DNA of 64,000 bases from Dehalococcoidia bacterium (GTDB lineage: Bacteria; Chloroflexota; Dehalococcoidia; UBA6926), in contig OZ242019.1 in the NCBI GenBank assembly GCA_965204885.1, positions 1,331,734 through 1,395,733 on the forward strand, read 5' to 3'. The position numbers were made by a program, and so were the translations under genes. Below the pieces are notes generated by a model. The model ran no database searches and was not told the DNA's origin. It was given only the letters and a program-made list of their open reading frames with translations. This document shows, piece by piece, positions 1 to 64,000 of this stretch. Every line of letters starts with the position of its first letter. Positions within the stretch are counted from its first letter, which is position 1.

Positions 1-164
1 CCCTCAGCGCACACGCCATTCTCGTCGTGCGCCTTGAACCGTGTCAGACGGCGCATGGCCTTCTTATACAGGCGGTGGGTGCGCTGCCGTTCGACGGTCA
101 CGACGACCGTCTTCTCCATCTTCGTGCTGACCACGCGGCCCACGCGTGTCTTCTGACCGGGCAT
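1..164 (-). CDS. rpsQ: 30S ribosomal protein S17 (N-terminal part; gene runs off the window start)
   Basis: Not in the ORF track because it is partial. Minus-strand ATG at 162-164 abuts the rpmC stop. Translation [48 protein letters not shown] matches the S17 signature. Position after L29 is as expected in the S10 operon. Confidence 0.9.
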
Positions 165-380
165 CTACGCTGTCTCCTCCACCGCGAAGGCTTCCAACTG
201 CCGCTCACGGATCACGGTCTTGAAACGGGCGACGGTCTTGCGCGCCTTGCCAACCTCGCTGGTGTTAGCCAGCTGCCGTGTCATCGCGCGAAAGCGCAAA
301 TTGAACAGCTCACGATGCGCATTCTCCAACTCCTCCTGGAGCTGGTCATCATTCAACGCGCGTATCTCTTCCGTATCCAT
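165..380 (-). CDS. rpmC: 50S ribosomal protein L29
   Basis: 71 aa. ELFNLRFRAMTRQLANTSEVGKARKTVARFKTV is typical of L29. Operon order supports the call. Confidence 0.95.
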   Translation of the reverse strand: MDTEEIRALNDDQLQEELENAHRELFNLRFRAMTRQLANTSEVGKARKTVARFKTVIRERQLEAFAVEETA

Positions 381-386
381 CCTGGA

Positions 387-800
387 TTACTCCATATCAC
401 GAGTGACGATCTGCGTGCGGATGGGCAGCTTGTCCTGTGCAAGGCGCATTGCCCGTCGCGCCGCCTCTTCAGGAACCCCTGCGATTTCGAACAGGATCTT
501 GCCGGGGCGCACCACGGCCACCCAACTGTCCACGTTGCCCTTGCCGGACCCCATCCGTGTCTCCAGCGGCTTCTTCGTGATTGACTTATGCGGGAAAACG
601 CGAATCCAGATTTGGCCGCCGCGCCGGACGTGACGTGTCATCGCTCGCCGTGCTGCCTCAATCTGGCGGCCCGTGAGCCAGACCGGCTCCATCGACTGGA
701 TGCCGAACTCGCCGAACGCCACCGTATTGCCCTTCTGCGCCATCCCGCGCATCCGGCCCCGGTGTTGCTTGCGATATTTGACTCGTCGTGGTTGCAACAT
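387..800 (-). CDS. rplP: 50S ribosomal protein L16
   Basis: 137 aa. [19 protein letters not shown]...[25 protein letters not shown] is the L16 signature. Confidence 0.97.
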
Positions 801-815
801 ATCGGTTAGTCCGAA

Positions 816-1697
816 CTACTCGTCGTCCTCGTCAGTGCTCGCCTCTTCGGCCTCGGTGGGTGCGCTGTCCTCAGCGGCCGGGGGTTCGGATTCTGCGGCG
901 GGAGTATCGCTCTCAGGGGCGGTCGCCTCGGCTTCCGAGGGAGTGTCGCTTTCGGGGGCTGTCGCCTCAGCAACGGCTGCCGCGCCATCCACCGCGCCGT
1001 CCGCTGAGGATGCCACCGGCGTGGACATCAGGGCGCTGCGCCGCGCCAGTTCCTCCGGCGTCGCCTCCGTCACGATATCTCCGCGATAGACCCAGACCTT
1101 GACGCCGATCTGCCCCATCTGCGTCCGCGCTTCCGCAGTGCCGAAGTCGATATCGGCGCGCAGCGTATGGAGCGGAACACGGCCGTCCATCGCTTTCTCC
1201 GTGCGCGCAATCTCCGCGCCGCCAAGCCGTCCCGAGACCGCGACGCGAATTCCCTGCGCCCCGGCTTGCATGGACCGCTGAACGGCCTGCCGTGTGGCGC
1301 GCCGGAACGAGACTTGCCGCTGTATCTGGTCCGCGATGCTCTGTGCAACCAGCGCTGCCTCAAGTTCCGGTTGACGGATCTCGTTGATGTCCACGCGGAC
1401 GCGCTTGCCGGTCAGATTCTCGAGCTCCTGGCGGAGTTCTTCAACACGCTGCCCGCCACGCCCAATCACCACACCCGGCCGCGCCGTGTGGATGAGCGCC
1501 CGCACTTCGCTCGCCTTTCGCTCAAGCTCCACGCGAGCAACGGCGGCGTCGCGGTGCTTATCGACGATATGATCTCGAATCTGCAGGTCTTCCAGTAGAT
1601 TCGTTCGGTACTGCTCCGCTCGATCCGCAAACCAGTGCGTCTGCCAATCACGGATGTACCCGAGGCGGAACCCAAACGGGTGAACCTTATGACCCAT
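816..1697 (-). CDS. rpsC: 30S ribosomal protein S3 with a long acidic C-terminal extension
   Basis: 293 aa. MGHKVHPFGFRLGYIRDWQ... gives the KH and S3_C regions. The last ~75 aa form a low-complexity Ala/Glu/Pro/Ser/Thr tail with a tandem 13-aa repeat. Confidence 0.96.
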   Translation of the reverse strand: MGHKVHPFGFRLGYIRDWQTHWFADRAEQYRTNLLEDLQIRDHIVDKHRDAAVARVELERKASEVRALIHTARPGVVIGRGGQRVEELRQELENLTGKRVRVDINEIRQPELEAALVAQSIADQIQRQVSFRRATRQAVQRSMQAGAQGIRVAVSGRLGGAEIARTEKAMDGRVPLHTLRADIDFGTAEARTQMGQIGVKVWVYRGDIVTEATPEELARRSALMSTPVASSADGAVDGAAAVAEATAPESDTPSEAEATAPESDTPAAESEPPAAEDSAPTEAEEASTDEDDE

Positions 1698-2038
1698 TAA
1701 CCGTTCTCCTCGTCATCCACGATGACCGTCAGATTGCTGTGCCTGCGAAAATGCTTGCCGGCCTGCCCACGTGCCCGGGGCTTGTATCGGCGCAGCGTCT
1801 CCGCCGGCCCAATATCCATGCGCACGATGCGCAGCATGCTCGGATCCAGGTCGTAATTGTTCTCCGCGTTCGCCGCCGCGGAGCGCACCACCTTTGCGAC
1901 TTCCTTCGCCCATGGGCTCGCCATGAACTGTAACTGTGTCAGCGCATCGTCCACATACATGCCGGGCAGCGTCTGCGTGATGACGTGCAGCTTTCGCACG
2001 GAGAGCGACATACGGCGTGCTCGCGCTGTTACTTGCAT
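1697..2038 (-). CDS. rplV: 50S ribosomal protein L22
   Basis: 113 aa, L22-like (ARRMSLSVRKLHVITQTL...RRYKPRARGQAGKHFRRHSNLTVIV). Its stop overlaps the rpsC start (TAATG). Confidence 0.95.
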   Translation of the reverse strand: MQVTARARRMSLSVRKLHVITQTLPGMYVDDALTQLQFMASPWAKEVAKVVRSAAANAENNYDLDPSMLRIVRMDIGPAETLRRYKPRARGQAGKHFRRHSNLTVIVDDEENG

Positions 2039-2053
2039 GGCGCCAACCCAGTC

Positions 2054-2332
2054 CTATCGCCTCGCCTGCCGTTCATTGCGAACGTGGCCGCGGAACGTGC
2101 GAGTTGGGGCGAACTCACCGAGCTTGTGCCCCACCATGTTCTCCGTGATGAACAGGGGAATATGTCGTCGACCGTCATGCACCGCCATGTTGAGCCCCAC
2201 CATCTCCGGCACGATGGTTGAAGCGCGCGACCACGTGCGGATCACCGCCCGCGAGTTCGTCTGCTGCGCGACGGTCACCTTGCGCAAGAGCTTGGGCTCT
2301 ATGTACGGTCCCTTCTTGACTGATCGAGACAT
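2054..2332 (-). CDS. rpsS: 30S ribosomal protein S19
   Basis: 92 aa. [16 protein letters not shown]...[32 protein letters not shown] is the S19 signature. Confidence 0.97.
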
Positions 2333-2375
2333 CGTTCTTCAGCGTTCCTGTTCTTGTCCGTTCCTATTCAGATAC

Positions 2376-3224
2376 CTAGCGTCGCGAGCCTCTGCGCCCG
2401 CCGCGCCGACGGACGATGAACACGTCCGTCTTCTTGTTCCTGCGTGTCCGCTTGCCGAGTGTCGGCTTGCCCCACGGCGATTTCGGCCCCGGCATACCGA
2501 TGGGCGAGCGTCCCTCGCCGCCTCCATGCGGATGATCCCGCGGAGACATCGCAGAGCCGCGCACAGTCGGACGCCAGCCCTTGAGACGTTTTCTGCCCGC
2601 CTTGCCCCATGACAGGTTCTTATGGTCGGGGTTGCCGACCTGCCCGATGGTTGCGTAACAGGCGGAGAGCACACGCCGCAGCTCGCCCGAGGGCAGCCGG
2701 AGCAGCGTGTACTTGTCCTCATGCGCCATGACCTGCGCGCCGGTGCCCGCTCCGCGGACAAGCTGTCCGCCCTTGCCGAGATGAATCTCGATGTTGTGCA
2801 CCGTCGTGCCCGTCGGAATAACCCCCAGGGGAAGCGCGTTGCCGACTCGAATCTCAGCATCCGGGCCGGAGGAGATCACGTCGCCGCGCTGCAGGCCAAG
2901 AGGGGCGATGATATAGCGCTTTTCGCCGTCGTGATAGTGCAGCAGCGCGATTCGGGACGAGCGGTTCGGATCGTATTCGATTGTCTTTACGGACGCCGGA
3001 ACGCCATGCTTGTTGCGTTTGAAATCGATAACACGATAGGAACGCTTCACACCGCCGCCGCGATGGCGAACGGTAATGCGGCCGGAATGGTTGCGTCCCG
3101 CGTTGCTCTTCAGCGGCTGCAGCAGCGACTTCTCAGGCCGTACCTTGTCGATGTCGTCAAAAGCATCCAGCACCATGCCGCGGCGGCCGGGTGATGTGGG
3201 TTTGACTGTCTTGACTGCCATCAC
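2376..3224 (-). CDS. rplB: 50S ribosomal protein L2
   Basis: 282 aa. [15 protein letters not shown]...[15 protein letters not shown] is the L2 signature. The start may be the second Met (3221). Confidence 0.97.
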
Positions 3225-3231
3225 TCTGCCC

Positions 3232-3522
3232 CTATACGCCCTCGAAGACCTCGATACGCTCGCCTGCCTGCAGGGTCACGACGGCCTTTTTCCATGGCTT
3301 CGTCTGGTACGTCTTCAGCCCGGCGCGCCTGGTTTTGCCCTTGACGTTCATCACGTTCACGGCGGAAACGCGCACGCGGAACGCAATCTCAACCGCCTCC
3401 CGTATCTGCTTCTTGTTGGCCTTGCGATGCACCTCGAAGGCGTACTTGCTCTGGTCCTGGAGAGCCGTGTACTTCTCCGTGATCACGGGGCGGCGCAGAA
3501 CCTCCAGCGGATGCAGATCCAT
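3232..3522 (-). CDS. rplW: 50S ribosomal protein L23
   Basis: The track ORF 3232..3558 was trimmed to the internal ATG at 3520-3522 ([18 protein letters not shown]...), which sits 2 nt after the rplD stop. L23-like sequence. Confidence 0.93.
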
Positions 3523-3524
3523 AA

Positions 3525-4169
3525 CTACCTCTCCGCCTTTCTGCCGCTCTTCGCCCACAATTCTTCCGCACTGCGGACCGCGTCCAGGGTGATGACCAGC
3601 TTGCGGTGCGCCAGCAAATCACCAATGTTCATATAGCGTGCCGGCAGCGTCTTGACCCGTGGCACGTTGTGCGCGGAACGAATCAGGTTCTCCTCGGGCT
3701 CCGCCGTCACCAACAGGGCAGGGGAGTTCACCTCGAGGCTCTGCAGCGCTGCCACCACGTCCTTCGTGCGCGGCCTCTCCAACCCAAAGCTGTCAATGAT
3801 GACCAGATCTCCGTCTGCCAGTTTGCTTGTCAGGACGCTGCGCAGCGCCTGCCGCCTCATGCGAACCGGGATATCCTGCCGGTAGCTGCGCGGCTTGGGC
3901 CCGAACGCGACGCCACCGTGCCGCCATAGTGGGGAACGGATGCTGCCCTGCCGCGAGCGGCCCGTGTACTTCTGCCGCCACGGCTTGCGCCCGCCGCCGC
4001 GTGCCTCACTTCGTGTCTTGGTGGAATGCGTTCCCTGCCGCGCGTTCGCGCGCTGCCGCACGAGCGCCTGGTGCACCAGGGCTTCATAGATCGGCGCATT
4101 GAAGAGCAGGTCGCTTACCTCGACGTGGTCAACGACCTGCCCGCTTGTATTCCGGACATCGACTTCCAT
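3525..4169 (-). CDS. rplD: 50S ribosomal protein L4
   Basis: The track ORF 3525..4364 was trimmed to the ATG at 4167-4169 (MEVDVRNTSGQVVDHVEV...), directly after the rplC stop at 4171. L4-like (RQGTHSTKTRSEARGGGRKPWRQKYTGRSRQGS). Confidence 0.94.
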   Translation of the reverse strand: MEVDVRNTSGQVVDHVEVSDLLFNAPIYEALVHQALVRQRANARQGTHSTKTRSEARGGGRKPWRQKYTGRSRQGSIRSPLWRHGGVAFGPKPRSYRQDIPVRMRRQALRSVLTSKLADGDLVIIDSFGLERPRTKDVVAALQSLEVNSPALLVTAEPEENLIRSAHNVPRVKTLPARYMNIGDLLAHRKLVITLDAVRSAEELWAKSGRKAER

Positions 4170-4170
4170 A

Positions 4171-4803
4171 TCAGCGGCTCGCCTTCTTGCGCACGAGGAC
4201 GATTCCGTCCGGTGCCCCGGGCGCGGAGCCGCGCACGAATACAAGGTTGCGCTCCGCGTCCACGGCCACAACGAGGCCGCTCTTCTGTGTCGTTCTCTTA
4301 TTGCCCATCTGGCCGGCCATCTTGAGTCCCTTGCGAACCCGGCCGGGAGTTGTGCCGGCGCCAACGGAGCCCGGCGCGCGCCATCGGTCGCCCTGTCCGT
4401 GCGTCTTTGGACCGCCGCGGAAATGCCAGCGCTTCACGCCGCCCGCGAAACCCTTGCCCTTGGATCGTGCTGTCAGATCAACCTGCTCTCCAACCTCAAA
4501 TACCTGGTCTGCCGTCACGACGGTTCCGACCTCGGGCATATCGCCCTGCGCCCGCACCTCTCTCAGGTGGCGCAATGGGCTGATGTCATTCCTGGAAAGG
4601 TGGCCGAGGCGCGGCCCGTTCAGCTTGCGTTCAGCGACAGCCTCGTAGCCGATCTGCACCGCGTCATAGCCGTCCGTCGCTGCCGTCTTGACCTGCGTCA
4701 CCGTACATGGCCCGACTTGGATGGCCGTCACGGCTGACACCGTTCCATCCTCATGGATGTATTGCGTCATGCCGAGCTTGGTTCCTAAGAGTGCGGAGAG
4801 CAT
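4171..4803 (-). CDS. rplC: 50S ribosomal protein L3
   Basis: 210 aa. LGTKLGMTQ...[28 protein letters not shown] is the L3 signature. Confidence 0.97.
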
Positions 4804-4828
4804 TGTCGGAAATTACCTGGTGTGATCC

Positions 4829-5149
4829 CTATGAGCTGATTTCGATGTTGACGCCGGCCGGCAGGTCCAGGTGCGTCAGTGAATCAATGGTGCGTGATGT
4901 CGGGTCGAGAATATCGACGATTCGCTTGTGCGTCCGGATCTCGAACTGCTCGCGCGAGTCCTTATCGACGTGCGGGGAGCGAATTACGGTGAATCGCTTG
5001 ATGCGCGTTGGCAACGGAATCGGCCCGGACACCTGCGCGCCCGTTCCCTCCGCGGCCTCCACGATTTGCACGGCAGACGCATCCAGCAGGCGGTGGTCAA
5101 ACGCCTTCAGCGTGATGCGTATCTTCTGTCGCTGCCGTACGGTCGTCAT
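4829..5149 (-). CDS. rpsJ: 30S ribosomal protein S10
   Basis: 106 aa. [15 protein letters not shown]...[35 protein letters not shown] is the S10 signature. Confidence 0.97.
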
Positions 5150-5170
5150 TACTCTGTCCTGTTGTCCCGC

Positions 5171-7261
5171 TTATCGCGCCCCGACGCTTGCCGGTCGCCG
5201 GGTCAGCGTCTCCACCACGTTTTGCGGGACGTGGTTGTAGTGATCGAACTCCATGCTGTAGCTTGCGCGTCCCTGCGTGGCGGAGCGCAGAGATGTAGCA
5301 TACCCGAACATCTCCGCGAGGGGAACGAATGCCGTCACGATTCCAAGGTCGCCACGGCTCTCCATCCCCTGAACCTGCGCCCGTCGGCTCTGCAGATCGC
5401 CCATCACGTCACCAATTGACGCCGCCGGTCCAACCACTTCAACCTTCATGATCGGCTCAAGGGCTACGGGCCGTGCTCGCTCGATCGCGGACTTGAATCC
5501 CATTGATCCCGCCATCTTGAACGCCATCTCGGACGAGTCCACCTCGTGGAAAGAGCCGTCATCGATAGTGATGCGGAGATCAACAATTGGGAAGCCAGTC
5601 AGCTGACCGTTCTGCGCCGCTTCCCGAGCACCCTGCTCAACGGCGGGAATGTACTCGCGCGGCACTGCGCCGCCGACGATCTTGTTCACAAACTCGATGC
5701 CGCTCCCGGGTTCCAGGGGCTCAACCTCAAGCCAGACGTGACCGTACTGCCCGCGCCCGCCGGTCTGCCGCACGTAGCGCCCCTCCGCCCGCGCCGTCCG
5801 CGTTATGGTCTCGCGGTACGCCACCTGCGGGCGGCCTGTTCGCGCGTCCACACGGAACTCTCGCTTGAGGCGGTCGACGATGACCTCGATATGAAGCTCG
5901 CCCATGCCGGAGATAACGGTCTGTCCTGTTTCCAAGTCATGTGAGGATCGGAACGTTGGGTCCTCCTGCCCCAGCTTCACCAGGGCATCCACCAGCTTCT
6001 CCTCCTCCTCACGCGTCTTCGGCTCAATGGCCACCGACACAACGGGCTCCGGGAAGCGAATGGATTCGAGAATGACCGGGCTGTTCACGGCGCTGATCGT
6101 ATCGCCGGTGAACGTGTCCTTGAGTCCGACGGCAGCGACAATGTTCCCTGCCGCTGCCTCCTCAAGCTCCTCACGATGATTCGAATGCATCTGGATCAGG
6201 CGGCCAAGGCGCTCGCGTCCCTGCCTGCTGGTGTTGAGAACCGTCGATCCCGCCTTGCACGTGCCTGAGTACACCCGAAGATACACCAGCCGTCCCGCGA
6301 AGGGGTCTGTAACCACCTTGAATGCGAGGGCGGAGAACGGCTCGGAGGGGTCCGGCGCGCGCTCCATGACAACGTTCTCGTCGCGCGGGTCTGTTCCCTG
6401 TACGGGCGGCACGTCCAGCGGGGAGGGCAGATACTCGGTGATGGCGTCGATGAGCGGCTGCACACCCTTGTTGCGGAGCGCCGTGCCGCAGAACACCGGA
6501 TAGATGGCCATCTTGACCGTTCCGGCGCGAAGTCCGCGACGGATCTCGTCCTCGGTTAACTCTTCGCCTTCGAGGTACTTGACCATCAACTCGTCGTCCT
6601 GCTCTGCAGCGCGTTCAATCATCGCATCGCGGTAACGCGCCGCATCCTCGACCAACTCGTCCGGAATCGGCTGCTCCACCATCGTGGCGCCGTCGGCGTC
6701 CTCCCAGGTGATGGCGACTTGCCGAATCAGGTCGATGACGCCACGGAAATCGTCTTCCTTGCCCCACGGAATCTGGACCGGGACGGGGATGGCGTTCAAG
6801 CGGACGTGAATTGAATCGACCGACGCAAAGAAGTCCGCGCCGATCTTGTCCATCTTGTTGACAAAGACGACTCGCGGCACGTGGTACCTGTCCGCCTGCC
6901 GCCATACAGTTTCAGACTGCGGCTCGACACCCGCGTTGGCGTCGAGAATAACGACTCCACCATCAAGAACGCGGAGGCTGCGCTCAACCTCCGCGGTGAA
7001 ATCGACGTGTCCGGGCGTGTCGATAATGTTGACCGTAAAGCCCTTCCAGTCCACGGTCGTTGCTGCGGACACAATGGTAATACCGCGTTCTTTTTCCTGC
7101 GGCATCCAGTCCATGACGGCCGTGCCCTCATCCACGGTGCCCAGCTTGTACGTCCGGCCAGTGAAATACAGCACGCGTTCGGACACCGTTGTCTTGCCGG
7201 CGTCGATATGCGCGATAAAGCCGATATTTCGGATCTTTGAGAGTGGTAAGTCGGTGGCCAT
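5171..7261 (-). CDS. fusA: Elongation factor G
   Basis: [10 protein letters not shown]1 motif, [12 protein letters not shown] and EF-G domains IV/V are recognisable. The start was trimmed to ATG 7259-7261 ([14 protein letters not shown]), which has AGGGGA 8 nt upstream. Confidence 0.96.
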
Positions 7262-7295
7262 TACTGTTTTCCCCTGCGCTATCAGATAGTCCGCT

Positions 7296-7763
7296 TCACC
7301 AACGGTAGTGCGCAAAGGCTCGGTTGGCCTCAGCCATACGGTGCATCTCTTCGCGGCGGCGAACCGCGTTGCCCTGGCCCTGCGCCGCCTCCATGATCTC
7401 CGTCGTCAGCTTGTCGAGCATCGGTCGCCCCGTTCGCTGACGGGCGGAATCAATGATCCACCGCATGGAGAGCGTCAATCCGCGTTCTCCACGCACTTCA
7501 ACGGGCACCTGGTACGTTGCGCCGCCCACGCGCCGGGGCCGAACCTGCAGCAACGGCGTCGCATTCCGTATCGCCCGTTCGAAAGTCTCAATGGGGTCAT
7601 CCCCGTTTGAAGCAATATTGGCCAGCGCGCCGTAGACGATGCTCCGGGCCGTGTTCTTCTTGCCGCGTTGCATCACGCGGTTGGTGAATCGAGTCACCAA
7701 CACGCTTCCGTAGCGCGGATCGGGAAGAATGGGGCGCTTGATCGCCCGTCGACGTCGTGACAT
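7296..7763 (-). CDS. rpsG: 30S ribosomal protein S7
   Basis: Trimmed to [20 protein letters not shown]... (ATG 7761-7763), 4 nt after the rpsL stop. S7 signature. Confidence 0.96.
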
Positions 7764-7767
7764 GGCG

Positions 7768-8178
7768 TTAGTTTCTCTTGGCTCCGTACTTGCTGCGGCC
7801 CCGCTTGCGGCCATTCACGCCGCCAGAGTCCAATGCGCCGCGGATGATGTGATAGCGGACGCCCGGAAGGTCCTTCACCCGGCCGCCACGGATGAGCACC
7901 GTGGAGTGTTCCTGCAGGTTGTGTCCTTCGCCGGGGATATACGCCGTCACCTCGGTCCCGTTCGTCAGCCTTACACGGGCGATTTTGCGCAGCGCGGAGT
8001 TGGGCTTCTTGGGTGTCATCGTCCGGACCTGTGTGCAGACCCCCCGCTTCTGAGGCGAAGGCTGATTCCGCACAACCCTGTTTGTGAGCGCGTTGTAGCT
8101 CACCTGCAGGGCGGGCGCCTTTGACTTCGTCCGAGGTCGCTTTCGACCCTTCCGTACCAACTGATTGACTGTCGGCAT
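7768..8178 (-). CDS. rpsL: 30S ribosomal protein S12
   Basis: Trimmed to [24 protein letters not shown]... (ATG 8176-8178). S12 signature, including [10 protein letters not shown]. Confidence 0.97.
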
Positions 8179-8372
8179 CCCGTTACGTTCCTCTTGTTCA
8201 TGCCCGCCGCGCACGCGCGCGGGCAGCCGCATTTCTCTGCTTCTCTTGGCTTCGTATGCCCAGTCCCACGTCCGTGACAGGCAAGGATTGAGACTGCTCT
8301 TACTATCCGTGTCGCCAAACACGAAAAACAGGCACAAGTACCCTGCGTCCCACATAGGGGGCGCGACTTCAA

Positions 8373-8401
8373 ATTGTAGGTAGGAACGGAATCACTGTCA
8401 A
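8373..8401 (-). promoter_or_regulatory. Sigma-70-type promoter of the str/S10 operon
   Basis: The minus strand reads TTGACA (8396-8401), a 17-nt spacer, then TACAAT (8373-8378). This predicts a 5' UTR of about 190 nt before the rpsL ATG. Confidence 0.7.
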
Positions 8402-8413
8402 CAAAGCTGAATG

Positions 8414-8920
8414 CTACCTATTTTCACGTAACGACTCGTACCGCCCTTCGTAGTGCAGCAACGGCCGATTAGCGCGTGGATTCACGTCCGCCGCAACGAC
8501 AGTGCCAACGTATATCGTGTGATCCCCCGCCTCGACGGTGTTCTCAACACGACATTCCACATGAGCCAGGCTGTCCTCCAAAAGTGGCGCGCCCGTTTCA
8601 CCGTTTCGATGGGGCAGGTTCTCCAGCCGGTGGGCCGCCTGCTGTTCGGGCGTGCCCTTGTGGGACAACTCAATCGCCAAATCTGCCTGCCCCTCGTGCA
8701 ACACATTGATGGCAAAAACACCGCTCTCACGGATGAGCGCGTGAATATCTGATTCATGGTCGACACAGACAAGAACGAGCTGTGGCTGCAACGACACGGA
8801 ACAGACTGCGCTCATCGTTGTGCCGTGCACATCATCGCCTGCGCGAGTCGTGACGATAGTAACGCCTGTGGCGAGCCGACCCATCACGCGGCGAAACTCG
8901 TCTGGGGTGATGTCCGGCAT
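8414..8920 (-). CDS. Flavin reductase family protein (HpaC/RutF-like)
   Basis: 168 aa. FRRVMGRLATGVTIVTT...GTTMSAVCSVSLQPQLVLVCV is typical of the flavin_reduct domain. Confidence 0.8.
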   Translation of the reverse strand: MPDITPDEFRRVMGRLATGVTIVTTRAGDDVHGTTMSAVCSVSLQPQLVLVCVDHESDIHALIRESGVFAINVLHEGQADLAIELSHKGTPEQQAAHRLENLPHRNGETGAPLLEDSLAHVECRVENTVEAGDHTIYVGTVVAADVNPRANRPLLHYEGRYESLRENR

Positions 8921-8954
8921 CGGAAAGCTCTCCGTCCGGCCGCTCGGCGTGGCG

Positions 8955-9806
8955 CTAGTCGCGTACGGCCACGATTTCGAGCCAATTGCGGGGAACGAAA
9001 GACAGCTCCATGTCGCGGAAAGTCTCGCGAATGGTCGCGCGCAGCACCTCGCTCGCCGTTTCTATCTGCACGCCTGGCAACGCTCCTTCGACGAAGTCTG
9101 AGAATGAACAGATGGAAAGCCACCCCTCAATCGGCACCTCAATCGGAATAACGCGCTCATCCCGGATGCTGAAACCCGCGTCCGTCAGCAATGCCTTGTA
9201 TTCCTCCAACGTCAACTGCTGCCGCGCCATCACCTTGTTCTTCACAGGGCTCAAACCGTGTTCCGACTTGAGCAGACGCAGCGAGCGCATCATCCACCGG
9301 CGGTAGAACGGTTCTGTGCCTTCCACGATAGAACCCGAATAGAAGGTGCTGTTGAACGCGAACAGGCCGCCGGGTTTAAGCGCGCCCATAATTCCTTCAA
9401 GCACGTCCGGCTTGTTGTCCACCAGGTGAATTGCGTTGCAGAAAACCACGGAATCAACCGGCTCCGAGATGATATTCGAAAGGTCTTCGGCGCGGGAATT
9501 CTCAAAGGAGACCTCAGCGTCCGTCACGTCCGTGAACTGCCGCCGCGCCTCTTCGAGCGTGTCCGGAGACATATCAACGCCCAGGATCCATGCGCCGTCT
9601 CCGCGCACCTTGTCCAGGATTTTCCGTGTGATCTCACCCGGGCCGCACGCAAGGTCAATGACGCGATTCCCGGTCTGCAAGCCGATGAGATCAACCAGCC
9701 GGCTGTTCTCTTCCTGGTAGAAGGGCTGCCGGGCGAATGCGTTAAATGAATAGTCCTCAGCGCCGGCCGTGGCGGAAGATGTGGATTGCGAGTGAGTCAT
9801 GGTCAT
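8955..9806 (-). CDS. Class I SAM-dependent methyltransferase
   Basis: 283 aa. Motif I is VIDLACGPGEIT and the post-I acidic residue is LGVDMS. Substrate cannot be inferred. Confidence 0.8.
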   Translation of the reverse strand: MTMTHSQSTSSATAGAEDYSFNAFARQPFYQEENSRLVDLIGLQTGNRVIDLACGPGEITRKILDKVRGDGAWILGVDMSPDTLEEARRQFTDVTDAEVSFENSRAEDLSNIISEPVDSVVFCNAIHLVDNKPDVLEGIMGALKPGGLFAFNSTFYSGSIVEGTEPFYRRWMMRSLRLLKSEHGLSPVKNKVMARQQLTLEEYKALLTDAGFSIRDERVIPIEVPIEGWLSICSFSDFVEGALPGVQIETASEVLRATIRETFRDMELSFVPRNWLEIVAVRD

Positions 9807-9829
9807 TCGTCTCAGGCCATGAACTCACG

Positions 9830-10003
9830 CTAATTGCGTCGGCGCCGCGCCTTGCGGGCCTTCAAGCGGGCTCGTTCCTGCTTGGAGATGAAGTGACGCT
9901 TCTCCTTTGCCTGCCTCAGGATGCCTGAACGTTCAACCACGGAACGGAACCGTTTGATCAACTGCTCCTGGCTCTCACCCTCACGCAGGACTACATACGT
10001 CAT
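9830..10003 (-). CDS. rpsU: 30S ribosomal protein S21
   Basis: 57 aa, below the ORF-track cutoff. My translation is MTYVVLREGESQEQLIKRFRSVVERSGILRQAKEKRHFISKQERARLKARKARRRRN. GGAGGGA lies upstream of the ATG at 10001-10003. Confidence 0.85.
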   Translation of the reverse strand: MTYVVLREGESQEQLIKRFRSVVERSGILRQAKEKRHFISKQERARLKARKARRRRN

Positions 10004-10146
10004 TCGCCACGTCCCTCCGTTTCAATCCTCAATACGTTCTTGTCGCCCACACTATTGGCGGGAGTGATGCCGCGCCCCGCGCGGCCACCCGTCCATTAAT
10101 AGCACAGTCTCAATAAGAAACGGGACAGAACGGCTGGCCGGCGAGC

Positions 10147-10491
10147 TCAGTCGCGGAAGCGGCCTGGCGGCGAGTTCCGTTGTCGAGTGAAGCACGTGGC
10201 GCAATAAACGGGCCGAATGCCGCGGGGCTCGAACGGCACTTCGGTCTCACGCCCGCATTCCGCGCATGTCGCCGGATACATCTGCCGTCGTGGCCGGTCC
10301 TGCTCCACCGGCACCGCATCGCGTGTCTCCCGTCGCCGCGCCATGTCCGCGCGGCGTACAACACGGCAGGCATGGCACCTCTTTGGCTCGTTCCGAAAGC
10401 CTCGATCCGAATAGTATTGCTGTTCTCCAGCGGTAAAGACGTAATCGTTCCCGCATTCGGAGCACGTCAGCGTGCGGTCGCTGAACGTCAT
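10147..10491 (-). CDS. Zinc-ribbon protein with two CxxC...CxxC modules (CxxC-x17-CxxC type C-terminus)
   Basis: 114 aa. It contains CSECG...CHAC and CAECG...(17 aa)...CATC. This resembles widespread small zinc-ribbon proteins of unknown function. Confidence 0.65.
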   Translation of the reverse strand: MTFSDRTLTCSECGNDYVFTAGEQQYYSDRGFRNEPKRCHACRVVRRADMARRRETRDAVPVEQDRPRRQMYPATCAECGRETEVPFEPRGIRPVYCATCFTRQRNSPPGRFRD

Positions 10492-10538
10492 GACGGTCTA
10501 CCCCCACTCCCCCTTGGCGCCAGTCAGGCACCGCGTGG

Positions 10539-10547
10539 ACTATAGCA
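10539..10547 (-). promoter_or_regulatory. Possible extended -10 element (TGcTATAGT) upstream of the zinc-ribbon gene
   Basis: The minus strand reads TGCTATAGT about 45 nt upstream of the ATG at 10491. The -35 is weak. Confidence 0.35.
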
Positions 10548-10577
10548 CAAGTCCACTCTGGACATAACACCCCATAT

Positions 10578-10616
10578 TCCCCTCCCTCACGCGGGAGAGA
10601 GCCAGGGTGGGGGGCA
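10578..10616. repeat. REP-like G/C-rich palindromic element (CCCCTCCC...GGGAG...GGGTGGGG family)
   Basis: ttcccctccctcacgcgggagagagccagggtggggggca is related to the element at 43281-43327. Confidence 0.5.
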
Positions 10617-10707
10617 CCATTCAGAATACGCCTTATCCACTGGTGGTTATGCGGGGAGTATCTCTCCAGGAGTCATCTACCCCGGTGAGGGAGCGGAGAG
10701 GCTCCTC

Positions 10708-10980
10708 CTACATCCGGCTGATGCGATCGAAGAGGGCGGCGAAATTGACGCCCCACCCGATGCCGGCTACCCGCCCGGGAAAGATGCGCGGGTCTTCCGG
10801 GTTCCAATACGTTTCACGCATCTGGCGAAGGCTCGGCGGTCTGAGATCGTAGGGTACGAATCCAAGCACGCGTCCATGCCAGCGTTCACTATCCGGACCC
10901 TTCCGCAATTCCTCGTAGAGCACCGCAAGGATGACGACGACGGTGAGAACCTGGGTGAGCCTTCTCAGCATGGCCGCCAT
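10708..10980 (-). CDS. Small membrane protein, function unknown
   Basis: 90 aa with an N-terminal TM helix (LTQVLTVVVILAVLY). It lies immediately downstream of the M16 peptidase gene with no gap. Confidence 0.55.
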   Translation of the reverse strand: MAAMLRRLTQVLTVVVILAVLYEELRKGPDSERWHGRVLGFVPYDLRPPSLRQMRETYWNPEDPRIFPGRVAGIGWGVNFAALFDRISRM

Positions 10981-12264
10981 CTAACGCCCCTCGATGATGT
11001 TCCTGAACCTGCGGTCACTCCGATACGGCCCGACGACGGTAAGGCGATACCGTTCCGGGTCGAAGACACGCCGCGCGACGCGTTGCACGTCATCCACCGT
11101 GATGCTGTCCAACTGTTCGACAACCTCCTCCGGCGTTTCGATGCTCCCGAAGGTGATCTCCTGTCCGCCCAGCCAGCTTGAGATGCTGCGCGTATCCTCC
11201 AGGCGCAATAGCATCCGCCCCTTGGACAACTCCAGCGCGCGATCCAGTTCGCTCTGAGTAATATCCCGCGTCGCCCGATCCAGCTCCTTGATAACGGCCT
11301 CCAACGCTTGCGGCCCCCGTTGCGGCACAGTTCCCGCGTACACCGCCATCGCGCCCGTGTCCTGCAGATACATCACATCCATATCCACTTCGTAGACGAT
11401 GCCCAACCGCTCGCGCAATTCAAGAAAGAGGCGGCATGCCATACCGTCGCCGAGAATCGAGTTGAGAAGCCATAGCGCGCGCCGATCCGGATCGTGTGCC
11501 GACATGCCGGGGAACATCAGGCAGATGTTGGCCTGCTCCGTCTTGCGGTATTCCAGGGCGACACGACTCTCCGGCTGCTTATCGTCCGCAGGCGGCATCG
11601 GGCGCGGATTCCCGCTCGGCCACGCCTCCAGCAGCTTCCCGACTGTCTCTTCAATCTCCGCGTGTTCAATCTGTCCCGCCACTGCCATCACCACCTGCGA
11701 CGGGTCGTACTGCTCACGCATATAGGACATGATCGTGTCCCGCGACAGTGCGCGGACACTCTCTTCCGTCCCGGCAATGTCGCGCCCCAGCGGCTGATCC
11801 GGCCACATGATCTTGTCTGCCATGTGGAAGACGCGCTGCGCCGGGGAATCAAATGAGGTGTGTATCTCCTCAAGAATGACGTCGCGTTCCTTCTCGATCT
11901 CCTCCGCGGGGAACGTCGAATTCAACAGCATGTCCGACAAAATATCTATGCCGATGGACAGGTGGGGTCTCGCAACACGCGCCCAATAGATCGTCACCTC
12001 ACGGTCGGTGCTGGCGTTCATGAATCCACCCACGCGCTCGATGGTCTCGGACACGTCCTGCGCCAGTGGGCGCCGCTCCGTGCCTTTGAACAGGATGTGC
12101 TCTAGGAAATGCGACGCGCCGGATTCATCGTCCTGCTCATAGCGCGAGCCCGTGCCAACGTAGAACGCGATTGAAACGGCGCGCGTCGCCGGCATTGACG
12201 CGGTCAGCAGGCGAATGCCGTTCGGCAGGACGGTTCTGGTATATGGGGCAAGCGCCTCCGTCAT
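10981..12264 (-). CDS. M16 family (pitrilysin/insulinase-like) zinc metallopeptidase
   Basis: The inverted zinc motif HFLEH is present (GASHFLEHILFKGT). The track ORF begins at GTG 12345. I prefer the ATG at 12262-12264 (MTEALAPYTRTVLPNGIRLL). The start is uncertain. Confidence 0.85.
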   Translation of the reverse strand: MTEALAPYTRTVLPNGIRLLTASMPATRAVSIAFYVGTGSRYEQDDESGASHFLEHILFKGTERRPLAQDVSETIERVGGFMNASTDREVTIYWARVARPHLSIGIDILSDMLLNSTFPAEEIEKERDVILEEIHTSFDSPAQRVFHMADKIMWPDQPLGRDIAGTEESVRALSRDTIMSYMREQYDPSQVVMAVAGQIEHAEIEETVGKLLEAWPSGNPRPMPPADDKQPESRVALEYRKTEQANICLMFPGMSAHDPDRRALWLLNSILGDGMACRLFLELRERLGIVYEVDMDVMYLQDTGAMAVYAGTVPQRGPQALEAVIKELDRATRDITQSELDRALELSKGRMLLRLEDTRSISSWLGGQEITFGSIETPEEVVEQLDSITVDDVQRVARRVFDPERYRLTVVGPYRSDRRFRNIIEGR

Positions 12265-12329
12265 CGTGTACCCGCCAATGGTCGTGGTTGAGGGCAGCGC
12301 TTGCGCGTCACCGCCACCCTGTGAGCCGG

Positions 12330-12974
12330 TCACGATTCCAGCCACAGCACGTCACCGTGCAGATCGTCAGGATGCGGCTTGGCGGCAAACACTGCGTATT
12401 CCGCCTTGCTCGCGCCGATCGTTGTTCCCGCTCCGTGACCCGGGTAGACGATCGTTTCGTCAGGCCGTACATACAACTTCGTCGTGATGCTCGTGATTTC
12501 CTCCCGCAGATTCTCAGGGCTGCGTGAATGTCCCGGCCCGCCCGGGAAAAGGGTATCTCCCGTGAACAGGTGCTGCCCCGTGATGAAACATGCGCTCCCC
12601 GGCGTGTGCCCCGGTGTCGTGATCACCTGCAAGGGCGCTGTCCCAATCTGAAGCGTGTCTCCGTCATTCAACAGCAGGGTGGGGGCGACGGGCAGATCCC
12701 CGGCATCGCCCGGTGTCGCCGCGACGATTGCATTTGGCAGCGCGGCCGAAACCTCCTCCAACGCCCCCCAATGATCTGAGTGGCCGTGTGTGGTCAGGAT
12801 ATAGAGAACATCCATGCCCGCGACGGCATTCAGGATTTGGTCAGCCTCTGCCGCCGCGTCGATGATCGCCGCTACGTTGCGCAAAGGATCCGCGACGACG
12901 TAGAAGTTATTCCCCCAATTCCCGACTTCCTTGCTGTAGATCCGCAGATCCATCTCGTTATGCGTCAGCGTCAT
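12330..12974 (-). CDS. MBL-fold metallo-hydrolase (glyoxalase II-like)
   Basis: 214 aa with the canonical THGHSDHWG (HxHxDH) motif and a later TPGHTPGS. Confidence 0.85.
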   Translation of the reverse strand: MTLTHNEMDLRIYSKEVGNWGNNFYVVADPLRNVAAIIDAAAEADQILNAVAGMDVLYILTTHGHSDHWGALEEVSAALPNAIVAATPGDAGDLPVAPTLLLNDGDTLQIGTAPLQVITTPGHTPGSACFITGQHLFTGDTLFPGGPGHSRSPENLREEITSITTKLYVRPDETIVYPGHGAGTTIGASKAEYAVFAAKPHPDDLHGDVLWLES

Positions 12975-13104
12975 TCCTGAAACTCTCCCATCAGTCCGTT
13001 ATTTACGTTGACACCCCTAACCGCGCTTTCTTAGGATTCTTGCACGCCACGACCAAAATTGCGCGTGTTCGACCCGCCAATTCGTCGCGGCGCGGAGGAA
13101 TCAC

Positions 13105-13944
13105 ATGACTACTGAAGTCGCCCCCGGCGTCGTCGCCATCACACTGCGTCCAGATGATGACGATTCTCCCCATGTCTATTGGGCGCGGGGCGAGAACGGC
13201 GGCGTGCTCATCGACGCCGGCCACGATGAGGACGATGTCTCGCAGCGCGTCATCCACGCCGTCAATGAACTCAGAGGAGACAATCCTGCTCCCGGCGTTC
13301 TTCTGATCACGGACCGCTTTGGGGAGCACTGCGGCGGCGCGGCGGCGCTCAAAGCGGCGTTCCCGGGCATGGTTGTTCACGCCGGCGCGGCGGACGTAGA
13401 TGCAATTAATGCGGAAACCGGTGGAGCAGTTGATGTTCCACTGAACGGCGATGAGACGTTTGACCTCGGCGGAGGCAGGACGATCCACGCCATCGCCACG
13501 CCCGGCCACGTCGGCGGCAGCATGTGCTATCTCCTCCAACCGGACGGCGTCCTGTTCAGCGGCGACTGCGTCCTGAGCCGCGGCACAACTGCCGTCCATC
13601 TGGATCAGGGCGGTGACATGGCCGCCTACGTCGATTCCCTGCAAAGACTCGCCGGACAAAACGCCAATCTGTTGCTCTCATTTCATGGCCTGCCCGTCAC
13701 GGACCCTGCCGCCAAGCTCGCCGAACTCATCGGGCATCGTAACTCCCGTGATGCATCCATCCTGGAATGCCTGCGTGACGGGGTAACGGGCGTGGACGAA
13801 ATGCGAGAACGGCTCTACGGCGCGGCCAACCTTGAGGAATGGCGCTGGAATGCTGCCCGCGAGCAGATCGTCGCCCACCTGATCAAACTGACAGGGGAGG
13901 GTGTTGTAACCCCTGCCAGCGACGGCTCCTATCGGCTGTCATGA
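13105..13944 (+). CDS. MBL-fold protein with a degenerate metal-binding motif
   Basis: 279 aa. The fold landmarks ATPGHVGGS, GDCVL and SFHG are present. The HxHxDH position reads TDRFGEHCGG. Confidence 0.75.
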   Translation: MTTEVAPGVVAITLRPDDDDSPHVYWARGENGGVLIDAGHDEDDVSQRVIHAVNELRGDNPAPGVLLITDRFGEHCGGAAALKAAFPGMVVHAGAADVDAINAETGGAVDVPLNGDETFDLGGGRTIHAIATPGHVGGSMCYLLQPDGVLFSGDCVLSRGTTAVHLDQGGDMAAYVDSLQRLAGQNANLLLSFHGLPVTDPAAKLAELIGHRNSRDASILECLRDGVTGVDEMRERLYGAANLEEWRWNAAREQIVAHLIKLTGEGVVTPASDGSYRLS

Positions 13945-13987
13945 TTATTGGTAGTAACCCGATTTGACTGAAAGGTAAACGAAACCA

Positions 13988-15307
13988 ATGAGAGGAATTG
14001 ACGCCCTTTCTGTTTTCCCCGCGTCTGCGAAGGCGCGCGACAACGGCCACCTTGAAATTGCCGGCCTTGACGCCGTGGAACTTGCCCGCGCGCAGGGCAC
14101 GCCGCTGTACCTGTTTGATGAGGCCGAACTGCGAGATGCCGCTCGACGCTATCGCTCAGCCCTGGATGCCCACTATCCCGGTGAAAGCTCCATCATCTAC
14201 GCATCCAAGGCCTTCTCGAACGTCGCCCTTTTCCGACTGCTTGCGGAGGAGGGCGTCGGATTCGATGTTGTGAGCGGCGGTGAGTTGGCGACGGCGCAGG
14301 CGGCAGGCGTCGACCCGGCCAGCGTTCACTTTCACGGCAATAACAAGAGCACAGAGGAACTTGAGCGGGCCGTCGAGTCCGGCATCGGCGCAATCGTCGT
14401 GGACAATCTCCATGAACTTGCACTGCTTGAGTCGATTCTTGAGCGGCTTGGAAGAACACAGCAGGTATCGTTCCGCGTTTCCCCTGGTGTCGATCCACAC
14501 ACTCACGCCCACACCACAACCGGAGTGTTGGACAGCAAGTTCGGACTCGCTATCCAGACGGGGCAGGCGGAAGAGGCCATCGCCCGCGCCATGCAGTCAT
14601 CGCGGCTTGATGTAGCCGGGCTCCATTTCCACCTGGGGTCCCCCATATTCGAGATAGAGCCGTATGAAGAGGCCATTCAGATCACGATGGAATTTGCAGC
14701 GCAGATGAGGGACAAGTACGGCTTTTCACTGCGCATGTTCAGTCCCGGCGGCGGCTTTGCCGTCAACTACCTCACAACGGACGAAGCCCCCGTGCCGGAC
14801 ACATACATCTCCACCATCTCAAAAGCCATCATCCAGGGATGTGATGTTCACGGCCTTGAACTTCCCGCCATCTCCATCGAACCCGGGCGGTCCATGGTGG
14901 GCACGGCGGGAGTCGCGCTCTACACCGTTGGCGCGACAAAGCTCCTGCCTGACATCCGTACCTACGTCTCTGTCGACGGCGGCATGGGCGACAATATCCG
15001 CCCCGCAATCTACGGCTCAGAATATGAGGCCGTGTTGGCCTCGCGGATGGGGGACGCGGAGGAGATCACGGTAACCATCGCCGGGAAGTACTGTGAGTCC
15101 GGGGATATCCTCGTCCGCGACTGCTCTCTCCCGACGCCCGCCGCGGGCGATATCCTCGCCATCCCGGTGTCCGGCGCGTACTGCATCGCAATGTCATCCA
15201 CGTACAATGCGAATCCCCGCCCGGAGGTCGTTCTCGTCTCCAATGGCGAGGCACGCACCATCCGCCGCCGTGAGACCTTCGAAGACCTCATGCGCCTCGA
15301 TGTCTAA
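13988..15307 (+). CDS. lysA: Diaminopimelate decarboxylase
   Basis: 439 aa. This is an Orn/DAP/Arg decarboxylase fold (YASKAFSN..., HFHLGS, GGGF, CESGD) with LysA-like length and termini. Confidence 0.92.
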   Translation: MRGIDALSVFPASAKARDNGHLEIAGLDAVELARAQGTPLYLFDEAELRDAARRYRSALDAHYPGESSIIYASKAFSNVALFRLLAEEGVGFDVVSGGELATAQAAGVDPASVHFHGNNKSTEELERAVESGIGAIVVDNLHELALLESILERLGRTQQVSFRVSPGVDPHTHAHTTTGVLDSKFGLAIQTGQAEEAIARAMQSSRLDVAGLHFHLGSPIFEIEPYEEAIQITMEFAAQMRDKYGFSLRMFSPGGGFAVNYLTTDEAPVPDTYISTISKAIIQGCDVHGLELPAISIEPGRSMVGTAGVALYTVGATKLLPDIRTYVSVDGGMGDNIRPAIYGSEYEAVLASRMGDAEEITVTIAGKYCESGDILVRDCSLPTPAAGDILAIPVSGAYCIAMSSTYNANPRPEVVLVSNGEARTIRRRETFEDLMRLDV

Positions 15308-15313
15308 TCCCTC

Positions 15314-15342
15314 GTCATTCCCGCGAAAGCGGGAATCCAGAA
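15314..15342. repeat. REP-like palindromic element, exact copy of 43406-43434
   Basis: gtcattcccgcgaaagcgggaatccagaa has stem attcccgc/gcgggaat. It sits 7 nt after the lysA stop. Confidence 0.8.
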
Positions 15343-15382
15343 TCCCCTCGAAACGCCCGCTTGGACGGAACGGTCTTTAAAA

Positions 15383-16357
15383 GTGCCTTGGACGACGCCT
15401 GCCGACAAAGACGCCGTCGGTCTCTTGGACCGCAGCATTCAGCAGGGTAGGCTCGCCCACGCCTGGCTGCTGACCGGCCCCGCCGGTGTTGGCGGACTGG
15501 CGCTCGCCCGCGAATTCGCGAAAGCGTTCCTGTGTGAATCGGAGCAGGGCAGGCCGTGTGGTAAGTGTCGCCAATGCCAGCGTGTCGCGAGCGGCCATCA
15601 TGCGGATGTCATGGTCATCTCGCCGACCGGCACGGGCTCCATCGGCATCGAGGCCGCTCGCGACCTCCAGGCCGCCGCCAACCTGCAGCCGTACGAGGCG
15701 TCCGGCCGCGTTATCATCATCGACGATGCGGACACCCTTACACGTGAGGCCGCGAACGCCCTCCTCAAGGTCCTCGAAGAGCCTCATCCGAACGTCACCC
15801 TCATCCTCGTCACGGCCAACGACGAGGCGATTCTCGATACAATCCGTTCCCGCTGCCAGATCGTTCCGCTCCGCCCGATCCCATTTGACCGGGTTGCTGA
15901 GACGCTGCGCGAGAACGGCGCGGATGACGAGGAAGCCAATCGTCTTGCCAAGCTCTCCGGCGGCCGCCTCGAATATGCGCTCAGCCTGCTGGCCGATACC
16001 GCCCCGCTGGACGCCCGCCGCGCCGCCCTGGATGACATCCTTGCCGTTCGCGGCGAGTCTGTTGCCGACCGCCTACGGCGCGCCGGCAGGATGGGCGACG
16101 ATTTCTACGCCGACCGCCAGCGCCTGCTTGCCAGACTTGAAGCATGGGCATCGATATGGCGCGACGCGCTTGTCGTTGCGGCGGACGCGCCGGAGGACGT
16201 GACGGACTCTGAGGATTTGGATCGTGTAGGGGAGATCGGCGTCACCTTAGGGGAGGCCCAATCGGCCCTGAACGAGACCCTCTTCACCATGCAGGCGCTG
16301 CGTCAGAACGCCAACGCCCGCCTCGCCTTGGAATCCTACTTACTGTCGCTGCCGTAG
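15383..16357 (+). CDS. holB: DNA polymerase III subunit delta prime
   Basis: 324 aa. HAWLLTGPAGVGG is Walker-A-like, CGKCRQC is the zinc module, and the SRC motif (IRSRCQ) is present. Confidence 0.88.
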   Translation: MPWTTPADKDAVGLLDRSIQQGRLAHAWLLTGPAGVGGLALAREFAKAFLCESEQGRPCGKCRQCQRVASGHHADVMVISPTGTGSIGIEAARDLQAAANLQPYEASGRVIIIDDADTLTREAANALLKVLEEPHPNVTLILVTANDEAILDTIRSRCQIVPLRPIPFDRVAETLRENGADDEEANRLAKLSGGRLEYALSLLADTAPLDARRAALDDILAVRGESVADRLRRAGRMGDDFYADRQRLLARLEAWASIWRDALVVAADAPEDVTDSEDLDRVGEIGVTLGEAQSALNETLFTMQALRQNANARLALESYLLSLP

Positions 16358-16485
16358 CCGCTCAATAGGGAGGAGTCGGGCTCCCCCATTCCAAATCTGC
16401 CCAAGTTATGGTAGACTGAGCGACGGTGTGTTCGTGTGCGGGATAGCAGCAGATATGTGAACTGTACCTCACTGCTTTCCCCGCG

Positions 16486-16541
16486 CTGCGCTGCCCCCTC
16501 TCATTCGAGGCCGAGCGAATGTCAGGGGGTAGCGTCTTTTT
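16486..16541 (+). terminator. Long imperfect hairpin followed by CTTTTT (intrinsic terminator, plus-strand orientation; REP-like core)
   Basis: The stems are GCGCT/AGCGT, CCCCCT/AGGGGG and CATTCG/CGAATG, followed by CTTTTTGGGG. The element lies between holB and the convergent trpB. Confidence 0.5.
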
Positions 16542-16545
16542 GGGG

Positions 16546-17763
16546 CTATGCCCCGTCGAGTTCGATGCCCAGCGCGTCTGTCACGGTGGCCAGATCCTTG
16601 TCGCCACGCCCGCTCAGGTTCACGAGGATTATGTCATCTGATGACAGCGTGGCGGCCAGACGCGCCGCCTCGTAGATAGCGTGCGACGACTCCAGCGCCG
16701 GGATTATCCCCTCAGTCCGCGCCAAAAGCCTAAAACCCTCCAGCGCCTCCGTGTCCGTCACGCTCGTAAATCGCGCCCGCTCCGTCTCCTGGTAATACGA
16801 CAACTCCGGACCGACGCCGGGGTAGTCGAGTCCGGCTGAAATGCTGTGTGTTTCCGTCACCTGTCCCCATTGATCCTGCAGCACCTGTGAGAACGACCCG
16901 TGCAGCACGCCCGGCTTGCCCGCTCCGAGGCTCGCGCTGTGCTCGCCGGTATCGATGCCGTGCCCCGCGGCCTCCACGCCGACCATCGCAACATCTGAGT
17001 CGCCGTAGAACGCGTGGAACAGCCCCATCGCGTTGCTCCCGCCGCCTACGCAGGCGACGAGATGTGTCGGCAGCCGCCCTTCTACGTCCAGCATCTGCTC
17101 TCGGGCCTCCTGCCCGATAACGGCCTGAAAATCACGCACGATGACGGGGTAGGGGTGCGGCCCGACGACACTGCCGATGACGTAGTACGTGTTCGCCACG
17201 TTCGTCACCCAGTCGCGCATCGCCTCGTTGACCGCGTCCTTGAGCGTGCGTGAGCCCGCCGTGACGGATACGACATCCGCTCCCAGCAGTCGCATGCGGA
17301 ACACGTTTGGCGCTTGGCGGTGAATGTCCTCCTCGCCCATGTACACGACACATTCGAGGCCCAGCAGCGCGCAGACGGTGGCCGTCGCCACGCCGTGCTG
17401 CCCCGCGCCCGTCTCCGCGATGATCCGCGTCTTGCCCATGCGCTGTGCCAGCAGCACCTGTCCGAGGGCGTTGTTGATCTTGTGGGCGCCCGTGTGCGCC
17501 AGATCCTCTCGCTTGAGATAGATGAGCGCGCCGCCGCTCTGTTCAGTCAGCCTTTCGGCCAGCGTTAACGGTGTTGGGCGGCCTGCATAGGTGCGTGAGA
17601 GATGATCCAGTCGCGAAAGAAAGTCGTTATCTTCACGTGCCGCCGCGTACGACTCTTCAAGCTCCGTGACCGCCGCCATCAATGTCTCCGGCACATAGCG
17701 GCCGCCGAATCGCCCAAAGCGTCCCGGGGCCTCCGCGTCTGCGCCCGTCTTGACGATGGTCAT
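16546..17763 (-). CDS. trpB: Tryptophan synthase beta chain (TrpB1 type)
   Basis: 405 aa. [15 protein letters not shown] and the PLP-lysine region HTGAHKINN are present. Confidence 0.96.
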
Positions 17764-18455
17764 CGTGTCGTCTCACTGCCGGTCCGCGCTCCGACGGAGC
17801 CTGTTGACGCCCGCCGCGCCTCATAGACGAATCGTCCCACCTTGGACGGGTCCTTGACCCGCTCCGTTTCGACACCACTTGAAACGTCCACGCCCCACGG
17901 GCGAACTGAGCGAATCGCCTCAGCGACATTGTCCGGCCCAAGTCCGCCCGCCAGGATGAACGAATATCGCCTCGCGAGCCGTTCAGCCAACGCAAAATCC
18001 AGGCTGACGCCGGCTCCCCCGGGCTCGCCCTCCACATGCGGCTCAATCAGGCTCAACGAGCCGGTGCGCTGTGTGAATTCAGCCACGACCCCAAGTTCAT
18101 CCTCAACCTGCTCCGGCGTCAGGGCTGACGATATCCGCCGGCAGACAATCAGAGGCCTCTCCATCTGTTCCCAGTACACCGGGGACTCTGTCCCGTGCAG
18201 CTGAATCATGTCCAGCCCGACCTTGTCCGCTGTCGCGTTCACCTCGTCGATTGGCTGGTCAACAAATACACCCACAACCGTCGGCACGTGATCCGCCTCA
18301 CCCCGCAGAGTGCTGACAATCTCTTGGGCATAGTCGACTGGGATCCGCCGCCACGCGTCGGCGAAGATGATGCCAAGCAGATCCGCTCCCGCGTCGGCGG
18401 CATTGATCAGGTCGGTTGCCGACCGGTTGCCGCACATCTTGATGGCGAGACCCAT
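17760..18455 (-). CDS. trpF: Phosphoribosylanthranilate isomerase
   Basis: 231 aa, IKMCGNRS...DLLGIIF...PRAI-like. It overlaps trpB by 4 nt and trpC by 1 nt. Confidence 0.9.
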
Positions 18456-19423
18456 TAGCTGCCCCGCGGTCCGAAATCGCCCGGTATGCCGGGGAATCGC
18501 GGCGGCCCGAACCCGCCGATTCCCGGAACGCCGCCGCCCGGCATGGGAGGCCCGCCGCCGAACTGCGGAATCGTGTCTCGTATGACGTCCTCAGGCACAG
18601 ACGCCTCCATCCCTGTCAGGCGTGGAATGCGGATTGAACTTAACTCCTGCGTCTTTGCAGCTGTGTCCTCGGCAGTGATGAGTGCCTCGCCAACGAGTAT
18701 CGCGTCAGCCCCTGCGGCCCTCATGCTGCGCGCGTCCTCCGTCGAAGAGATGCCGCTTTCCGCCACCACGCGCGTGCTGCCGCCGATGCGGGGCGCGAGG
18801 CCGTGTGTCGTTGCCAAATCCGTTTCAAACGTGCGGAGATCACGGTTGTTGATGCCCACCAGCCGCGGCTTGATGTCCAGCGCGCGGTACAGTTCAAGCT
18901 CGTCGTGTGTTTCGATCAATGCCGCCATACCCAACTCGCCCGCCAGGCCCTGGTAATCCTGCAGCTGCCCGTCGGACAGGCTGATCACGAGCAGAAGAAT
19001 GGCGTCCGCGCCCCACACCCGCGCCTCATAGATCATGTATTCATCAATGACGAAATCCTTGCGAAGGATTGGGGTTCCCGATTCCGCCGTGACTTCTCTC
19101 ACGGCCTTGAGATCGTCCAGTGATCCCTTGAAGAACGGCCTGTCCGTCAGGACGGAAAGCGCGGACGCGCCGTTATCGATATAGACGCGGGCAAGCTCTG
19201 CGGCGTCGATGTCCGGCGCAAGGTCACCCTTGGATGGCGACGCCCGCTTTACCTCAGCGATGAGATGCAGCCGATCCTCCGCGAACGCGTCGTAGAAGCC
19301 ACGCGTTTCCTCGGCGTCTTTGGCGCGCGCCTTGACCTCGGTAAGAGGCAGCGAGGACATACGATCGTCAAGGTCCTCCCGCGTCTGCGGCAGGATTTTA
19401 TCCAAATAGGTGCCAGTCGTCAT
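18455..19423 (-). CDS. trpC: Indole-3-glycerol phosphate synthase with a Gly/Pro-rich C-terminal tail
   Basis: 322 aa. EVKRASPSKG and ILRKDFVIDEYMIYEAR are IGPS motifs. About 60 extra C-terminal residues are rich in G and P. Confidence 0.93.
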   Translation of the reverse strand: MTTGTYLDKILPQTREDLDDRMSSLPLTEVKARAKDAEETRGFYDAFAEDRLHLIAEVKRASPSKGDLAPDIDAAELARVYIDNGASALSVLTDRPFFKGSLDDLKAVREVTAESGTPILRKDFVIDEYMIYEARVWGADAILLLVISLSDGQLQDYQGLAGELGMAALIETHDELELYRALDIKPRLVGINNRDLRTFETDLATTHGLAPRIGGSTRVVAESGISSTEDARSMRAAGADAILVGEALITAEDTAAKTQELSSIRIPRLTGMEASVPEDVIRDTIPQFGGGPPMPGGGVPGIGGFGPPRFPGIPGDFGPRGS

Positions 19424-19501
19424 TCCTGTGATTCCTTGACCTGTGGGAAGGCACGTCTATAATGCCATTCATTGCGGCCTGACGCCGCGAGGGAGGCCTC
19501 C

Positions 19502-19693
19502 ATGTCCAACTGGGACATGTTTCACCTGAACACCCCGGATCCCCAGGAGGCGGTGCAGAAGCATCGCGAGACGCATGACGGCCACCGCCATCCGGTTACT
19601 CTCGAACGCGCCCTCGTTTACCTTGCCATCATCGCGGGAATCTCCGCGCTGCCAATCATCGTGCTTCTCGTGTATGCCGCACGCGCTGCCTGA
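19502..19693 (+). CDS. Small membrane protein (63 aa), unknown function
   Basis: The ATG at 19502 is preceded by GAGGGAGG. There is one clear TM helix (LVYLAIIAGISALPIIVLLVYAA). It is antisense to the trp operon direction. Confidence 0.5.
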   Translation: MSNWDMFHLNTPDPQEAVQKHRETHDGHRHPVTLERALVYLAIIAGISALPIIVLLVYAARAA

Positions 19694-19724
19694 GCGCAGC
19701 CGTATCTTTCTGAATACGCTTTCC

Positions 19725-19871
19725 ATGTTTGACCAAGAACTACGAGAGGGAGAGCGCCGGAACGAGGGCGAGAGTTTCAAAAAGTTCGCGGGCCGGCGGC
19801 TATTGGTGGCTATCATCGCCTTGATCGGCGTCGCTGTCATCGCGTACCTGCTATTCAGCCCGTCTCTCTAA
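19725..19871 (+). CDS. Possible small membrane protein (48 aa)
   Basis: MFDQELREGERRNEGESFKKFAGRRLLVAIIALIGVAVIAYLLFSPSL has one TM helix. No clear RBS is present. The 3' end overlaps the trpD stop by 4 nt. Confidence 0.3.
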   Translation: MFDQELREGERRNEGESFKKFAGRRLLVAIIALIGVAVIAYLLFSPSL

Positions 19872-20881
19872 ACCCTGCTGGCCGCCACCAGCCGCTCCAG
19901 CCTGTCTCGCGCGGCGCCGGAGTCGATGGATTCCCGTGCCGCCTCAAGTCCTCCTGCCAGGTCGTCCGCCGCCTCTCCGGCCATTAGCGCGGCAGCTGCG
20001 TTGATGAGCACGATGTCGCGGTACGGCCCCGGCTCCCCGTTGAGCACGTTCGTGAAGATGCGATGGCTCGACTCCACATCTTCGCTCCGTAGCTGTTCGA
20101 CCCCTGCATGAGTCAACCCGAACTGGTCCGGCGTGATCTCTTGCACCGTCACGGAGCCGTCACGGTACTCCGCCATAATTGACGGCCCGCTCAGCGCAAT
20201 CTCGTCTAACCCGTCCGCGCCGTGCACGACGATGGCCCGCTTGGCTCCCAGCTCGCCCAGCACACGGGCGATGGTCTCCACGAGTTCCGGACGCGGAACA
20301 CCGACAAGCTGATGTCCTGCATGGGCCGGATTCGTGAGCGGCCCGAGGATGTTGAAGACCGTTCGCACGCCGATCTCCCGCCGCGGCCCTGCTGCGTGCC
20401 GCATGGCAGGGTGGTACTTCGGCGCGAACATGAAGCCGATGCCTGCGCTGTCGATGCAGTGCGCCACCTGCTCCGGCTCAAGTTCGATGGTCACGCCCGC
20501 CGCCTCTAACACGTCGGCGGAGCCGCATGCGGACGACGCGGCGCGGTTGCCGTGCTTTGCCACGCGCAGACCCGCTCCAGCGGCCACCAGTGCCGCCGTC
20601 GTTGAGATATTGAACGTGTGAGATGCGTCTCCGCCCGTCCCGCACGTATCCAGCAGCGAAACGGGATCATCCACCTCAACGCGCAGCGCCCGCGCCCGCA
20701 TGACACGCGCGAGTCCCGCGATTTCGTCGACACCCTCACCCTTGGTGCGCAGCGCCATGAGGAACGCGCCGAGCTGGGCGGGCGTTGCCTCGCCGTCCAT
20801 GATCTCCGTCATCACCTGCTCGGCCTCCGCCTGAGAGATGCTGCGGCCCTCAATCAGGTGTGCAATTGCCTCTCGAATCAT
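19868..20881 (-). CDS. trpD: Anthranilate phosphoribosyltransferase
   Basis: 337 aa. DTCGTGGD and KHGNRAASS are TrpD motifs. Confidence 0.95.
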   Translation of the reverse strand: MIREAIAHLIEGRSISQAEAEQVMTEIMDGEATPAQLGAFLMALRTKGEGVDEIAGLARVMRARALRVEVDDPVSLLDTCGTGGDASHTFNISTTAALVAAGAGLRVAKHGNRAASSACGSADVLEAAGVTIELEPEQVAHCIDSAGIGFMFAPKYHPAMRHAAGPRREIGVRTVFNILGPLTNPAHAGHQLVGVPRPELVETIARVLGELGAKRAIVVHGADGLDEIALSGPSIMAEYRDGSVTVQEITPDQFGLTHAGVEQLRSEDVESSHRIFTNVLNGEPGPYRDIVLINAAAALMAGEAADDLAGGLEAARESIDSGAARDRLERLVAASRV

Positions 20882-20955
20882 CGGATGAGCTCCATCTCAT
20901 TTCAAAACGTGTGCTTGTGCGACCACATGATACTTGGTGAGTCACCCGCGCCTGA

Positions 20956-22212
20956 CTAGTCAGCAACGTACTGGCGTTGCCCCTCCCATCGCGTTACCAG
21001 GGCAACAGTCGCGGCGAACATGACGAGCGCGGCGCAGAAAATGAAAGTCGTTGGCAGGTCTTGTTCATCCGCAATCCACCCGCCAATAAGAGGGGCGAGA
21101 GAGCCGAACAGCGTTGCAACACCAAAGACCAGTGAAACCGTCGTGGACTGGACGTCGGATGGCGCGAGGTCGGACGCGGACGCGAGGAAAATCGCCATCA
21201 TTGGGTAGAAGAACAGGCTCGCGACCAGGATTGTGGCGATCAGCGGTAGTCCCTCAGGCACAACGCCGAACAAGAAGTAGGCAATCGCAAGAATAGCCAT
21301 CGCCGGAACCATCACGGCTTTGCGGCCCCAACGGTCGGAAAGGTATCCCATCACCGGCTGAGACCCTATGCCGGTCACGTGCAGCAGGAATAGGTGGAAG
21401 CCCAGGGCGCCCGATGTCAATCCAATGTCCTCGCGCAGATAGACGGGCAGGAACGTGTACATGGTGGCCTGAGCGCCTGCGAATCCGCCCGTAAAGAACA
21501 GCACCAGAAGCAGACGGCGATTGCGCAAGAGTCTGCGCAGCGCGACCAGGTATTCGGCAAAGGATGCGGCCTGGCTGATGTCGGCGGGGACGCGTCGCAG
21601 CACGAACCAGATGATGAACCCGAGGATCAGACCGGGGACGATCGCGCCCTGGAAGATCACCTGCCACGCAAAGAACCCCAGCAGAAAACCGGCGACAATC
21701 GGGCCGAGGGCCTCGCCGATGCTCCCGCCGGTGCCGTGTAAGGCGATGGCGAAGCCGCGGTTTGCGGTGAATTGTCGCGAGAGTGAGCCAATCGCCGCCG
21801 GATGCCACAGAGAGATGAATAGCACCATCAACGATGTCCATAGCGTGACGAGCCAGAACGACATCGTTAGCCCGGCGAGAGCGTATGTGATGCCGATGCC
21901 TGCAATCGAGATGCCCAGCACAATCGCGCGGAGCTTTGTGAATCGGTCGGCTATGTAGCCGGCCGGGAAGTTTGCCAGCCCGCCCGTTAGAAAGCGAGAC
22001 GTGGAGAGAACACCGACCTGCGTATTGGTGAGGCCGAGGCCCGTCTTGAGTTCAGGCAATAGCACCGCAAACGCCGCGTTCATCAGGTGCTTTATGCCGT
22101 GACCCGTTACGGCAGTAATCAGCAGCGTCCGCCGCTGGCCGAGCGTCAGTTCACGCTCGGCTGGTGCCGATGCCATTGATCCTTCGCCCTGCTGTTGAAT
22201 GTTCTGCGCCAA
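20956..22212 (-). CDS. MFS transporter
   Basis: 418 aa with about 12 predicted TM segments and an MFS-like loop (GYIADRFTKLR; GYLSDRWGRK). It is embedded between trpG and trpD. Confidence 0.85.
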   Translation of the reverse strand: MAQNIQQQGEGSMASAPAERELTLGQRRTLLITAVTGHGIKHLMNAAFAVLLPELKTGLGLTNTQVGVLSTSRFLTGGLANFPAGYIADRFTKLRAIVLGISIAGIGITYALAGLTMSFWLVTLWTSLMVLFISLWHPAAIGSLSRQFTANRGFAIALHGTGGSIGEALGPIVAGFLLGFFAWQVIFQGAIVPGLILGFIIWFVLRRVPADISQAASFAEYLVALRRLLRNRRLLLVLFFTGGFAGAQATMYTFLPVYLREDIGLTSGALGFHLFLLHVTGIGSQPVMGYLSDRWGRKAVMVPAMAILAIAYFLFGVVPEGLPLIATILVASLFFYPMMAIFLASASDLAPSDVQSTTVSLVFGVATLFGSLAPLIGGWIADEQDLPTTFIFCAALVMFAATVALVTRWEGQRQYVAD

Positions 22213-22225
22213 CGTGTCCTCGCGC

Positions 22226-22792
22226 CTACATCTTCAGGAAATTGCGGAGCAGGTCCTTGCCGACCTCCGTCCGAATGCTCTCCGGATGGAACTGTATGCC
22301 CACGATGGGATACTCACGGTGCCGTACGCCCATCACAACGCCCCTGTCCGTCCGCGCCGTTACCTCAAGCTCCTCAGGCACGGTATCAGGCAGGATGGCG
22401 AGCGAGTGGTAGCGGATCGCCTCGAACGGATTTGGCAGACCCTCATAGACTCCCTTGCCGTCATGGTAAATCATGCTGGATTTGCCGTGCATGATTTCTC
22501 CTGCTCCGGCCACCGTTCCGCCAAAGACCTCTCCGATGCACTGATGGCCGAGGCATACGCCCAGCACCGGCGTGCCATGCTCCCCGAAATACCGTGCCAC
22601 GTCCTTGGAGATGCCCGCATTGGCGGGATTCGACGGGCCCGGCGAGATGACCACTTTCTCCGGTTGCATCTCCACGATATTTTCAACCGTCGTCTTGTCG
22701 TTCCGATCAACGACAACGTCCTCGCCAAGCTCGGACAGGTATTGGTACAGGTTGTACGTAAAACTGTCGTAGTTATCGAGCAGGAAGATCAT
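22226..22792 (-). CDS. trpG: Anthranilate synthase component II (glutamine amidotransferase)
   Basis: 188 aa. MIFLLDNYDSFTYNLYQYL, GVCLGHQ (catalytic Cys) and FHPES are present. It overlaps trpE by 4 nt. Confidence 0.95.
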   Translation of the reverse strand: MIFLLDNYDSFTYNLYQYLSELGEDVVVDRNDKTTVENIVEMQPEKVVISPGPSNPANAGISKDVARYFGEHGTPVLGVCLGHQCIGEVFGGTVAGAGEIMHGKSSMIYHDGKGVYEGLPNPFEAIRYHSLAILPDTVPEELEVTARTDRGVVMGVRHREYPIVGIQFHPESIRTEVGKDLLRNFLKM

Positions 22793-24309
22793 TGCACGCC
22801 TCCCACCGGTTCGGCCGCAAGCCTGTTGATGCGATCGTTCGTGAGGTCCTCTCCGGCGTCCAGCGCCGCCAGCATCCCACGCGCCTTTGCCAAAGACTCT
22901 TCGTACTCAGACCGCGGGACGCTGTCATAGACAAGACCGCCGCCCGCCTGCACGGTCGCCAGACCGTCCTTCATCACGACGGTTCGAATGCAGATCGCCA
23001 TGTCCATGTTTCCCACCTTGGAGAAGTAGCCTACCGCGCCGCTGTACGGCCCGCGTTCGTGCGGCTCTTTCTCGGAGATGATTTCCATTGCCCGCACCTT
23101 TGGAGCGCCGGACAACGTTCCCGCCGGGAAGCAGGAGCGCAGCGTGTCGAATGCAGTCAGCCCCTCTCGGAGCTTGCCCGTCACGTTTGAGACGATGTGC
23201 ATCACATGTGAATACCGTTCGATTTCCATGAGCTTCGTAACATTGACAGTGCCGGGCTCGCTGACGCGGCCGATGTCGTTCCGGCCGAGATCGACGAGCA
23301 TGATGTGTTCCGCCCGCTCCTTCTCGTCCGTGATCAGCTCCTCGGCTAGCGCGTCGTCCTCCTCCGGCGTCTCGCCGCGCCGCCGTGTGCCTGCTATCGG
23401 GTGCGTCGTTGTCATCCCATCCTCAACACGAACGAGCATCTCCGGCGACGAGCCGATGATGTGAAAGTCTCCCATATCGAGGAAGTACATATAGGGCGAG
23501 GGATTTAATGTCCGCAGCGCGCGGTAGATGTCAAACGGAGCGGCAGACGTGCGCCGCGCCAGCCGCTGGGACAGAACCACTTGGATGCATTCGCCGTCCG
23601 TGATCAGCTCCCGTGCCTCCTCAACCTGACCCATGAACGACTCCGGCGTGTGATTGGACGTCAACTCGCTCCGGTAATCGTCCGCGTCACCGGGGTCGAG
23701 ACACGGGTTGCCGTCGAGGCTGCCCGTCTGCAGCCTTAGGATGATGTTGTCGATGTGTTCTATGGCTTGCTGATAGGACTCGTGGATTTGGTCATCGTCG
23801 CCCTCAAGCGATGCATAGTTGACGACTTTGATGACGTGCTTGACGTGGTCGAAGATGAGCAGCGTGTCCGTCAACATGAACACGGATTCCGGCAGCTGCA
23901 TCGGATCGGGGTTCTCATTGCGCGGCACACGCGGCTCAAAATGATGGACGGCCTCGTAAGCGATGAACCCCACCGCCCCGCCAAGGAAACGCGGCAGCCC
24001 GGGCACCTGGACGGGCCTGATTCCTTCCAGTTCCTTCTCAATCAGTGTCAATGGATCAATGCTGCCGTGCGGCGTTTCCGGTCCGGTCATGATGACCTTG
24101 GTCGGCAGGGTGCCGATGAAACTGTAACGAGCGACCCGCTCGCCGCCCTCCACGCTTTCCAGCAGAAACGAGGGCGCTTCCTGCGCTACCTTGAGGTAGG
24201 CGGTGACGGGGGTCTCCATATCTGCGGGAATGTCACGCCAGACGGGCGCGGTGTTCCCCTGGCCGCGCATCGCGCATACCTCATCCACGCTTGGGAAATA
24301 CGTCGCCAT
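22789..24309 (-). CDS. trpE: Anthranilate synthase component I
   Basis: 506 aa. LESVEGGERVARYSFIG, the chorismate-binding domain and GAVGYF are present. Confidence 0.96.
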   Translation of the reverse strand: MATYFPSVDEVCAMRGQGNTAPVWRDIPADMETPVTAYLKVAQEAPSFLLESVEGGERVARYSFIGTLPTKVIMTGPETPHGSIDPLTLIEKELEGIRPVQVPGLPRFLGGAVGFIAYEAVHHFEPRVPRNENPDPMQLPESVFMLTDTLLIFDHVKHVIKVVNYASLEGDDDQIHESYQQAIEHIDNIILRLQTGSLDGNPCLDPGDADDYRSELTSNHTPESFMGQVEEARELITDGECIQVVLSQRLARRTSAAPFDIYRALRTLNPSPYMYFLDMGDFHIIGSSPEMLVRVEDGMTTTHPIAGTRRRGETPEEDDALAEELITDEKERAEHIMLVDLGRNDIGRVSEPGTVNVTKLMEIERYSHVMHIVSNVTGKLREGLTAFDTLRSCFPAGTLSGAPKVRAMEIISEKEPHERGPYSGAVGYFSKVGNMDMAICIRTVVMKDGLATVQAGGGLVYDSVPRSEYEESLAKARGMLAALDAGEDLTNDRINRLAAEPVGGVQ

Positions 24310-24360
24310 TTCCTGTCCCGCCTTTCCTCTTCTCCTTCGTCCTCATCCGGAATGAGGGAC

Positions 24361-24391
24361 AAACAAAAAGCCCGTCCCTCAAAGGGACGGG
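24361..24391 (-). terminator. Intrinsic terminator of the T-box leader
   Basis: The minus strand reads CCCGTCCC-TTTGA-GGGACGGG followed by CTTTTTGTTT, immediately 3' of the T-box sequence. Confidence 0.8.
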
Positions 24392-24672
24392 TCCTCGTTT
24401 CGCGTGGATTCCCGCGGTGCCACCCTTATTCCCCCGCCTGCATGGCGGGAGCTCTCGTTAGGTACTTCCCTTTGGCCTTAGCCTCTGGGGGTATACCGTG
24501 GACGTGTAACGGCGTCCCAACCCGTCGGAGCCTACTGGGTTGCGGCTTCCGCCGCCCTGTTCGGTCCGCAGCTCCCGAGTCCATTCCCGTCCGGTTCGGC
24601 GTCGGGATTCCACCAATCCCCGACTCTCTGCAGCCTGACGATGGACGGTACTACTCTCGTTCGTCGCCTTTG
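24361..24672 (-). promoter_or_regulatory. T-box riboswitch leader, Trp-specific (specifier UGG), controlling trpE
   Basis: The minus strand shows Stem I elements (GAGAGUAGUA; AG bulge CAGAGAG; distal loop UUGGUGGAA). The specifier loop is GAA-UGG-A, with the UGG codon at 24581-24583. The T-box core is AAGGGUGGCACCGCGGG (24411-24427), followed by the terminator. Confidence 0.85.
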
Positions 24673-24688
24673 GTTTTCGTATTCAGTT

Positions 24689-25309
24689 TTAACAAATGCT
24701 ACGTTCGGATAACCTGTCTGTCAATCTAACGACGCCCCGCTCCACATACTCGGCAGGCCCCCGCCCTAACCGACTCTCCATAAGCGTCACCGTGTCAACG
24801 CGGAATGCGGTCGAGAGGATTGGCGGTGTATGTGCCGGGTCAAGCCTCCATCTGCGCCCGCGCCGTACGCGCCCCAACGTTACATGTGGTTGAAATGCGC
24901 GGGACTCCACCCGCAAACCGACGCTCTTCACTACAGCGTTTACCCGAGAATGCAGTTCCTGCAAGGCGTCTACTTTCCCGCCGAGACCGGCCCATACTAC
25001 CTGCGCGCCGCCTCTGCGCCGTCTGTCACCGAATGTTCCCAAACTGTTTACGGTCAATTCGAAAGGCTCAGTGCTCGCCGTCTCTTCCCGAAGCGCATCG
25101 ATCAGCGGCACAGCCACGCTTTCAGCAATCTGCCCGAGAAAGGCGAGTGTGATGTGCAGCGCGTCCGTCGCCACCCAGCGCACCGCTTCATCTGCATCGC
25201 GCTGCCTGAGCTGCCTGACCACCGCCTCGAGTTCTGTCTTGACACTCGGCGGCGGGACAATTGCAACGAACGCCCGGAAAGAGGGCCCGGTGGGGGAGTC
25301 TGCCGTCAC
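24689..25309 (-). CDS. thpR: RNA 2',3'-cyclic phosphodiesterase (2H family, LigT/ThpR)
   Basis: 206 aa with two HxT/Sx motifs (HITLAF and HVTLGR). Confidence 0.85.
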   Translation of the reverse strand: MTADSPTGPSFRAFVAIVPPPSVKTELEAVVRQLRQRDADEAVRWVATDALHITLAFLGQIAESVAVPLIDALREETASTEPFELTVNSLGTFGDRRRRGGAQVVWAGLGGKVDALQELHSRVNAVVKSVGLRVESRAFQPHVTLGRVRRGRRWRLDPAHTPPILSTAFRVDTVTLMESRLGRGPAEYVERGVVRLTDRLSERSIC

Positions 25310-26178
25310 GCGCGGGATGCTCCCACTCTCCCCAGGAAATCCTCTGCATTGTGCTGCAGGACGCGCTCCAATTCCTCTGACGTCAGCCCGGCCCTATCGA
25401 GGTATTGGATCACCCGCTCCTGCCGCATCAGCGGGTAATCCGTCGCGAATAGCACCCGATCGAGGCCGATTGAGTTGATGAGGGCGCGAACCGTGGCGGG
25501 ATCATACAGGTACGGCATTGCCGCCGTGTCCACGTAGACATCCGCAAACACGTCCCCAGACGCGCGGAGATTCGCATAGAAAGGCAGCCCCCCTCCGGCG
25601 TGCGCAAGGATGACGGGGATGCCACGCAGGTGCTCCAACAGCCTGTACAAGCGCTCGGGTGTCGCCGTCCCCTTGCCCGGATACATCCGCCCAACGGGCT
25701 CGGAGGCGTGCATCAACAGACCCATGCCGTGCCCGTGAACACGCTCCGCGAATGCATCTATGTCCTGGGCCTGCATCTCAAGCAGCCCCTGCGTGTCCGG
25801 CCGCAACTCGCCCAAGCCCCTGACGCCGCCTGCGGCTAGGCGGTCGATTTCGGCAATTGCCTCCGAAAGAGAGTCGCGCGGCGCAACGGTGCCGAAACCC
25901 ACCACGCGGCTGGGATAGAGCCGAACGGCATCAATGATCGCGTCATTCCCTTCGCGGCACAGGTCGTTGGTGCTCCATCCGAAACCGCATGTGATTGATC
26001 GAGAGATCCCCACCAGATCCATGGAGTCTATTAACTGTTCCGTCACGATGATCTGGGCGTCCGGCGCCTGGTACATCTCATGGAACGCGGCGTCTTGAGG
26101 GAAGTAGCGGAATCGATCCTCCGCCACATCAGGGTGGAAAACATGAACATGCGCGTCCACGCGGCCTATCGTACTCAT
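25306..26178 (-). CDS. Amidohydrolase-2 family metal-dependent hydrolase (TIM barrel)
   Basis: 290 aa. There is an N-terminal DAHVHVF motif and later HAGG and D residues typical of PF04909-like proteins. Confidence 0.8.
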   Translation of the reverse strand: MSTIGRVDAHVHVFHPDVAEDRFRYFPQDAAFHEMYQAPDAQIIVTEQLIDSMDLVGISRSITCGFGWSTNDLCREGNDAIIDAVRLYPSRVVGFGTVAPRDSLSEAIAEIDRLAAGGVRGLGELRPDTQGLLEMQAQDIDAFAERVHGHGMGLLMHASEPVGRMYPGKGTATPERLYRLLEHLRGIPVILAHAGGGLPFYANLRASGDVFADVYVDTAAMPYLYDPATVRALINSIGLDRVLFATDYPLMRQERVIQYLDRAGLTSEELERVLQHNAEDFLGRVGASRA

Positions 26179-26232
26179 GGGCTAAAGTATAGAGAAAGGA
26201 ACGGAGTACTCCCCAATCCCAATAGAGAAACA

Positions 26233-27351
26233 ATGACGCAGACAGTTCTGGACAACTCTCCCGCAGATACCGCGCCGCCCTCTCGCTCCCGTGTGGCCGT
26301 CGTCTACACGACGCCTGAAACGGTGTTGGACGATGTTGGCCGCCTGATGCGCCTTGCCGGTTACCAGGAGACGCTTGATGCCACCGCCGCCACGCTTTTG
26401 AAGGTCAACATTTCCTGGCAGCTCTGGTATCCGGCCTGCTCCACCACGCCATGGCAGCTTGACGGCGTCATCAAGACGTTGAAAGAGGATGGTTTCCAGG
26501 ACATTATCGCCGCGCACAACGGCACGGTTGTGGTTGACGCAAAGGTTGGCGAGGTCAACAACAAACATTTGCCGGTCATTGAGAAACACGGCATCCCCAA
26601 CACACACCTCGAGGATGTGGAGTGGATGCAGTTCCAGCCGAAAGCGGAGATGCGCGTGCTGGGCGATATATTTCCCGAGGGTCTGCGGATTCCGGCCCTC
26701 TTCCCCGGCAAGAACATCATCCACCTGCCAACCATGAAGACCCACGTCTTCACGACCATGACCGGCGCAATGAAGAATGCATTCGGCGGCCTGCTGAATC
26801 ACCGCCGTCACTGGACGCACTCCGTCATCCACGAAACGCTCGTCGACTTGCTGGCCATCCAGAAGGAGATTCACCCCGGTCTATTCGCCGTCATGGACGG
26901 CACCTTTGTCGGCGATGGACCCGGTCCGCGCGCGATGCAATGGCAAACGAAGAACATTTTGCTGGCGTCAGCGGACCAGGTGGCCATCGATGCCGTCTCC
27001 GCCAAGCTCATGGGAATCGACCCGATGTCCGTCAAATTCATTCGTCTTGCGCATGAGGCGGGCTTGGGAACCGGTGATCCACGAGAGATCGAAATCGTCG
27101 GTGAGGACGTGTCTAAGGTGAACTGGCATCTCAAGGCGAGCGAGGACACGTTCGCGAGCCGTGGGCAGAAGCTCATCTACTGGGGTCCGCTCAAGCGCCT
27201 TGAGCATCTTCTTCTACGTACTGTCATCGCGCCCTGGTCTTATGTCGCATCCAATCTCTATTTTAACGGCTATTGGTACAATGCGATTGGTCGGCGCAGA
27301 GCCGGCAAAGCGCTGGAAACGCCGTGGGGAACGCTGTTTCGCTCATACTGA
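26233..27351 (+). CDS. DUF362 domain protein
   Basis: The track ORF was trimmed to the ATG at 26233 (MTQTVLDN...). LPTMKTHVFTTMTGAMKNAFGG matches my recollection of the conserved DUF362 core. Confidence 0.75.
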   Translation: MTQTVLDNSPADTAPPSRSRVAVVYTTPETVLDDVGRLMRLAGYQETLDATAATLLKVNISWQLWYPACSTTPWQLDGVIKTLKEDGFQDIIAAHNGTVVVDAKVGEVNNKHLPVIEKHGIPNTHLEDVEWMQFQPKAEMRVLGDIFPEGLRIPALFPGKNIIHLPTMKTHVFTTMTGAMKNAFGGLLNHRRHWTHSVIHETLVDLLAIQKEIHPGLFAVMDGTFVGDGPGPRAMQWQTKNILLASADQVAIDAVSAKLMGIDPMSVKFIRLAHEAGLGTGDPREIEIVGEDVSKVNWHLKASEDTFASRGQKLIYWGPLKRLEHLLLRTVIAPWSYVASNLYFNGYWYNAIGRRRAGKALETPWGTLFRSY

Positions 27352-27413
27352 CGTGGCGGCGGGTGTGACCGCGTGTATCATAAAAGGGGATAGGTTGGTC
27401 GCCCGGGGAGGGC

Positions 27414-28262
27414 ATGATGTCGGAAGAACGAGCCAACAGCGAAGCTCCGACCATTGACGCCGAGGATAAGGCTCACATTGCCGAAGAGCGCCTTGAGCAC
27501 GAAGCATCCGCGCTTGAAGAAGAGAAGGGCACTCTTGAGCTCGTCGAGTCCGGCCATGATGATCGCGTCTGGCAACGAGTCCTCCACGCTGCGCTCGCCG
27601 TGCCCGGTGTCAAAGTCAATCGTGAGGACTTTCTGCGAGCCACTCTGAAGTCGATTGCCGATGAAGAGCAGATTGAGAAGGCCATCGAGTCGCGACCGGC
27701 GGTGGCAGGCATCGATATCGCCGAGATTGACGGCCGGGCAAACGTCCTGATCAGGAAGCATGTTGCCCGCGCGTCCGGCATCTCATTCGCAACCGGCATT
27801 CCCGGTGGATTTGCCCTGCTGGGCACGATTCCCGCTGACCTCGCCCAGTATTTCTTTCATATGACCGTGATGGCGCAGGAGTTGGCCTATCTATACGGCT
27901 GGCCGAACCTGCTGCATGAAGATGAACTGGACGAGATTGCCCAGGCTGACATTACGATGTTCATCGGCGCGATGATGGGTGTGGGCGCGGCCAAGCAGGG
28001 CCTCCAACAACTCTCCGCCCGCGCTGTGACGCATCACGCCTCATCAATGCTGGCAAAGCGTGTTGGCCGCTACATCGGTGTCAAGATCACAAAGGACACC
28101 TTCACGCGCGGATTCGCCAAGGCTATCCCACTTCTGGGGGGATTCATCGGCGCCGGTATGACGGCGTCTACTATGCTTCCGATGGCCCGCCGACTCAAGC
28201 AAGACCTTGCCCAGCTTGACTATGCCCTGGCCGAAGCGCCGATTGAGGGACACGAGAACTAG
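27414..28262 (+). CDS. Hypothetical protein, possibly EcsC-family-like
   Basis: 282 aa. The N-terminus is acidic. The central block GISFATGIPGGFALLGTIPADLAQYFFHMTVMAQELAYLYGW resembles EcsC-type proteins. The assignment is from memory only. Confidence 0.45.
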   Translation: MMSEERANSEAPTIDAEDKAHIAEERLEHEASALEEEKGTLELVESGHDDRVWQRVLHAALAVPGVKVNREDFLRATLKSIADEEQIEKAIESRPAVAGIDIAEIDGRANVLIRKHVARASGISFATGIPGGFALLGTIPADLAQYFFHMTVMAQELAYLYGWPNLLHEDELDEIAQADITMFIGAMMGVGAAKQGLQQLSARAVTHHASSMLAKRVGRYIGVKITKDTFTRGFAKAIPLLGGFIGAGMTASTMLPMARRLKQDLAQLDYALAEAPIEGHEN

Positions 28263-28291
28263 CTGATTCAGCTGACCGGCGCGGGGTCTGG

Positions 28292-29239
28292 TTACTTCTG
28301 ACCGTCCCGCTCCTTGCGGATCGCAGAAAAATCCTCGCGACGCCACCGGTAGGGGGAGTGGACAATTGTTCCCGGTTCCGTGACAGTCTCCAGCAGGTTG
28401 AGCGCGTCTTCAACGATTGTTCTCTGTTGATCCACGTTGTCCGGCTGCCCGAACGGCTGCCCATACGGGTGTTTCACATAGAGTGACCGTGGTGGTTTGA
28501 CCCGCATGGGCTGCTGCAAACCCTGGTTCACCACCACCGTAGAAATCCCGTGCTCCTCAAGCACCCGTGCGATCAGCCCGCCGGACTGATTGCACATCGG
28601 TCAAGTTGTCCCGATCAAAGCCGCGTCAACGTCTTCCTCAAGGAGCATTCGGGCTGCTTCCGGCGCCGTCTCTTCCATCAGGCGGGGGATGTTGTCGCCG
28701 ATGATGTACCCCATGAAGCCGAAGGAATTCGCCGCGATTGACCCAATCCGTCTTTCCTCTTCCATATCCCGCAGACGTTCGATTGGAAAGATGACGTTGA
28801 TGTCCTTCTCCGCGTTGGACTTGTCATAGTGCTCATGGAAGATCGCTAGGTCGGACACCGGTGTTGTGGAGGGGATCACGCGATACGTGGGGTCGTCATC
28901 AATGTATGGTTCCTGCGCGTCTCGCACATAGGCCCCGCCCGTTGTCAGCAGCGCAATACGTGCCTCTGAGAGCGGTTTCTGAAATGCCGTCCATGGTGAA
29001 GAATCAAATGAGATGGCGTTGGGATTCACTCGCGATACCAGGTCGCGCTCCCACTCACTCAGGTATGCGTCCACCCGCGACCAATCTCCGTCGTCATGGG
29101 AGAGCAGGGCAGCCTCATACAGCCCGTTGAAAAAGCGCGTCGCCTCCTCTTCAGGGAGGCGTTCCATCCTGATCTTGGAGAACGCCATGTTCTCGATAGA
29201 CGGCGGCAGCCGCGCCAGGTCACGTAGTTCAATTGGCAT
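28292..29239 (-). CDS. GrdB-like (glycine/sarcosine/betaine/D-proline reductase selenoprotein B family) protein, copy 1; in-frame UGA at 28601-28603 read as selenocysteine
   Basis: Track ORFs 28601..29239 and 28292..28597 are in the same frame and are separated only by TGA plus one codon. Read-through gives ...DVDAALIGTT-U-PMCNQSGGLIARVLEEHGISTVVVNQ.... Family hallmarks are ALLTTGG, IPS..P..DL.I.H..YD, DINVIFPIERL and GFMG. A SECIS-like hairpin lies 10 nt after the UGA. Confidence 0.75.
28572..28590 (-). promoter_or_regulatory. SECIS-like hairpin for GrdB-like copy 1
   Basis: The mRNA reads UGA-N10-AUCAGUCC-GGC-GGGCUGAU. The stem is 8 bp including one G-U pair. Confidence 0.6.
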
Positions 29240-29410
29240 GTGAATCAGTCCCCAACCGATCGTCCTATCGTTCCAACTTGCACGTAGACATTAGAAAGTG
29301 CTGTTATGGCCGCGCGTCCGTCCGTCACCTACTGTGTTTCGGTAGCTAGCGTAGCACGCAGCATAGAAAGCTCATACTCGCCAAGAGGAGGGAGCGATGG
29401 CGACAGCCTA

Positions 29411-30262
29411 CTACTCTGAGTTCTTTCCGTTCCGCTCCTTGCGAATCGCAGAAAAATCCTCGCGACGCCACCGGTAGGGGGAGTGGACGATTGTTCCCGG
29501 TTCCGTGACAGTCTCCAGCAGGCTGAGCGCGTCTTCAACAATTGTTCTCTGTTGATCCACATTGTCCGGCTGCCCGAACGGCCGCCCATACGGGTGCTTC
29601 ACATACAACGTGCGGGGCGGTTTGACACGCGTCGGTTGCTCCAATGACTGGTTCACAACCACTGTCGCGATTCCGTTTTCTTCAAGAACGCGTGCGATCA
29701 GCCCGCCGGACTGATTGCAGACGGGTCAAGTTGTGCCAATAAGGGCGGCAGTCACGTCGTCAGCCAACAACAGCCGTGCGGCTTCCGAGGCTGTCTGCTC
29801 AATCAGACGACGAATATTCTTCCCGTGGATGCTACCCATGAACCCAACGTGGTTCTCAGCCACGGAGCCGATTATTCCCTCTGCCTCCATGTCCCGCAGA
29901 CGGTCGATCGGATAGACGACATTGATGTCTTTCTCGGCGTGAGAATTGTCATAGTGCCTATGGAATATAGCCAAATCATCTTCTGGAGTTGACGACGGGA
30001 TTGTTCGGAACGAGGGATCATTATCGACGAAGGGCTCTTGCACTGACCCAACGTAGACCCCACCGGTCGTTATAAGAGCGAGGCGCGCTTCAGCTAGTGA
30101 TCTTTCAAACGGCGTCCAGGGTGACCAATCGTAAGAAACCGGGGAATAGATCATGCGCCAAACGATGAAGTTGACCGCGGGTTTCGGCACTCTCCAGCGG
30201 ATAAAGGCTAGCCTGGAAGCAACTGCCTTTCCAAGGTGATGGGCTAGGTCTACCAGTTTCAT
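29411..30262 (-). CDS. GrdB-like selenoprotein B family protein, copy 2; in-frame UGA at 29726-29728 read as selenocysteine
   Basis: Track ORFs 29726..30262 and 29411..29662 are in the same frame. My read-through translation is ...DVTAALIGTT-U-PVCNQSGGLIARVLEENGIATVVVNQ.... The motifs match copy 1 and the hairpin is identical. Confidence 0.75.
29697..29715 (-). promoter_or_regulatory. SECIS-like hairpin for GrdB-like copy 2
   Basis: The 19-nt hairpin is identical to copy 1, again beginning 10 nt after the UGA. Confidence 0.6.
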
Positions 30263-30304
30263 AGGCGTAGGAGATTCTCTCGTGCATCTCCCTCCTGGGG
30301 ATCG

Positions 30305-30763
30305 TTAGACCGGACGCCAATACTCGTAGACCAGCGCCAGTTCCTTCAGGTACGCCTCTTCGTCGTCGCAGTCCCATCCGCGCATCTCGCGGACAAGGTC
30401 GCAGAACCGCGTGCCGGGCCGCCTTGTGTGTTGGTTCACCACGACGACGCTGAGCAGGGGGCGTTCATATGCGCCTTCAAGCTCACATACCATCGTTAGC
30501 AACTCACCCGCATTGCGAGGGTTGATGGCGGGGTCGCCCAATTGGGCGGCGAACTGCCCGTACGTCATGCGCTGCCCGCTGCGGGCGATTGGGATGAGGA
30601 TCTGACGCGCACGCTCAATCAGCGCGGCATCAATGGGTACTCCGGTGTTTTCTTCCTCTGCTTCTCTCTCGCGCTGTCGTCCAAGCGCGAGAGAGGTCAG
30701 CAACGGATCAGGCTCATAAACCATGGTTCTCTCGTGAACATCTCTAGTCGCGCCTCCGGCCAA
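30305..30763 (-). CDS. Hypothetical protein, paralogue B of an unrecognised domain family
   Basis: 152 aa from a TTG start directly after the upstream stop. An alternative ATG lies at 30722-30724. It shares the block AR..L...AR.G..[IM][ST]YG[EQ][MF]A..L ... LL.V.VV.....PG..F..L.RE with the upstream gene. Confidence 0.6.
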   Translation of the reverse strand: MAGGATRDVHERTMVYEPDPLLTSLALGRQREREAEEENTGVPIDAALIERARQILIPIARSGQRMTYGQFAAQLGDPAINPRNAGELLTMVCELEGAYERPLLSVVVVNQHTRRPGTRFCDLVREMRGWDCDDEEAYLKELALVYEYWRPV

Positions 30764-31309
30764 CTATCTTCCAAATATCCTCGCAAGGCCACGTATGAAA
30801 GCCCGGAGCGGATTGCTTTTCTCAGGCGTGGACGTGCCGGGTTCTCCGGCCGGTGTGCCATCAGATGCCGTGAACTCCTTGTCATCTGAGCTGTAATAGA
30901 GGCGCTCCAATTGCTTTATGACAACGTCGTGGAGAATATCCAATTCCTCCGCAGGGCGTCCCTGCCACTGCGCAACTACTCTCTCAGACTCCTCCAGGTA
31001 AAAAATCTTCTCGTTCTCGAATTGACGTCCCAGTTCACGGGCGAGATTAAAGAATGCGGTGCCGGGTGTTCCCTGGCGCTTCCGGACAACCAGCACCCCC
31101 AACAGGCCCCGGCCTGCCGCCTCCTCGGTGCGTGACAGCTCATTCAATGTCTCGGTGAATTCGCCGCTCTGAGGGCTGAGAACCAGTGCTGTTGCCATTT
31201 CACCGTAAGAGATCGTTCGGCCCTCTCTCGCTCGCGCGACAAGGATTTCCCATGCTCGCGCAAGTGCTCCGTGGTCACGACCACCGCCATCGTTTTGGGC
31301 ACCACTCAT
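30764..31309 (-). CDS. Hypothetical protein, paralogue A of an unrecognised domain family
   Basis: 181 aa. The ATG at 31307-31309 lies 19 nt after the Mo-subunit stop. It is homologous to 30305..30763 and carries an extra C-terminal Ser/Thr/Pro-rich segment. Confidence 0.6.
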   Translation of the reverse strand: MSGAQNDGGGRDHGALARAWEILVARAREGRTISYGEMATALVLSPQSGEFTETLNELSRTEEAAGRGLLGVLVVRKRQGTPGTAFFNLARELGRQFENEKIFYLEESERVVAQWQGRPAEELDILHDVVIKQLERLYYSSDDKEFTASDGTPAGEPGTSTPEKSNPLRAFIRGLARIFGR

Positions 31310-31328
31310 CTCGGTTCCCCGGCGATTA

Positions 31329-33566
31329 CTACTTCAGTTCCTGGTACACCTTCTCCGCTGTGATTGGCAGGCTGTCCACACGCGCGCCGATGCTGTCCGC
31401 AACCGCGTTGGCGATGGCCGGCGCAGCCATGCTGTTTGCATGCTCTCCGATGCCGCGTGCTCTAAGGGGGCCGTGACCGTCATCGGACTCCATCACGACA
31501 ACGTCAAGGCTTGGGATGTCACGAGCCGTCGGCAGCTTCATGTCCGCGAACGACGGATTCATGACACGCCCGCTCTCATCGTAGAATAACCCTTCCATCA
31601 ACGCCGAGCCAATGGACTGTACGATGCCGCCTTCAATCTGGCTTGTGAATCCCATGGGGTTCAACACGCGGCCCGTCTCATGGACTGCCGTGTATCGCAG
31701 CGGCGTCACCTCCGCCGTGTCAGGGTCGACGGATACATCCACGACGTGGACGCCGTAGCCGTTCCACGGGCTGTCAAAGCCCTCCATCTCATCCGTCCGC
31801 GCGCCAACAGGCTCGCCGAAGCGCCGGGCAATGTCCTCAATAGCAATTCGCTCATCCGAGTTCGCGCCGTTCACTATATGGCCCGCCTCGATGGTCAACC
31901 GCTCCTCATCCCAACCCATGAACTCTGACGTTAGGCGCTGAAGACGTCCCTTTACCTCCTGCATCGCGTTGAAACCCGCCGTGCTGAACATCCGCGCGCC
32001 GCGGCTCCCTGCAATGCCCATGTCTCCTGTCTTGCCCTCACGTGTCGACCATGTCACGACGTCGATCCGGTCGATTGGAATGTCAAGCTCGTCGGCGACG
32101 ATCTGCGCGATGATGGTGCCCGTTCCCGTTCCGGGATCGAAGACCGGATGATTGATCTCAACGCGGCCATTCTCCATGACCTTAACGGCCACACTGCCGG
32201 TCACGCCGATCTGTGAGTGGCTCCCAATTGCCACGCCGCGGCCCACGCCCTCCGGCTTCGGCTCGTAATAACCCGCGGCCTCCGCCGCGCGTCTGAGCGC
32301 CGCGCCGGCCTGCACGTTCTGCCACTCTTCGCCCGTTGGATACTCCTCGCCGGGCTCAACCACGTTGTGCAACCGGAAATCCATCGGGTCCATACCAATG
32401 GCCCGCGCCAGCACGTCCATGTGCGATTCCCCGGCAAAGTGGCCCTGAACGTGCCCGGGCGCCCGCGCGTATGTGCACGGGGACGTATTGGTGTACACCT
32501 GGTGCGAGTCCACCTTGACGTTCGCAATGCGGTACGGCCCGACGATTTCCAGGATGCCCATGATGGCGGGTATGGGAGCGTAAGCCGCATAGCCGCCGCC
32601 CGCGAAGTGAATCTCTGACTCCCATGCTGTGATCGTGCCGTCGTTCTTGACACCCGCCTTTACCCGCATCGTTGCCGGGTGGCGCATCGTCATGTTCTGG
32701 AATTCTTCGTCGTATTCAATCGTCCACTTGATCGGCCTGCCGGTCCGCTTCGTGAACTCGTACGCGAGCGCAACATCCGTGCCGGACGACTTGCCGCCGA
32801 ACGAGCCGCCAACATAGTTGAAATTGAAGTTGATTGCGTCATCATCAAGGCCGTACAGCCGCTGCATCTCTTCCAGCGCACCGGTCGGAGTATCGTTCGC
32901 ATTCCATATCTGCAGCACGCCCTCATCGTCGACGTAGACAAGGCAGGCGTGCGGCTCCAGGTAGCCTTGGTGGAGCAGAGGAGTGCGGTATGTTCGCTCG
33001 ATCACGTGATCCGCGTCGGAGAACCCGGCGTCCATGTCGCCCTTGGCAAAGTGCACGCCCGCATAGCGGTTCGGGTGCTCGTCCCGCGGGGGCATTCCCT
33101 CGTATGAACCGGCGTCCGGATGCAGGATTGGCGCATCCGCCGTCATGGCATCCTCCGGCGCGAAAATGGCCGGAAGCTCCTCGTAGTCGATGTCAATCAG
33201 CCCGATGGCCTGTTGCGCGATGTCCTCATCGTCCGCGACGACGGCTGCAACCTTGTCGCCGACCAGCATGACCCGATCCCATGCCAGCAGCGGCATGTCC
33301 TTGATCACTGTGCCCGTCAAGGTGCCCTTGACATCCTCGCCGGTAAGAACGAGCTGCACACCCGGGAGGGCGCTGGCGGCCGACGTGTCTACGGATACGA
33401 TGCGCGCATGGGGAAACGGGCTGCGCAGGATCTTCATCCACAACATGCCGGGCATCTGCGCGTCAAGCCCGTATACGGCAGACCCCGTCACCTTTTCCGG
33501 CCCGTCCACCCGTGGAACTGATGTCCCGACCAGTTTTGAACCACCACTCCCTGCGGTTGATGTCAC
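31329..33566 (-). CDS. Xanthine dehydrogenase / aldehyde oxidase family molybdopterin-binding (large) subunit
   Basis: VGTSVPRVDGPEKVTGSAVYGLD, VGGSFGGK and the large a/b-hammerhead plus MoCo domains are present. The track ORF starts at TTG 33596. I prefer the GTG at 33564-33566, which follows a GGGGGG run. The start is uncertain. Confidence 0.88.
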   Translation of the reverse strand: MTSTAGSGGSKLVGTSVPRVDGPEKVTGSAVYGLDAQMPGMLWMKILRSPFPHARIVSVDTSAASALPGVQLVLTGEDVKGTLTGTVIKDMPLLAWDRVMLVGDKVAAVVADDEDIAQQAIGLIDIDYEELPAIFAPEDAMTADAPILHPDAGSYEGMPPRDEHPNRYAGVHFAKGDMDAGFSDADHVIERTYRTPLLHQGYLEPHACLVYVDDEGVLQIWNANDTPTGALEEMQRLYGLDDDAINFNFNYVGGSFGGKSSGTDVALAYEFTKRTGRPIKWTIEYDEEFQNMTMRHPATMRVKAGVKNDGTITAWESEIHFAGGGYAAYAPIPAIMGILEIVGPYRIANVKVDSHQVYTNTSPCTYARAPGHVQGHFAGESHMDVLARAIGMDPMDFRLHNVVEPGEEYPTGEEWQNVQAGAALRRAAEAAGYYEPKPEGVGRGVAIGSHSQIGVTGSVAVKVMENGRVEINHPVFDPGTGTGTIIAQIVADELDIPIDRIDVVTWSTREGKTGDMGIAGSRGARMFSTAGFNAMQEVKGRLQRLTSEFMGWDEERLTIEAGHIVNGANSDERIAIEDIARRFGEPVGARTDEMEGFDSPWNGYGVHVVDVSVDPDTAEVTPLRYTAVHETGRVLNPMGFTSQIEGGIVQSIGSALMEGLFYDESGRVMNPSFADMKLPTARDIPSLDVVVMESDDGHGPLRARGIGEHANSMAAPAIANAVADSIGARVDSLPITAEKVYQELK

Positions 33567-33718
33567 TGTAAGACCCCCCGAATAAACCTCTTGCAACTGT
33601 GTTCTGCATTGTAACGCAGGGATGCCGTTTCTGCGCCCGTAGCATCGCTCGTTTGAGCACTGTTACACTCTAGAAAGTTCGCAGTATCTGACAAATCCAG
33701 GGCAGGGGGAAAACGCTA

Positions 33719-34513
33719 ATGCCGACCGTCCACACCAACGGAATTGACACAGCTTACACAGACCAGGGGCAGGGTGACGGCCCTCCGGTCCTTCTCATCC
33801 ACGGCTTTCCCTACAACAAGTCCATGTGGGATGACCAGGTTGCGGCGCTCTCCGGCAGTCATCGTGTCATCACCTACGATCTCCGCGGCCACGGTGAGTC
33901 CGGTTCGACCGAAGGGCCGTACACCATGGAAATGCTGGCGGATGACCTCCACGCTCTGGTTGAAGAGCTGTCTCTCGGCGAGGTTGCCCTTGGCGGTTTC
34001 TCCATGGGCGGCTATGTTGCGTTGGCCTTTGCCGCCGCATATCCGGAGCACCTCTCCAGCCTGATGCTGCTTGATACGCGCCACCTCCCGGACTCCGAAC
34101 AGGCGGCGGAGGGGCGTGAGAATCTCGCCAAGCAGGTTGAGGCAGACGGCGTCGGCGGTCTTGCGGAAGCGCTGCCCGCGCGAATGTTGACTGAGGCCAC
34201 TGTCAACGGCAAGCCGGATGTGGTCGCAAAGGCATCGGACATGATTCGAGCGGCGTCGCCAGAGGGTGTCGCGGGAGCCGCGCGCGGCATGGCGGTGCGA
34301 CCTGACCAGACTGATACGTTGGGCAGCATCCACGTGCCCACGCTGATTGTCGTTGGCGATCAGGATGGCATCACTCCGCCTGCGGATGCCCAGACGATGG
34401 CGGACGCGATCTATAACTCAACACTGGTCACAATCGCTGATGCCAGCCATCTCTCCAACCTGGACAAGCCGGACGAGTTTAACAGGGCATTGATTGACTT
34501 CCTCAGCGCCTGA
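33719..34513 (+). CDS. Alpha/beta hydrolase (3-oxoadipate enol-lactonase-like)
   Basis: 264 aa. The HGFP oxyanion region, nucleophile elbow GFSMGG and C-terminal His (DASHLSN) are present. Confidence 0.85.
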   Translation: MPTVHTNGIDTAYTDQGQGDGPPVLLIHGFPYNKSMWDDQVAALSGSHRVITYDLRGHGESGSTEGPYTMEMLADDLHALVEELSLGEVALGGFSMGGYVALAFAAAYPEHLSSLMLLDTRHLPDSEQAAEGRENLAKQVEADGVGGLAEALPARMLTEATVNGKPDVVAKASDMIRAASPEGVAGAARGMAVRPDQTDTLGSIHVPTLIVVGDQDGITPPADAQTMADAIYNSTLVTIADASHLSNLDKPDEFNRALIDFLSA

Positions 34514-34943
34514 GCCGCACGCCCGTGTAGGGCTTGAAACCGTTCACGCCGGGCAGGAATTCACGCCAACCCCGCTTGACCTCAGCCGCAAGGCCGTCGG
34601 CAGCCTCCTTGACTCCATTGAGGCCGTCCTGCCTGAGGATGAAAATGGTGTGGAACTCGTTCCGCCGTCCGTCGTAGCGTCCCTTTCCCTCGGCGTACTC
34701 CTGCAATACGTCTCACTCCCCCCTGGCTCCCTCCATGCCTCGCAGGAGATCCGCATTTGGCGTCCGATCTCCGTGGGCACGCGGGCCGTGTGTGAGGGCG
34801 TCGTTGCCAATGTCTCGAACAGGGCGGGCATGACGCTGGTCTCGCTGGACTTCAACCTTGAGAGCCATCCCGACGAATCCGGTGGTAGTCAGCAGCTCGC
34901 CACGGGCACCGGCACGGTCATGTTCCCCGCTGGAAGCGAGTGA
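34494..34943 (+). CDS. Hotdog-fold protein (MaoC N-terminal-like partner subunit)
   Basis: 149 aa from a TTG start, with start uncertain. It is adjacent to and co-oriented with a MaoC dehydratase, like two-subunit hotdog hydratases. Confidence 0.55.
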   Translation: MTSSAPEPHARVGLETVHAGQEFTPTPLDLSRKAVGSLLDSIEAVLPEDENGVELVPPSVVASLSLGVLLQYVSLPPGSLHASQEIRIWRPISVGTRAVCEGVVANVSNRAGMTLVSLDFNLESHPDESGGSQQLATGTGTVMFPAGSE

Positions 34944-34953
34944 GGGCGGCCTC

Positions 34954-35361
34954 ATGACGGAGAACACCGCCCTGGTTCTCACACGAACAGTGACACAGGA
35001 GCGCATAGCCGCCTATGCCGAGGCCTCAGGGGACCACAACCCGATCCACCTTGATGCCGAATTTGCAGCGGCAACGCAGTTCGGCGGCACGATCGCTCAT
35101 GGCATGATCCTGTTCGGGTACATGTCTGATGCTCTTTCACAGGTATACGGCGTGGCGTGGGCCACAAGCGGCAGGATGCGCGGCCGTTTCCGTGCCCCGG
35201 CCCGCCCGGGCGATGTCATCGAGGTATCAATGGAAGAGCGCACGCGTCATCCACGAGACGATGGCACAATAGACGTGCATTGCATCGTAGAATGTTGGAA
35301 AGCCGACCCCCGTGAGCGCCTTGCAACGGGTGACGCGACACTGACTGTGACAGAACAATAG
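34954..35361 (+). CDS. MaoC-like (R)-specific enoyl-CoA hydratase/dehydratase
   Basis: Trimmed to MTENTALVL.... The motif ASGDHNPIHLDAEFAA...GGTIAHGM is present. Confidence 0.85.
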   Translation: MTENTALVLTRTVTQERIAAYAEASGDHNPIHLDAEFAAATQFGGTIAHGMILFGYMSDALSQVYGVAWATSGRMRGRFRAPARPGDVIEVSMEERTRHPRDDGTIDVHCIVECWKADPRERLATGDATLTVTEQ

Positions 35362-35405
35362 ATGCACCGCCCCCGCATGGGCGAGCCTGATCGGAGGATG
35401 GAATC

Positions 35406-36458
35406 GTGACGACCCCCCCGCTTGATGGACGCGGATTCCGCGTGGCGCTGGATGCCATGGGAGGCGATCATGCCCCCTCCGAGATTGTCAGTGGCGGCAT
35501 TGCAGCGGCGCGTGAGGGAGTAACCGTCTTTCTCGTTGGCGTGCCGGAGCGCGTGCAGGCAGAGTTGGACAAACAGGACGTCAGCGGACTCGCTATCCAG
35601 GTTGTCCCTTCCGATGACGCTATTGAAGAGACGGAACAACCTGCGCTCGCCCTGCGCCGCAAGCCAAAGGCGTCCGTTCTTGTCGCCACCGGCCTCGTTA
35701 AGGAAGGCATGGCTGACGCCGTCGTCAGCATGGGTTCCACCGGCGCGCTGATGGCCAGCGCTCACTTCCTGCTTGGCACCCTTGAGAATCTTGATCGCCC
35801 GGTGTTGGGCGGCCCTGCGCTCGGCTACGCCCCCAATACCATCTGGCTTGATATGGGCGCTAATGTTGATGCGCGTCCTGCCCAGTTCCTGGATTTTGCC
35901 GCCATCGGCGTCGCAATTGCCAGGGCTTACCTGGAGATTGAAAATCCCACCGTCGCTCTGCTCAACGTCGGTGAGGAACCAACCAAGGGCAGCAAGCAGG
36001 TCAAGGAGGCGTACACGGCTCTACAGGAGCGTTCCGGCCTGGACTTTATCGGGAACGTTGAGGCGCACGAGGCCGTGCAGGGCAAGGCGAACGTCCTCCT
36101 TGCGGACGGCTTCGTCGGGAATGCCCTCCTCAAGTACAGCGAAGGCCTCGGTCAGGCCATCGCGCACGATCTTGGCGAGCGCCTTGCCCCGGAGATCGGT
36201 CCTGACAAAGCCCGTGACATCGCCATGAGCATCTTCCGGAAGATCAACCTGATGGAGACGGCGGGCGGACCGATTCTCGGTGTCAACGGCATCGTAATCG
36301 TTGGACATGGCCGCGCCCGCGCGCCCATGGTTCATGGCGCAATTCGCACTGCCCAGTTGATGAAGGATCATGATGTCGTCGCTGCCGTCAAGGACGAGTT
36401 GAGCGCCATTCATGCGCGGAACCAGGCCGCTGAGCCGGCCGCCTCGTCGGGAGTCTAA
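35406..36458 (+). CDS. plsX: Phosphate acyltransferase PlsX
   Basis: 350 aa from a GTG start. ALDAMGGDHAP and SMGSTGALMA are present. Confidence 0.93.
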   Translation: MTTPPLDGRGFRVALDAMGGDHAPSEIVSGGIAAAREGVTVFLVGVPERVQAELDKQDVSGLAIQVVPSDDAIEETEQPALALRRKPKASVLVATGLVKEGMADAVVSMGSTGALMASAHFLLGTLENLDRPVLGGPALGYAPNTIWLDMGANVDARPAQFLDFAAIGVAIARAYLEIENPTVALLNVGEEPTKGSKQVKEAYTALQERSGLDFIGNVEAHEAVQGKANVLLADGFVGNALLKYSEGLGQAIAHDLGERLAPEIGPDKARDIAMSIFRKINLMETAGGPILGVNGIVIVGHGRARAPMVHGAIRTAQLMKDHDVVAAVKDELSAIHARNQAAEPAASSGV

Positions 36459-36462
36459 CCAC

Positions 36463-37248
36463 ATGCAGACCCAGGCTGAATTGGCAACACAGGAATCCAA
36501 AGAACTCGAAGGCCATGTCGCCCTCGTCACCGGTTCCGGTCGCGGCATCGGCAAGGCAGTTGCCCTCAAGCTCGCCTCAATGGGCGCCAACATCGCCGTC
36601 AACTACAACGCGAGTGGCGACCTTGCCGCAGGCGTGGTCGAAGAGATTAAGGGCCTCGGTGTCGAGAGCGCTTCATTCCAGGCCGACGTCTCACAGACGG
36701 ATCAGGTTGAAGCAATGGTCAATGGGGCGGTGGATGCCTTTGGTAAGGTAGATATCCTTGTCAACAACTCCGGTATCATCCGCGATAAGCTCCTTCTCCG
36801 CATGACGGACGATGACTGGGATACCGTCATTGGGACGGATCTGCGCGGGCCTTTCCTGTGCACGCGCGCCGTCATCCGCTCCATGATGCGCGAACGCTGG
36901 GGACGCATCATCAACATCTCCTCCGTCGTCGCGCTCGCCGGCAATCCCGGCCAATCCAACTATGCCGCCGCCAAGTCCGGCCTCACCGGATTCACCTACA
37001 GCGTGGCCAAAGAGCTGGCTGCGAGAAACGTCACGGCCAACATTGTCGCGCCCGGCTACATCTCCACCGACGTTACTGAAAACCTGCCTGAAGAAATCAA
37101 GCAGCAGTTGACGGACCACATCCCGCTCGGGCGACGGGGTCATGCGTGGGAGATCGCGGAGATTGTCGCGTTCCTGTGCACCGACCGCGCCTCGTATATC
37201 ACCGGACAACTTATCGCCGTCGACGGCGGCCTTGCTCTGACAGGCTGA
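36463..37248 (+). CDS. fabG: 3-oxoacyl-[ACP] reductase
   Basis: Trimmed to MQTQAEL.... The SDR motifs TGSGRGIG, NNSG and YAAAK are present. It directly follows plsX. Confidence 0.9.
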   Translation: MQTQAELATQESKELEGHVALVTGSGRGIGKAVALKLASMGANIAVNYNASGDLAAGVVEEIKGLGVESASFQADVSQTDQVEAMVNGAVDAFGKVDILVNNSGIIRDKLLLRMTDDDWDTVIGTDLRGPFLCTRAVIRSMMRERWGRIINISSVVALAGNPGQSNYAAAKSGLTGFTYSVAKELAARNVTANIVAPGYISTDVTENLPEEIKQQLTDHIPLGRRGHAWEIAEIVAFLCTDRASYITGQLIAVDGGLALTG

Positions 37249-37281
37249 CGCCGGAGCGCCGTCCGCCATCTCGGATACATC

Positions 37282-37935
37282 GTGCGCGTCATCGACATCT
37301 CCGTCCCACTGAAATCCCTCAAGGAGGGTATGCACGTTTACCCTGGGGATGCCCCCTATTTCGTGAGCACGGAAAAGACCATCCACAAGGACCGCATGAG
37401 GCTGTCCCGTATCGAAATCGGCTCTCACAACGGCACGCATATCGACGTGCCCGCGCACTATATCGAAGGCGGCGCAGAGACCGAGACCCTGCCCCTTGAG
37501 ATGCTTGTTGGCCCGGCGTGGGTCGCGGACCTCACCGGGCTGACCATGGGCACGGGCATCACCGTCGAGCACCTTGAAGCCGCCATGCCCGAAACGCCCG
37601 TCGAGCGCCTCCTCCTCAAGACACGCAATTCCGCGCTCTGGACACGGGACTACTTCCAGCCGCGCTTCGTCTTCCTGACTCCGGAAGCCGCCGAGTGGCT
37701 CGTTGAGAAGGGAGTGCGGTCAGTCGGAATCGACTATCTATCCATTGAACGTTTCGGCGGCGACGGCCCCAGGACCCACCTGGCCATCCTCGGCGCGAAC
37801 GGCGTCATCATGGAGGGCCTTGACCTCACACACGTCGAAGCCGGCCGTGAATACACCCTCGCCTTTCTGCCCCTCAAAGCGCCCGGCCTCGACGGCGCTC
37901 CCGCCCGGGCAGTCCTCATAGACAATACCGAATAA
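37282..37935 (+). CDS. Cyclase family protein (arylformamidase-like)
   Basis: 217 aa from a GTG start. The HNGTHIDVPAH motif is present. Confidence 0.8.
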   Translation: MRVIDISVPLKSLKEGMHVYPGDAPYFVSTEKTIHKDRMRLSRIEIGSHNGTHIDVPAHYIEGGAETETLPLEMLVGPAWVADLTGLTMGTGITVEHLEAAMPETPVERLLLKTRNSALWTRDYFQPRFVFLTPEAAEWLVEKGVRSVGIDYLSIERFGGDGPRTHLAILGANGVIMEGLDLTHVEAGREYTLAFLPLKAPGLDGAPARAVLIDNTE

Positions 37936-37976
37936 CGACCTCCCCACCCGTCATTCCCGCCCCCGCAAAAAGAAGA

Positions 37977-38006
37977 GAGGGGCTCCGCTTCTAGACGGAA
38001 CCCCTC
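37977..38006. terminator. Hairpin between convergent genes (possible bidirectional terminator)
   Basis: GAGGGGCTCCG-cttctaga-CGGAACCCCTC is preceded by an A-rich run. Confidence 0.4.
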
Positions 38007-38026
38007 CATGGGGAGGCGGGTAAGGA

Positions 38027-38461
38027 TTACTCCCGTGCGCCGATCGCCACCTTGTGCGTCTCCGAACCGGACGCCTTGGGCAGGCTGATGGTCAGCACGC
38101 CGTTCTTGAACTCGGACGTGCCGTTGGCCGCGTCGACCGCCCCGGGGAGGATGAGGCGTCGAATCAGCGAGCCGCTGTACCGCTCACGCAGGACATAGCT
38201 GTCCTCCGTCTTGTCCGTCTTCGCCCTGGACTCAGCGGACACGGTAACCGTTCGGCCCGTGATGGAGATGTCCACGTCATCCGGCTCGAAACCGGGTAGG
38301 GAGGCCGTCAGGCTGTAGCTGTCCGGCTTGTCCTCCACGTCGATCCGCAGATTGCCGCTGTTGCGCCACCACGCGTACGAGGGCGTGTCATTAAAGAAGC
38401 GATCCAGGCTGCGCCCGAACGAGGAGCGAACCGGCCAGGGATTCCATCGCATCATCGTCAT
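38027..38461 (-). CDS. Hsp20/alpha-crystallin family small heat-shock protein
   Basis: 144 aa. The ACD core is SYSLTASLPGFEPDDVDISITGRTVTVSAE...GVLTISLPK. Confidence 0.92.
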   Translation of the reverse strand: MTMMRWNPWPVRSSFGRSLDRFFNDTPSYAWWRNSGNLRIDVEDKPDSYSLTASLPGFEPDDVDISITGRTVTVSAESRAKTDKTEDSYVLRERYSGSLIRRLILPGAVDAANGTSEFKNGVLTISLPKASGSETHKVAIGARE

Positions 38462-38476
38462 TATTCCTAACCTCCT

Positions 38477-38513
38477 GCACTAAACTTGATAATGATATTA
38501 TAAGACTTAGTGC
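38477..38513. promoter_or_regulatory. 37-nt imperfect palindrome overlapping the hsp20 -10 box (candidate operator)
   Basis: The sequence is GCACTAAGTCTTATAAT-ATC-ATTATCAAGTTTAGTGC on the minus strand. The outer arms GCACTAA/TTAGTGC are perfect. Confidence 0.5.
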
Positions 38514-38524
38514 GTGACTGTCAA
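38497..38524 (-). promoter_or_regulatory. Strong sigma-70-type promoter of hsp20
   Basis: The minus strand reads TTGACA (38519-38524), a 16-nt spacer, then TATAAT (38497-38502). AGGAGG lies before the ATG. Confidence 0.7.
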
Positions 38525-38541
38525 GAGATTAGACATGGCGT

Positions 38542-38573
38542 GTCATTCTGAAAGGAGCGTAGCGAAGAATGAC
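38542..38573. repeat. REP-like palindromic element (GTCATTCT...AGAATGAC family)
   Basis: gtcattctgaaaggagcgtagcgaagaatgac is related to 51357-51382. Confidence 0.6.
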
Positions 38574-38580
38574 AGTGTGG

Positions 38581-39171
38581 TTATCCGGACGCCCTCAGCA
38601 CGTCAAAGAACTCGGCCAGGATTCCCGCCGTTGCGCCCCAGATGCGATAGCCGTCGTGGTGGAACTCATACGCCATGATGGTGTTCTGGCCGTAGGTGAA
38701 GGGTTGACGGCCCTTCAGGTACGTCTCCCATAGATCGGCGAACGTGACCTCAAAGATCTCGTTCACCTCGAAACGGTCGTGGTCGTAGTCGGCCCCCGGC
38801 CTCACGATGCCCACAAACGGCGTGATGTGATATCCCGTCCGCGTTTGGTGGTCGTTCAGCCTGCCGAGCACCTCGATCTTGTCCGGCTCAATCCCGACTT
38901 CCTCATGCGTTTCCCGGACAGCGGTGGACTGAATTGACTCATCCTCGAGGTCGCGCGCGCCGCCCGGGAAAGACACTTCTCCCTTGTGGTGCTCCACGCG
39001 GGACGTCCGCACGGTGAACAGGATGCTCGGCCCCTCCACCCCCTCGATGATGGGTATAAGCACCGCGGACGGCATCAGGGACTCATCGTTGATGAATTCG
39101 GGCTCGTACGAACCAAGCGCGGCGCGGACGCTGTCCGGTCGGAGCGAGGGCGGTTGCTGTGAATCGGTCAT
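38581..39171 (-). CDS. NUDIX hydrolase, CoA pyrophosphatase-like
   Basis: Trimmed to MTDSQQPPS... (ATG 39169-39171). The Nudix box is GEVSFPGGARDLEDESIQSTAVRETHEEVGI and the upstream SAVLIPI motif is present. Confidence 0.85.
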   Translation of the reverse strand: MTDSQQPPSLRPDSVRAALGSYEPEFINDESLMPSAVLIPIIEGVEGPSILFTVRTSRVEHHKGEVSFPGGARDLEDESIQSTAVRETHEEVGIEPDKIEVLGRLNDHQTRTGYHITPFVGIVRPGADYDHDRFEVNEIFEVTFADLWETYLKGRQPFTYGQNTIMAYEFHHDGYRIWGATAGILAEFFDVLRASG

Positions 39172-39275
39172 CGTCAGAGTATACTGCCAACGATGGCGTT
39201 CCCTCCGCGTGCGCGTCGTTGCTACGCGGAGTAGAATGCGACCATAGAGCGCCTGGGGCACAGGGAGAGACACAC

Positions 39276-39677
39276 ATGAGTGATCGTCTCGAGCGTGAGA
39301 TTGAAGATATTGTCGAGAAGGCGGGCAGCCTGCCGCCCCCGCCCCGCCGTTCCCGCCGACCACAGCGGCGGCGATCCCCGGACAGCCCCCGCCGTTCACT
39401 CATGGGCGGCGTGAAGTACGCCGCCGTTTTCGGACTCCTTCTCCTTATCAGCGGCGCGTTGCTCTGGGGCATGTCGGGGTCGCTTGGCGCGGGCCTAGCT
39501 CTCGGCGGATTGGTCCTGCTTGGCGCGGCCTACCTGAGCTACTTCAGGAACGGCTCTCCGGCCAACCTGCCCGGCGGCTATGAAAAGCGATGGCGCGGGC
39601 AGTCCGTCTATGGTGATCGGCCCCAGGGCCCGTCTCTGTGGGATCGTATTCGCGGCCGCAACCGCCCCCGTGACTAG
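39276..39677 (+). CDS. Membrane protein, unknown function
   Basis: Trimmed to MSDRLEREIEDIVEKAG..., with GGGAGAGA upstream. Two TM helices (VKYAAVFGLLLLISGALLWG; LALGGLVLLGAAYL) lie between basic regions. Confidence 0.55.
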   Translation: MSDRLEREIEDIVEKAGSLPPPPRRSRRPQRRRSPDSPRRSLMGGVKYAAVFGLLLLISGALLWGMSGSLGAGLALGGLVLLGAAYLSYFRNGSPANLPGGYEKRWRGQSVYGDRPQGPSLWDRIRGRNRPRD

Positions 39678-42600
39678 CTAGGCCGTCACTGCCGCCGCCT
39701 TTCCGCTCATCCGCCCGAACTCCTCCATCAGCTGGTGGAGTTGTTCGCGCCAATCACTCCCGGAGCGCGCCGGCACCCGTATCTGCAGATGCCCCACGTT
39801 CGCGTTCGGCAGCGCGCGGCGGATCGCCTCACGGTCCAGCCAATAGACGTCCCTGAGCCGCACGACAATCTCCGTACCCTCCGTCGCGATAGCTCGCACC
39901 ATGCCACGCAGCCGTCCCGTCTGCGCCCGTACCTCGACAGCCAATAGCAGATCATCCACGTGCTGCGGCAGCGGCCCGAACCGATCTCGCAGTTCCCCGC
40001 GTATGGTCTCAACCTCCGCCGGATCGACGAGATTCGCCAGCCGTTCGTACACGGCCAACCGCGTTCCCGTGTCCTCTACATAGTCCGGGGGGATGCGGGC
40101 ATCGGCAGGAAGATCGACCGGCGCGCGAGCAGCCCCCGCCGCCAAAAGCGACCGCCCCCCCGTCAGCCCCGGTTCGTCCGGCACGTGCGTCGACTTGCCC
40201 TTGCGGATCTCCTCGATGGCCTCTGAGAGCAGCCGCGTGTACAGGTCGAAACCGACCGCCGCCACGTTGCCGCTCTGCTCCGCGCCCAGGATATTGCCCG
40301 CGCCGCGAATCTCAAGGTCCTTCATGGCGAGCCGGAACCCCGCGCCAAGCTCGGCGGCGGACAAGATGGCGCGCAGGCGACGCTCCGCCGTCGGCGTCAG
40401 CACCCGGTCCCGCCTGAACAGGAAATAGGCGTAGGCGCGAATCGAGGAACGCCCAACACGCCCGCGCAGCTGGTAAAGCTGTGTGAGCCCCAGCCGATCT
40501 GCGTCGTCCACGATGAGCGTGTTGGCGTTGGGCATGTCCAGCCCCGCCTGGATGATCGTCGTGCAGATCAGCACGTCGAACTCCTGCGCCGCAAACGAGT
40601 TCATCACGCTTTCCAGCGATTCCGGCGGCATCCGCCCGTGCGCCACGCCGAAGCTCGCCTCCGGCACAAGCTGCTGCAGATGTTCCAGTACGCGATGGAT
40701 GTCCTGTATGCGGTTGTAGACGAAGAAGACTTGCCCGCCCCGGTCCGTCTCGCGCAGGATTGCCTCGCGGATCGTCCGGTCCTCCTGCTCCGCGACGAAC
40801 GTGGTCACCGGAATCCGGTCCTCTGGCGCGGTGTCGATGCGGCTCATATCGCGGATGCCGAACAGCGCCATGTGCAGCGTGCGGGGGATGGGCGTGGCCG
40901 TCATCGTCAGCACGTCCACCGTCGCCCGCATCTTGCGCAGATGCTCCTTGTGCCGCACGCCAAACCGCTGTTCCTCGTCGATGATGACCAGCCCCAGGTT
41001 GCGGAAACTCACGTCCTTGGACAGCAGGCGATGCGTGCCGATGACCACGTCCACCTCGCCCCGCGCCAGCGCCGCCACCGTCTCCTTCTGCTCCGCGTCC
41101 GTTCGCAGCCGTGACAGCATGTCGACCCGTAGAGGGAACGTCTCAAGCCGCTCCATGAACGTCCGATAATGCTGCTGCGCCAACACCGTCGTCGGCACCA
41201 GCAGCGCCACCTGCGAACCGGCCGCTACGGCTTTGAAGGCGGCGCGCACCGCCACCTCCGTCTTGCCGTAGCCCACGTCGCCGCAGATCAGCCGATCCAT
41301 TGGACGACCCGCCTCCATGTCTGATTTCACGTCGATGATGGCCTGCTGCTGGTCCTCCGTTTCCTGGTACGGGAACGAGCTTTCCAGCTCCCATTGCCAT
41401 GCCGTCTCTCCTCCGAACGGCGCGCGGGAGCTTATCTCCCGCTCTGCGTACAGGCGAAGCAGTTCCTCCGCGAACCTGAGCGCGTCCTCCTTGACGCGAC
41501 GCTTGGTATTGGCCCATTCGTTGCCGCCAAGCCGCGTCAGTGTCGGATTCCCGCCCGTGCCCGTGTAGCGCGCCACGCGGTCCACCTGGTCCGTCGGCAC
41601 GTACAGCGTGTCGCCGCCCGCGTAGCCCAGCGCCAGGTATTCCCGCTCCGCGCCCTCCGTTGCCCGCTGCAGCGTTCCTTTGAACCGCGCGATGCCGTGC
41701 TCAACGTGAACGACGTAGTCGCCCTCCACGAAATCAGATAAGAAAGCGTCGCGTCGCACAACACGCCGCCGCACCGGACGCGGCCTCTTGATGAATCCAA
41801 AGATCTCCGTGTCTGAAAGTGTGATGATTGACCCGCTGACGCCCGATTCCCCGCCGCTTAGTTCCCACCCCTCCGCCAGCGCCGTTTGCACAATCACAAG
41901 GCTCCCCGGCGTCGGCACGGCGTCCATGTCCGTCCGTAGGGACAGTTCATGGCCGCTCTCCCGGAGCATCTCCGCCAGTCGTTGCGCCTGCAGCGACGCT
42001 ATGACGACTGCATTCCCACGATGGCGCGCGCCGAGTATATCGCTGCTGAGACGATCGATCCGCCCGCCATAGGTCTCCGGCGGTGAGAATCCTAAGCTCC
42101 CAAACGACCGTGTTCCTTCCTGGACTTCATCAGGTGATGCCTGCGCGAACGGCTCAAGGTGCAGTCGCCGCGGCACGTCCGCCAGTGACATCTCAAGACG
42201 CTCCGACGTGGCGACGGGGCTTGGAAAGCCGCGAGGCAGCTTGCCGCGTTCGATCTGCCCGTCGCGGATCTCCAGCCCCCGCCTGATCACCTCATCAAGC
42301 CGGGTGCGTACACTGGCGGGCCGGTCAACGATCACGACGGTCTCATCCGGCAGGTGATCGATGAGCGTCGAGCGATGGAAATACGGCGAGAAGAACCCGA
42401 CGCCCGGCACGGCTGCGCCCTCAGAGAACTGCCGCAATTCTTCCGCGAAAGCTGCCGCCTCCTCGCCCCCAAGCCCGTCCATATTAGGCGATGGCGCACC
42501 CCGTACCGCGGACGGCAGCAACTCCAGCGCCGGCGTCACGACAACCTCGTCCACTTCTGTGGTTGAACGCTGCGTTGCCGCATCGAACGAGCGGATGCTG

Positions 42601-43265
42601 TCGATGATGTCCCCGAACAGCTCGATGCGGGCGGGGCTTTCATCCTGCGGCGGCCAGATATCAATGATGCCGCCCCGACGGCTGATCGTCCCGGGCGTCT
42701 CGATTGCCGCTACCGGCTCATACCCCAGTTCCACAGCGTCCGAGAGAATGCCGTCGATGGAAATCGCCTCGCCGATGCTTAGCGTGAACGTTGTCTCTTT
42801 AAAATCTTCAGGCGGCAGCGTCACCGCGGCGGCGGCGTACGCGCTCGCGATGATGAACGGGGCAGGGCGGGCCATGAGTTCCTGCAGACGCGCCTCTTGC
42901 GACCCGGCTCGGAAATCAGCGAGTGAAGAGAGCGCCCGCAGCCGCTCCCGTGTTGTTGATGCGTCGTTGGCGAGTTGCTCGTAGGGCAGGGCGTCCGGCT
43001 CCGGGTAGGGAATGACGACGTTCGCGGCGGACGACGACACATAGGCGCTGACCTGCTCATGCGCCCGCCGCGCGTCCTCCGCGCCCGCGTGCAGCCATAG
43101 AACCGGCCGCCCGAGGTCGCGCCACAGGCTCGCGATGATGAACGGCGTCGCCCCCTCCAGCGGATCGAGCAGGATCGGCTCCGGCTGCCCCGCGCGTAGC
43201 GCCTCCACCAGTTGACGATACGCATACCGCCGCCGCAACCCCTCAGACAACGCCGCCAGACTCAC
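39678..43265 (-). CDS. mfd: Transcription-repair coupling factor
   Basis: 1195 aa. The UvrB-homology N-terminus, CarD/TRG region, DEAD/DEAH helicase motifs (GDVGYGKTEV, DEEQRFG) and TRCF C-terminus are present. Confidence 0.96.
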   Translation of the reverse strand: MSLAALSEGLRRRYAYRQLVEALRAGQPEPILLDPLEGATPFIIASLWRDLGRPVLWLHAGAEDARRAHEQVSAYVSSSAANVVIPYPEPDALPYEQLANDASTTRERLRALSSLADFRAGSQEARLQELMARPAPFIIASAYAAAAVTLPPEDFKETTFTLSIGEAISIDGILSDAVELGYEPVAAIETPGTISRRGGIIDIWPPQDESPARIELFGDIIDSIRSFDAATQRSTTEVDEVVVTPALELLPSAVRGAPSPNMDGLGGEEAAAFAEELRQFSEGAAVPGVGFFSPYFHRSTLIDHLPDETVVIVDRPASVRTRLDEVIRRGLEIRDGQIERGKLPRGFPSPVATSERLEMSLADVPRRLHLEPFAQASPDEVQEGTRSFGSLGFSPPETYGGRIDRLSSDILGARHRGNAVVIASLQAQRLAEMLRESGHELSLRTDMDAVPTPGSLVIVQTALAEGWELSGGESGVSGSIITLSDTEIFGFIKRPRPVRRRVVRRDAFLSDFVEGDYVVHVEHGIARFKGTLQRATEGAEREYLALGYAGGDTLYVPTDQVDRVARYTGTGGNPTLTRLGGNEWANTKRRVKEDALRFAEELLRLYAEREISSRAPFGGETAWQWELESSFPYQETEDQQQAIIDVKSDMEAGRPMDRLICGDVGYGKTEVAVRAAFKAVAAGSQVALLVPTTVLAQQHYRTFMERLETFPLRVDMLSRLRTDAEQKETVAALARGEVDVVIGTHRLLSKDVSFRNLGLVIIDEEQRFGVRHKEHLRKMRATVDVLTMTATPIPRTLHMALFGIRDMSRIDTAPEDRIPVTTFVAEQEDRTIREAILRETDRGGQVFFVYNRIQDIHRVLEHLQQLVPEASFGVAHGRMPPESLESVMNSFAAQEFDVLICTTIIQAGLDMPNANTLIVDDADRLGLTQLYQLRGRVGRSSIRAYAYFLFRRDRVLTPTAERRLRAILSAAELGAGFRLAMKDLEIRGAGNILGAEQSGNVAAVGFDLYTRLLSEAIEEIRKGKSTHVPDEPGLTGGRSLLAAGAARAPVDLPADARIPPDYVEDTGTRLAVYERLANLVDPAEVETIRGELRDRFGPLPQHVDDLLLAVEVRAQTGRLRGMVRAIATEGTEIVVRLRDVYWLDREAIRRALPNANVGHLQIRVPARSGSDWREQLHQLMEEFGRMSGKAAAVTA

Positions 43266-43280
43266 TCACTACCTCCGCCA

Positions 43281-43327
43281 AATCCCCTCCCCCTTGATGG
43301 GGGAGGGCTGGGATGGGGGTGATGCCC
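43281..43327. repeat. REP-like G/C-rich palindromic element
   Basis: aatcccctcccccttgatgggggagggctgggatgggggtgatgcccc has stem CCCCTCCCCC/GGGGGAGGG. It is related to 10578-10616. Confidence 0.6.
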
Positions 43328-43405
43328 CTTAAACGCCAAAACCCCCGCCTGAACGGGCACATACCAGTGTAACGAGGTTGTGGATTTAGGACAGAGAGTT
43401 TTTTC

Positions 43406-43434
43406 GTCATTCCCGCGAAAGCGGGAATCCAGAA
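43406..43434. repeat. REP-like palindromic element, exact copy of 15314-15342
   Basis: gtcattcccgcgaaagcgggaatccagaa is identical over 29 nt. Confidence 0.8.
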
Positions 43435-43445
43435 CTCGGGACAGC

Positions 43446-43808
43446 CTAATCGTCAATCAGACCGCGCATCCTCTGCACGAACCCGGCTATCTGGCCAAGA
43501 TGGGTATCAACGTCGGTCGGCCCCATCTCGCCCTCGTAGAAATTCTCGTGCAGATTCCGAGACATCCCGAATGCGACCCAAAGATCGGCATCCCCCGTCC
43601 CTTCGACGATGCGCCGTACTATACCGATGAGCTGCGCGTGACGGCTATGATCCCACCCGCGCTCCTCAGCCACGGCCTTGATGATCTGTGCGGTCGCGCC
43701 CCACCCCTTCTCGCTGGCCTGCAAAGTATCTCCACCGGCAAGCTCCTCTGACGCCTGCGTCAGATAGTGGGCGCTGCGATCAACGTATGGACGCGTTTCA
43801 ACATTCAT
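43446..43808 (-). CDS. PaREP1-like helical protein
   Basis: Trimmed to MNVETRPYVDRS.... LAGGDTLQASEKGWGATAQIIKAVAEERGW..H......LHENFYE resembles the PaREP1/PaREP8 pattern as I remember it. GC content is lower than the surroundings. Confidence 0.55.
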   Translation of the reverse strand: MNVETRPYVDRSAHYLTQASEELAGGDTLQASEKGWGATAQIIKAVAEERGWDHSRHAQLIGIVRRIVEGTGDADLWVAFGMSRNLHENFYEGEMGPTDVDTHLGQIAGFVQRMRGLIDD

Positions 43809-43837
43809 AGGAATAGTGTAATGGGATGTAGTAGTGG

Positions 43838-44986
43838 CTACTGCTTGACTTGCACGTGCACGGTGGCAAGGTCGACTCCGAGACGGTTCAAGATAGCCTT
43901 GCACCGTTGCACTTTCGCAGTTAGATCGCCATGGGTTTCGACAAAGAGGGCCTCATTCCGGATCTGGTGCTCATCTGCCATTGCCTTGCCACGCCTACTG
44001 ACCGCGTGCGTATTGATATGGCCAGTTGGTGAGTACTCAATGGGCGCATCCGATTTCTTGAGTCGCCCGGAATCATAGAGCCAGTTAGCCACTTCACTAA
44101 CGAATGATCTCCAATTTGTCACTTCACGAAGTTCATTGTTCGGGAAACGGATGCTGGCGGGAGCCTTGGTACGTGCTCGAGGACTAAATTCCGAGAGCGG
44201 CACCCAACCGGCATCCAAAGTCTGGGGAGGAGAGGGTTGGGTTTGCTCCTGTGCGGTTGAAGTACTTGAAACTAGGGCAGAAATGGCTGATTTGATATAA
44301 CCTCTGAATTCCTCGATTCGCCCCCCTGTTTTCCTGCCGGCATTCACCTTGTCCATCATGAATCGTACGAATCCATCCGACGGGTCAGCCAATTCGCTCT
44401 TCAACCGATCTGTTATAGCACCCTGCCATTTACTCAAATGCTGCGTTCTCTTGGCCCAATCCCAAACTCGGTTGGCATCAAAGTCCTTCTTGCGGAACCG
44501 CTCGATTTCAGCGATACGAGGCTCATCGGCATTACTCAGGTCAATCTCCAAGAACGGCTCGGTGTCCAAGCCTTTCGAATCATCAAGGTCAGCGTAGAAC
44601 CTATATTTGACACCATCCGTCAGAATCCCAAACTTTGCATCTGGAATGGCGCTGAAATAGCCTCGCAGCTGTGTGAGCGGGTCGCCGTCCAAAGACCTTC
44701 GAGCCATCTTCACTTCAATAATGACCAATGGCTTCTCGTCGAACATGAGGGCGTAATCAACGGCCTTGTGATTCCTGTCACCCCAGTCGGCCGGGTATTC
44801 CGATCTCAGGTCGTGTGGGTCACGGGATTGAATACCAAGTACATCCTCAAGGAACGGAATGACCAAGACACGTTTCGTGTCCTGTTCATTGGCGACCTTG
44901 TCGACATTTAGCTTGACGAACTGTGAGTGTTTGAGAATGTTCTCTCGGATGTCCATGAACTTCACCTTCTCGAACAATCCTACCAT
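43838..44986 (-). CDS. HsdR_N-type (PD-(D/E)xK restriction-endonuclease-like) N-terminal domain protein with an uncharacterised C-terminal half
   Basis: EQDTKRVLVIPFLEDVLG ... VDYALMFDEKPLVIIEVK matches the type I restriction enzyme R N-terminal domain pattern (D...E.K). The start is either 44986 (GGGAGGGG upstream) or 44956 (AAGGTG upstream). The region is low in GC. Confidence 0.65.
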   Translation of the reverse strand: MVGLFEKVKFMDIRENILKHSQFVKLNVDKVANEQDTKRVLVIPFLEDVLGIQSRDPHDLRSEYPADWGDRNHKAVDYALMFDEKPLVIIEVKMARRSLDGDPLTQLRGYFSAIPDAKFGILTDGVKYRFYADLDDSKGLDTEPFLEIDLSNADEPRIAEIERFRKKDFDANRVWDWAKRTQHLSKWQGAITDRLKSELADPSDGFVRFMMDKVNAGRKTGGRIEEFRGYIKSAISALVSSTSTAQEQTQPSPPQTLDAGWVPLSEFSPRARTKAPASIRFPNNELREVTNWRSFVSEVANWLYDSGRLKKSDAPIEYSPTGHINTHAVSRRGKAMADEHQIRNEALFVETHGDLTAKVQRCKAILNRLGVDLATVHVQVKQ

Positions 44987-45097
44987 TCCGCCCCTCCCAG
45001 CCCCCTCTCTTGTCCCCATGCCGCGCGTCCCCGTATCATCTAGCCAGCCGCCCAGATGGCAGCAGGCGCGGAGAATCTTCTACAGGAGTTATTGAGA

Positions 45098-46339
45098 GTG
45101 ACTCGAATCGTTGTGACCGGCGTCGGCATGGTGACGCCCCTTGGCCTTGATACGCAGACCACGTGGGAATCCCTGCTCGCCGGGCAGTCCGGCGCGGATA
45201 CCGTCTCCCTCTTTGACGTGGAGCCGTACCCCACAACCATCGCCTGCGAGGTCAAGGGCTTTGATCCGTCCACATTCATGGATCGCAAGGAAGTCCGGCA
45301 GACCGACCGCTACATCCAGTTCGCCATGGCCGCCGCCGACCAGGCTGTCGCGGAGTCCGGCCTTGAGGTCACGGACGATAACCGCAATGAAGTCGCCACG
45401 ATCATCGGAAGCGGCTACGGCGGCATCGGCACCGTCCAGAACGCCGTGGAAACCCTCTCCACGCGCGGCCCCAACCGCGTCAGCCCGTTCCTCATGCCCA
45501 TGATGGTGACAGAGATGGGCGCGTCCAAGGTGTCCATCGCGCTTGGCGCGCGCGGCCCCGCCTACTCCGTCACGTCGTCCTGCTGCTCCGGCTCCGATTC
45601 CATCGGCGCGGCGGCAGATCTCATCCGACGCGGCGACGCCAGGGTCGCCTTGGCGGGCGGCGCGGAGGCCACCATCACACCCATCGCTTTCGCCGGTTTC
45701 AGCCAGGCGGGCGCGTTGTCCACCAAGCGCAATGACAAGCCCTCACAAGCCTCCCGCCCCTTTGACGTCGATCGTGACGGCTTTGTCATGGGCGAGGGCG
45801 CGTGCGTGCTTGTCCTGGAAGACCTTGAACACGCGAAGGCGCGCGGCGCGAACATCATCGCTGAACTGTCCGGGTTCGCATCCACGGCAGACGCGTATCA
45901 CATCACACACCCCGCCGAGAACGGCGAGGGGGCGGTGCGCGCCATGCGCAAGGCTCTCGACAGGGCAGAGCTTTCCCCCGGCGAGCTTGGCTATATCAAC
46001 GCGCACGGCACATCAACGCCCATCAACGACCGCGAGGAAACCAAGGCCATCAAGACCGTCTTCGGCGAGGCGGCCTACTCCGTGCCGATCTCCTCAACCA
46101 AGTCGATGCACGGCCACCTGCTTGGCGCGGGCGGCGCGTTGGAGGCCGCCATCTGTGCGCTTGCCGTCGCGAACGACCAAATCCCCCCGACTATCAACCT
46201 CGAAAACGCGGATCCGGATTGCGACCTGAATTACACGCCGCATGAGGTTCGCACCGGCCCCGTCAACAGCGCCCTGTCCAACACGTTTGGATTCGGCGGC
46301 CACAACACGGCAATCATCTTCCGCAAGTTCGCGGACTAG
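45098..46339 (+). CDS. fabF: Beta-ketoacyl-[ACP] synthase II
   Basis: I prefer the GTG at 45098 (VTRIVVTGVGMVTPLG), with AGGAG 9 nt upstream. The active-site region is SSCCSGSD and HGTSTP...GHLLGAGG is present. Confidence 0.93.
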   Translation: MTRIVVTGVGMVTPLGLDTQTTWESLLAGQSGADTVSLFDVEPYPTTIACEVKGFDPSTFMDRKEVRQTDRYIQFAMAAADQAVAESGLEVTDDNRNEVATIIGSGYGGIGTVQNAVETLSTRGPNRVSPFLMPMMVTEMGASKVSIALGARGPAYSVTSSCCSGSDSIGAAADLIRRGDARVALAGGAEATITPIAFAGFSQAGALSTKRNDKPSQASRPFDVDRDGFVMGEGACVLVLEDLEHAKARGANIIAELSGFASTADAYHITHPAENGEGAVRAMRKALDRAELSPGELGYINAHGTSTPINDREETKAIKTVFGEAAYSVPISSTKSMHGHLLGAGGALEAAICALAVANDQIPPTINLENADPDCDLNYTPHEVRTGPVNSALSNTFGFGGHNTAIIFRKFAD

Positions 46340-46351
46340 CCGCCGCCTGCC

Positions 46352-48049
46352 ATGACGGTTGAACGCCGGTGGGCACTGCCGGAACCGCCGTCGCCACAGG
46401 CGCGTGAGTCCCTCACCGCGTTCCCGCGAACACTTCAGCAGATCCTCGTCAACCGCGGCATCGAGACCGCAGATGCCGCCGATGTTTTTCTCCGTCCTGA
46501 TGAGCGCCTGAACGGCGACCCCAGCGACATCCCCGGTATGGACGCAGCCATTCACCGTATCCGTCAGGCTATGTTCGGCGGCGAGAGAGTAGGAATCTAC
46601 GGCGATTTCGACTCCGACGGCGTCACCGGCACTGTGCTCCTGAGTGAGGCGCTGCAGAACCTCGGCCTCTCGGTGACCACCTATATTCCCTCGCGCTCCG
46701 AAGGACACGGCGTGAATCGCGCGGCACTCAAGTCGCTCCATGATGACGGCTGCACGCTTGTCATCACGGCAGACTGCGGGGTCGGCGGTGTCAATGAGGG
46801 AACTGCGCCGCCCAAAGGCATGGATATCATCGTGACGGACCACCACATGCCCGGGGATGCTCTGCCTGATTTCACCGCCGTCGTTAACCCCATGCGGCGA
46901 GAGTCCGCGTACCCGTCGCCGAAACTTGCCGGTGTCGGCGTGGCCTATAAGCTCGCCCAGGGTCTCTATCGGGAACTCGATAAGGAAGTGCCGGATGCTC
47001 TCCTTGAACTCGTGGCGCTCGGCACCGTCGCGGACGTTGCACCCCTGATCGAGGAGAACCGCTACCTGGTCAATGAAGGCTTGACCCAAATGCGGGACAC
47101 GCGACGTCCCGGCATCCGCATCCTCGCGTCGATCGCCCGCCGACCCCTTGCCGGTCTCACATCCGAGGACATCGCCTTTCAGATTGCCCCGCGCCTCAAC
47201 GCCCCGGGCCGCCTCTCCCATGCGAATGATGCGCTTCGCCTGCTTTCCACAATAGATGAGGAGGAGGCCCGAACTCTCGCCGTCCAACTGGATGAACTCA
47301 ATCAGCGCCGCCGCGAACTCACCGAAGAGGCATACAACAAAATCCGGGAGCGCATGACGGACGACGATATGGAGGCGCCTGCCATCGTCGTCGGCGCGCC
47401 CGATATTCCCGCCGGGATTGTCGGCCTTGTTGCCGGTCGACTCATGGACGAGTTTTATCGCCCGAGCTTCGTCTATTCCACCGATGGCGATGGGTTGATC
47501 CGCGGCTCCGCCCGCAGCATTGAGGAGTTCGATGTCGACGACGCGCTAAAGCAATGCTCGAACTTGCTCACTCAGTTCGGCGGACACCATCGCGCCGCCG
47601 GTTTCTCCGCCCTCGAAAGCAACCTCCCCGCTTTCCGCGACAGGCTGCGTGATCTGGCCGCCAGTGCCTTGGACGGTGTCGACCTTCATCCCGTGCTCGC
47701 CATTGACGCTGAGGGAGCGCCCACACGCATCGCTGCGGAGCTCAACTCCCACATGACAAGGCTCGAACCATTCGGTGAAGGCAACAGGAAACCGATTTTT
47801 CTTGCAGGGAAAATGCGCGTCATGTCAGCCCGTAGGGTCGGGGACGGCTCACACTTGCGCCTCTCACTGGCAGAAGCGGATACGGGTATAGAGTGGAACG
47901 CGATCGCGTTTCGACAGGGCGGCAAGGCAGGGCAGGCGAGGGGAGAGATCGATGTCGCTTTCCAGTTCCAGGAGAACGACGGCGGCCCCAACGCAAACCG
48001 CCCACCCACCCTGGAACTCAATGTGCAGGACTTCCGCCCCTCAGCCTAA
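46352..48049 (+). CDS. recJ: Single-stranded-DNA-specific exonuclease RecJ
   Basis: 565 aa. The DHH motifs (GDFDSDGVTG, TADCG, VTDHH) and the DHHA1 region (GGHHRAAGF) are present. Confidence 0.94.
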   Translation: MTVERRWALPEPPSPQARESLTAFPRTLQQILVNRGIETADAADVFLRPDERLNGDPSDIPGMDAAIHRIRQAMFGGERVGIYGDFDSDGVTGTVLLSEALQNLGLSVTTYIPSRSEGHGVNRAALKSLHDDGCTLVITADCGVGGVNEGTAPPKGMDIIVTDHHMPGDALPDFTAVVNPMRRESAYPSPKLAGVGVAYKLAQGLYRELDKEVPDALLELVALGTVADVAPLIEENRYLVNEGLTQMRDTRRPGIRILASIARRPLAGLTSEDIAFQIAPRLNAPGRLSHANDALRLLSTIDEEEARTLAVQLDELNQRRRELTEEAYNKIRERMTDDDMEAPAIVVGAPDIPAGIVGLVAGRLMDEFYRPSFVYSTDGDGLIRGSARSIEEFDVDDALKQCSNLLTQFGGHHRAAGFSALESNLPAFRDRLRDLAASALDGVDLHPVLAIDAEGAPTRIAAELNSHMTRLEPFGEGNRKPIFLAGKMRVMSARRVGDGSHLRLSLAEADTGIEWNAIAFRQGGKAGQARGEIDVAFQFQENDGGPNANRPPTLELNVQDFRPSA

Positions 48050-48079
48050 CTCCTGCCATTCCGAGCGTAGTCGAGGAAT

Positions 48080-48946
48080 CTAAGCCGGCTGCGGCGGCGC
48101 GTCCGTCTGGCCGTCCTCCGCCTCCTCTGAGTCATCGTCCGACTCGTCGGATCCGTCATCTCCCGAATTTGCCAGTCGCACCCGTGTAATAAGGAATGCC
48201 AGCGCAATCACCACCAGAAGGATAGCTAACAGATGCGCCTGCTGGAGCCCCGCAAACCACACGGCGTCCCGGCGCATGAACTGGATCACGAATCGGCCAA
48301 GCCCATACATCAGCAGGTACATGAAGAAGACCGAGCCGTCCGGGCGCAGCCGTCCGATCAGGAAGTAGGTGACGATTCCAATGAAGGCGTCCAGCGCCAT
48401 CTCATACACAATCACCGGGTGCATGGGGCCCTCGCCGTTCGCCGGGCTGCCCGGATGTGTGTACAGGAACGCCCACGGCCTCACCAGCGTCTCGCCCAAA
48501 TGCTCGCCGTTGATAATGTCTCCGAACCGTCCGAGGAACATGCCAAGCAACAGCCCCGGCGTGACCAGGTCCACCATGCGCCCCACGGGATAGCGGTGCC
48601 GCCACGCGTAGAACGTGCCGGCGAGCGTCGCCCCAAGGATGCCGCCGAGAAGACCGATTCCGCCTTCATAGATGCGGAGAATGAGCAGCAGATCGGTCGC
48701 GTAGTAGTCCCAGTTGTCAATCACGTGGACCAGCCGCGCGCCGATCAAGCCGCCCAACACGGCCCAGACGGCCGTGCCGTAAACGGCGTCCTCATGGATG
48801 CCGTGTTTGCGGCCCATGTACACGGCCCAGATAACGACGGCAACAATGCCCACCGCCGTAAAGAATCCGTGCCACGTCACGAGGAACGGGCCAATCTCAA
48901 AGATCGTGGGGTCAATCCCAATGTTGATGGCGGCAAGAACGTTCAA
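48080..48946 (-). CDS. lgt: Prolipoprotein diacylglyceryl transferase
   Basis: 288 aa. It is polytopic, with W..F....G and GRFGDIINGEHLG motifs typical of Lgt. Confidence 0.9.
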   Translation of the reverse strand: MNVLAAINIGIDPTIFEIGPFLVTWHGFFTAVGIVAVVIWAVYMGRKHGIHEDAVYGTAVWAVLGGLIGARLVHVIDNWDYYATDLLLILRIYEGGIGLLGGILGATLAGTFYAWRHRYPVGRMVDLVTPGLLLGMFLGRFGDIINGEHLGETLVRPWAFLYTHPGSPANGEGPMHPVIVYEMALDAFIGIVTYFLIGRLRPDGSVFFMYLLMYGLGRFVIQFMRRDAVWFAGLQQAHLLAILLVVIALAFLITRVRLANSGDDGSDESDDDSEEAEDGQTDAPPQPA

Positions 48947-49149
48947 GCTGTGCTACCTCGCTGGTTAGAATTGGCTGGGTCATGCGCCCTGCGGCTGCAA
49001 CCTGCCGTCTCACTATTCTATGCCCACGCCGTCACATCTGACGAATCGATGAATCACGGCAACGAAACGCCTTACTCGTCAGACTTTGTGATATTCTTCT
49101 CTAGACGTGACGTAACGCATCCATAACTATTCAAAAGGACGGCCCCGGA

Positions 49150-50094
49150 ATGCTTGATCAGGGTGTACGAGATTTCCTTGTGTACCTCACCACTGTCAAA
49201 GGCTTCTCTGCCAATACATCAGAGGCTTACCGCAGTGACATGACCCAACTGACAGAGTGGCTTGCCGCCCCGTCGGAGGATCTGGCGCCTGCGGAATCGT
49301 GGGCGGACGTTTCACGTGACCATCTCCTTGGATTTGTTAACAACCTCAAATCCCGGGAGTACGCCACCACCACCATTGCACGTAAGGTTGCCGCCGTGAA
49401 GTCGTTCTTCTCCTTCATGACAACACATGACCTTCTTGAATCCGACCCCTCTGAGGGACTCAGTTCACCGAAGGTGGGCAGGGCGCTGCCGTCGCCGCTC
49501 GGTGTGGATGAAGTTGAATCGCTCTTGAATCAACCGAGAGGCAAATCAACGCCGGAAGCCATGCGCGCATCCGCCATGCTTGAACTCCTTTATGCGACGG
49601 GGATGCGTGTCTCGGAACTCGTCTCCTTGAGCGTTGCCGACGTCAATCTCGACGAAGGTTATGTACGATGCAGAGGCAAGGGGTACAAGGAGCGGATTAT
49701 TCCCGTCTACCCTGAGGCCATTCGTGCCTTGCGCGCCTACATTGATGAAGCCCGCCCGAGGCTCCGCCGCCGGCGTGACGAGCCTGCTTTGTTCCTGAAT
49801 CGGCGCGGCAACCGCCTCACCCGGCAGGGCTTTTGGCTTCTCCTCAAGTCGCTTGCCGCCGAGGCCGGCATCACGCACAGCATCACGCCGCATACACTTC
49901 GTCATAGTTTCGCAACACACCTGCTGCGCGGTGGCGCAGCGCTCCGCCACGTCCAGGAATTGCTCGGGCATTCAAGTATCTCTACCACCCAGATTTACAC
50001 GCGTCTGGCCCATGACCAACTGCGTGATGAATACGACCGCGCCCATCCTCGCGCCCGCTACGGCCGTGAGCGCGACGCCGTCACCGCCGGATAG
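49150..50094 (+). CDS. Tyrosine recombinase XerC/XerD family
   Basis: 314 aa. The SAM-like N-domain is present. The catalytic residues are in ATGMRVSEL, HTLRHSFATHLL and LGHSSISTTQIYT. Confidence 0.88.
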   Translation: MLDQGVRDFLVYLTTVKGFSANTSEAYRSDMTQLTEWLAAPSEDLAPAESWADVSRDHLLGFVNNLKSREYATTTIARKVAAVKSFFSFMTTHDLLESDPSEGLSSPKVGRALPSPLGVDEVESLLNQPRGKSTPEAMRASAMLELLYATGMRVSELVSLSVADVNLDEGYVRCRGKGYKERIIPVYPEAIRALRAYIDEARPRLRRRRDEPALFLNRRGNRLTRQGFWLLLKSLAAEAGITHSITPHTLRHSFATHLLRGGAALRHVQELLGHSSISTTQIYTRLAHDQLRDEYDRAHPRARYGRERDAVTAG

Positions 50095-50208
50095 CCTGTC
50101 CTGATACGTTCGGCACTCCTATCGCCTAAAGCTGCCCATCGTGGCATGATGTGAGCGTTCGCTGGGCGAAGGCGCACGCGGTAGAATCCGCGGGGGATAG
50201 GGGGCGTC

Positions 50209-50922
50209 ATGGCTGTTGTAGCGATTGCAGGACAGATCGGCAGCGGCGGTCAGGATATCGGCCAGGAAGTCGCTGCACAGCTTGAAGCTGAATTCGTTGA
50301 TAACTTCCTCCTCAGCGAAGCTGCGAGCCGCACTGGTATGAGCATTGAAGAATGGGATGCGCGTGATATGCGCGTCGATAGCCTGACGGATCGCATCGCT
50401 CGGGTCTTTCAGACATTCATCCAACGCTCCGCTGCCAGCTACACCGCCGATCCATACATGAGCGGCGAGCCGATCCTCTCGCGCACCTATGAGCAGGCCG
50501 CCGCGGAGCCGCGCACTGATGAACAAACCCTTGATGATCAGCGCTTCCTTGAGGTAACAACGGAGATAATCCAGGAGCTTGCCCGCCTGCCCCGCGTCGT
50601 CATCATCGGTAGGGGAGCAACATACATCCTCAGGAACAACCCGCGTGTCTTTAACGTCCTCGCCTTGGCGCCCCGTGACGCGCGAATCGAACGCTGGGCC
50701 AACCGGAACAGCTTGTCGGAGGACGAGGCACGTCGGGAGGTCGACGATCAGGAACATCACCGGCAGGCGTTTCTGAGGAAATTCTTTGGCGTGGACCCGT
50801 TTGACCCCAGTTGGTTCGATATGGTGCTCCGTGTCGATCGACTCGATATCAAGCACTACGCGCAAATGGTTGCAACAGGCGCACGCGCTCTGGACGAACA
50901 GCTCCTTTGCGATGAAACTTAA
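50209..50922 (+). CDS. Cytidylate kinase-like family (AAA_28/Cytidylate_kin2-type) protein
   Basis: 237 aa. There is an N-terminal P-loop-like IAGQIGSGGQDIGQEVA. The length and layout match the cytidylate-kinase-like family of unknown role. Confidence 0.65.
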   Translation: MAVVAIAGQIGSGGQDIGQEVAAQLEAEFVDNFLLSEAASRTGMSIEEWDARDMRVDSLTDRIARVFQTFIQRSAASYTADPYMSGEPILSRTYEQAAAEPRTDEQTLDDQRFLEVTTEIIQELARLPRVVIIGRGATYILRNNPRVFNVLALAPRDARIERWANRNSLSEDEARREVDDQEHHRQAFLRKFFGVDPFDPSWFDMVLRVDRLDIKHYAQMVATGARALDEQLLCDET

Positions 50923-50958
50923 GGTGAGTAACAGCGTGGGAATGGAGAGACGAGAGTA

Positions 50959-51348
50959 ATGCCAGGTAAACCAAGTAGAAAAGATAGAAAACGACGCGGC
51001 CCTGCCGCTGAGCGACGGCCTCGTCCGGCCCCGCCCGTCTCACCGGGGCGCATCGTGAGGGCTGCTCGTGGCAGCGCTCCTCCTGCGACACCCGAAGATA
51101 CACCAACGGTGGCGCCTGAGCCTGCCACGGCCGCGGCCTCGCAGACGCCCGCTGCCGCGCAAACGGGTGTGCGGACAAGAGGCAGAGGAGTTGGCGCTCT
51201 TCGACGCGGAGCGACGTCATCCGCACGGGCCCTTGAAGCGCAGCGCGAAGAGCGAATCCGCCGTGATTCCGTCAGGGATCTTCGTTCCATCGGCCTTGCC
51301 GCCGTTGTCACCGCTGCCGCTCTCGCCGCTGCCGCTGTCTTTCTCTAG
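50959..51348 (+). CDS. Hypothetical Arg/Pro-rich protein with a C-terminal TM helix
   Basis: 129 aa with GGAGAG upstream and IGLAAVVTAAALAAAAVFL at the C-terminus. The sequence is low-complexity, so coding status is uncertain. Confidence 0.35.
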   Translation: MPGKPSRKDRKRRGPAAERRPRPAPPVSPGRIVRAARGSAPPATPEDTPTVAPEPATAAASQTPAAAQTGVRTRGRGVGALRRGATSSARALEAQREERIRRDSVRDLRSIGLAAVVTAAALAAAAVFL

Positions 51349-51356
51349 CGGCTGGC

Positions 51357-51382
51357 GTCATTCTGAGCGCAGCGAAGAATCC
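51357..51382. repeat. REP-like palindromic element (GTCATTCT...AGAATC family)
   Basis: gtcattctgagcgcagcgaagaatcc is related to 38542-38573. Confidence 0.55.
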
Positions 51383-51424
51383 CCCCACTCATATCGTGTC
51401 GCGGCGCGATAGAATGAGCGCACG

Positions 51425-53368
51425 ATGAGCATTGATCTCGCCAAGGTCGCCCGCGGCCTGCCCATACAGCCCGGCGTCTACATCTTTCGTGACGCGCGTA
51501 ACAAGCCGATCTACGTTGGCAAGGCCGCCGTCCTCCGCAATCGCGTGCGCTCCTATTTCGGCTCGGACGCCCTGACGCCGGGAACCAAGGCTTTCCAGAT
51601 CGCGCAGCGTGCTTCTGATCTCGACTGCATCGTCACGACGACTGAGGCGGAGGCCTTGATTCTCGAAAACACGCTCATCAAGCGCCACAAGCCGCGGTTC
51701 AACGTCCGCCTGAAAGACGACAAGACCTACCCCTATCTCAAGATTGACGTGCGTGAAGAATGGCCGCGTGTGTACATCACACGGCGGATGCAGGATGACG
51801 GCGCGCGCTATTTCGGGCCGTATGCCAGCGCATCGAGCGTCCGCAAGACCCTTGACCTGCTCAACAAGCTGTTCCCCTACCGCTCCTGCACCAAGGAGAT
51901 TACCGGCACAGACCCGCGTCCGTGCCTTGATTACCACATCAAACGCTGTCTCGGCCCGTGCATAGGCGCGGTATCCAACGAGGACTATCGCGAGGTTATC
52001 GGGCAGGTCTCCGCGTTCCTGGAGGGTAAGCAGGCCACCATCGCGAAGGACATCAAGCGCAAGATGATGGACGCGTCGGACAGCCTTGAATACGAACGCG
52101 CGGCATTCTTCCGCGACCAGCTCAACGCCATCAACCGCGTCTCTGCTGAGCAGAAGGCCGTCTCCACACATGCCGTCGACGAGGACATCATCGCCATCGC
52201 CCGCGCCGGCAACGAGGCATGGGCCGAGGTGTTCTTCGTCCGCGGCGGCAGATTGCTTGAACGCGACAATTTCCTGTTGGACGGCACACTCGGCGAAACG
52301 GATGGTGAGGTTCTCGCCGGATTTATCAAGCAGTTCTATGTGAACAGCCCCGTCGTGCCGCCGCGCATCCTGACGCAAGCGGCCGTTGCCGACGGCCCCG
52401 CTATCACGGAATGGCTTGAGGAGCGGCGGGAAGGCCGCAAGGTACGCCTCATCGTGCCGCAGCGCGGCGAGCGCAAGAAGCTGCTGGAACTCGTTGCTGA
52501 AAACGCCCTACAGGGCCTTGAAGCCCTTCGCATCAAGGTGCTCGCGGATGAGGCGGCCACTGAGACGGCGTTAGCGGAACTCAAGGAACAGCTCAACCTC
52601 CCCGAGCTCCCGCGCCGTATTGAGTGCTATGACATCTCCAACACGCAGGGAACGAACTCTGTCGCCTCCATGGTTGTGTTCCAGGACGGGCAGCCGCTCA
52701 AGGACCACTACCGTCGTTTCAGGATCAAGACAGTGGAAGGCGCGAACGATTTCGCCTCGCTGCAGGAAGTCATCCGACGTCGTTTCCAGCGCTCAGGAGC
52801 GCTGGGCAGCGCCGCGCGTGGGCTTGCATCAACAGCCGAAGACGCTGAAGAGGTCATCGCGCAGTTCAAGTCCGCCCCGTCTCGCAACAAGGACGAACGC
52901 GGCGGCACGAAGAAGGAAACGGAAGACGGCTCGTTCATGACGCTGCCTGACCTCGTGCTGATCGATGGTGGAAAGGGACAACTCAACGCCGTCGCTGAAG
53001 TGATGCGTGTCGAGCTGGGTCTTCACCAGATTCCGCTCGCATCATTGGCCAAGCAGGAAGAAGAGGTCTTTCTGCCGGAGATGGCTGAGTCAATCATGCT
53101 GCCACGCACCTCGCCCGCCCTCTACCTTGTTCAGCGCGCTCGCGACGAGGCCCACCGGTTCGCCATCACGTTCCATCGCGGCGTCCGCCAGAAGAAGGGG
53201 ATGGAATCCATGCTGGACGCGGTGCCCGGCATCGGCCCGCGCCGCAAGCGCATGCTCATGCGCCATTTCGGCAGCCTCGACGCCATCCGCGAAGCTTCAA
53301 TTGACGACCTCTCCGCCGCCCCCGGCATGACCAAACGCCTCGCCGAACGCGTCAAGGAATACGTGTAG
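51425..53368 (+). CDS. uvrC: Excinuclease ABC subunit C
   Basis: 647 aa. The GIY-YIG N-terminus is GVYIFRD...IYVGKA. The UVR domain, the RNase H-like endonuclease domain and the C-terminal (HhH)2 are present. Confidence 0.95.
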   Translation: MSIDLAKVARGLPIQPGVYIFRDARNKPIYVGKAAVLRNRVRSYFGSDALTPGTKAFQIAQRASDLDCIVTTTEAEALILENTLIKRHKPRFNVRLKDDKTYPYLKIDVREEWPRVYITRRMQDDGARYFGPYASASSVRKTLDLLNKLFPYRSCTKEITGTDPRPCLDYHIKRCLGPCIGAVSNEDYREVIGQVSAFLEGKQATIAKDIKRKMMDASDSLEYERAAFFRDQLNAINRVSAEQKAVSTHAVDEDIIAIARAGNEAWAEVFFVRGGRLLERDNFLLDGTLGETDGEVLAGFIKQFYVNSPVVPPRILTQAAVADGPAITEWLEERREGRKVRLIVPQRGERKKLLELVAENALQGLEALRIKVLADEAATETALAELKEQLNLPELPRRIECYDISNTQGTNSVASMVVFQDGQPLKDHYRRFRIKTVEGANDFASLQEVIRRRFQRSGALGSAARGLASTAEDAEEVIAQFKSAPSRNKDERGGTKKETEDGSFMTLPDLVLIDGGKGQLNAVAEVMRVELGLHQIPLASLAKQEEEVFLPEMAESIMLPRTSPALYLVQRARDEAHRFAITFHRGVRQKKGMESMLDAVPGIGPRRKRMLMRHFGSLDAIREASIDDLSAAPGMTKRLAERVKEYV

Positions 53369-53456
53369 TCCCTACAGTTCGCATCAGCCAGTAACGTATA
53401 CTCAATGAGCGGCTGAGGATGGCCGCCACGTTCATTCTGGGGGAGGGATATTCCAC

Positions 53457-54272
53457 ATGGCTGATTTTGAAACCCTGCTGTATGAGGTTGGAGACGACGG
53501 GGTTGCTCTCGTCACGCTGAATCGACCCGAGCGCCGCAACGCGCTCAACCCGCAGCTGCTCCATGAGCTCGAAGAAGTTTTTGATGCGGTTGAGAGCGAT
53601 GACAACGTGCGCATCGGCGTCATCACCGGCGCAGGCCCAGCTTTCTGCGCGGGCTACGACCTCACCCCAAACCAGGAGAGGGCGAGCTACAGCGCGACGG
53701 AGCGATGGGAGCATACCCATTGGCAGGCGATTCTTGTCTCGCGTCCGTGGTACTCGCGTGTGCCATGGATCGCGGCGGTGGACGGTCCGGCGGCCGCGGC
53801 GGGCAATGTCCTCGCCATGAGCTGTGACCTTATCGTCGCGTCAGAGCGGGCGCAGTTCGGCGAGCCGGAGATCCGCCACGTCGCGCACTCGCCCCATGTT
53901 CTGCTGCCGTTCATCACGAGCAACCGCCACTTGCGGGAGTTCTACTACACGGGCGATTTCATCGACGTGGAGACCGCAGAGAAATGGGATCTGGTCAACA
54001 AGGTTGTTCCGGCGGGAGAGGCACTGAACGAGGCGATGGCCATGGCCCGCCGCATCGCGCAGGTGCCGCCGTTCGCCCTCCAGATGATGAAGCGCTCCAT
54101 AAACGCCGTCTATGACGCGCAGGGCTTCAAGAAAGGCCAGGACGACCACCTCATGCTGCGCATGATTGAGTCGCTCACTCCGGATGTTCCCGAGCGGGAG
54201 CACCTTGGCAACGTGCGGCAGGAGCAGGGCATGAGAGCGTTCCTCGATGCGCGTGACGGCCCGTTCCGCTAG
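53457..54272 (+). CDS. Enoyl-CoA hydratase/isomerase (crotonase) family protein
   Basis: 271 aa. LNRPERRNAL and GAGPAFCAGYDL are present. Confidence 0.88.
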   Translation: MADFETLLYEVGDDGVALVTLNRPERRNALNPQLLHELEEVFDAVESDDNVRIGVITGAGPAFCAGYDLTPNQERASYSATERWEHTHWQAILVSRPWYSRVPWIAAVDGPAAAAGNVLAMSCDLIVASERAQFGEPEIRHVAHSPHVLLPFITSNRHLREFYYTGDFIDVETAEKWDLVNKVVPAGEALNEAMAMARRIAQVPPFALQMMKRSINAVYDAQGFKKGQDDHLMLRMIESLTPDVPEREHLGNVRQEQGMRAFLDARDGPFR

Positions 54273-54319
54273 GGCAGAGACGCATTCGAGACGAATTGGC
54301 TCAGTCGTGAGGCTGATGG

Positions 54320-54874
54320 ATGGCCGATAACCAGCAGGGCGGTCACCCGCCCATTATGCACGGGCACGGTCAGGCGAAGTTCTGCCTGAACTGTGGTAAG
54401 GAACTCGTTGAGCGCGAGATCGATGGCTCAATGCGCCCCGCCTGCGAGGACTGCGGCTACGTCCACTACACGGATCCCAAGGTCGCCGTCGGCGTGTTGA
54501 TCGGTGACGAACAGGGACGTGTGCTCCTCATGCAGCGCGCCCACCATCCCCGCAAGGATCTGTGGTCATATCCTGCGGGATTCGTCGATGCCGGTGAGAA
54601 GGTGGAGGACGCCGCAATCCGTGAGACACAGGAAGAAGTCGGCGTAACCGTCGAACTGGACGGCTTGCTGGGACTCCATTCAGAGACGGGCAACCGCGTA
54701 ATCCTCGTCGTGTATCGGGGACACATCGTGGAAGGAGAACCGAGGCCGGGTGATGAAAGTCTCGCGGTTGACTACTTTCCTGCCGATGACCTGCCGGACC
54801 TTGCCTTTGACCGTGACCGCGGCATTATCCATGATTGGCACCGGAGATTCGTTGCGGACGCCGCGCCGCGCTGA
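54320..54874 (+). CDS. NUDIX hydrolase with an N-terminal zinc ribbon
   Basis: 184 aa. It has CLNCG...CEDCG followed by the Nudix box GFVDAGEKVEDAAIRETQEEVGV. Confidence 0.85.
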   Translation: MADNQQGGHPPIMHGHGQAKFCLNCGKELVEREIDGSMRPACEDCGYVHYTDPKVAVGVLIGDEQGRVLLMQRAHHPRKDLWSYPAGFVDAGEKVEDAAIRETQEEVGVTVELDGLLGLHSETGNRVILVVYRGHIVEGEPRPGDESLAVDYFPADDLPDLAFDRDRGIIHDWHRRFVADAAPR

Positions 54875-54935
54875 CAGACAACAAGTGAACGTGAGAGGAT
54901 TGGGGAAGACTGGGGGATAAAGGAGGAGAGAAGAG

Positions 54936-55826
54936 ATGACGGACTACGAGAACATCATCTATGAACTGCGTGAGGCAGCAGGCGGCAACGTCGCCTACAT
55001 CACGCTGAACCGCCCTGAGAGGCTGAACGCGCTGAGCCGTGGGCTGCTCGCAGACCTCGGCAGCGCTCTCGAAGAGGCGGATAAGGACGAGACCGTCCGG
55101 TGCATCGTCATCAAGGGCGCGGGCAGGGCATTCTCCGCGGGCTACGACATGAACGTCCAGTCCGAGGGCAACCTGCCGCGCGATGCCCTGACCATGATTA
55201 CCAGCGACCACCCCACGACGATGTATCGCCGCTGGATCTGGAACAACCGCAAGCCGGTCATCGCTCAGTGCCATTCATTCAGCCTCGCCGGCGGCGGCCA
55301 ACTGGCCTGCCACTGCGACATCACTATCGCGTCTGACGATGCGCTCTTCGGCTACCCGCCCGCGCGCTACGCCAGCGTGGCGACGTACATGATCTGGCCG
55401 GAGCTGGTTGGAATGAAGAAGATGAAGCAGCTTGCTTTCACCGGAAACATGATGGACGCGCAGGAAGCCTTGCGTGTTGGCCTGGTGAGCGAGGTTGTTG
55501 CACGAGATGAGCTTGACGACCACGTCTGGACGCTCGCCAACACCATCTCCAAGCTGCCGCCCGCGTCCACGGAGCTCAACAAGCGCGCCATCAACTACTA
55601 CTACGAGTCGCAGGGCATGTTCCAGGCGTACGAGTACGCGGAGAACCTGATGTACGTGTCCTACGCGTCCTCTCCGGAGGACCTGCCGAAGGGCCTGCAG
55701 GACGTGGATCGTGTCACGGCAGAGCAGGGGATGCGCGCCGGGTTCCAATACATGAACGACGCGTTCACCGACGAAGATCAGGCCATCGCCGCTGAGCAGA
55801 TGGCCCGCCCAAGCCGCGCGCCCTAA
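54936..55826 (+). CDS. Enoyl-CoA hydratase/isomerase (crotonase) family protein
   Basis: 296 aa. LNRPERLNAL and GAGRAFSAGYDM are present. Confidence 0.85.
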   Translation: MTDYENIIYELREAAGGNVAYITLNRPERLNALSRGLLADLGSALEEADKDETVRCIVIKGAGRAFSAGYDMNVQSEGNLPRDALTMITSDHPTTMYRRWIWNNRKPVIAQCHSFSLAGGGQLACHCDITIASDDALFGYPPARYASVATYMIWPELVGMKKMKQLAFTGNMMDAQEALRVGLVSEVVARDELDDHVWTLANTISKLPPASTELNKRAINYYYESQGMFQAYEYAENLMYVSYASSPEDLPKGLQDVDRVTAEQGMRAGFQYMNDAFTDEDQAIAAEQMARPSRAP

Positions 55827-56008
55827 CAACAAGGTTGGCCATGACGCCCGTCCGCTCCCTGTGCTACATTGGGCGGACGGGCGATTAGCCGCGTCGCGGC
55901 CATAGCCCGACGGGTGGGGTAGGTGAAGATCAACTTGTTTCGCGCGCCCCTGAAAAGATATTGATACATCGTCGTGCGCCGCACTGACGGTAAGGGAGGG
56001 AAATTGGC

Positions 56009-57022
56009 ATGAAGGCACTCGTCTTCGATGAATATGGCGGACCCGAAGTCCTCCAATGGAAGGACATTGAGGACCCCAAGCCAGGTCCGAATGACGTCGT
56101 CATTGAGGTCAAGGCAACCGCCATCAATTACAACGATGTCTGGGGACGCCGCGGAGCGCCCATGGAAGTGGCTCTGCCCCATATCTCCGGCAGCGACGCA
56201 TCTGGCGTTGTCGTTGACAAGGGCAGCGAGGTCACGTCGCATTCTATCGGTGACGAGGTGGTCGTCCACTGCGGCCGTCCGGCTTTCAATAATCGCACCG
56301 GACAGGAGTGCAACATCTGGGGATATGACTGGCCCGCGCTCGATGGGGCGCACGGCCAGTATGTGAGGGTGCCGGCGGAGAACGCCGTTCCCAAGCCCAC
56401 CAATCTCACGCATGAAGAGGCTGCATCATTCCCGCTTGTTCTCGTCACCACGTGGCGCAAGCTGGTTGAAAAGGCTCCAATCAAGCCCGGCGACCATGTC
56501 CTGATCTGGGGCGCGGCGGGCGGTCTGGGCGTAATGGCCATCCAGATTGCGAAACTGTTCCGGGCGCATCCGATTGCTGTTGCCTCCAGCGACGAGAAGC
56601 TGGAGTTGTGCAAGGAGCTCGGCGCGGAGTACCTGATCAACCGCAAGACGCAGGATGTCCGGCAAGAGATGCGCAACATTGTGGGGCGGCGCGGCGCAGA
56701 GATCGTGTTTGAACACCCCGGTCAGGCCACCATGGGACTCAGCATCCAGCTCGCCAGTTGGGGCGGCACCGTGGTCACCAGCGGCGCAACCAGCGGCTAC
56801 GACGCCAACATTGACCTACGCCACATCTTCTTCCGGCAGGTCAAGCTGGTTGGTTCCACCCTGGGCACGGTTCACCAGTTGCAGGATGCTCTGGACCAGG
56901 TGCAGGAAGGTCACATCAAGCCGGTCATCGACCGCGTCCTGCCTATGAAGGACGCAGGCGAAGGCCAGGTCCTGCTTGAGACCGAGGCCGTGGCTGGCAA
57001 GGTTGTCCTTGTTCCCAACTAG
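56009..57022 (+). CDS. Medium-chain dehydrogenase/reductase (zinc-type ADH / quinone oxidoreductase-like)
   Basis: 337 aa. The GroES-like N-domain is present (MKALVFDEYGGPEVL...). The Rossmann motif is WGAAGGLG. Confidence 0.85.
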   Translation: MKALVFDEYGGPEVLQWKDIEDPKPGPNDVVIEVKATAINYNDVWGRRGAPMEVALPHISGSDASGVVVDKGSEVTSHSIGDEVVVHCGRPAFNNRTGQECNIWGYDWPALDGAHGQYVRVPAENAVPKPTNLTHEEAASFPLVLVTTWRKLVEKAPIKPGDHVLIWGAAGGLGVMAIQIAKLFRAHPIAVASSDEKLELCKELGAEYLINRKTQDVRQEMRNIVGRRGAEIVFEHPGQATMGLSIQLASWGGTVVTSGATSGYDANIDLRHIFFRQVKLVGSTLGTVHQLQDALDQVQEGHIKPVIDRVLPMKDAGEGQVLLETEAVAGKVVLVPN

Positions 57023-57108
57023 ACTTTGAAATACGGTCGCGAATGGGGGCGCCCGCAAAGGGCGCCCCTTTCATTTCCCCGCGTGGGCGAGAATGAGAAA
57101 CTGGACGC

Positions 57109-57849
57109 ATGAGGCCTCCGGATAAGCTCACGCGCGCCATCATCCTGATTGACGGTTTTGACCCACGTGCCGTCCTGCCCGCTGCAGGCCCTCATCCGGC
57201 CTTTAGGGACGTGAACGGCATGCCCGCTGCCGACGCGCTTCTCCGACATCTCGCAGAGCAGGGAATAACCGACGTGTGGCTCGTTTCGCGCGCCTTGCCC
57301 GGCATGGTCGTTCACTACTTTGGCGACGGAAGCCGTTGGGGAGTCAGGGCGACACATATTCGACAGGACGGCTCGCCTGGCTCAGGCGGCGCGCTTATGG
57401 CTGCCCGTCACCACATAACCGAGTCAACTCTCGTCATTGACGGCGCTCTCGCCACGGATTTCCGGCTCACTGCCATGTACGATGCGCATCGCTCCGTGGA
57501 CGCAGATCTCACCATGTGCCTGGCCGACGAAATAGGGGAAACAGCAGGATTGCCCCGCGCGCAAACGGATTCCTCCTCAGGTTTCGTGCAACAGATTCTG
57601 ACTGATCCACCGTTCCCGGCCGACCCGGAGATCTTTGTCGGAGTCGGCGTCTACATCATCGAACCGGAGGCAGTGGAACCGTTGCAGCAGGCAGGAGTGA
57701 ACGCGGATTGGGTGACGGATATCCTTCCCGTCCTGGCCCGGCAAAATCGCATCCGGGGATGGCAGGCTCAACAGGGCGCCCGATTCGATCTTCCGCGCCG
57801 TGTCCGGGTGATGCATTCGCAGACCGGCCGCGCGCTTCCCACAATCTGA
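57109..57849 (+). CDS. Sugar-phosphate nucleotidyltransferase-fold protein with a degenerate N-terminal signature
   Basis: 246 aa. It aligns by eye to GlmU/RmlA-like NTP_transferase domains (ITDVWLVS...YFGDGSRWGV...GSGGAL). The GxGxR loop reads IDGFDPR. Confidence 0.55.
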   Translation: MRPPDKLTRAIILIDGFDPRAVLPAAGPHPAFRDVNGMPAADALLRHLAEQGITDVWLVSRALPGMVVHYFGDGSRWGVRATHIRQDGSPGSGGALMAARHHITESTLVIDGALATDFRLTAMYDAHRSVDADLTMCLADEIGETAGLPRAQTDSSSGFVQQILTDPPFPADPEIFVGVGVYIIEPEAVEPLQQAGVNADWVTDILPVLARQNRIRGWQAQQGARFDLPRRVRVMHSQTGRALPTI

Positions 57850-57861
57850 ACGTCTGAGCGA

Positions 57862-57890
57862 TTGACCAGAGCACCAAACGGGCTTATAAT
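57862..57890 (+). promoter_or_regulatory. Near-consensus sigma-70 promoter
   Basis: TTGACC (57862-57867), a 17-nt spacer, then TATAAT (57885-57890). It lies upstream of gene 58013. Confidence 0.7.
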
Positions 57891-58012
57891 TCAAACTCGG
57901 TTCAAAACAAATTCTCGTTTTGTTTTGGGTATGGTGACCCTTCGAGGGTCAAAGCGCGGGATACGGGAGCAGTTGAGAAAGTGGGCTAAGGCCCAAAGAG
58001 GAGTGGTGTGTC

Positions 58013-58783
58013 ATGCCATGGACACATGCGGGCGTGAGCAGACGCCTGAAGTTGCTCGGCGTGCTGGGAATCGTTGGTGGACTGCTGTTGGCCTCCATTA
58101 CCGTCGCCCTGGCGCAAGAGACCCCAGCGGGCGAAGCAGATAGCGTCAGCGCCAGTTTTGAATATGACTCAGGGATCAACCTGAACATTCCGGGATCATT
58201 CTTCCCCGGCTTTGATGCAGCGGGATCCCTCATGATTCAGCCTCGCGCGTTGCAAGTGGACGGCAATGAGATGCCGTCGGCCTCCATCACGATTGAGCCG
58301 CTTGATCTGGAAGAAAGCCAGACGATGCCCACGCTGATTGCGCCCAATCCGAGCAAGCCGAGCGGCAGTACAGCAGAATACCTGCGCCGCGCCGTTACGG
58401 TGTCCGTCACCATTGACGGCGAGGATGCGAGTGAAACAGCCCGCTTCAACCCCACCATGATGCTCAATCTGGATCTGACGGATGCCGAATGGGAAGAGGC
58501 AGAGAATGACCCGGACGCGTTCGTCGTTCGCGCATGGGATGCCGGCAGGAATATGTGGTTGACTGTCGAAACATCCACTAACCCGTTCGATATGGTCGTT
58601 ACGGCCAAGGTCGCCCGGGCCGGTCAGTTCGCCCTGTTCAGGGAGGAACCGCCGCCGCCTATTCAGGGTGGAGACGTTTCGCTGAGCTCCATGACCCTGC
58701 TGTTCATCGCCATGCTTGGATTCGCCCTAGCCGGCACCGGTGTCATGTTGGCGCGCGGCACGTTGGGTCGACGCTCCCGCTAG
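58013..58783 (+). CDS. Secreted/cell-surface protein with a signal peptide and a C-terminal TM anchor plus basic tail
   Basis: 256 aa. The N-terminal signal is LKLLGVLGIVGGLLLASITVALAQE. The C-terminus reads PPPPIQGG...MTLLFIAMLGFALAGTGVMLARGTLGRRSR. Confidence 0.7.
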   Translation: MPWTHAGVSRRLKLLGVLGIVGGLLLASITVALAQETPAGEADSVSASFEYDSGINLNIPGSFFPGFDAAGSLMIQPRALQVDGNEMPSASITIEPLDLEESQTMPTLIAPNPSKPSGSTAEYLRRAVTVSVTIDGEDASETARFNPTMMLNLDLTDAEWEEAENDPDAFVVRAWDAGRNMWLTVETSTNPFDMVVTAKVARAGQFALFREEPPPPIQGGDVSLSSMTLLFIAMLGFALAGTGVMLARGTLGRRSR

Positions 58784-58803
58784 ATTCCGACACTCAAAGA
58801 CTT

Positions 58804-58851
58804 ACGGGGCGTGGAGGGCCGCCCGGCCCACCGCGCCCCGTTCCGTTATTG
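58804..58851 (+). terminator. GC-rich hairpin after gene 58013..58783
   Basis: ACGGGGCGTGG...CCACCGCGCCCCGT is followed by TCCGTTATT. Confidence 0.45.
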
Positions 58852-58858
58852 TGGGTAG

Positions 58859-59311
58859 GTGCAAACTGATCCCACCGCAGTCATCCGTGTCGCCCTGCTC
58901 CGCGAGGGCGCGCGTCTGCCGTTCCGGGCCACACCCGGCTCAACGGGCTTTGATATCTACGCCTGCCTGCAGGACGGAGAAGCAGAGATCATCGTTGGCC
59001 CTGACCCGGTTATGATTCCAACCGGCATCGCTCTCGAGTTCCCTCCAACTCTGGATGTCCAGATCCGCCCACGCTCCGGCCTCAGCAGCAGAGGAGTGAT
59101 GAGCACCGTCGGGACCATCGACAGCGACTATCGGGGAGAGGTCTTCGTCACCATGTACACCGTGGGAAACCGGTCGCCTCACGTTGTTCACAGCGGTGAC
59201 AGGATCGCGCAGATGGTTGTCGGAATCCGCGCTGACGTGTCACTGGAAATCGCGGAAAACCTTGGAGCGACCGAGCGGGGTGGCGGCGGACACGGCTCTA
59301 CCGGCGCCTAA
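58859..59311 (+). CDS. dut: dUTP diphosphatase
   Basis: 150 aa from a GTG start. GSTGFDIYA, RPRSGL and GTIDSDYRGE motifs are present. Confidence 0.92.
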   Translation: MQTDPTAVIRVALLREGARLPFRATPGSTGFDIYACLQDGEAEIIVGPDPVMIPTGIALEFPPTLDVQIRPRSGLSSRGVMSTVGTIDSDYRGEVFVTMYTVGNRSPHVVHSGDRIAQMVVGIRADVSLEIAENLGATERGGGGHGSTGA

Positions 59312-59346
59312 CCCTCACCGCCCATCCTACAGCGCCTCCCCCCACC

Positions 59347-59392
59347 GCTCATCCTGAGCTTGTCGAAGGAAGCCTGTCGAAGGACATGAGCG
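59347..59392. repeat. REP-like palindromic element (CTCATCCTGAGC..TCGAAGGA family)
   Basis: gctcatcctgagcttgtcgaaggaagcctgtcgaaggacatgagcg has terminal inverted GCTCAT/ATGAGC and an internal direct repeat TGTCGAAGGA. Confidence 0.55.
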
Positions 59393-59395
59393 CCC

Positions 59396-60223
59396 TCACA
59401 CCTCAAGCGGCGTATCGTCTCGATTCGCCCATTCCCGCATGGAACCGTCGTAGTTCCGCGTGCTTTCGTAACCGACAAGCCGCATGACGAATACTCCGTG
59501 CGCCGCACGGATGCCGCCCTGTCAATATGTATAAACATTCTTGTCCGGCGTGATGCCGTGTTCTGACAGCAGTCTCCGTATCTCGGACGCCGACTTGAAC
59601 CGGTGCGTCTCGCGGTCCATCAGGTTCAGCCATTCAAGGTGAACGGCCCCGGGAATATGCCCGGCTCGCGCGTTGGCGCGATTGTTAGATCCGTCCCATT
59701 CGCCGTCGGTGCGAACGTCCCAAACAACGGAATCCTCGAGCGTGCATGCCTCCTTCAACCCTTCCACCGTCACCAGCAGTGAGTCATCAAGGTTAGGCGT
59801 GAACGTCACGCCTTCCGCCCGCGCCGGTCGCTGGAAACTGATCGTGTGGCCGCCTGTGACCCAACCCCGCCAGCCCCCGTTCAGTACCCGCGCGCCCTGA
59901 TGCCCGTACGTGTTGAGCACCCACCACAGCCGAGCTGCCGTCACACTCTGTGCGTTGTCGTAAGAGATCACTAACGTGTCATCGCTGATGCCGAGTCCCT
60001 CGCACATCTCCTTGAACTGCGTGGGTGTCATCATCAGCGTGCGATTCGTGTCAGGGTCTTTCACGAAGTTGTCCGGGATCAGAACCGAACCCGGGATATG
60101 GCCCCTGTTGTAGCCCGCGTCAACGTCGCAGTCCACGACCACGACGTTGGCATCGTTCAAGTGCTCTGCCAGCCAATCCGCCTCCACCAGGTACTCCGGA
60201 TGGGCATAGTCCTCGGTAGTCAT
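59396..60223 (-). CDS. Two-domain rhodanese (thiosulfate/3-mercaptopyruvate sulfurtransferase-like) with UGA (selenocysteine) in place of the catalytic cysteine
   Basis: Track ORF 59522..60223 stops at TGA 59522-59524, exactly where the active-site Cys is expected (...KNVYTY-U-QGGIRAAHGVFVMRLVGYESTRNYDGSMREWANRDDTPLEV*). The in-frame continuation to 59396 completes the catalytic rhodanese domain. A hairpin lies 10 nt downstream. Confidence 0.75.
59495..59511 (-). promoter_or_regulatory. SECIS-like hairpin for the rhodanese UGA
   Basis: The mRNA reads UGA-N10-UCCGUGC-GGC-GCACGGA, a 7-bp perfect stem. Confidence 0.6.
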
Positions 60224-60331
60224 CGTGTCCCCCCTCGGCGAGCCTTCCTGCCCCAGGATTCCTCATCGACAGTATGCCATCAGATTGACACTCACCCGTT
60301 TGCTTTCATGCCGCGCATGTAGAATTGGAAC

Positions 60332-60943
60332 ATGGGCATTATCGACACGGCACAGCGGATGTTCGGCGGCACAGCAGCAGTGGACAAGGATCGCGTTCCA
60401 CCCGGCCAAACCGTCACGCAGAAGTTCCCCGTTCTCTCCTACGGACAAATCCCCCAGATTGACCTCTCCACGTGGACGTTTGAGGTCATGGGTCTCGTCG
60501 ATAACCCGATTTGCCTCACATGGGAGCAATTCCTCACTCGCGCCAACGACGCCGTCACCACGGATTTTCACTGTGTCACGGGATGGTCCCGCCTCGACAA
60601 CCGCTGGGAGGGCGTCTTTGTGCGCGATCTATTCGACGAGGCCCGCATCCGTCCAACCGCAACCCACGTCATGGCCCACTGCTACGGCGGGTACACGACG
60701 AATCTGCCGCTAGCGGCATTGTTGAATCCCGACGTCTTGATCGCGCACCGGCATGACGGAGAGCCATTGGAAACTGAGCATGGCGGTCCCGCCCGTCTCA
60801 TCGTGCCTGACCGCTACGCCTACAAGAGCGCCAAGTGGATCAAGGCGTTGGAGCTCATGCCGGAGAACAAGCGTGGGTTCTGGGAACTGCACGGCTACAA
60901 CGGCAACGGAGACCCGTGGCGCTCGGAACGCTACGACTTCTAA
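60332..60943 (+). CDS. Sulfite-oxidase-family molybdopterin oxidoreductase (MsrP/YedY-like catalytic domain)
   Basis: 203 aa. FHCVTGWS, HDGEPL..EHGGPARLIVP..YAYKSAKWI match the oxidoreductase molybdopterin-binding domain. Confidence 0.85.
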   Translation: MGIIDTAQRMFGGTAAVDKDRVPPGQTVTQKFPVLSYGQIPQIDLSTWTFEVMGLVDNPICLTWEQFLTRANDAVTTDFHCVTGWSRLDNRWEGVFVRDLFDEARIRPTATHVMAHCYGGYTTNLPLAALLNPDVLIAHRHDGEPLETEHGGPARLIVPDRYAYKSAKWIKALELMPENKRGFWELHGYNGNGDPWRSERYDF

Positions 60944-60948
60944 CCCCG

Positions 60949-62304
60949 CTATAATCCCAGCACCGCGATAGAAACCGCCGCCAGCGCCAACAGCACACCG
61001 AATCCGACAACGTCCGTCACCGTCGTCCCGAATATCCCCGCCGCCAACGCGGGATCAACACCGAATCGGCGCAGAATCAGCGGAATCAGCACCCCTGCCG
61101 CTCCTGCCACCAGCATGTTGATGAGCATTGCGATACCCAGCGCGATCGACAGCACCAGCTCCTGAGACCATAAGAAAGCTGCGACAGCGGCGACGAGTCC
61201 CATTGCTGCCCCGTGTGCCAACCCCAGCGCGACCTCCTTTGCCAATACCTGTCGTGCATTCCGCAGGGTCAATTCACCCAGCGCAATGCTGCGTACGGCG
61301 ATGGTCACCGTCTGGATGATTGCGTTGCCGCCCTGTCCACCCACAATGGGCAGGAACGCAGCCAGCACTGCCGCTCTGGCAATCGTCGATTCGAACATCC
61401 CAACGACGGCGGCCGCCGCGAAAGCCGTAATCAAGTTCACAAACAACCACGGCATCCGGAGACGCATCGACCGGGCTATGCCGGTTTGGACGGACTCCTC
61501 AGCGCTGAGGCCGACAATCATGTACATGTCCTCGGTCGCCTCACCCTCCGCCACGCGCAGGGCCTCTGGCAGATCAATGAACCCCAGCAGGCGACCGTCC
61601 TCATCCACGGTCGGCAGCGTGTCCAGTCGATACCGCTCCATGATCCGCGCGCACTCTTCCTGATCCGTGCCGGAAGGTACGGAAATGGGGTCGCGCTCCA
61701 TGATGCGGCCAAGCGCCAGATTCTGCGGTGACAACAGCAACTGTCGAAAACTGACACTTCCGACCAGCCGATCATCACTGTCCACGATGAACACATGCGA
61801 GAGTCTACGGGTGAGACTTTCAGATGTCCGTATAGCCGCTTGTGCCTGCATGACGGTCATCCGCTCGCGCAAGGCGAGGAACTCCGTTGTAACGAGTGCT
61901 CCCGCCGTTTCTTCTTGTTGAGCTAGGAGATTCCGCAGAAAATCCTGCTCGGAGAGCGTTTCAACGATCTCTGAGCGAACCTCTCCGGGCATCGCGCGCA
62001 GCGCGCGTGCCGCAGTGCCAAGCGGCGTCCGATTGAATATCGTGGTGAGGCTTTCCCTTGGAAGCCGCGCCAGGGGCATAATTGCGCTCTCACCGTGCCG
62101 CACCAGGTACTCCAACAGTCGGCTAACGTCGCGGGCAGAAAGATGTGAAAGGATATCCGCCCGTGTGTGCTCAGGCAGCTGATTGATGACATCGGCTGCA
62201 TCTGCAGGCAGCTGTTCACGGAGTTCTGCCGCAACAGAGGCAGCATCGCCTTCAATGACGCGTTGGACTAAAGTCTCGGTGTCAGGTGATTCGGGTAGGG
62301 TCAT
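60949..62304 (-). CDS. mgtE: Magnesium transporter MgtE
   Basis: 451 aa. It has the MgtE_N domain, two CBS domains and the C-terminal TM domain (GGQGGNAIIQTVT...). Confidence 0.93.
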   Translation of the reverse strand: MTLPESPDTETLVQRVIEGDAASVAAELREQLPADAADVINQLPEHTRADILSHLSARDVSRLLEYLVRHGESAIMPLARLPRESLTTIFNRTPLGTAARALRAMPGEVRSEIVETLSEQDFLRNLLAQQEETAGALVTTEFLALRERMTVMQAQAAIRTSESLTRRLSHVFIVDSDDRLVGSVSFRQLLLSPQNLALGRIMERDPISVPSGTDQEECARIMERYRLDTLPTVDEDGRLLGFIDLPEALRVAEGEATEDMYMIVGLSAEESVQTGIARSMRLRMPWLFVNLITAFAAAAVVGMFESTIARAAVLAAFLPIVGGQGGNAIIQTVTIAVRSIALGELTLRNARQVLAKEVALGLAHGAAMGLVAAVAAFLWSQELVLSIALGIAMLINMLVAGAAGVLIPLILRRFGVDPALAAGIFGTTVTDVVGFGVLLALAAVSIAVLGL

Positions 62305-62320
62305 CCGCGTTCCTCCTCAA

Positions 62321-62695
62321 TCACCGCCGCCGCGTTATCTCTACCCAGGCGCTGTCCAGCGTCCCCCTGATGGGTACGGACGGCTTGCTGACTCGAATAC
62401 GCACCTGCTCAATTGGTAACTCATCGAGCAAGCGTTGAGCTGATTCCTCCGCGAGGCTCTCTAATAGCGCGTGAGGCGGCCCCTCCACCACTCCCTGCAC
62501 AATCTCGAATGCCCGCCCATAGTCAGCCGTGTCGTTCAGATCGTCGGAATGTCCCGCGACAGAGAGGTCCATGGCCATTTCAAGATCGACGACGAATCGC
62601 TGTCCAACGGCCTGTTCTTCCGCCGTCGCGCCATGATGCCCGTAGAAAACCATGCCCGCGAGGCCGATGAGGTCCTGCGGCTCATACTCGTTCAC
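62321..62695 (-). CDS. folB: Dihydroneopterin aldolase
   Basis: 124 aa. FYGHHGATAEEQAVGQRFVVDLEM...DLNDTADY is the FolB pattern. Confidence 0.88.
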   Translation of the reverse strand: MNEYEPQDLIGLAGMVFYGHHGATAEEQAVGQRFVVDLEMAMDLSVAGHSDDLNDTADYGRAFEIVQGVVEGPPHALLESLAEESAQRLLDELPIEQVRIRVSKPSVPIRGTLDSAWVEITRRR

Positions 62696-62715
62696 GGTCT
62701 TCGCCTCCTGAAACG

Positions 62716-63546
62716 CTAGCGCCGCCGATAGGGCGGATACCGCGGCGGCATCGGTGGATAGTAGTCATCATCATCGTCGTCATCGTACTGGTACAGCCTG
62801 GATCGTCTCGTCTCATACTTGTTCGGCTGCCAGATTCGCTCCCGCCTCAAGATGCGCCATCCTGCAACGATTCCGGCGCCCGCAACAAATCCGCCCACGT
62901 GCGCCCAGTACGCCACGCCGCCACCGCCTCCGGCCACGACAAGCCCGCCGACGCCCTGGAAAAGCTGAATCACCATCCACATGACCAACAGCCAAACCGC
63001 CGGTATCTCCATTACCGTGATCAAGCCCATCATGAACAGCGTCCGAACCCGACGGCGCGGGAACAGCAGCAGGTACGCGCCCAGCACTCCGGCGATCGCC
63101 CCGCTTGCCCCGATGGCCGGAATCGTACTGTCCCAGTTGAACAGGATGTGCGTGGCGGAGGCGAGAACGCCGGTCGCCAGGTAGAAAACAAGAAATCCGA
63201 CCCGCCCGAAGTGGTGCTCGAGGTTGTCGCCAAACACCCACAGGAACACCATGTTGCCAAGGATGTGCGCCCATCCACCATGCAGGAACATCGACGTGAA
63301 CAGCGTCATCCATGACGGGACAAGAGGCGCGACTGCCGCATACTCGGGCAGCGACATTATCTGGTCGAATAGCTCTCCGTGCGTGAATTCGTAGGGAACC
63401 ACCCCGAATCGGAAATGGAATATCGCCCGCTGCTCCGGGTCGAGGATGATCGTGTACAGGAACGCGAGAGCATTGATGACGATCAGCGTGATGGTCAGCC
63501 ACGGCGCGCCGTGCCGCTCGCCCGCGTTGTCCGAAAGGGGAATCAT
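62716..63546 (-). CDS. Rhomboid family intramembrane serine protease
   Basis: 276 aa. HGGWAHILGNM, GASGAIAG (catalytic Ser) and AHVGGF (catalytic His) are present. The C-terminal tail is unusual (poly-Asp, Pro/Tyr-rich). Confidence 0.9.
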   Translation of the reverse strand: MIPLSDNAGERHGAPWLTITLIVINALAFLYTIILDPEQRAIFHFRFGVVPYEFTHGELFDQIMSLPEYAAVAPLVPSWMTLFTSMFLHGGWAHILGNMVFLWVFGDNLEHHFGRVGFLVFYLATGVLASATHILFNWDSTIPAIGASGAIAGVLGAYLLLFPRRRVRTLFMMGLITVMEIPAVWLLVMWMVIQLFQGVGGLVVAGGGGGVAYWAHVGGFVAGAGIVAGWRILRRERIWQPNKYETRRSRLYQYDDDDDDDYYPPMPPRYPPYRRR

Positions 63547-63653
63547 GCCATTCTCGCGCCGCTGCGGTGGCAGCGCGTCGGCGGCGCTCCCCCGTCTACA
63601 ATGAAATCCGATGCGCTTTGGCGCGCGACTCTAATGATGGAAGGCATACACGT

Positions 63654-64000
63654 ATGAGTGGCCCACTTGAAGGTCTCCGAATCGTCGATTTAACCCGCAT
63701 CCTTGCGGGTCCGTTTGCAACCATGATTCTATCCGACATGGGTGCGGAGGTCATAAAGGTTGAGCGCCCCGAAGGCGGCGACCTCTCCCGCGGCACAGGC
63801 CCGTTTTTCGAGGGAGAAAGCTATTACTTTGTCAGCGTCAACCGCGGCAAGCAGAGCGTCAGCATAAACCTCGCTCACCCGGACGGGCAGCAGGCGCTCA
63901 AGGATATCGCCGCTGAGTGCGACGTGCTCGTGGAGAACTTCGTTCCCGGCACGATGGCCAATTTCGGCCTCTCCTACGATGACCTACAAGCCGTGAACCC
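63654..64000 (+). CDS. Family III CoA-transferase (CaiB/BaiF), N-terminal part; runs off the window end
   Basis: MSGPLEGLRIVDLTRILAGPFATMILSDMGAEVIKVE...NRGKQS is the family III CoA-transferase N-terminus. Confidence 0.88.
   Translation, partial: MSGPLEGLRIVDLTRILAGPFATMILSDMGAEVIKVERPEGGDLSRGTGPFFEGESYYFVSVNRGKQSVSINLAHPDGQQALKDIAAECDVLVENFVPGTMANFGLSYDDLQAVN

Follow-up and report, generated by a model that had tools for sequence, protein, structure and literature searches.

Two tandem genes for PrdB-like proteins of the GRDB superfamily in a Dehalococcoidia bacterium, each predicted to encode selenocysteine at an in-frame UGA

In a Dehalococcoidia genome, two neighbouring genes are each interrupted by an in-frame UGA within the same sequence motif, which raises the question of whether these codons terminate translation or encode selenocysteine (Sec), and to which enzymes the full-length products would belong. 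We analyzed the genes in their window, i.e. the whole stretch of 64,000 nucleotides under study, and compared them with homologous genes at other loci. The best explanation, which we consider highly probable, is that they are two functional tandem genes for Sec-containing PrdB-like proteins of the GRDB superfamily.

Two tandem genes, each with a single in-frame UGA

Copy 1 (28292..29239, minus strand) comprises 315 codons through one UGA and ends with a TAA stop. Its UGA (28601..28603, minus strand), codon 213, is a predicted Sec codon that lies opposite Cys in 10 homologues and opposite the Sec of true PrdB. Copy 2 (29411..30262, minus strand) comprises 283 codons through one UGA and ends with a TAG stop; its predicted Sec codon, codon 179 (29726..29728, minus strand), was identified by translation and by the conservation of the column. 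In the list of open reading frames, each gene appears as same-frame pieces parted by a single TGA, as the first-pass annotation had described, and translation confirmed its claim of two tandem genes with an in-frame UGA in a shared motif. The coordinates given there were right; the strand, minus for both genes, had not been mentioned.

The read-through product of copy 1 runs ...AALIGTT, then the UGA, then PMCNQSGGLIARVLEEHGISTVVVNQ, and that of copy 2 runs ...AALIGTT, then the UGA, then PVCNQSGGLIARVLEENGIATVVVNQ. Both UGAs sit within the motif GTT-U-P-x-C-NQSGG, and each gene has one in-frame UGA. Copy 1 carries an N-terminal extension of about 75 residues that is absent from the short N-terminus of copy 2. 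Orthologues of copy 1 were found at loci L005–L016 and those of copy 2 are P0040, P0041, and L008 (10967..). The orthologous locus is present on the complete chromosomes OZ242191.1, OZ250138.1, OZ242203.1, OZ243973.1, and CBDBNN010000003.1. We take the two copies to be paralogues, tandem duplicates that are both functional, as part of a selenoprotein explanation in which our confidence is high.

Public annotation divides the gene into pieces of 212 and 102 residues, both named ‘hypothetical protein’, which is the fragmentation that had been expected of automated gene calling. In public protein sets, the orthologues are N-terminal fragments of 210–219 residues, all ending exactly at the UGA codon. 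The ORFs of 212 and 102 residues given by gene callers and GenBank records are what would be seen if the UGAs were real stops, leaving either nonsense pseudogenes or two polypeptides (N- and C-terminal) per locus. In copy 1, an AUG lies one codon past the UGA, and re-initiation there is conceivable. However, the codons after the UGA of copy 2 are CCC GUC (Pro, Val) and its first possible start is located 22 codons on, at 29662, so the conserved peptide following the UGA does not come from separate initiation. Moreover, the position of the AUG of copy 1 is occupied by GUC or GUG in copy 2, L005, L008b, and L016, and by AUA or AUC in several others; thus, P-V-C-N-Q-S-G-G lacks an initiator in many copies.

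The UGA column and the hairpin downstream of it

The first-pass annotation had proposed an alignment with homologues to see whether they hold Cys or Sec in the UGA column, and both were found. TGA is present in the same column and motif in 27 gene copies (those of the window and of 25 other loci) from five phyla, the carriers being Dehalococcoidia, groundwater and TK10 Chloroflexi, Bacillus isolates, Poribacteria, and Eremiobacterota/Vulcanimicrobiota. Ten homologues from Terriglobia/Bryobacteraceae and Alpha- and Betaproteobacteria (L022–L024, L030, L031, L033–L035, L037, and L038) have a Cys codon (TGC or TGT) at this position, and Cys is also found there in P0042 and in a Roseomonas (WP_207415257.1) and a Haematobacter protein. 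The Cys homologues are single polypeptides. The column aligns with the annotated Sec of PrdB from Peptoclostridium (P. acidaminophilum) and Terrisporobacter, and the Sec of PrdB has been established experimentally (Kabisch et al. 1999, as cited in PMC1088965).

Purifying selection is strong past the TGA and equal to that on the codons before it: among Dehalococcoidia orthologues, dN/dS (Nei–Gojobori) was 0.037–0.099 on the 3′ side versus 0.050–0.103 on the 5′ side. The earlier statement that conservation spans both sides of the UGA was thus borne out. Taken together, the TGA shared by 27 copies, the truncated public orthologues, and the purifying selection go far beyond chance. Real stops would require the same ‘nonsense’ codon in one column across five phyla, equally low dN/dS on both sides of it, homologues with Cys that are not split, and a coincidence with the Sec of PrdB, which makes this explanation very improbable. 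We infer that each UGA almost certainly encodes Sec.

We also considered whether the UGAs could be read without selenium, either by a near-cognate Cys- or Trp-tRNA or through a lineage-specific reassignment of UGA, yielding a Cys or Trp protein. Searches of the 64 kb window and of the sequence flanking the 40 loci compared revealed no selA, selB, selD, or tRNA-Sec, which is in keeping with such a reading; ARAGORN detected zero tRNAs in the window and a single tRNA-Asp across 34 loci. The TGA stop is also unusually rare in the window, ending five of the 31 Pfam-supported genes, three of the five lying in ATGA/GTGA overlaps. Nevertheless, these five genes (trpF, trpE, and those for an amidohydrolase, a DUF362 protein, and an alpha/beta hydrolase) show that UGA stops Pfam-supported genes here, and the codon is thus not reassigned. 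Beyond the two genes, the window scan revealed no in-frame-UGA gene with a Sec-type motif, nor any further in-frame UGA in a context that looked coding. A covarying hairpin after the UGA (see below) is predicted by SelB decoding and needless for reassignment. Furthermore, the class holds genomes very rich in selenoproteins, as Dehalococcoidia metagenome-assembled genomes (MAGs) have been reported to possess the Sec system and 46–49 selenoprotein genes (PMC13326102). We give selenium-free read-through hardly any credence.

The search for a SECIS-like element after each UGA, another of the checks that had been proposed, revealed a covarying hairpin in both copies. It starts about 10 nt past the UGA, with its base placed at 5–8 nt, and has an 8 bp core and a GGN loop. 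In copy 1 (28563..28601, minus strand), the core is formed by bases 14–21 and 25–32, counted from the U of the UGA, around a GGC loop; in copy 2 (29689..29723, minus strand), the 8 bp core is AUCAGUCC/GGGCUGAU, the loop is again GGC, and there are outer pairs as well. A small apical loop with G is a hallmark of the bacterial SECIS (PMC1088965). The first 42 nt from the UGA folded with −20.4 kcal/mol in copy 1 (z −3.18; one of 200 shuffles was as stable) and with −17.9 kcal/mol in copy 2 (z −2.04). The signal is limited to these 42 nt, the folds of 87 nt being unremarkable (z approximately −1.2).

RNAalifold independently recovered the same helix, of 7 bp, from the alignment. Pairing was retained in 99.3% of cells versus 4–43% when the partners were slid, and compensatory double changes were seen in three of the seven pairs (UA to CG, GC to AU, and UG to AU), representing only three or four lineage-level events. 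Among Dehalococcoidia, six stem codons showed no synonymous change, while the GGN codon of the loop uses all four bases and the 4-fold sites flanking the hairpin vary. The hairpin is partly a by-product of the conserved peptide, in which Gln (CAG) pairs with Leu (CUG), and the Cys homologues retain 3–7 of the 8 pairs with the register unchanged. It was not seen in the Sec forms of Bacillus and TK10 (fold z about 0). No SECIS family of Rfam was found in the region 27500–31000 (E ≤ 10). The sole Rfam match in that region, to Hairpin-meta1 at 30597–30703, had an E value of 4.1 and was rejected as a chance match.

By the standard scheme of bacterial Sec decoding, the hairpin past the UGA would serve as the SECIS. 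SelB carrying Sec-tRNA(Sec) would bind to it, and Sec would be inserted in place of termination, so that translation would run on to complete products of 315 and 283 residues.

Relationship to PrdB and GrdB

The first-pass annotation had called the genes GrdB-like and had suggested profile searches with the read-through proteins. The Pfam model of the superfamily, PF07355 (GRDB), was matched above its gathering score of 22, with 32.0 bits for copy 1 and 37.8 bits for copy 2, and in both copies the match stops at the residue before U (profile position 347/347). The best NCBIfam model was TIGR04483 (PrdB), with 162.6 bits for copy 1 and 160.8 bits for copy 2 over model positions 19–236 of 238, an alignment that crosses the UGA; both copies missed its equivalog cut-off of 300 bits, and the Cys homologue P0042 scored 138.9 bits. 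The GrdB-type models (TIGR01917, NF040794, and NF040795) gave 46–59 bits versus cut-offs of 602–800, and the subfamily model TIGR01918 gave 51.5 and 55 bits versus 65.45. Matches to the GrdB models covered only positions ~213–432, i.e. the C-terminal half of models of 431–435 residues. Thus, membership of the GRDB superfamily was upheld, whereas the proteins proved nearer to PrdB than to GrdB, and since the curated cut-offs of all PrdB and GrdB models were missed, we label them, on the basis of profile scores, ‘PrdB-like’, neither PrdB nor GrdB.

Compared with PrdB of the Clostridia Peptoclostridium acidaminophilum and Terrisporobacter petrolearius, the window proteins are in the same length class and display approximately 36% identity over about 220 residues (219 in the alignment to genuine PrdB, with Sec aligned). 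Both groups have Sec in the identical column, Cys at +3, and then an E-E-x-G-I-x-T segment. They differ in the motif itself, which is U-P-x-C-N-Q-S in the window proteins and U-G-T-C-H-R-S in PrdB, the residues between U and C being P-M/V in the former and G-T in the latter. The orphans with [U/C]-P-x-C form a clade apart from true PrdB. A variant motif, G-P-L-G, is missing both redox residues. The proteins of glycine, sarcosine, and betaine reductase (GrdB/GrdF/GrdH) share the GRDB superfamily with the window proteins but have a two-domain architecture of ~430 residues that the latter lack. Alphaproteobacterial proteins annotated by PGAP as ‘Glycine/sarcosine/betaine reductase selenoprotein B family protein’, for example those encoded on plasmids of Roseomonas haemaphysalidis and Haematobacter massiliensis, belong to the same orphan clade; they have the motif C-P-V/I-C-H-Q-T, with Cys for Sec, and are 32–34% identical to the window proteins.

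The gene surroundings were examined for partners of the known reductases. A genuine prdB lies approximately 360 bases downstream of prdA. No PrdA was found by tblastn with the Terrisporobacter protein (E ≤ 1) in the window or at the 40 loci, and, unlike clostridial prdB, the window genes have no adjacent prdA, prdC, prdD, prdE, or prdF; unlike in the GrdB systems, there is no grdA, grdE, grdC, or grdD nearby. Clustering of the flanking ORFs revealed no neighbour conserved across phyla, i.e. none outside a syntenic Dehalococcoidia block. Pfam analysis of 20 neighbours gave unrelated functions, and two small upstream ORFs as well as the 282-residue ORF beyond copy 1 had no match in Pfam or NCBIfam (E ≤ 5). 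The Roseomonas and Haematobacter genes likewise stand alone among unrelated neighbours. A link to SelO, which adjoins the Roseomonas gene, was rejected, as it occurs at that locus alone.

Despite these findings, the proteins could be true PrdB (or GrdB-type) subunits whose PrdA/GrdE and GrdA partners are encoded elsewhere in the genome. The rank and near full-length coverage of TIGR04483, the identity to genuine PrdB, and the JGI designation of relatives as ‘D-proline reductase (dithiol) PrdB’ agree with such a role. On the other hand, scores far under the cut-offs of the PrdB and Grd models, the lack of a PrdA match in the window and at the 40 loci (genuine prdB, in contrast, lies close to prdA), the lack of a neighbour conserved across phyla, U-P-x-C in place of U-G-T-C, and the clustering of all orphans away from true PrdB argue against it. 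The hosts point the same way, as they include taxa generally held to be aerobic (Alpha- and Betaproteobacteria, Bacillus, and sponge symbionts), in which Stickland fermentation is not expected. We regard true PrdB or GrdB subunits as unlikely, and return to the reading that the proteins are PrdB-like.

A family of this kind has been on record for some time. ‘PrdB, UxxC’, listed since 2005, was counted in the top group by abundance in the selenoproteomes of the Sargasso Sea and GOS metagenomes (PMC1088965, PMC2398784), and the GOS ‘proline reductase PrdB’ family (pfam07355) was described with 235 sequences carrying Sec and 110 carrying Cys (Zhang, Gladyshev and co-workers; PMC1088965, PMC2398784). 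The marine sequences and the window genes have in common pfam07355, the UxxC motif, and a mixture of Sec and Cys forms (27 and 10, respectively, in our comparison). The marine communities are oxic and far from Stickland fermenters, and the surveys named the family by best match without splitting off true PrdB. The window copies differ in coming from Dehalococcoidia MAGs of the sponge-associated type, in their tandem arrangement, and in the extension of copy 1. Judging by Pfam family, motif, Sec/Cys mixture, and habitat, the window family is very probably the Sargasso/GOS ‘PrdB’ family, and the window genes add members to an already catalogued selenoprotein family. It is a widespread and abundant family that is routinely named ‘PrdB’ even though the partner that defines proline reductase is lacking from the loci examined.

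Predicted active site and possible function

In an AlphaFold2 model of the Cys homologue P0042 (pLDDT 92), C-P-M-C is located between a strand (154–158) and a helix (162–177). The model suggests that Sec would follow immediately on a beta-strand, where an alpha-helix begins, with the conserved Cys of U-P-x-C three residues further on. A sequence search of the PDB copy used gave no relatives, and a fold search at E ≤ 0.001 gave no match.

By analogy with D-proline reductase PrdB, the selenolate would serve as the redox centre or as a nucleophile, the intermediate would be resolved by the Cys into a selenenyl-sulfide, and reduction by a thioredoxin-type dithiol would complete the cycle. As no pyruvoyl PrdA/GrdE partner or GrdA was found nearby in any lineage, the proteins are probably not D-proline or glycine reductases. 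It is more likely that they act as self-contained Sec/Cys reductases. The substrate may be, for example, an osmolyte-type compound or another small electrophile of sponge, ocean, and soil bacteria.

We lean towards the view that the [U/C]-P-x-C orphans constitute a distinct enzyme family of stand-alone Sec/Cys reductases that work without PrdA/GrdE or GrdA. The 40 neighbourhoods without PrdA, the separate clade and motif, the scores below cut-off, and the hosts mildly favour it. If it is true, the ‘PrdB’ label on an abundant environmental selenoprotein family has been wrong for twenty years.

For annotation, the four ORF fragments of the two genes need to be joined, giving two selenoprotein entries, and the orthologues in public MAGs now stand as truncated ‘hypothetical proteins’. 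The two genes add two members to the selenoproteome of one lineage of the Dehalococcoidia, a class recently reported to be very rich in selenoproteins. There are also cultured carriers, namely Bacillus sp. V59.32b (DSM 105191) and Bacillus sp. M6-12 for the Sec form and Roseomonas and Haematobacter for the Cys form, which makes the question of substrate and electron donor testable.

Probable selenocysteine decoding of the in-frame UGA

Re-translation of the minus strand gave two tandem genes, copy 2 (30262..29411; 283 sense codons including one UGA at 29728..29726) and copy 1 (29239..28292; 315 codons, UGA at 28603..28601), with the read-through peptides ...AALIGTT-U-PVCNQSGGLIARVLEENGIATVVVNQ... 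and ...AALIGTT-U-PMCNQSGGLIARVLEEHGISTVVVNQ..., respectively, where U is the predicted selenocysteine (Sec). The coordinates and peptide strings of the first-pass annotation, which did not state the strand, were exact. We consider it highly probable that both are Sec-decoding genes, and five independent lines say that in-frame translation continues past the UGA.

When the 41 closest relatives in the database (down to 49% identity) were inspected, they were found to be N-terminal pieces, nearly all terminating exactly at the UGA, and the next called ORF begins one codon after the UGA; fragmented annotation of this kind had been anticipated. A genome survey limited to a single genome for each species found 34 loci. 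At the conserved column the codon was TGA in Dehalococcoidia, a groundwater Chloroflexi MAG, Chloroflexi TK10, two Bacillus isolates, Gottfriedia, three Poribacteria, and four Eremiobacterota/Vulcanimicrobiota, and TGC or TGT in Terriglobia/Bryobacteraceae and seven proteobacterial MAGs. The column proposed for checking thus holds either Sec or Cys and, judged from the alignment, is a classical Sec/Cys pair.

The dN/dS values of copy 1 against Dehalococcoidia orthologues (Nei-Gojobori) were 0.037-0.099 downstream of the UGA vs 0.050-0.103 upstream, which bears out the earlier claim of conservation on both sides. In copy 2, the codons following the UGA are CCC GUC UGC and the first start codon lies at 29662, with none earlier, and therefore the conserved PVCNQSGGLIARVLEENGIAT cannot come from separate initiation. 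The corresponding AUG position of copy 1 is AUA, AUC or GUC in several orthologues. Since UGA is the stop codon of 5 of the 31 Pfam-supported genes in the window, it is not reassigned. The stops of these genes (5171-62304) were TAG in 18, TAA in 8 and TGA in 5, which is unusual for a GC-rich window, and three of the TGA stops overlap the following gene as ATGA/GTGA (17760, 22789, 25306). Sec machinery was not found within the 64-kb window.

A conserved hairpin downstream of the UGA

The 42 nt starting from the UGA were predicted to form a hairpin of -20.4 kcal/mol in copy 1 (z -3.18; 1 of 200 shuffles was equally stable) and of -17.9 kcal/mol in copy 2 (z -2.04). Its core, AUCAGUCC-GGC-GGGCUGAU, pairs bases 14-21 with 25-32, counted from the U of the UGA, and is lengthened by 3-5 outer pairs. 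RNAalifold independently recovered a 7 bp helix from an alignment of 21 distinct Sec-type sequences representing four phylum-level groups. In this helix 99.3% of the cells were paired, vs 4-43% when the partners were slid by 1-3 columns, part of the pairing (CAG with CUG) being forced by the peptide. Two-sided changes, which represent few lineage-level events, were seen in three of the seven pairs (U-A to C-G, G-C to A-U, and U-G to A-U).

The six stem codons (AAU CAG UCC ... GGG CUG AUC) showed no synonymous change within Dehalococcoidia, though overall dS was approximately 0.3-1.8. Within the same group the loop codon GGN ends in C, A, G or U, and the adjacent CCN, GCN, and CGN sites vary. 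Bacterial SECIS elements are described as having a small apical loop in which a G is conserved (PMC1088965). Cys homologues keep 3-7 of the 8 pairs. An Rfam search around the hairpins gave no matching family; a weak match to the Hairpin-meta1 ribozyme inside a neighbouring 152 aa ORF (30597-30703, minus strand) is almost certainly due to chance (20.1 bits vs a gathering score of 40; E 4.1).

In the Sec forms of Bacillus and TK10 this hairpin had a z of about 0, and on these folding scores they must use another structure. The Bacillus-group TGA carriers, which lack the hairpin of the other phyla in this register, are cultured: Bacillus sp. V59.32b DSM 105191, Bacillus sp. M6-12, and Gottfriedia acidiceleris 1-17 (loci L017, 9935-10660, L019, and L036; motif S-U-P-L-C-Q-Q-S). 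The Gottfriedia contig has its Sec region in a different frame from the N-terminal part, pointing to a frameshift or an assembly error.

Family placement and proposed mechanism

The first-pass annotation had placed the proteins in the GrdB-like (glycine/sarcosine/betaine/D-proline reductase selenoprotein B) family. This stood at the level of Pfam, where both copies exceeded the threshold of GRDB (PF07355) in a match that stops at the residue preceding U. The GrdB, GrdF, GrdH, and TIGR01918 models were all below cut-off and matched only the C-terminal halves. The top NCBIfam model was that of the D-proline reductase subunit PrdB (TIGR04483), with 162.6 bits for copy 1 and 160.8 bits for copy 2 against an equivalog cut-off of 300 bits, covering positions 19-236 and 10-236 of 238, respectively. 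Genuine PrdB (from Peptoclostridium acidaminophilum and a Terrisporobacter gene adjoining prdA, both on plasmids) reads AG-U-GTC-HRS, and TT-U-P[MV]C-NQS of the window proteins occupies exactly the same column. By neighbour joining, every [U/C]-P-x-C protein fell into one group that excluded the two true PrdBs; being rooted on PrdB, the tree shows the separation of the clades and not its polarity. It is quite likely that the proteins are PrdB-like and neither PrdB nor GrdB proper.

With the Cys homologue P0042 as query, a set of 1.84 billion representative proteins yielded 1,621 clusters at E <= 0.001, of which 551 reached E <= 1e-10; many are fragments of 160 aa that stop at the Sec column. 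Relatives carry source names such as 'D-proline reductase (dithiol) PrdB' and 'glycine/sarcosine/betaine reductase selenoprotein B family protein'. In the Sargasso Sea, 'proline reductase PrdB' (UxxC) ranked third in abundance among known selenoprotein families, with 42 genes (PMC1088965); in GOS, where 38 samples contained 235 Sec and 110 Cys sequences of it, PrdB was one of the top families (PMC2398784). As the family had already been counted in these surveys, the two genes are a correct call of unannotated selenoprotein genes of a known family. Dehalococcoidia MAGs are among the most selenoprotein-rich bacteria in BSepDB (2026), with 49 and 46 genes (PMC13326102).

The AlphaFold2 model of P0042 (pLDDT 92, pTM 0.91) has an alpha/beta fold that resembled no solved structure at E <= 0.001. 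C161-P-M-C164 lies between strand 154-158 and helix 162-177, a strand-to-helix position typical of redox-active CxxC/UxxC motifs. From this position and the likeness to PrdB, the most likely mechanism is one in which Sec would be the nucleophile and Cys the resolving residue, as in PrdB, and a dithiol would recycle the Sec/Cys centre. The protein would act without a pyruvoyl partner, in which case the substrate is probably not D-proline. Neither the window nor any of the 40 loci searched gave a tblastn hit with PrdA. In Synergistota, a GrdB-like system has been proposed to defluorinate fluoroacetate reductively (PMC10838667), which shows that the chemistry of the superfamily extends beyond amino-acid substrates.

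A family member from a Bacteroidota MAG (L026, 3919-4752) has G-P-L-G instead of [U/C]-P-x-C, both redox residues being gone and the rest conserved. The P. acidaminophilum plasmid EAL2_808p (L039, 4589-5935) has an annotated prdB for which the PLSDB gene table lists no prdA; in that table the 1.3 kb upstream is unannotated and could hold a pseudogene or an omitted feature.

Genomic setting

Eleven Dehalococcoidia loci share a block consisting of a molybdenum (Mo) subunit gene, two small paralogous ORFs, and the PrdB-like gene or genes, followed on the opposite strand by an unassigned ORF of 282 aa and a DUF362 gene. The Mo subunit (31329-33596, minus strand; 755 aa), of the xanthine-dehydrogenase/aldehyde-oxidase family, scored below every equivalog cut-off, its best match being the 4-hydroxybenzoyl-CoA reductase alpha subunit, and FAD or 2Fe-2S subunit genes were absent next to it. 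The small ORFs between it and the PrdB-like genes (minus strand; 30305-30763, 152 aa, and 30764-31309, 181 aa) had no significant Pfam or NCBIfam match and were kept in 11/11 syntenic loci. Since the Mo-subunit gene is preceded by a promoter-like site, and the minus strand from there to copy 1 yielded no terminator-like site, this stretch may possibly form one transcript.

No neighbour was conserved beyond the Dehalococcoidia lineage. Neighbours were luciferase-like monooxygenase, NmrA, FMN reductase, and DsrE in Bacillus, a GFO/IDH/MocA oxidoreductase in Poribacteria, radical-SAM and methyltransferase genes in Terriglobia, CoA-transferase III in Alphaproteobacteria, and SelO in Roseomonas. 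On the Roseomonas haemaphysalidis plasmid p546-2 (L040, 5884-8269) the Cys-form gene is convergent with selO (protein adenylyltransferase SelO), 5 nt apart, an adjacency seen at no other locus.

The window, from an uncultured Dehalococcoidia lineage whose nearest records are Dehalococcoidia MAG contigs (91-97% protein identity), is filled by ordinary chromosomal genes (EF-G, M16 peptidase, trp operon, LigT, plsX, Mfd, RecJ, XerC-type integrase, UvrC, and MgtE). The order of the paralogues flips between close relatives with identical flanks: the short-N copy precedes the long-N copy with a 171 nt spacer in the window (28292-30262) and L005, and the long-N copy comes first, with a 15 nt spacer, on the 1.18 Mb contig CBDBNN010000003.1 (L008, identical to L004; 10001-11830). 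In most other Dehalococcoidia loci the long-N copy stands alone within the 10 kb flank. Over the last approximately 130 nt (28292-28450 and 29411-29575) the paralogues share 95-98% DNA identity vs 58-67% in their N-terminal parts, and their 3' ends therefore look like a recent gene-conversion tract; dS between them was saturated in the upstream part, compared with 0.45 in the C-terminal one.

What the first reader, a model, noticed from the sequence alone, without database searches (positions are those of the whole stretch)
28292..33596. Compact co-directional five-gene unit: orphan Mo-hydroxylase large subunit, two unknown paralogues and two GrdB-like selenoproteins, with none of the canonical reductase partners
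All five genes are on the minus strand. The gaps are 19, 0, 42 and 171 nt. The unit is bounded by a divergent gene (33719, plus strand) and a convergent gene (ending 28262, plus strand), so it looks like one transcription unit. Classical selenoprotein-B systems need GrdA, a pyruvoyl proprotein (GrdE/PrdA), GrdC/D and thioredoxin. None of these is present in the window. Classical xanthine-dehydrogenase-family enzymes need a 2Fe-2S small subunit and usually an FAD subunit. Those are also absent here. As far as I know, this combination of a molybdopterin hydroxylase-type subunit with Sec-dependent GrdB-like reductase subunits and a duplicated unknown domain is not a described pathway. A speculative role is hydroxylation followed by reductive C-N or C-X cleavage of a small N-containing substrate.
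Basis: inference. Interest (0 to 1): 0.78.

Follow-up and report, generated by a model that had tools for sequence, protein, structure and literature searches.

The report
Neighbouring selenoprotein and molybdoenzyme genes, probably unlinked
The five genes are real, including two genuine selenocysteine proteins, but comparison with related genomes suggests they are neighbours in one bacterial lineage rather than parts of a new shared pathway.

Summary
The anatomy is confirmed. Five minus-strand genes lie at 28292-33596:
- one xanthine-dehydrogenase-family Mo-binding large subunit (XDH_L);
- two paralogous small proteins of unknown function;
- two PrdB-like selenoproteins, each with an in-frame TGA, a UxxC motif and a conserved hairpin 11 nt after the TGA.

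No CoxS, CoxM, GrdA, PrdA or thioredoxin gene was found in the window.

The proposed new pathway is not supported. The PrdB-like genes belong to a very large stand-alone selenoprotein family: more than 596 confirmed loci, and TGA in all 80 examined. Marine selenoproteome surveys already list it as "PrdB". In 69 loci outside this Dehalococcoidia clade, no XDH-family gene lies within 8 kb. XDH_L orthologues at 63-73% identity lack a PrdB-like neighbour. Syntenic relatives carry one gene without the other (L021, L114). Five further XDH_L paralogues examined in two related genomes also have no Fe-S or FAD subunit gene nearby, so "orphan" is normal in this lineage.

The two unknown proteins resemble the MGMT/ATL DNA-binding domain, though the match is weak. 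Their copy number varies from 0 to 3.

Best reading: a lineage-specific, possibly co-transcribed juxtaposition of independent genes. Real functional coupling remains possible at about 10%. Interest is modest.

The parts
31329..33596 (-). XDH_L: molybdopterin-binding large subunit of the xanthine dehydrogenase / CO dehydrogenase family. It is 755 aa from the first TTG; homologue gene calls are 747 aa.
   Evidence: Pfam Ald_Xan_dh_C, MoCoBD_1 and MoCoBD_2. The best NCBIfam matches are all far below their cut-offs, e.g. 4-hydroxybenzoyl-CoA reductase alpha at 423 bits against a cut-off of 995. The closest solved structures are 7dqx_A and 1rm6_A. The GGSFGGK and GIGE (catalytic Glu) motifs align with them.
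33667..33694 (-). Sigma-70-like promoter match upstream of XDH_L.
   Evidence: This is the only minus-strand promoter-like site in 27900-34000. The total number of sites found does not exceed the shuffled expectation, so the evidence is weak.
30764..31309 (-). unkA: 181-aa paralogue of the small MGMT/ATL-like winged-helix-type family.
   Evidence: 35% identical to unkB, E = 9e-14. No Pfam, NCBIfam or PHROGs match. Present in most but not all relatives.
30305..30763 (-). unkB: small MGMT/ATL-like protein, probably starting at the ATG at 30724 (139 aa).
   Evidence: Homologues are called at 139 aa. A profile search found 1042 relatives at E <= 1e-3. The AF2 model has pLDDT 83.5. The top Foldseek matches are almost all O6-alkylguanine-DNA alkyltransferase or ATL domains, but they are weak (E 0.1-0.6, TM 0.3-0.4). 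Two relatives give sub-threshold PF01035 matches.
29411..30262 (-). PrdB-like selenoprotein 1 (283 aa including Sec). This is a lineage-specific duplicate with a different N-terminus.
   Evidence: TIGR04483 PrdB 160.8 bits (cut-off 300), covering profile positions 10-236 of 238. Found only in the window and in L001-L003.
29726..29728 (-). Sec codon (TGA) of PrdB-like 1, in the UPVC motif.
29697..29715 (-). SECIS-like hairpin of PrdB-like 1: an 8-bp stem and a 3-nt GGC loop, starting 11 nt after the TGA.
   Evidence: Fold. Across 36 diverse family members the helix is 97.6% paired, with compensatory changes at 2 of 8 pairs.
28292..29239 (-). PrdB-like selenoprotein 2 (315 aa including Sec). This is the conserved copy, with an N-terminal extension of about 80 aa that is also present in SAR202/Dehalococcoidia homologues.
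   Evidence: TIGR04483 162.6 bits (cut-off 300); Pfam GRDB matches the C-terminal part only. Orthologues are present in L001-L024 and L041-L055.
28601..28603 (-). Sec codon (TGA) of PrdB-like 2, in the UPMC motif.
28572..28590 (-). SECIS-like hairpin of PrdB-like 2.

Best explanation
The five genes are a lineage-specific juxtaposition of three independent elements. They may be co-transcribed, but they do not form one pathway.

(1) XDH_L is one of several scattered, solitary paralogues of the xanthine-dehydrogenase / CoxL-like Mo-hydroxylase large subunit in these small sponge- and marine-associated Dehalococcoidia genomes. I infer that it hydroxylates an unknown N-heterocycle or aldehyde at the Mo centre. 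I also infer that it hands electrons to 2Fe-2S and FAD subunits encoded elsewhere, probably shared among the paralogues.

(2) The two PrdB-like genes are members of a very large family of stand-alone selenoproteins. That they are selenoproteins is shown here. Their chemistry is inferred from the UxxC motif shared with PrdB and GrdB: Sec acts as the nucleophile, the Cys three residues downstream resolves the adduct into a selenenylsulfide, and a cellular thiol system re-reduces it. The substrate is unknown. There is no pyruvoyl partner of the PrdA or GrdE type, so the reaction is not canonical D-proline or glycine reduction.

(3) The two small paralogues are MGMT/ATL-like winged-helix-type proteins without the alkyl-acceptor motif. 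They are most likely nucleic-acid-binding or regulatory accessories, and their copy number varies.
For: Selenoprotein status:
- TGA is conserved at the same position in all loci L001-L024 and in all 80 best loci of the wider scan.
- The reading frame stays conserved after the TGA.
- The hairpin 11 nt downstream is 97.6% paired with compensatory changes.

Family size and independence:
- No neighbour is shared across the family. Neighbours differ by lineage: GST, MAPEG and Tpx in Binatia-type loci, DUF1800 in SAR202-type loci, ComA and PrpD-like genes in L023.
- No XDH-family gene lies within 8 kb in 69 loci outside the clade.

Separability of XDH_L and PrdB-like:
- XDH_L orthologues at 63-73% identity lack PrdB-like and unk genes.
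- L021 has the gene order of L022 without XDH_L. L114 has GatA-RarA-XDH_L without PrdB-like.

Solitary state is generic: besides the PrdB-adjacent orthologue, three further XDH_L paralogues on one 1.96-Mb chromosome and one in another genome have no Fer2_2 or FAD_binding_5 neighbour. PMC8941161 reports many CoxL/COG1529 paralogues of unknown substrate in sponge Chloroflexi, whose MAGs also carry coxSMLG.

unk genes: copy number is 0-3 among relatives. The fold and sub-threshold Pfam matches point to the MGMT DNA-binding domain.

Prior knowledge: marine 'PrdB' with a UxxC motif is listed among the most abundant marine selenoprotein families (PMC1088965, PMC2398784).
Against: - The XDH_L-unk-PrdB-like order is tight (gaps of 19-42 nt, 171 nt before the last gene) and co-directional, with no internal terminator-like sites.
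- The order is kept in about 20 species-level genomes, and XDH_L-PrdB-like adjacency is kept in L022 at only about 60% protein identity. Some functional or regulatory link in this clade is therefore not excluded.
- I could not show that CoxS and CoxM genes exist elsewhere in these genomes.
- The MGMT-like assignment rests on weak structural matches (E 0.1-0.6).
- The promoter and terminator scans use E. coli-type consensus sequences and may not apply to Chloroflexota.
Confidence: 0.7

Rival explanations
1. A real clade-specific operon. XDH_L hydroxylates a small N-containing substrate and the PrdB-like selenoproteins then cleave it reductively. Alternatively, the selenoprotein serves as the direct redox partner of the large subunit, replacing the Fe-S and FAD subunits.
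For: The arrangement is compact and co-directional. There is one promoter-like site upstream and no internal terminator-like sites. The arrangement is conserved in about 20 genomes and the adjacency is retained in L022 at 60% identity. No canonical partner of either enzyme is in the window.
Against: There is no association in 69 other loci of the selenoprotein family. XDH_L orthologues at 63-73% identity lack PrdB-like. Syntenic loci exist with only one of the two genes. All other XDH_L paralogues examined are equally 'orphan', so absence of partners says nothing specific about this locus. No XDH-family enzyme is known to work without Fe-S centres (general knowledge).
Confidence: 0.1
2. unk plus PrdB-like form a small module that was inserted or is variable. 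The MGMT/ATL-like winged-helix proteins regulate or otherwise serve the selenoprotein genes immediately downstream, and XDH_L is merely the upstream neighbour.
For: In the clade, unk copies always sit directly upstream of PrdB-like. L114 shows XDH_L without unk or PrdB-like nearby. unkA and PrdB-like 1 have lower GC3 than their neighbours. The fold is of a DNA-binding type.
Against: L021-L024 and all other lineages have PrdB-like without unk. unk relatives elsewhere are fused to unrelated domains such as NOV_C and NrtR_WHD. DNA binding has not been shown.
Confidence: 0.15
3. The in-frame TGA codons are ordinary stops. On this reading the 'selenoproteins' are truncated proteins or pseudogenes, which is how the databases annotate them (212-aa hypothetical proteins).
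For: All database gene calls end at the TGA. No SelA, SelB, SelD or tRNA-Sec gene is in the window.
Against: The TGA is conserved at the identical position in more than 90 loci from several phyla, and about 100 in-frame codons after it are strongly conserved. A covarying hairpin sits at the distance expected of a bacterial SECIS. A Cys-containing homologue has Cys at the same site (L028). The UxxC motif matches PrdB and GrdB (PMC9312934).
Confidence: 0.03

Closest known systems
D-proline reductase subunit PrdB (TIGR04483) and the PrdB-homologous C-terminal part of GrdB/GrdF/GrdH (PF07355)
   Same: Homology over the full length of PrdB (profile positions 10-236 of 238). Sec lies in a UxxC motif at the equivalent place. 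A SECIS-like hairpin sits just downstream of the UGA (PMC9312934).
   Different: The score of 161-163 bits is far below the equivalog cut-off of 300. No PrdA or GrdE pyruvoyl proprotein, PrdC, GrdA or GrdC/D gene is nearby, either here or in 73 family loci. The Chloroflexota members have an extra N-terminal extension of about 80 aa. The hosts include aerobic marine and sponge-associated lineages.
Marine 'PrdB' selenoproteins of the Sargasso Sea and GOS selenoproteome surveys (PMC1088965, PMC2398784)
   Same: Same Pfam family (PF07355), same UxxC motif and same marine habitat. In the surveys most members contain Sec and few have Cys, as in my scan (80 of 80 with TGA).
   Different: Those papers carry over the proline reductase annotation and do not examine gene context. 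I did not compare the sequences directly with the GOS reads.
Xanthine dehydrogenase / CoxL form II-type Mo-hydroxylase large subunits (e.g. 6-hydroxypseudooxynicotine dehydrogenase 7dqx_A, 4-hydroxybenzoyl-CoA reductase HcrA 1rm6_A)
   Same: The same three-domain architecture, the same Moco-binding motifs and the catalytic Glu.
   Different: It is below every NCBIfam equivalog cut-off, so the substrate is unknown. No adjacent small or medium subunit genes are present, as for the other paralogues examined in this lineage.
O6-alkylguanine-DNA alkyltransferase DNA-binding domain and ATL proteins (PF01035)
   Same: The predicted helix-turn-helix plus wing topology. Almost all top Foldseek matches are of this kind. 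Relatives give sub-threshold PF01035 matches.
   Different: No PCHR-type acceptor-Cys motif. No Pfam match for the window proteins themselves. The structural scores are weak (TM 0.3-0.4).

Membership tests
D-proline reductase PrdB (TIGR04483 equivalog) | HMM score at or above the curated cut-off (300 bits) | tested here: not met
   162.6 and 160.8 bits.
D-proline reductase PrdB (TIGR04483 equivalog) | Sec (or Cys) in a UxxC redox motif | tested here: met
   GTT-U-P-M/V-C in both genes. The motif is as listed for PrdB and GrdB in PMC9312934.
D-proline reductase PrdB (TIGR04483 equivalog) | Encoded with the PrdA pyruvoyl proprotein and other prd genes | tested here: not met
   None in the 64-kb window, judged by eye and by motif. 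No recurrent PrdA-like neighbour in 73 family loci. The rest of the genome was not searched.
Glycine/sarcosine/betaine reductase protein B (GrdB/F/H) | Full-length match of about 430 aa including the N-terminal half, with a score above the cut-off | tested here: not met
   Only the C-terminal third of PF07355 (positions 212-347) and of TIGR01917/01918 is matched. Scores are 46-59 bits, below the cut-offs (65 bits for the subfamily model, 602-800 bits for the equivalog and exception models).
Bacterial selenoprotein (Sec decoding) | In-frame UGA conserved among homologues, coding conservation downstream, a Cys at the same site in some homologues, and a stem-loop shortly after the UGA | tested here: met
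Bacterial selenoprotein (Sec decoding) | The genome encodes SelA, SelB, SelD and tRNA-Sec | not testable with these tools
   None in the window.
Xanthine oxidase family Mo-hydroxylase, large subunit | Ald_Xan_dh_C, MoCoBD_1 and MoCoBD_2 domains, with the Moco-binding motifs and the catalytic Glu | tested here: met
   GGSFGGK is present, and GIGE aligns with GLGE of 7dqx_A.
Xanthine oxidase family Mo-hydroxylase, holoenzyme | Partner 2x[2Fe-2S] small subunit and FAD medium subunit | tested here: inconclusive
   Absent from the window and from the flanks of five further paralogues in related genomes. The rest of the genome could not be searched. PMC8941161 reports coxS and coxM in sponge Chloroflexi MAGs.
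Aerobic CO dehydrogenase CoxL form I | NCBIfam CO_dehy_Mo_lg score above the cut-off | tested here: not met
   270 bits against a cut-off of 991.
MGMT / ATL (PF01035) | Pfam match above the gathering score and a PCHR-type active-site motif | tested here: not met
   No Pfam match for unkA or unkB. Relatives reach only 18 bits against a cut-off of 27. The sequences read LLSVVVV and LLGVLVV where PCHRV would be. Only weak fold resemblance.

The most novel reading that the evidence does not exclude
In this sponge- and marine-associated Dehalococcoidia clade, the Mo-hydroxylase large subunit and the stand-alone PrdB-like selenoprotein(s) are co-transcribed and work together. Either hydroxylation is followed by Sec-dependent reductive C-N or C-X cleavage of one substrate, or the UxxC selenoprotein acts as the redox partner of a large subunit that has no Fe-S or FAD subunits. 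The second case would be a Mo-hydroxylase wiring not seen before.
Probability: 0.1. Interest if true: 0.75.

Novelty: new member of a known kind. Interest (0 to 1): 0.3.

Why it matters
As a 'new pathway' the finding does not hold up, and that conclusion saves effort.

One thing of value remains. The PrdB-like genes belong to one of the most widespread bacterial selenoprotein families whose function is still unknown. Automatic annotation truncates them at the Sec codon: every close homologue in the protein database is a 212-aa 'hypothetical protein'. Earlier surveys labelled the family 'proline reductase', yet it never sits next to a PrdA-type partner in the 73 loci examined.

Knowing that the family is stand-alone, almost always uses Sec, and lies beside thiol- and peroxide-related genes (GST, MAPEG, Tpx) in some lineages gives a concrete starting point for biochemical work.

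The lineage-wide habit of solitary XDH-family large-subunit paralogues also raises a tractable question. Do many large subunits share one Fe-S/FAD module?

Tried and rejected
- A single-sequence AF2 model of unkB was poor (pLDDT 57) and was discarded. The alignment-based model was used instead.
- The first alignment-based genome scan was largely wasted. I had written Cys at the Sec position, so the pattern chosen found only one Cys-form homologue (L028). I repeated it with X at that position.
- PHROGs and NCBIfam gave nothing for the unk proteins or for the 282-aa convergent gene.
- A sequence search of PDB found no solved relative of the PrdB-like proteins, so no fold comparison was attempted for them.
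- A look-up of P0271, the XDH_L paralogue on the 1.85-Mb contig that also carries the window's own unkB protein, found no record.
- A regex search of all 113 loci fetched by then found no CoxS-type gene to use as a lineage-specific query. I therefore could not test whether these genomes encode small subunits elsewhere.
- A link to selenium-dependent molybdenum hydroxylases (Haft and Self 2008, cited in PMC9312934) was considered and set aside. From my reading of the ORFs, its marker genes yqeB, yqeC and selD are not near the cluster, but no HMM was run for them.
- A literature search for 'PrdB-like' together with 'selenoprotein' returned nothing.

Full report
**Observation.**

The ORF map and translations confirm five minus-strand genes between 28292 and 33596.

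- Gene 1 (31329-33596) has the three Pfam domains of a xanthine-oxidase-family molybdopterin-binding large subunit. It stays far below every NCBIfam equivalog cut-off. Its closest solved relatives are the large subunits of 6-hydroxypseudooxynicotine dehydrogenase and 4-hydroxybenzoyl-CoA reductase. The Moco motif GGSFGGK and the catalytic Glu (GIGE) are conserved.
- Genes 2 and 3 (30764-31309 and 30305-30763) have no Pfam, NCBIfam or PHROGs match. They are paralogues: 35% identity, E = 9e-14. Homologues of gene 3 are called at 139 aa, so its start is probably the ATG at 30724.
- Genes 4 and 5 (29411-30262 and 28292-29239) each contain one in-frame TGA, at 29726-29728 and 28601-28603, within GTT-U-P-x-C-NQSGG. 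They match PrdB (TIGR04483) along its whole length at about 160 bits, where the cut-off is 300. They match only the C-terminal third of GrdB models.
- The flanks are a divergent alpha/beta hydrolase gene and a convergent 282-aa gene with no family match.
- The rest of the window is core chromosome: ribosomal proteins, EF-G, a trp operon behind a T-box, Mfd, and FabF/FabG/PlsX. I found no CoxS-type motif, GrdA motif, thioredoxin partner, Sec machinery or tRNA-Sec.

**Are the TGA codons Sec codons? Yes.**

- The TGA is at the identical position in every relative fetched: L001-L024, two Rokubacteria loci, and all 80 best loci of a broader scan covering Dehalococcoidia/SAR202, Binatia, Poribacteria, Methylomirabilota, Acidobacteriota and others.
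- About 100 codons after the TGA remain conserved in frame.
- A Bryobacteraceae homologue has Cys at the site.
- An 8-bp hairpin begins 11 nt after the TGA. In 36 diverse sequences it is 97.6% paired against 6-44% for slid registers. Two pairs show compensatory changes: U-A to C-G, and G-C to A-U. The first of these couples a synonymous change to an Ile-to-Val replacement.
- Gene callers stop at the TGA, so every close homologue in the protein database is a 212-aa 'hypothetical protein'.

**What the selenoprotein family is.**

Clustering all ORFs within 6 kb in 73 loci found no neighbour shared across the family, and no PrdA/GrdE-like, GrdA or XDH-family gene. Neighbours differ by lineage:

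- In Binatia-type loci: a GST upstream on the same strand (14 loci), a MAPEG protein (10 loci) and a Tpx/Redoxin (22 loci) downstream, plus SDR and luciferase-like genes.
- In SAR202-type loci: DUF1800.
- In L023: ComA and PrpD-like genes.

The Sargasso Sea and GOS selenoproteome surveys already list 'proline reductase PrdB' (PF07355, UxxC) among the most abundant marine selenoprotein families (PMC1088965, PMC2398784). The family is therefore known as a selenoprotein. Its function without a pyruvoyl partner is not known.

**Is XDH_L functionally tied to it? The evidence says no, or at most within this clade.**

- The first scan found the XDH_L-unk-PrdB-like order in about 20 species-level genomes. 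These are close relatives in which the flanking genes (PlsX, MaoC, hydrolase, DUF362, amidohydrolase) are syntenic as well.
- L022, at about 60% protein identity, keeps XDH_L directly followed by PrdB-like, without unk genes.
- Outside that group, none of 69 loci has any XDH-family gene within 8 kb.
- From the other direction, XDH_L orthologues at 63-73% identity have no PrdB-like or unk gene nearby. L109 has two tandem XDH_L copies plus an FAA hydrolase next to the trp genes. L114 has GatA-RarA-XDH_L. L115 and the P0236 contig have other neighbours.
- L021 has RarA, PrdB-like, CysK and DUF362 in the same order as L022, but without XDH_L. L114 has the RarA-XDH_L side without PrdB-like. Each gene therefore persists without the other at the syntenic site.

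**Is the 'orphan' state special? No.**

On the complete 1.96-Mb chromosome that carries L022, the PrdB-adjacent orthologue and three further XDH_L paralogues are all solitary. So is a paralogue in another genome. None has a Fer2_2 or FAD_binding_5 neighbour.

PMC8941161 reports that sponge-symbiont Chloroflexi carry many CoxL/COG1529 paralogues of unknown substrate, and that Chloroflexi MAGs contain coxS, coxM, coxL and coxG. The simplest inference is that small and medium subunits are encoded elsewhere and shared. I could not test this, because no CoxS-like gene was present in any fetched locus to seed a targeted search.

**The two unknown paralogues.**

- Close homologues occur only in this clade.
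- A profile search of 1.8 billion representatives found 1042 relatives at E <= 1e-3. Most are stand-alone proteins of 110-130 aa. Some are fused to NOV_C or NrtR-type winged-helix domains, and two give sub-threshold PF01035 matches.
- The alignment-based AF2 model is confident (pLDDT 83.5). Its Foldseek matches are almost all O6-alkylguanine-DNA alkyltransferase or ATL domains. The scores are weak, however: E 0.1-0.6 and TM 0.3-0.4.
- The acceptor-Cys motif is absent.
- Among relatives there are 0-3 copies.

I read them as small nucleic-acid-binding or regulatory proteins rather than as enzyme subunits. My confidence in this is low to moderate.

**Transcription.**

One sigma-70-like site lies upstream of XDH_L (33667-33694). 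No terminator-like site lies on the minus strand inside the unit. Co-transcription is therefore possible. The scan is weak evidence: the counts do not exceed those of shuffled sequence, and the consensus sequences are E. coli-type.

**Verdict.**

The proposed novel pathway is not supported.

The best explanation (confidence about 0.7) is a lineage-specific neighbourhood of three independent elements:

- a solitary Mo-hydroxylase large-subunit paralogue;
- accessory MGMT-like small proteins in variable copy number;
- one or two copies of a widespread stand-alone PrdB-like selenoprotein.

Real coupling within this clade remains possible (about 0.1). It would be interesting if shown. The most useful by-product is a sharper description of an abundant, mis-annotated selenoprotein family of unknown function.

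Noticed in passing
window 24380-24673 (-): T-box leader (Rfam RF00230, 111 bits, above the gathering score) immediately upstream of trpE. The trp operon here appears to be under tRNA-sensing control.
   Followed up: no
window 28292-28480 versus 29411-29600 (-): From 120 to 300 nt after the TGA (the 3' ends), the two PrdB-like genes are 94% identical at the DNA level, against 65% upstream of the TGA. This indicates 3' homogenisation or gene conversion. The same pattern, weaker, is seen in L001-L003.
   Followed up: partly
L002 and L003 9035-10843 versus window / L001: The order of the two PrdB-like copies is swapped. In L002 and L003 the long form comes first. In the window and L001 the short form comes first. 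This implies rearrangement or independent insertion of the duplicate.
   Followed up: no
P0001-P0041 (database homologues): Every close homologue of the PrdB-like proteins in the 5.8-billion-protein collection is called as a fragment of about 212 aa ending at the Sec codon. Where named, most are 'hypothetical protein'. The mis-annotation is systematic.
   Followed up: yes
L063-L108 (Binatia / 'delta proteobacterium' loci): In these lineages the PrdB-like selenoprotein gene is flanked on the same strand by a glutathione S-transferase (14 loci), a MAPEG protein (10 loci) and a Tpx/Redoxin thiol peroxidase (22 loci). This hints at a thiol or electrophile-detoxification context.
   Followed up: partly
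L028 7833-8675 (Bryobacteraceae): This was the only homologue found with Cys in place of Sec in the exact motif. Judged by eye only, it sits next to a radical-SAM gene and two glycosyltransferase-like genes that resemble the arsenosugar ('rSAM/selenodomain-associated') set.
   Followed up: no
L109 5730-11203: A marine relative has two tandem XDH_L copies (69% and 68% identical to the window protein) followed by an FAA-hydrolase-family gene, beside the trpD-MFS-trpG-trpE block. XDH_L therefore sits near the trp genes in this relative as well.
   Followed up: partly
window 29411-30262 and 30764-31309: PrdB-like 1 and unkA have lower GC3 (0.62 and 0.59) than the surrounding genes (0.70-0.80). This is compatible with recent duplication under relaxed selection, or with foreign origin.
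   Followed up: no

Follow-up and report, generated by a model that had tools for sequence, protein, structure and literature searches.

A two-domain rhodanese gene with an in-frame UGA

We analyzed a stretch of 64,000 nucleotides of DNA over its whole length (hereafter the window) and found, on the minus strand, a gene at 60223..59396 that begins with an ATG at 60223, runs for 233 codons to ...ITPDKNVYTY and there meets a TGA at 59524-59522. The frame past this UGA continues for 41 codons, QGGIRAAHGVFVMRLVGYESTRNYDGSMREWANRDDTPLEV, and is closed by a terminal TGA at 59398-59396. The first-pass annotation had described a 233-aa ORF ending at TGA 59522-59524 and a continuation in the same frame; its coordinates, its sequences, the ORF and the continuation all match what we found. 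The features of this locus and of two further genes with an internal UGA are collected in Table 1.

Table 1. Features of the rhodanese locus and of two PrdB/GrdB-like loci in the window
Feature	Position	Strand	Basis
Complete candidate selenoprotein gene, two-domain rhodanese, 275 residues, Sec234	59396..60223	-	sequence, translation, Pfam, PDB alignment
UGA codon 234, predicted Sec codon, catalytic persulfide-forming position	59522..59524	-	alignment to RhdA Cys230
Terminal stop, TGA	59396..59398	-	translation; homologue stops 40-45 codons after Sec codon
N-terminal rhodanese domain, residues 15-122, presumed non-catalytic	59858..60181	-	best Pfam stretch
C-terminal catalytic rhodanese domain, approximately residues 149-271, spans the UGA	59411..59779	-	PDB alignments, second PF00581 stretch
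Predicted active-site loop U-Q-G-G-I-R-A, C-x4-R thiosulfate-sulfurtransferase type, fits 'UxxG'	59504..59524	-	translation, alignment
Bacterial SECIS-type hairpin, UCCGUGC-GGC-GCACGGA, 7-bp stem, GGC triloop	59495..59511	-	folding, synonymous conservation
PrdB/GrdB-like selenoprotein candidate A, UGA 28603-28601, U-P-M-C	28292..29239	-	TIGR04483 PrdB E 1e-47
Candidate A hairpin, AUCAGUCC-GGC-GGGCUGAU	28590-28572	-	folding search
PrdB/GrdB-like selenoprotein candidate B, UGA 29728-29726, U-P-V-C	~29411..30262	-	TIGR04483 E 3.5e-47
Candidate B hairpin, identical to that of candidate A, AUCAGUCC-GGC-GGGCUGAU	29715-29697	-	folding search

For database searches, the read-through protein was written with Cys in place of the UGA (275 residues). 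Pfam family PF00581 matched this product in two stretches (E 8e-35), and in a search of PDB sequences query residues 6-273 aligned with residues 3-280 of the Thermus thermophilus protein 1UAR (E 7e-44). End-to-end matches were also found to Mycobacterium tuberculosis SseA (3HZU, E 4e-36) and Azotobacter vinelandii RhdA (1E0C, E 8e-35). The PDB alignments extend to query residues 273-274, and single-domain matches span residues 149-271. As judged from these alignments, the gene is a real two-domain rhodanese of the COG2897 (SseA/TST) family. In the N-terminal domain, Asp89 ('...VISYDNAQS...') seems, in our own reading and from what is known of tandem rhodaneses, to be equivalent to the catalytic residue.

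The UGA had been proposed to occupy the place of the catalytic Cys, and the alignments bear this out: in 1UAR, 3HZU and 1E0C, the Cys that opens the C-x4-R loop aligns with codon 234. Since query residue 211 pairs with RhdA residue 207 in the ungapped final alignment block, codon 234 corresponds to RhdA residue 230, at which the C-Q-T-H-H-R loop has its catalytic Cys. The annotated 233-residue product ends one residue before the active site and, because the catalytic domain spans the UGA, has neither the active-site loop nor the final helix and strand.

Conservation of the UGA and of the frame beyond it

Searching a protein database with the read-through query returned 7627 homologues at E <= 1e-20. 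Throughout the best 120 clusters (92% to 64% identity), gene callers halted at the same codon: the proteins are 232-237 aa long (with one exception of 267 aa), align over 83-85% of the query, and in all of these clusters end in ...[YF][TAS]Y. Hundreds of such genes appear in public records as a 'sulfurtransferase' or 'hypothetical protein' of 232-234 residues, without the active site. In a 50%-identity library searched with the 233-aa query, approximately 30 of the nearest 150 representatives, counted by hand, end precisely at the UGA position, some of them with apparent signal or lipoprotein leaders.

We then scanned genomes, taking one genome per bacterial species, which yielded 80 loci (L002-L081). 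The catalytic codon is a stop in 60/80 of these closest species genomes, and this stop is always TGA; in the other 20/80 it is TGC or TGT, and the loop of the Cys homologues reads C-Q-G-G-[IY]-R-A. Sec-type UGA and Cys codons interchange at this position among homologues. These genome counts are not phylogenetically independent and all of the sequences come from metagenome-assembled genomes. Recurrence of the same stop codon across 60 other species genomes is far beyond chance. Including the window gene, the internal stop is TGA in 61/61 genes, and the terminal stop, 40-45 codons past the Sec codon, is TAG in 35, TGA in 15 and TAA in 11 of them. The UGA recurs in species-level genomes down to approximately 35% protein identity. 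Its carriers are mostly Dehalococcoidia, Chloroflexota and SAR202 metagenome-assembled genomes (MAGs), and it is also found in Entotheonella, Marinacidobacterales, one Deltaproteobacteria MAG and Poribacteria.

The frame beyond the UGA is intact in all of these relatives, with stops in the next 38 codons in 0/61 genes. In the UGA genes, pN/pS is 0.33 for codons +11..+38 vs 0.54 for the 30 codons upstream of the UGA. By this measure, the stretch downstream of the UGA is under purifying selection.

These data bear on whether the 233-residue form could itself be the functional product, as a non-catalytic rhodanese-like module, with the 41 downstream codons forming a separate unit or going untranslated. 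Inactive rhodanese-homology domains occur in nature, and an ATG lies 13 codons past the UGA. Such a product, however, would break off inside the catalytic domain, with the active-site loop just beyond its end. In 61/61 genes the codons past the UGA are conserved in one frame, contiguous with that upstream; the first ten of them lie ahead of the internal ATG and specify the conserved active-site loop. We consider a functional 233-residue form extremely unlikely, and the read-through product is the form discussed below.

A SECIS-type hairpin constrained at synonymous sites

Directly past the UGA, the codons for I-R-A-A-H-G form a hairpin whose stem begins 10 nt, and whose loop begins 17 nt, past the UGA. 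The published model of the bacterial SECIS (bSECIS) has a loop of 3-9 nt, a stem of 4-16 bp and G at the first two loop positions, and places the element 16-37 nt from the UGA with an MFE <= -7.5 kcal/mol (PMC13188914). On all four counts the window hairpin falls within this model: its loop is GGC, its stem has 7 bp, it is spaced 17 nt from the UGA and its MFE is -12 kcal/mol.

The folding energy itself is unexceptional for DNA of 61% G+C (z = -0.91 over 37 nt; over 91 nt, z = -2.35), and we dropped the stability of the hairpin as evidence on these values. The significance of the hairpin rests on its conservation, its position and the identity of its loop. No SECIS family from Rfam was found in the whole window at the gathering threshold, or in 59380-59560 in a permissive search. 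The sole real Rfam match is a T-box leader elsewhere in the window.

The main evidence comes from comparison of the UGA genes with one another and with the Cys genes. A SECIS-type hairpin lies 17-25 nt downstream in 57/61 UGA genes vs 2/20 Cys genes, and the 48 nt from the codon fold with a mean of -17.8 kcal/mol in the UGA genes vs -12.9 kcal/mol in the Cys genes (Mann-Whitney p = 1e-4). Codon choice at the stem sites is strongly skewed relative to the background of the same UGA genes: Ile is ATC in 46/51 (background 69%), Arg is CGT in 49/61 (background 8%), Ala is GCG in 55/57 at the first site and 54/54 at the second (background 29%), and His is CAC in 47/48 (background 72%). The rate of synonymous differences, pS, in the UGA genes is 0.37 in codons +1..+10 vs 0.63-0.69 in the flanks. 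The Cys homologues encode the identical R-A-A residues with CGC, GCC and other codons. By these codon counts, freezing of the synonymous sites of the hairpin is confined to the UGA genes.

Substitutions in the stem point the same way. In an alignment of the 61 sequences, 83% of the cells of the pair count are paired, and changes on both sides occur in 4/7 pairs; compensatory changes turn a G-C into a U-A pair in L027 and a C-G into a G-C pair in L050, L054 and L061. The near invariance of the stem keeps this covariation modest. Where the stem was lost through a His-to-Asn change (L004, L010, L011, L016 and L017), a new hairpin, CGAACA-GNN-UGUUCG, lies a few nt downstream, and L039 and L041 have yet another replacement hairpin.

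The hairpin also bears on whether the gene is instead a decaying pseudogene, inactivated when a Cys codon mutated to a stop. A single base change takes TGC or TGT to TGA, and both gene callers and public records show a 233-aa product. Yet the same TGA stands in 60 other species genomes, to approximately 35% protein identity; the 38 downstream codons have no stop or frameshift and are under purifying selection, with no overlapping gene evident on another frame or strand to explain their conservation; in the 50%-identity library, approximately 30 of the closest 150 representatives end at the same position; and the synonymous sites of the hairpin are frozen. On this evidence, a nonsense-inactivated gene has next to no probability. 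The first-pass annotation had preferred Sec over inactivation, citing the intact downstream frame and the hairpin. That preference holds on the TGA conserved in 61/61 genes, the downstream pN/pS of 0.33 and the conserved hairpin; the frame proved equally open in the related genomes (no stop within 38 codons in any of the 61), and the hairpin both agrees with the published bSECIS model and is conserved at its synonymous sites.

Two further UGA genes and probable Sec decoding in the organism

A systematic check of the window ORFs that end in TGA brought out two further candidates, A and B, both PrdB/GrdB-like. The two are paralogous, and both match TIGR04483 (D-proline reductase PrdB) and the Pfam family GRDB. 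In published selenoprotein family tables, UxxC is the known selenoprotein site of the PrdB/GrdB family. A PDB search with the PrdB-like protein gave no match. All PrdB-like homologues in the protein database are cut at 212 aa, and PrdB-like and rhodanese homologues occur on contigs of the same sizes (127332, 1980353, 53878, 123254, 65616, 122051 and 151908 bp).

In both PrdB/GrdB-like genes, a GGC loop lies 18 nt past the UGA. A C-GGC-G triloop is thus found 17-18 nt after a UGA at three sites belonging to two unrelated families; in the whole window, both strands included, only 18 hairpins combine a GGC loop with a stem of 6 bp or more. Since two further UGA genes have the same triloop hairpin at the same distance, the organism very probably decodes Sec, as far as these elements indicate. 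The three sites also suggest a simple organism-specific rule for locating the other selenoprotein genes of the lineage.

TGA is the ordinary stop for 18/67 selected window ORFs; hence, TGA is not reassigned in this organism. A search of the 64-kb window and of the regions flanking 60 related loci gave no selA, selB or selD gene and no tRNA-Sec. Among published genomes, Dehalococcoidia MAGs with 49 and 46 selenoproteins are among the richest entries of BSepDB, in which a genome is scored only if it has two or more genes of the Sec pathway (PMC13326102); this lends indirect support to Sec decoding here. Elsewhere in the window, a suspected broken tuf gene at 3.5-5.2 kb turned out to be the intact rpsJ-rplC-rplD genes, so this region gives no sign of assembly frameshifts.

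The shared hairpin also allows a different kind of decoding to be weighed, in which the UGA is read by a near-cognate tRNA (Trp or Cys), or as Cys via the Sec pathway at low selenium, so that the enzyme would have Cys or Trp at this position. A C directly after UGA makes the stop leaky, and 59/61 genes have this context. Mere leakiness, however, would not call for a conserved hairpin at constant spacing with a SelB-type G-G loop, and the rhodanese gene shares such a hairpin with two unrelated UGA genes in the window. Furthermore, lineages that use Cys simply have TGC or TGT, and Trp at the position of the catalytic nucleophile would kill the enzyme. We therefore regard readthrough to Cys or Trp as very unlikely and retain Sec as the preferred reading of the codon.

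Predicted function and gene neighborhood

Taking the sequence evidence together, we consider it highly likely that the UGA encodes Sec at the catalytic position of the rhodanese of this marine, SAR202-like Dehalococcoidia bacterium (Chloroflexota). From this we infer the following course for Sec insertion, substrate use and kinetic advantage. The ribosome would decode the UGA as Sec and translate the remaining 41 codons up to the terminal TGA. The selenolate, as the first residue of the U-Q-G-G-I-R loop, would attack a sulfane-sulfur donor (thiosulfate, a persulfide or a polysulfide), and, by the chemistry of the family, a Se-S(H) enzyme intermediate (a selenenyl persulfide) would form in a ping-pong reaction of the rhodanese type. 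The sulfur would then be handed to a thiophilic acceptor; thiols, thioredoxin, sulfite and cyanide are examples. With its lower pKa and its better character as nucleophile and leaving group, Se would make both half-reactions faster.

Rhodanese loops distinguish a thiosulfate-sulfurtransferase (TST) type, C-x4-R, from a 3-mercaptopyruvate-sulfurtransferase (MST) type, C-G-[ST]-G-V-T. By its predicted residues, the loop U-Q-G-G-I-R is of the thiosulfate-sulfurtransferase type and not of the MST type. The best NCBIfam match, the 3-mercaptopyruvate sulfurtransferase model NF008557, scores 126 bits, far short of its cut-off of 250. The second best is ExtH, a rhodanese of selenite/tellurite reduction, at 69 bits vs a cut-off of 200.

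The ExtH match raises the question of whether a genuine Sec enzyme might serve selenium handling and not sulfur transfer, either in selenium delivery or detoxification via a perselenide or as a reductase. Rhodanese domains do occur in selenium metabolism, as in the tRNA 2-selenouridine synthase (cited in PMC2398784), and ExtH ranks second among the NCBIfam matches, though far below its cut-off. Against this role, thiosulfate and 3-mercaptopyruvate sulfurtransferases rank first among the matches throughout, the loop is of the ordinary C-x4-R type common to Cys homologues of the same clade, and neither the window nor the related loci show linkage to sel genes or an informative neighbor. We consider a role in selenium handling quite unlikely; sulfur transfer by a Sec rhodanese is the function we favor.

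The divergently transcribed neighbor of the gene is a molybdopterin oxidoreductase (60332-60943) that is sulfite-oxidase/MsrP-like. This gene, MgtE and a dUTPase adjoin the rhodanese gene only in its closest relatives (L001, L002, L003 and L052), and comparison of the related loci revealed no recurring neighbor gene across the clade. An operon of the rhodanese with a sulfite oxidase was dropped from consideration, as the adjacency of the molybdoenzyme is limited to the closest relatives.

Implications

In marine Dehalococcoidia relatives the Sec form is the predominant one, being present in 60/80 of the closest species genomes. More broadly, this enzyme might have Sec as its usual state throughout marine Dehalococcoidia/SAR202-like bacteria, and not as a sporadic one; we regard this idea as unlikely. 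If it were true, and if the Se-S intermediate gave these abundant bacteria an activity in sulfur or selenium trafficking that Cys rhodaneses lack, part of their sulfur metabolism would be selenium-dependent.

The biological value of the locus is modest, as a well-supported example of a selenoenzyme family predicted since 2005; a natural rhodanese acting via a selenenyl persulfide would be interesting enzymology. Our analysis adds the prevalence of the Sec form in Dehalococcoidia/SAR202-like genomes, the evidence from synonymous sites for the SECIS element and the loop common to three genes. It also corrects annotation, in that the rhodanese gene and the two PrdB/GrdB-like genes are all currently cut at the UGA.

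Comparison with known systems

The Cys two-domain rhodaneses 1UAR, 3HZU and 1E0C have the same arrangement of an inactive N-terminal and a catalytic C-terminal domain and the same six-residue C-x4-R loop. After the nucleophile, the loop reads R-I-A-E-R in 1UAR and Q-T-H-H-R in RhdA vs Q-G-G-I-R in the window gene, whose predicted nucleophile is Sec and not Cys. E. coli SseA (1URH, a 3-MST, NF008557) has the same two-domain fold; its MST loop C-G-[ST]-G-V-T is absent here, the window loop ending in Arg.

Other rhodaneses use Sec on the same fold, as would the window gene: the single-domain proteins of COG0607 (forms 1-3) and TsoB, a rhodanese/DsbD fusion. These differ from the window gene in their architecture and in their Sec motif, which is CxU in NF041203 (rhodanese_LYCAU). 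The read-through product matches NF041203 weakly and on its N-terminal domain, at 36 bits vs a cut-off of 115.

The window hairpin resembles the archetype of the bacterial SECIS, that of E. coli fdhF, in being a stem-loop within the coding sequence just past the UGA. Unlike the fdhF element, it is without a bulged U and has a minimal triloop. Its C-GGC-G loop is also that of the BSepDB example SECIS from a SelD gene (species field Acetomicrobium mobile).

The closest known system is the published family of predicted Sec-containing rhodaneses of COG2897. The first-pass annotation had mentioned rhodanese-like selenoproteins from marine metagenome surveys, and the literature agrees. Among the new selenoprotein families of the Sargasso Sea selenoproteome of 2005 is a 'rhodanese-related sulfurtransferase' of COG2897, of which three sequences were given and for which a SECIS was predicted (PMC1088965), the GOS survey of 2008 reported sulfurtransferase selenoproteins of cd01449 and COG2897 (PMC2398784), and a review of 2026 gives rhodanese-like form 4, PF00581, with the motif UxxG (PMC13188914). 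In the literature we found no biochemical study of a Sec COG2897 rhodanese. Of the published representatives, AACY01016424 and MCY3690685.1, the latter is absent among the cluster members that we examined.

Compared by description, the window gene shares with this family the PF00581/SseA type, predicted Sec at the catalytic Cys, the UxxG motif (here U-Q-G-G), a downstream bacterial SECIS, marine uncultured hosts and widespread Cys homologues. Every descriptor matched, and no difference in kind is evident. Since the family was reported in 2005 and 2008 and is listed in the 2026 review, the finding is true but already known. Hence, the window gene is of a known type, that of the Sec COG2897 rhodaneses.

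Predicted SECIS elements and codon context of the rhodanese genes

We found that the common SECIS-type stem of the rhodanese genes has been destroyed by amino-acid changes in five related loci (L004, L010, L011, L016 and L017), and likewise in L039 and L041. In the same sub-clades another hairpin lies a few nucleotides downstream of the lost stem, its loop 23-25 nt after the UGA. Judged from sequence, these predicted replacement hairpins are an example of SECIS turnover within a single gene family.

The bases flanking the Sec UGA are also biased. For the Tyr codon just before it, at window 59525-59527 and the equivalent site of L002-L081, 44 of 56 genes use TAT, compared with only 25% of the Tyr codons elsewhere in the same rhodanese genes; directly after the UGA, 59/61 genes have a C. 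Sec insertion may require such a codon context, with TAT before the UGA and C after it.

Distant homologues and neighbors of the rhodanese genes

Two distant homologues, P0290 and P0305, are truncated at the catalytic position like the window product and have N-terminal membrane or lipoprotein-type leaders. The leaders on some of these truncated proteins suggest that exported Sec-rhodaneses may exist.

The molybdopterin-binding protein beside the rhodanese gene has weak similarity to SoxC/SorA/MsrP; its gene is divergently transcribed from the rhodanese gene, and this pairing is kept only in the closest relatives. Separately, in one Dehalococcoidia MAG (L031, 810-906), ARAGORN called an unusually long (97-nt) 'tRNA-Thr (GGT)' directly after the rhodanese stop codon; this could be either a spurious prediction or an atypical tRNA.

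Other features of the window

Features located in the window
Feature	Position	Strand	Remarks
T-box leader	24380-24673	-	Rfam RF00230, 111 bits
PrdB/GrdB-like gene 1	28292-29239	-	in-frame UGA 28603-28601
PrdB/GrdB-like gene 2	29411-30262	-	in-frame UGA 29728-29726
Molybdenum hydroxylase large subunit, xanthine-dehydrogenase family	31329-33596	-	just upstream of both PrdB-like genes
Small (203-aa) stand-alone molybdopterin-binding oxidoreductase domain protein	60332-60943	+	PF00174

The T-box leader immediately precedes trpE (22789-24309), and a trp gene cluster including trpD, trpC and trpB lies after the leader.

Two small ORFs (30305-31309) between the molybdenum hydroxylase gene and the PrdB-like genes had no Pfam match, and the few neighboring ORFs that were scanned included no PrdA-like partner. 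The two PrdB/GrdB-like genes are paralogous, each with its UGA within a U-P-[MV]-C motif; the same 8-bp hairpin, capped by a GGC triloop, comes after the UGA in both, and their database homologues are all truncated at 212 aa. The pair are probably selenoproteins, of a family that is already known.
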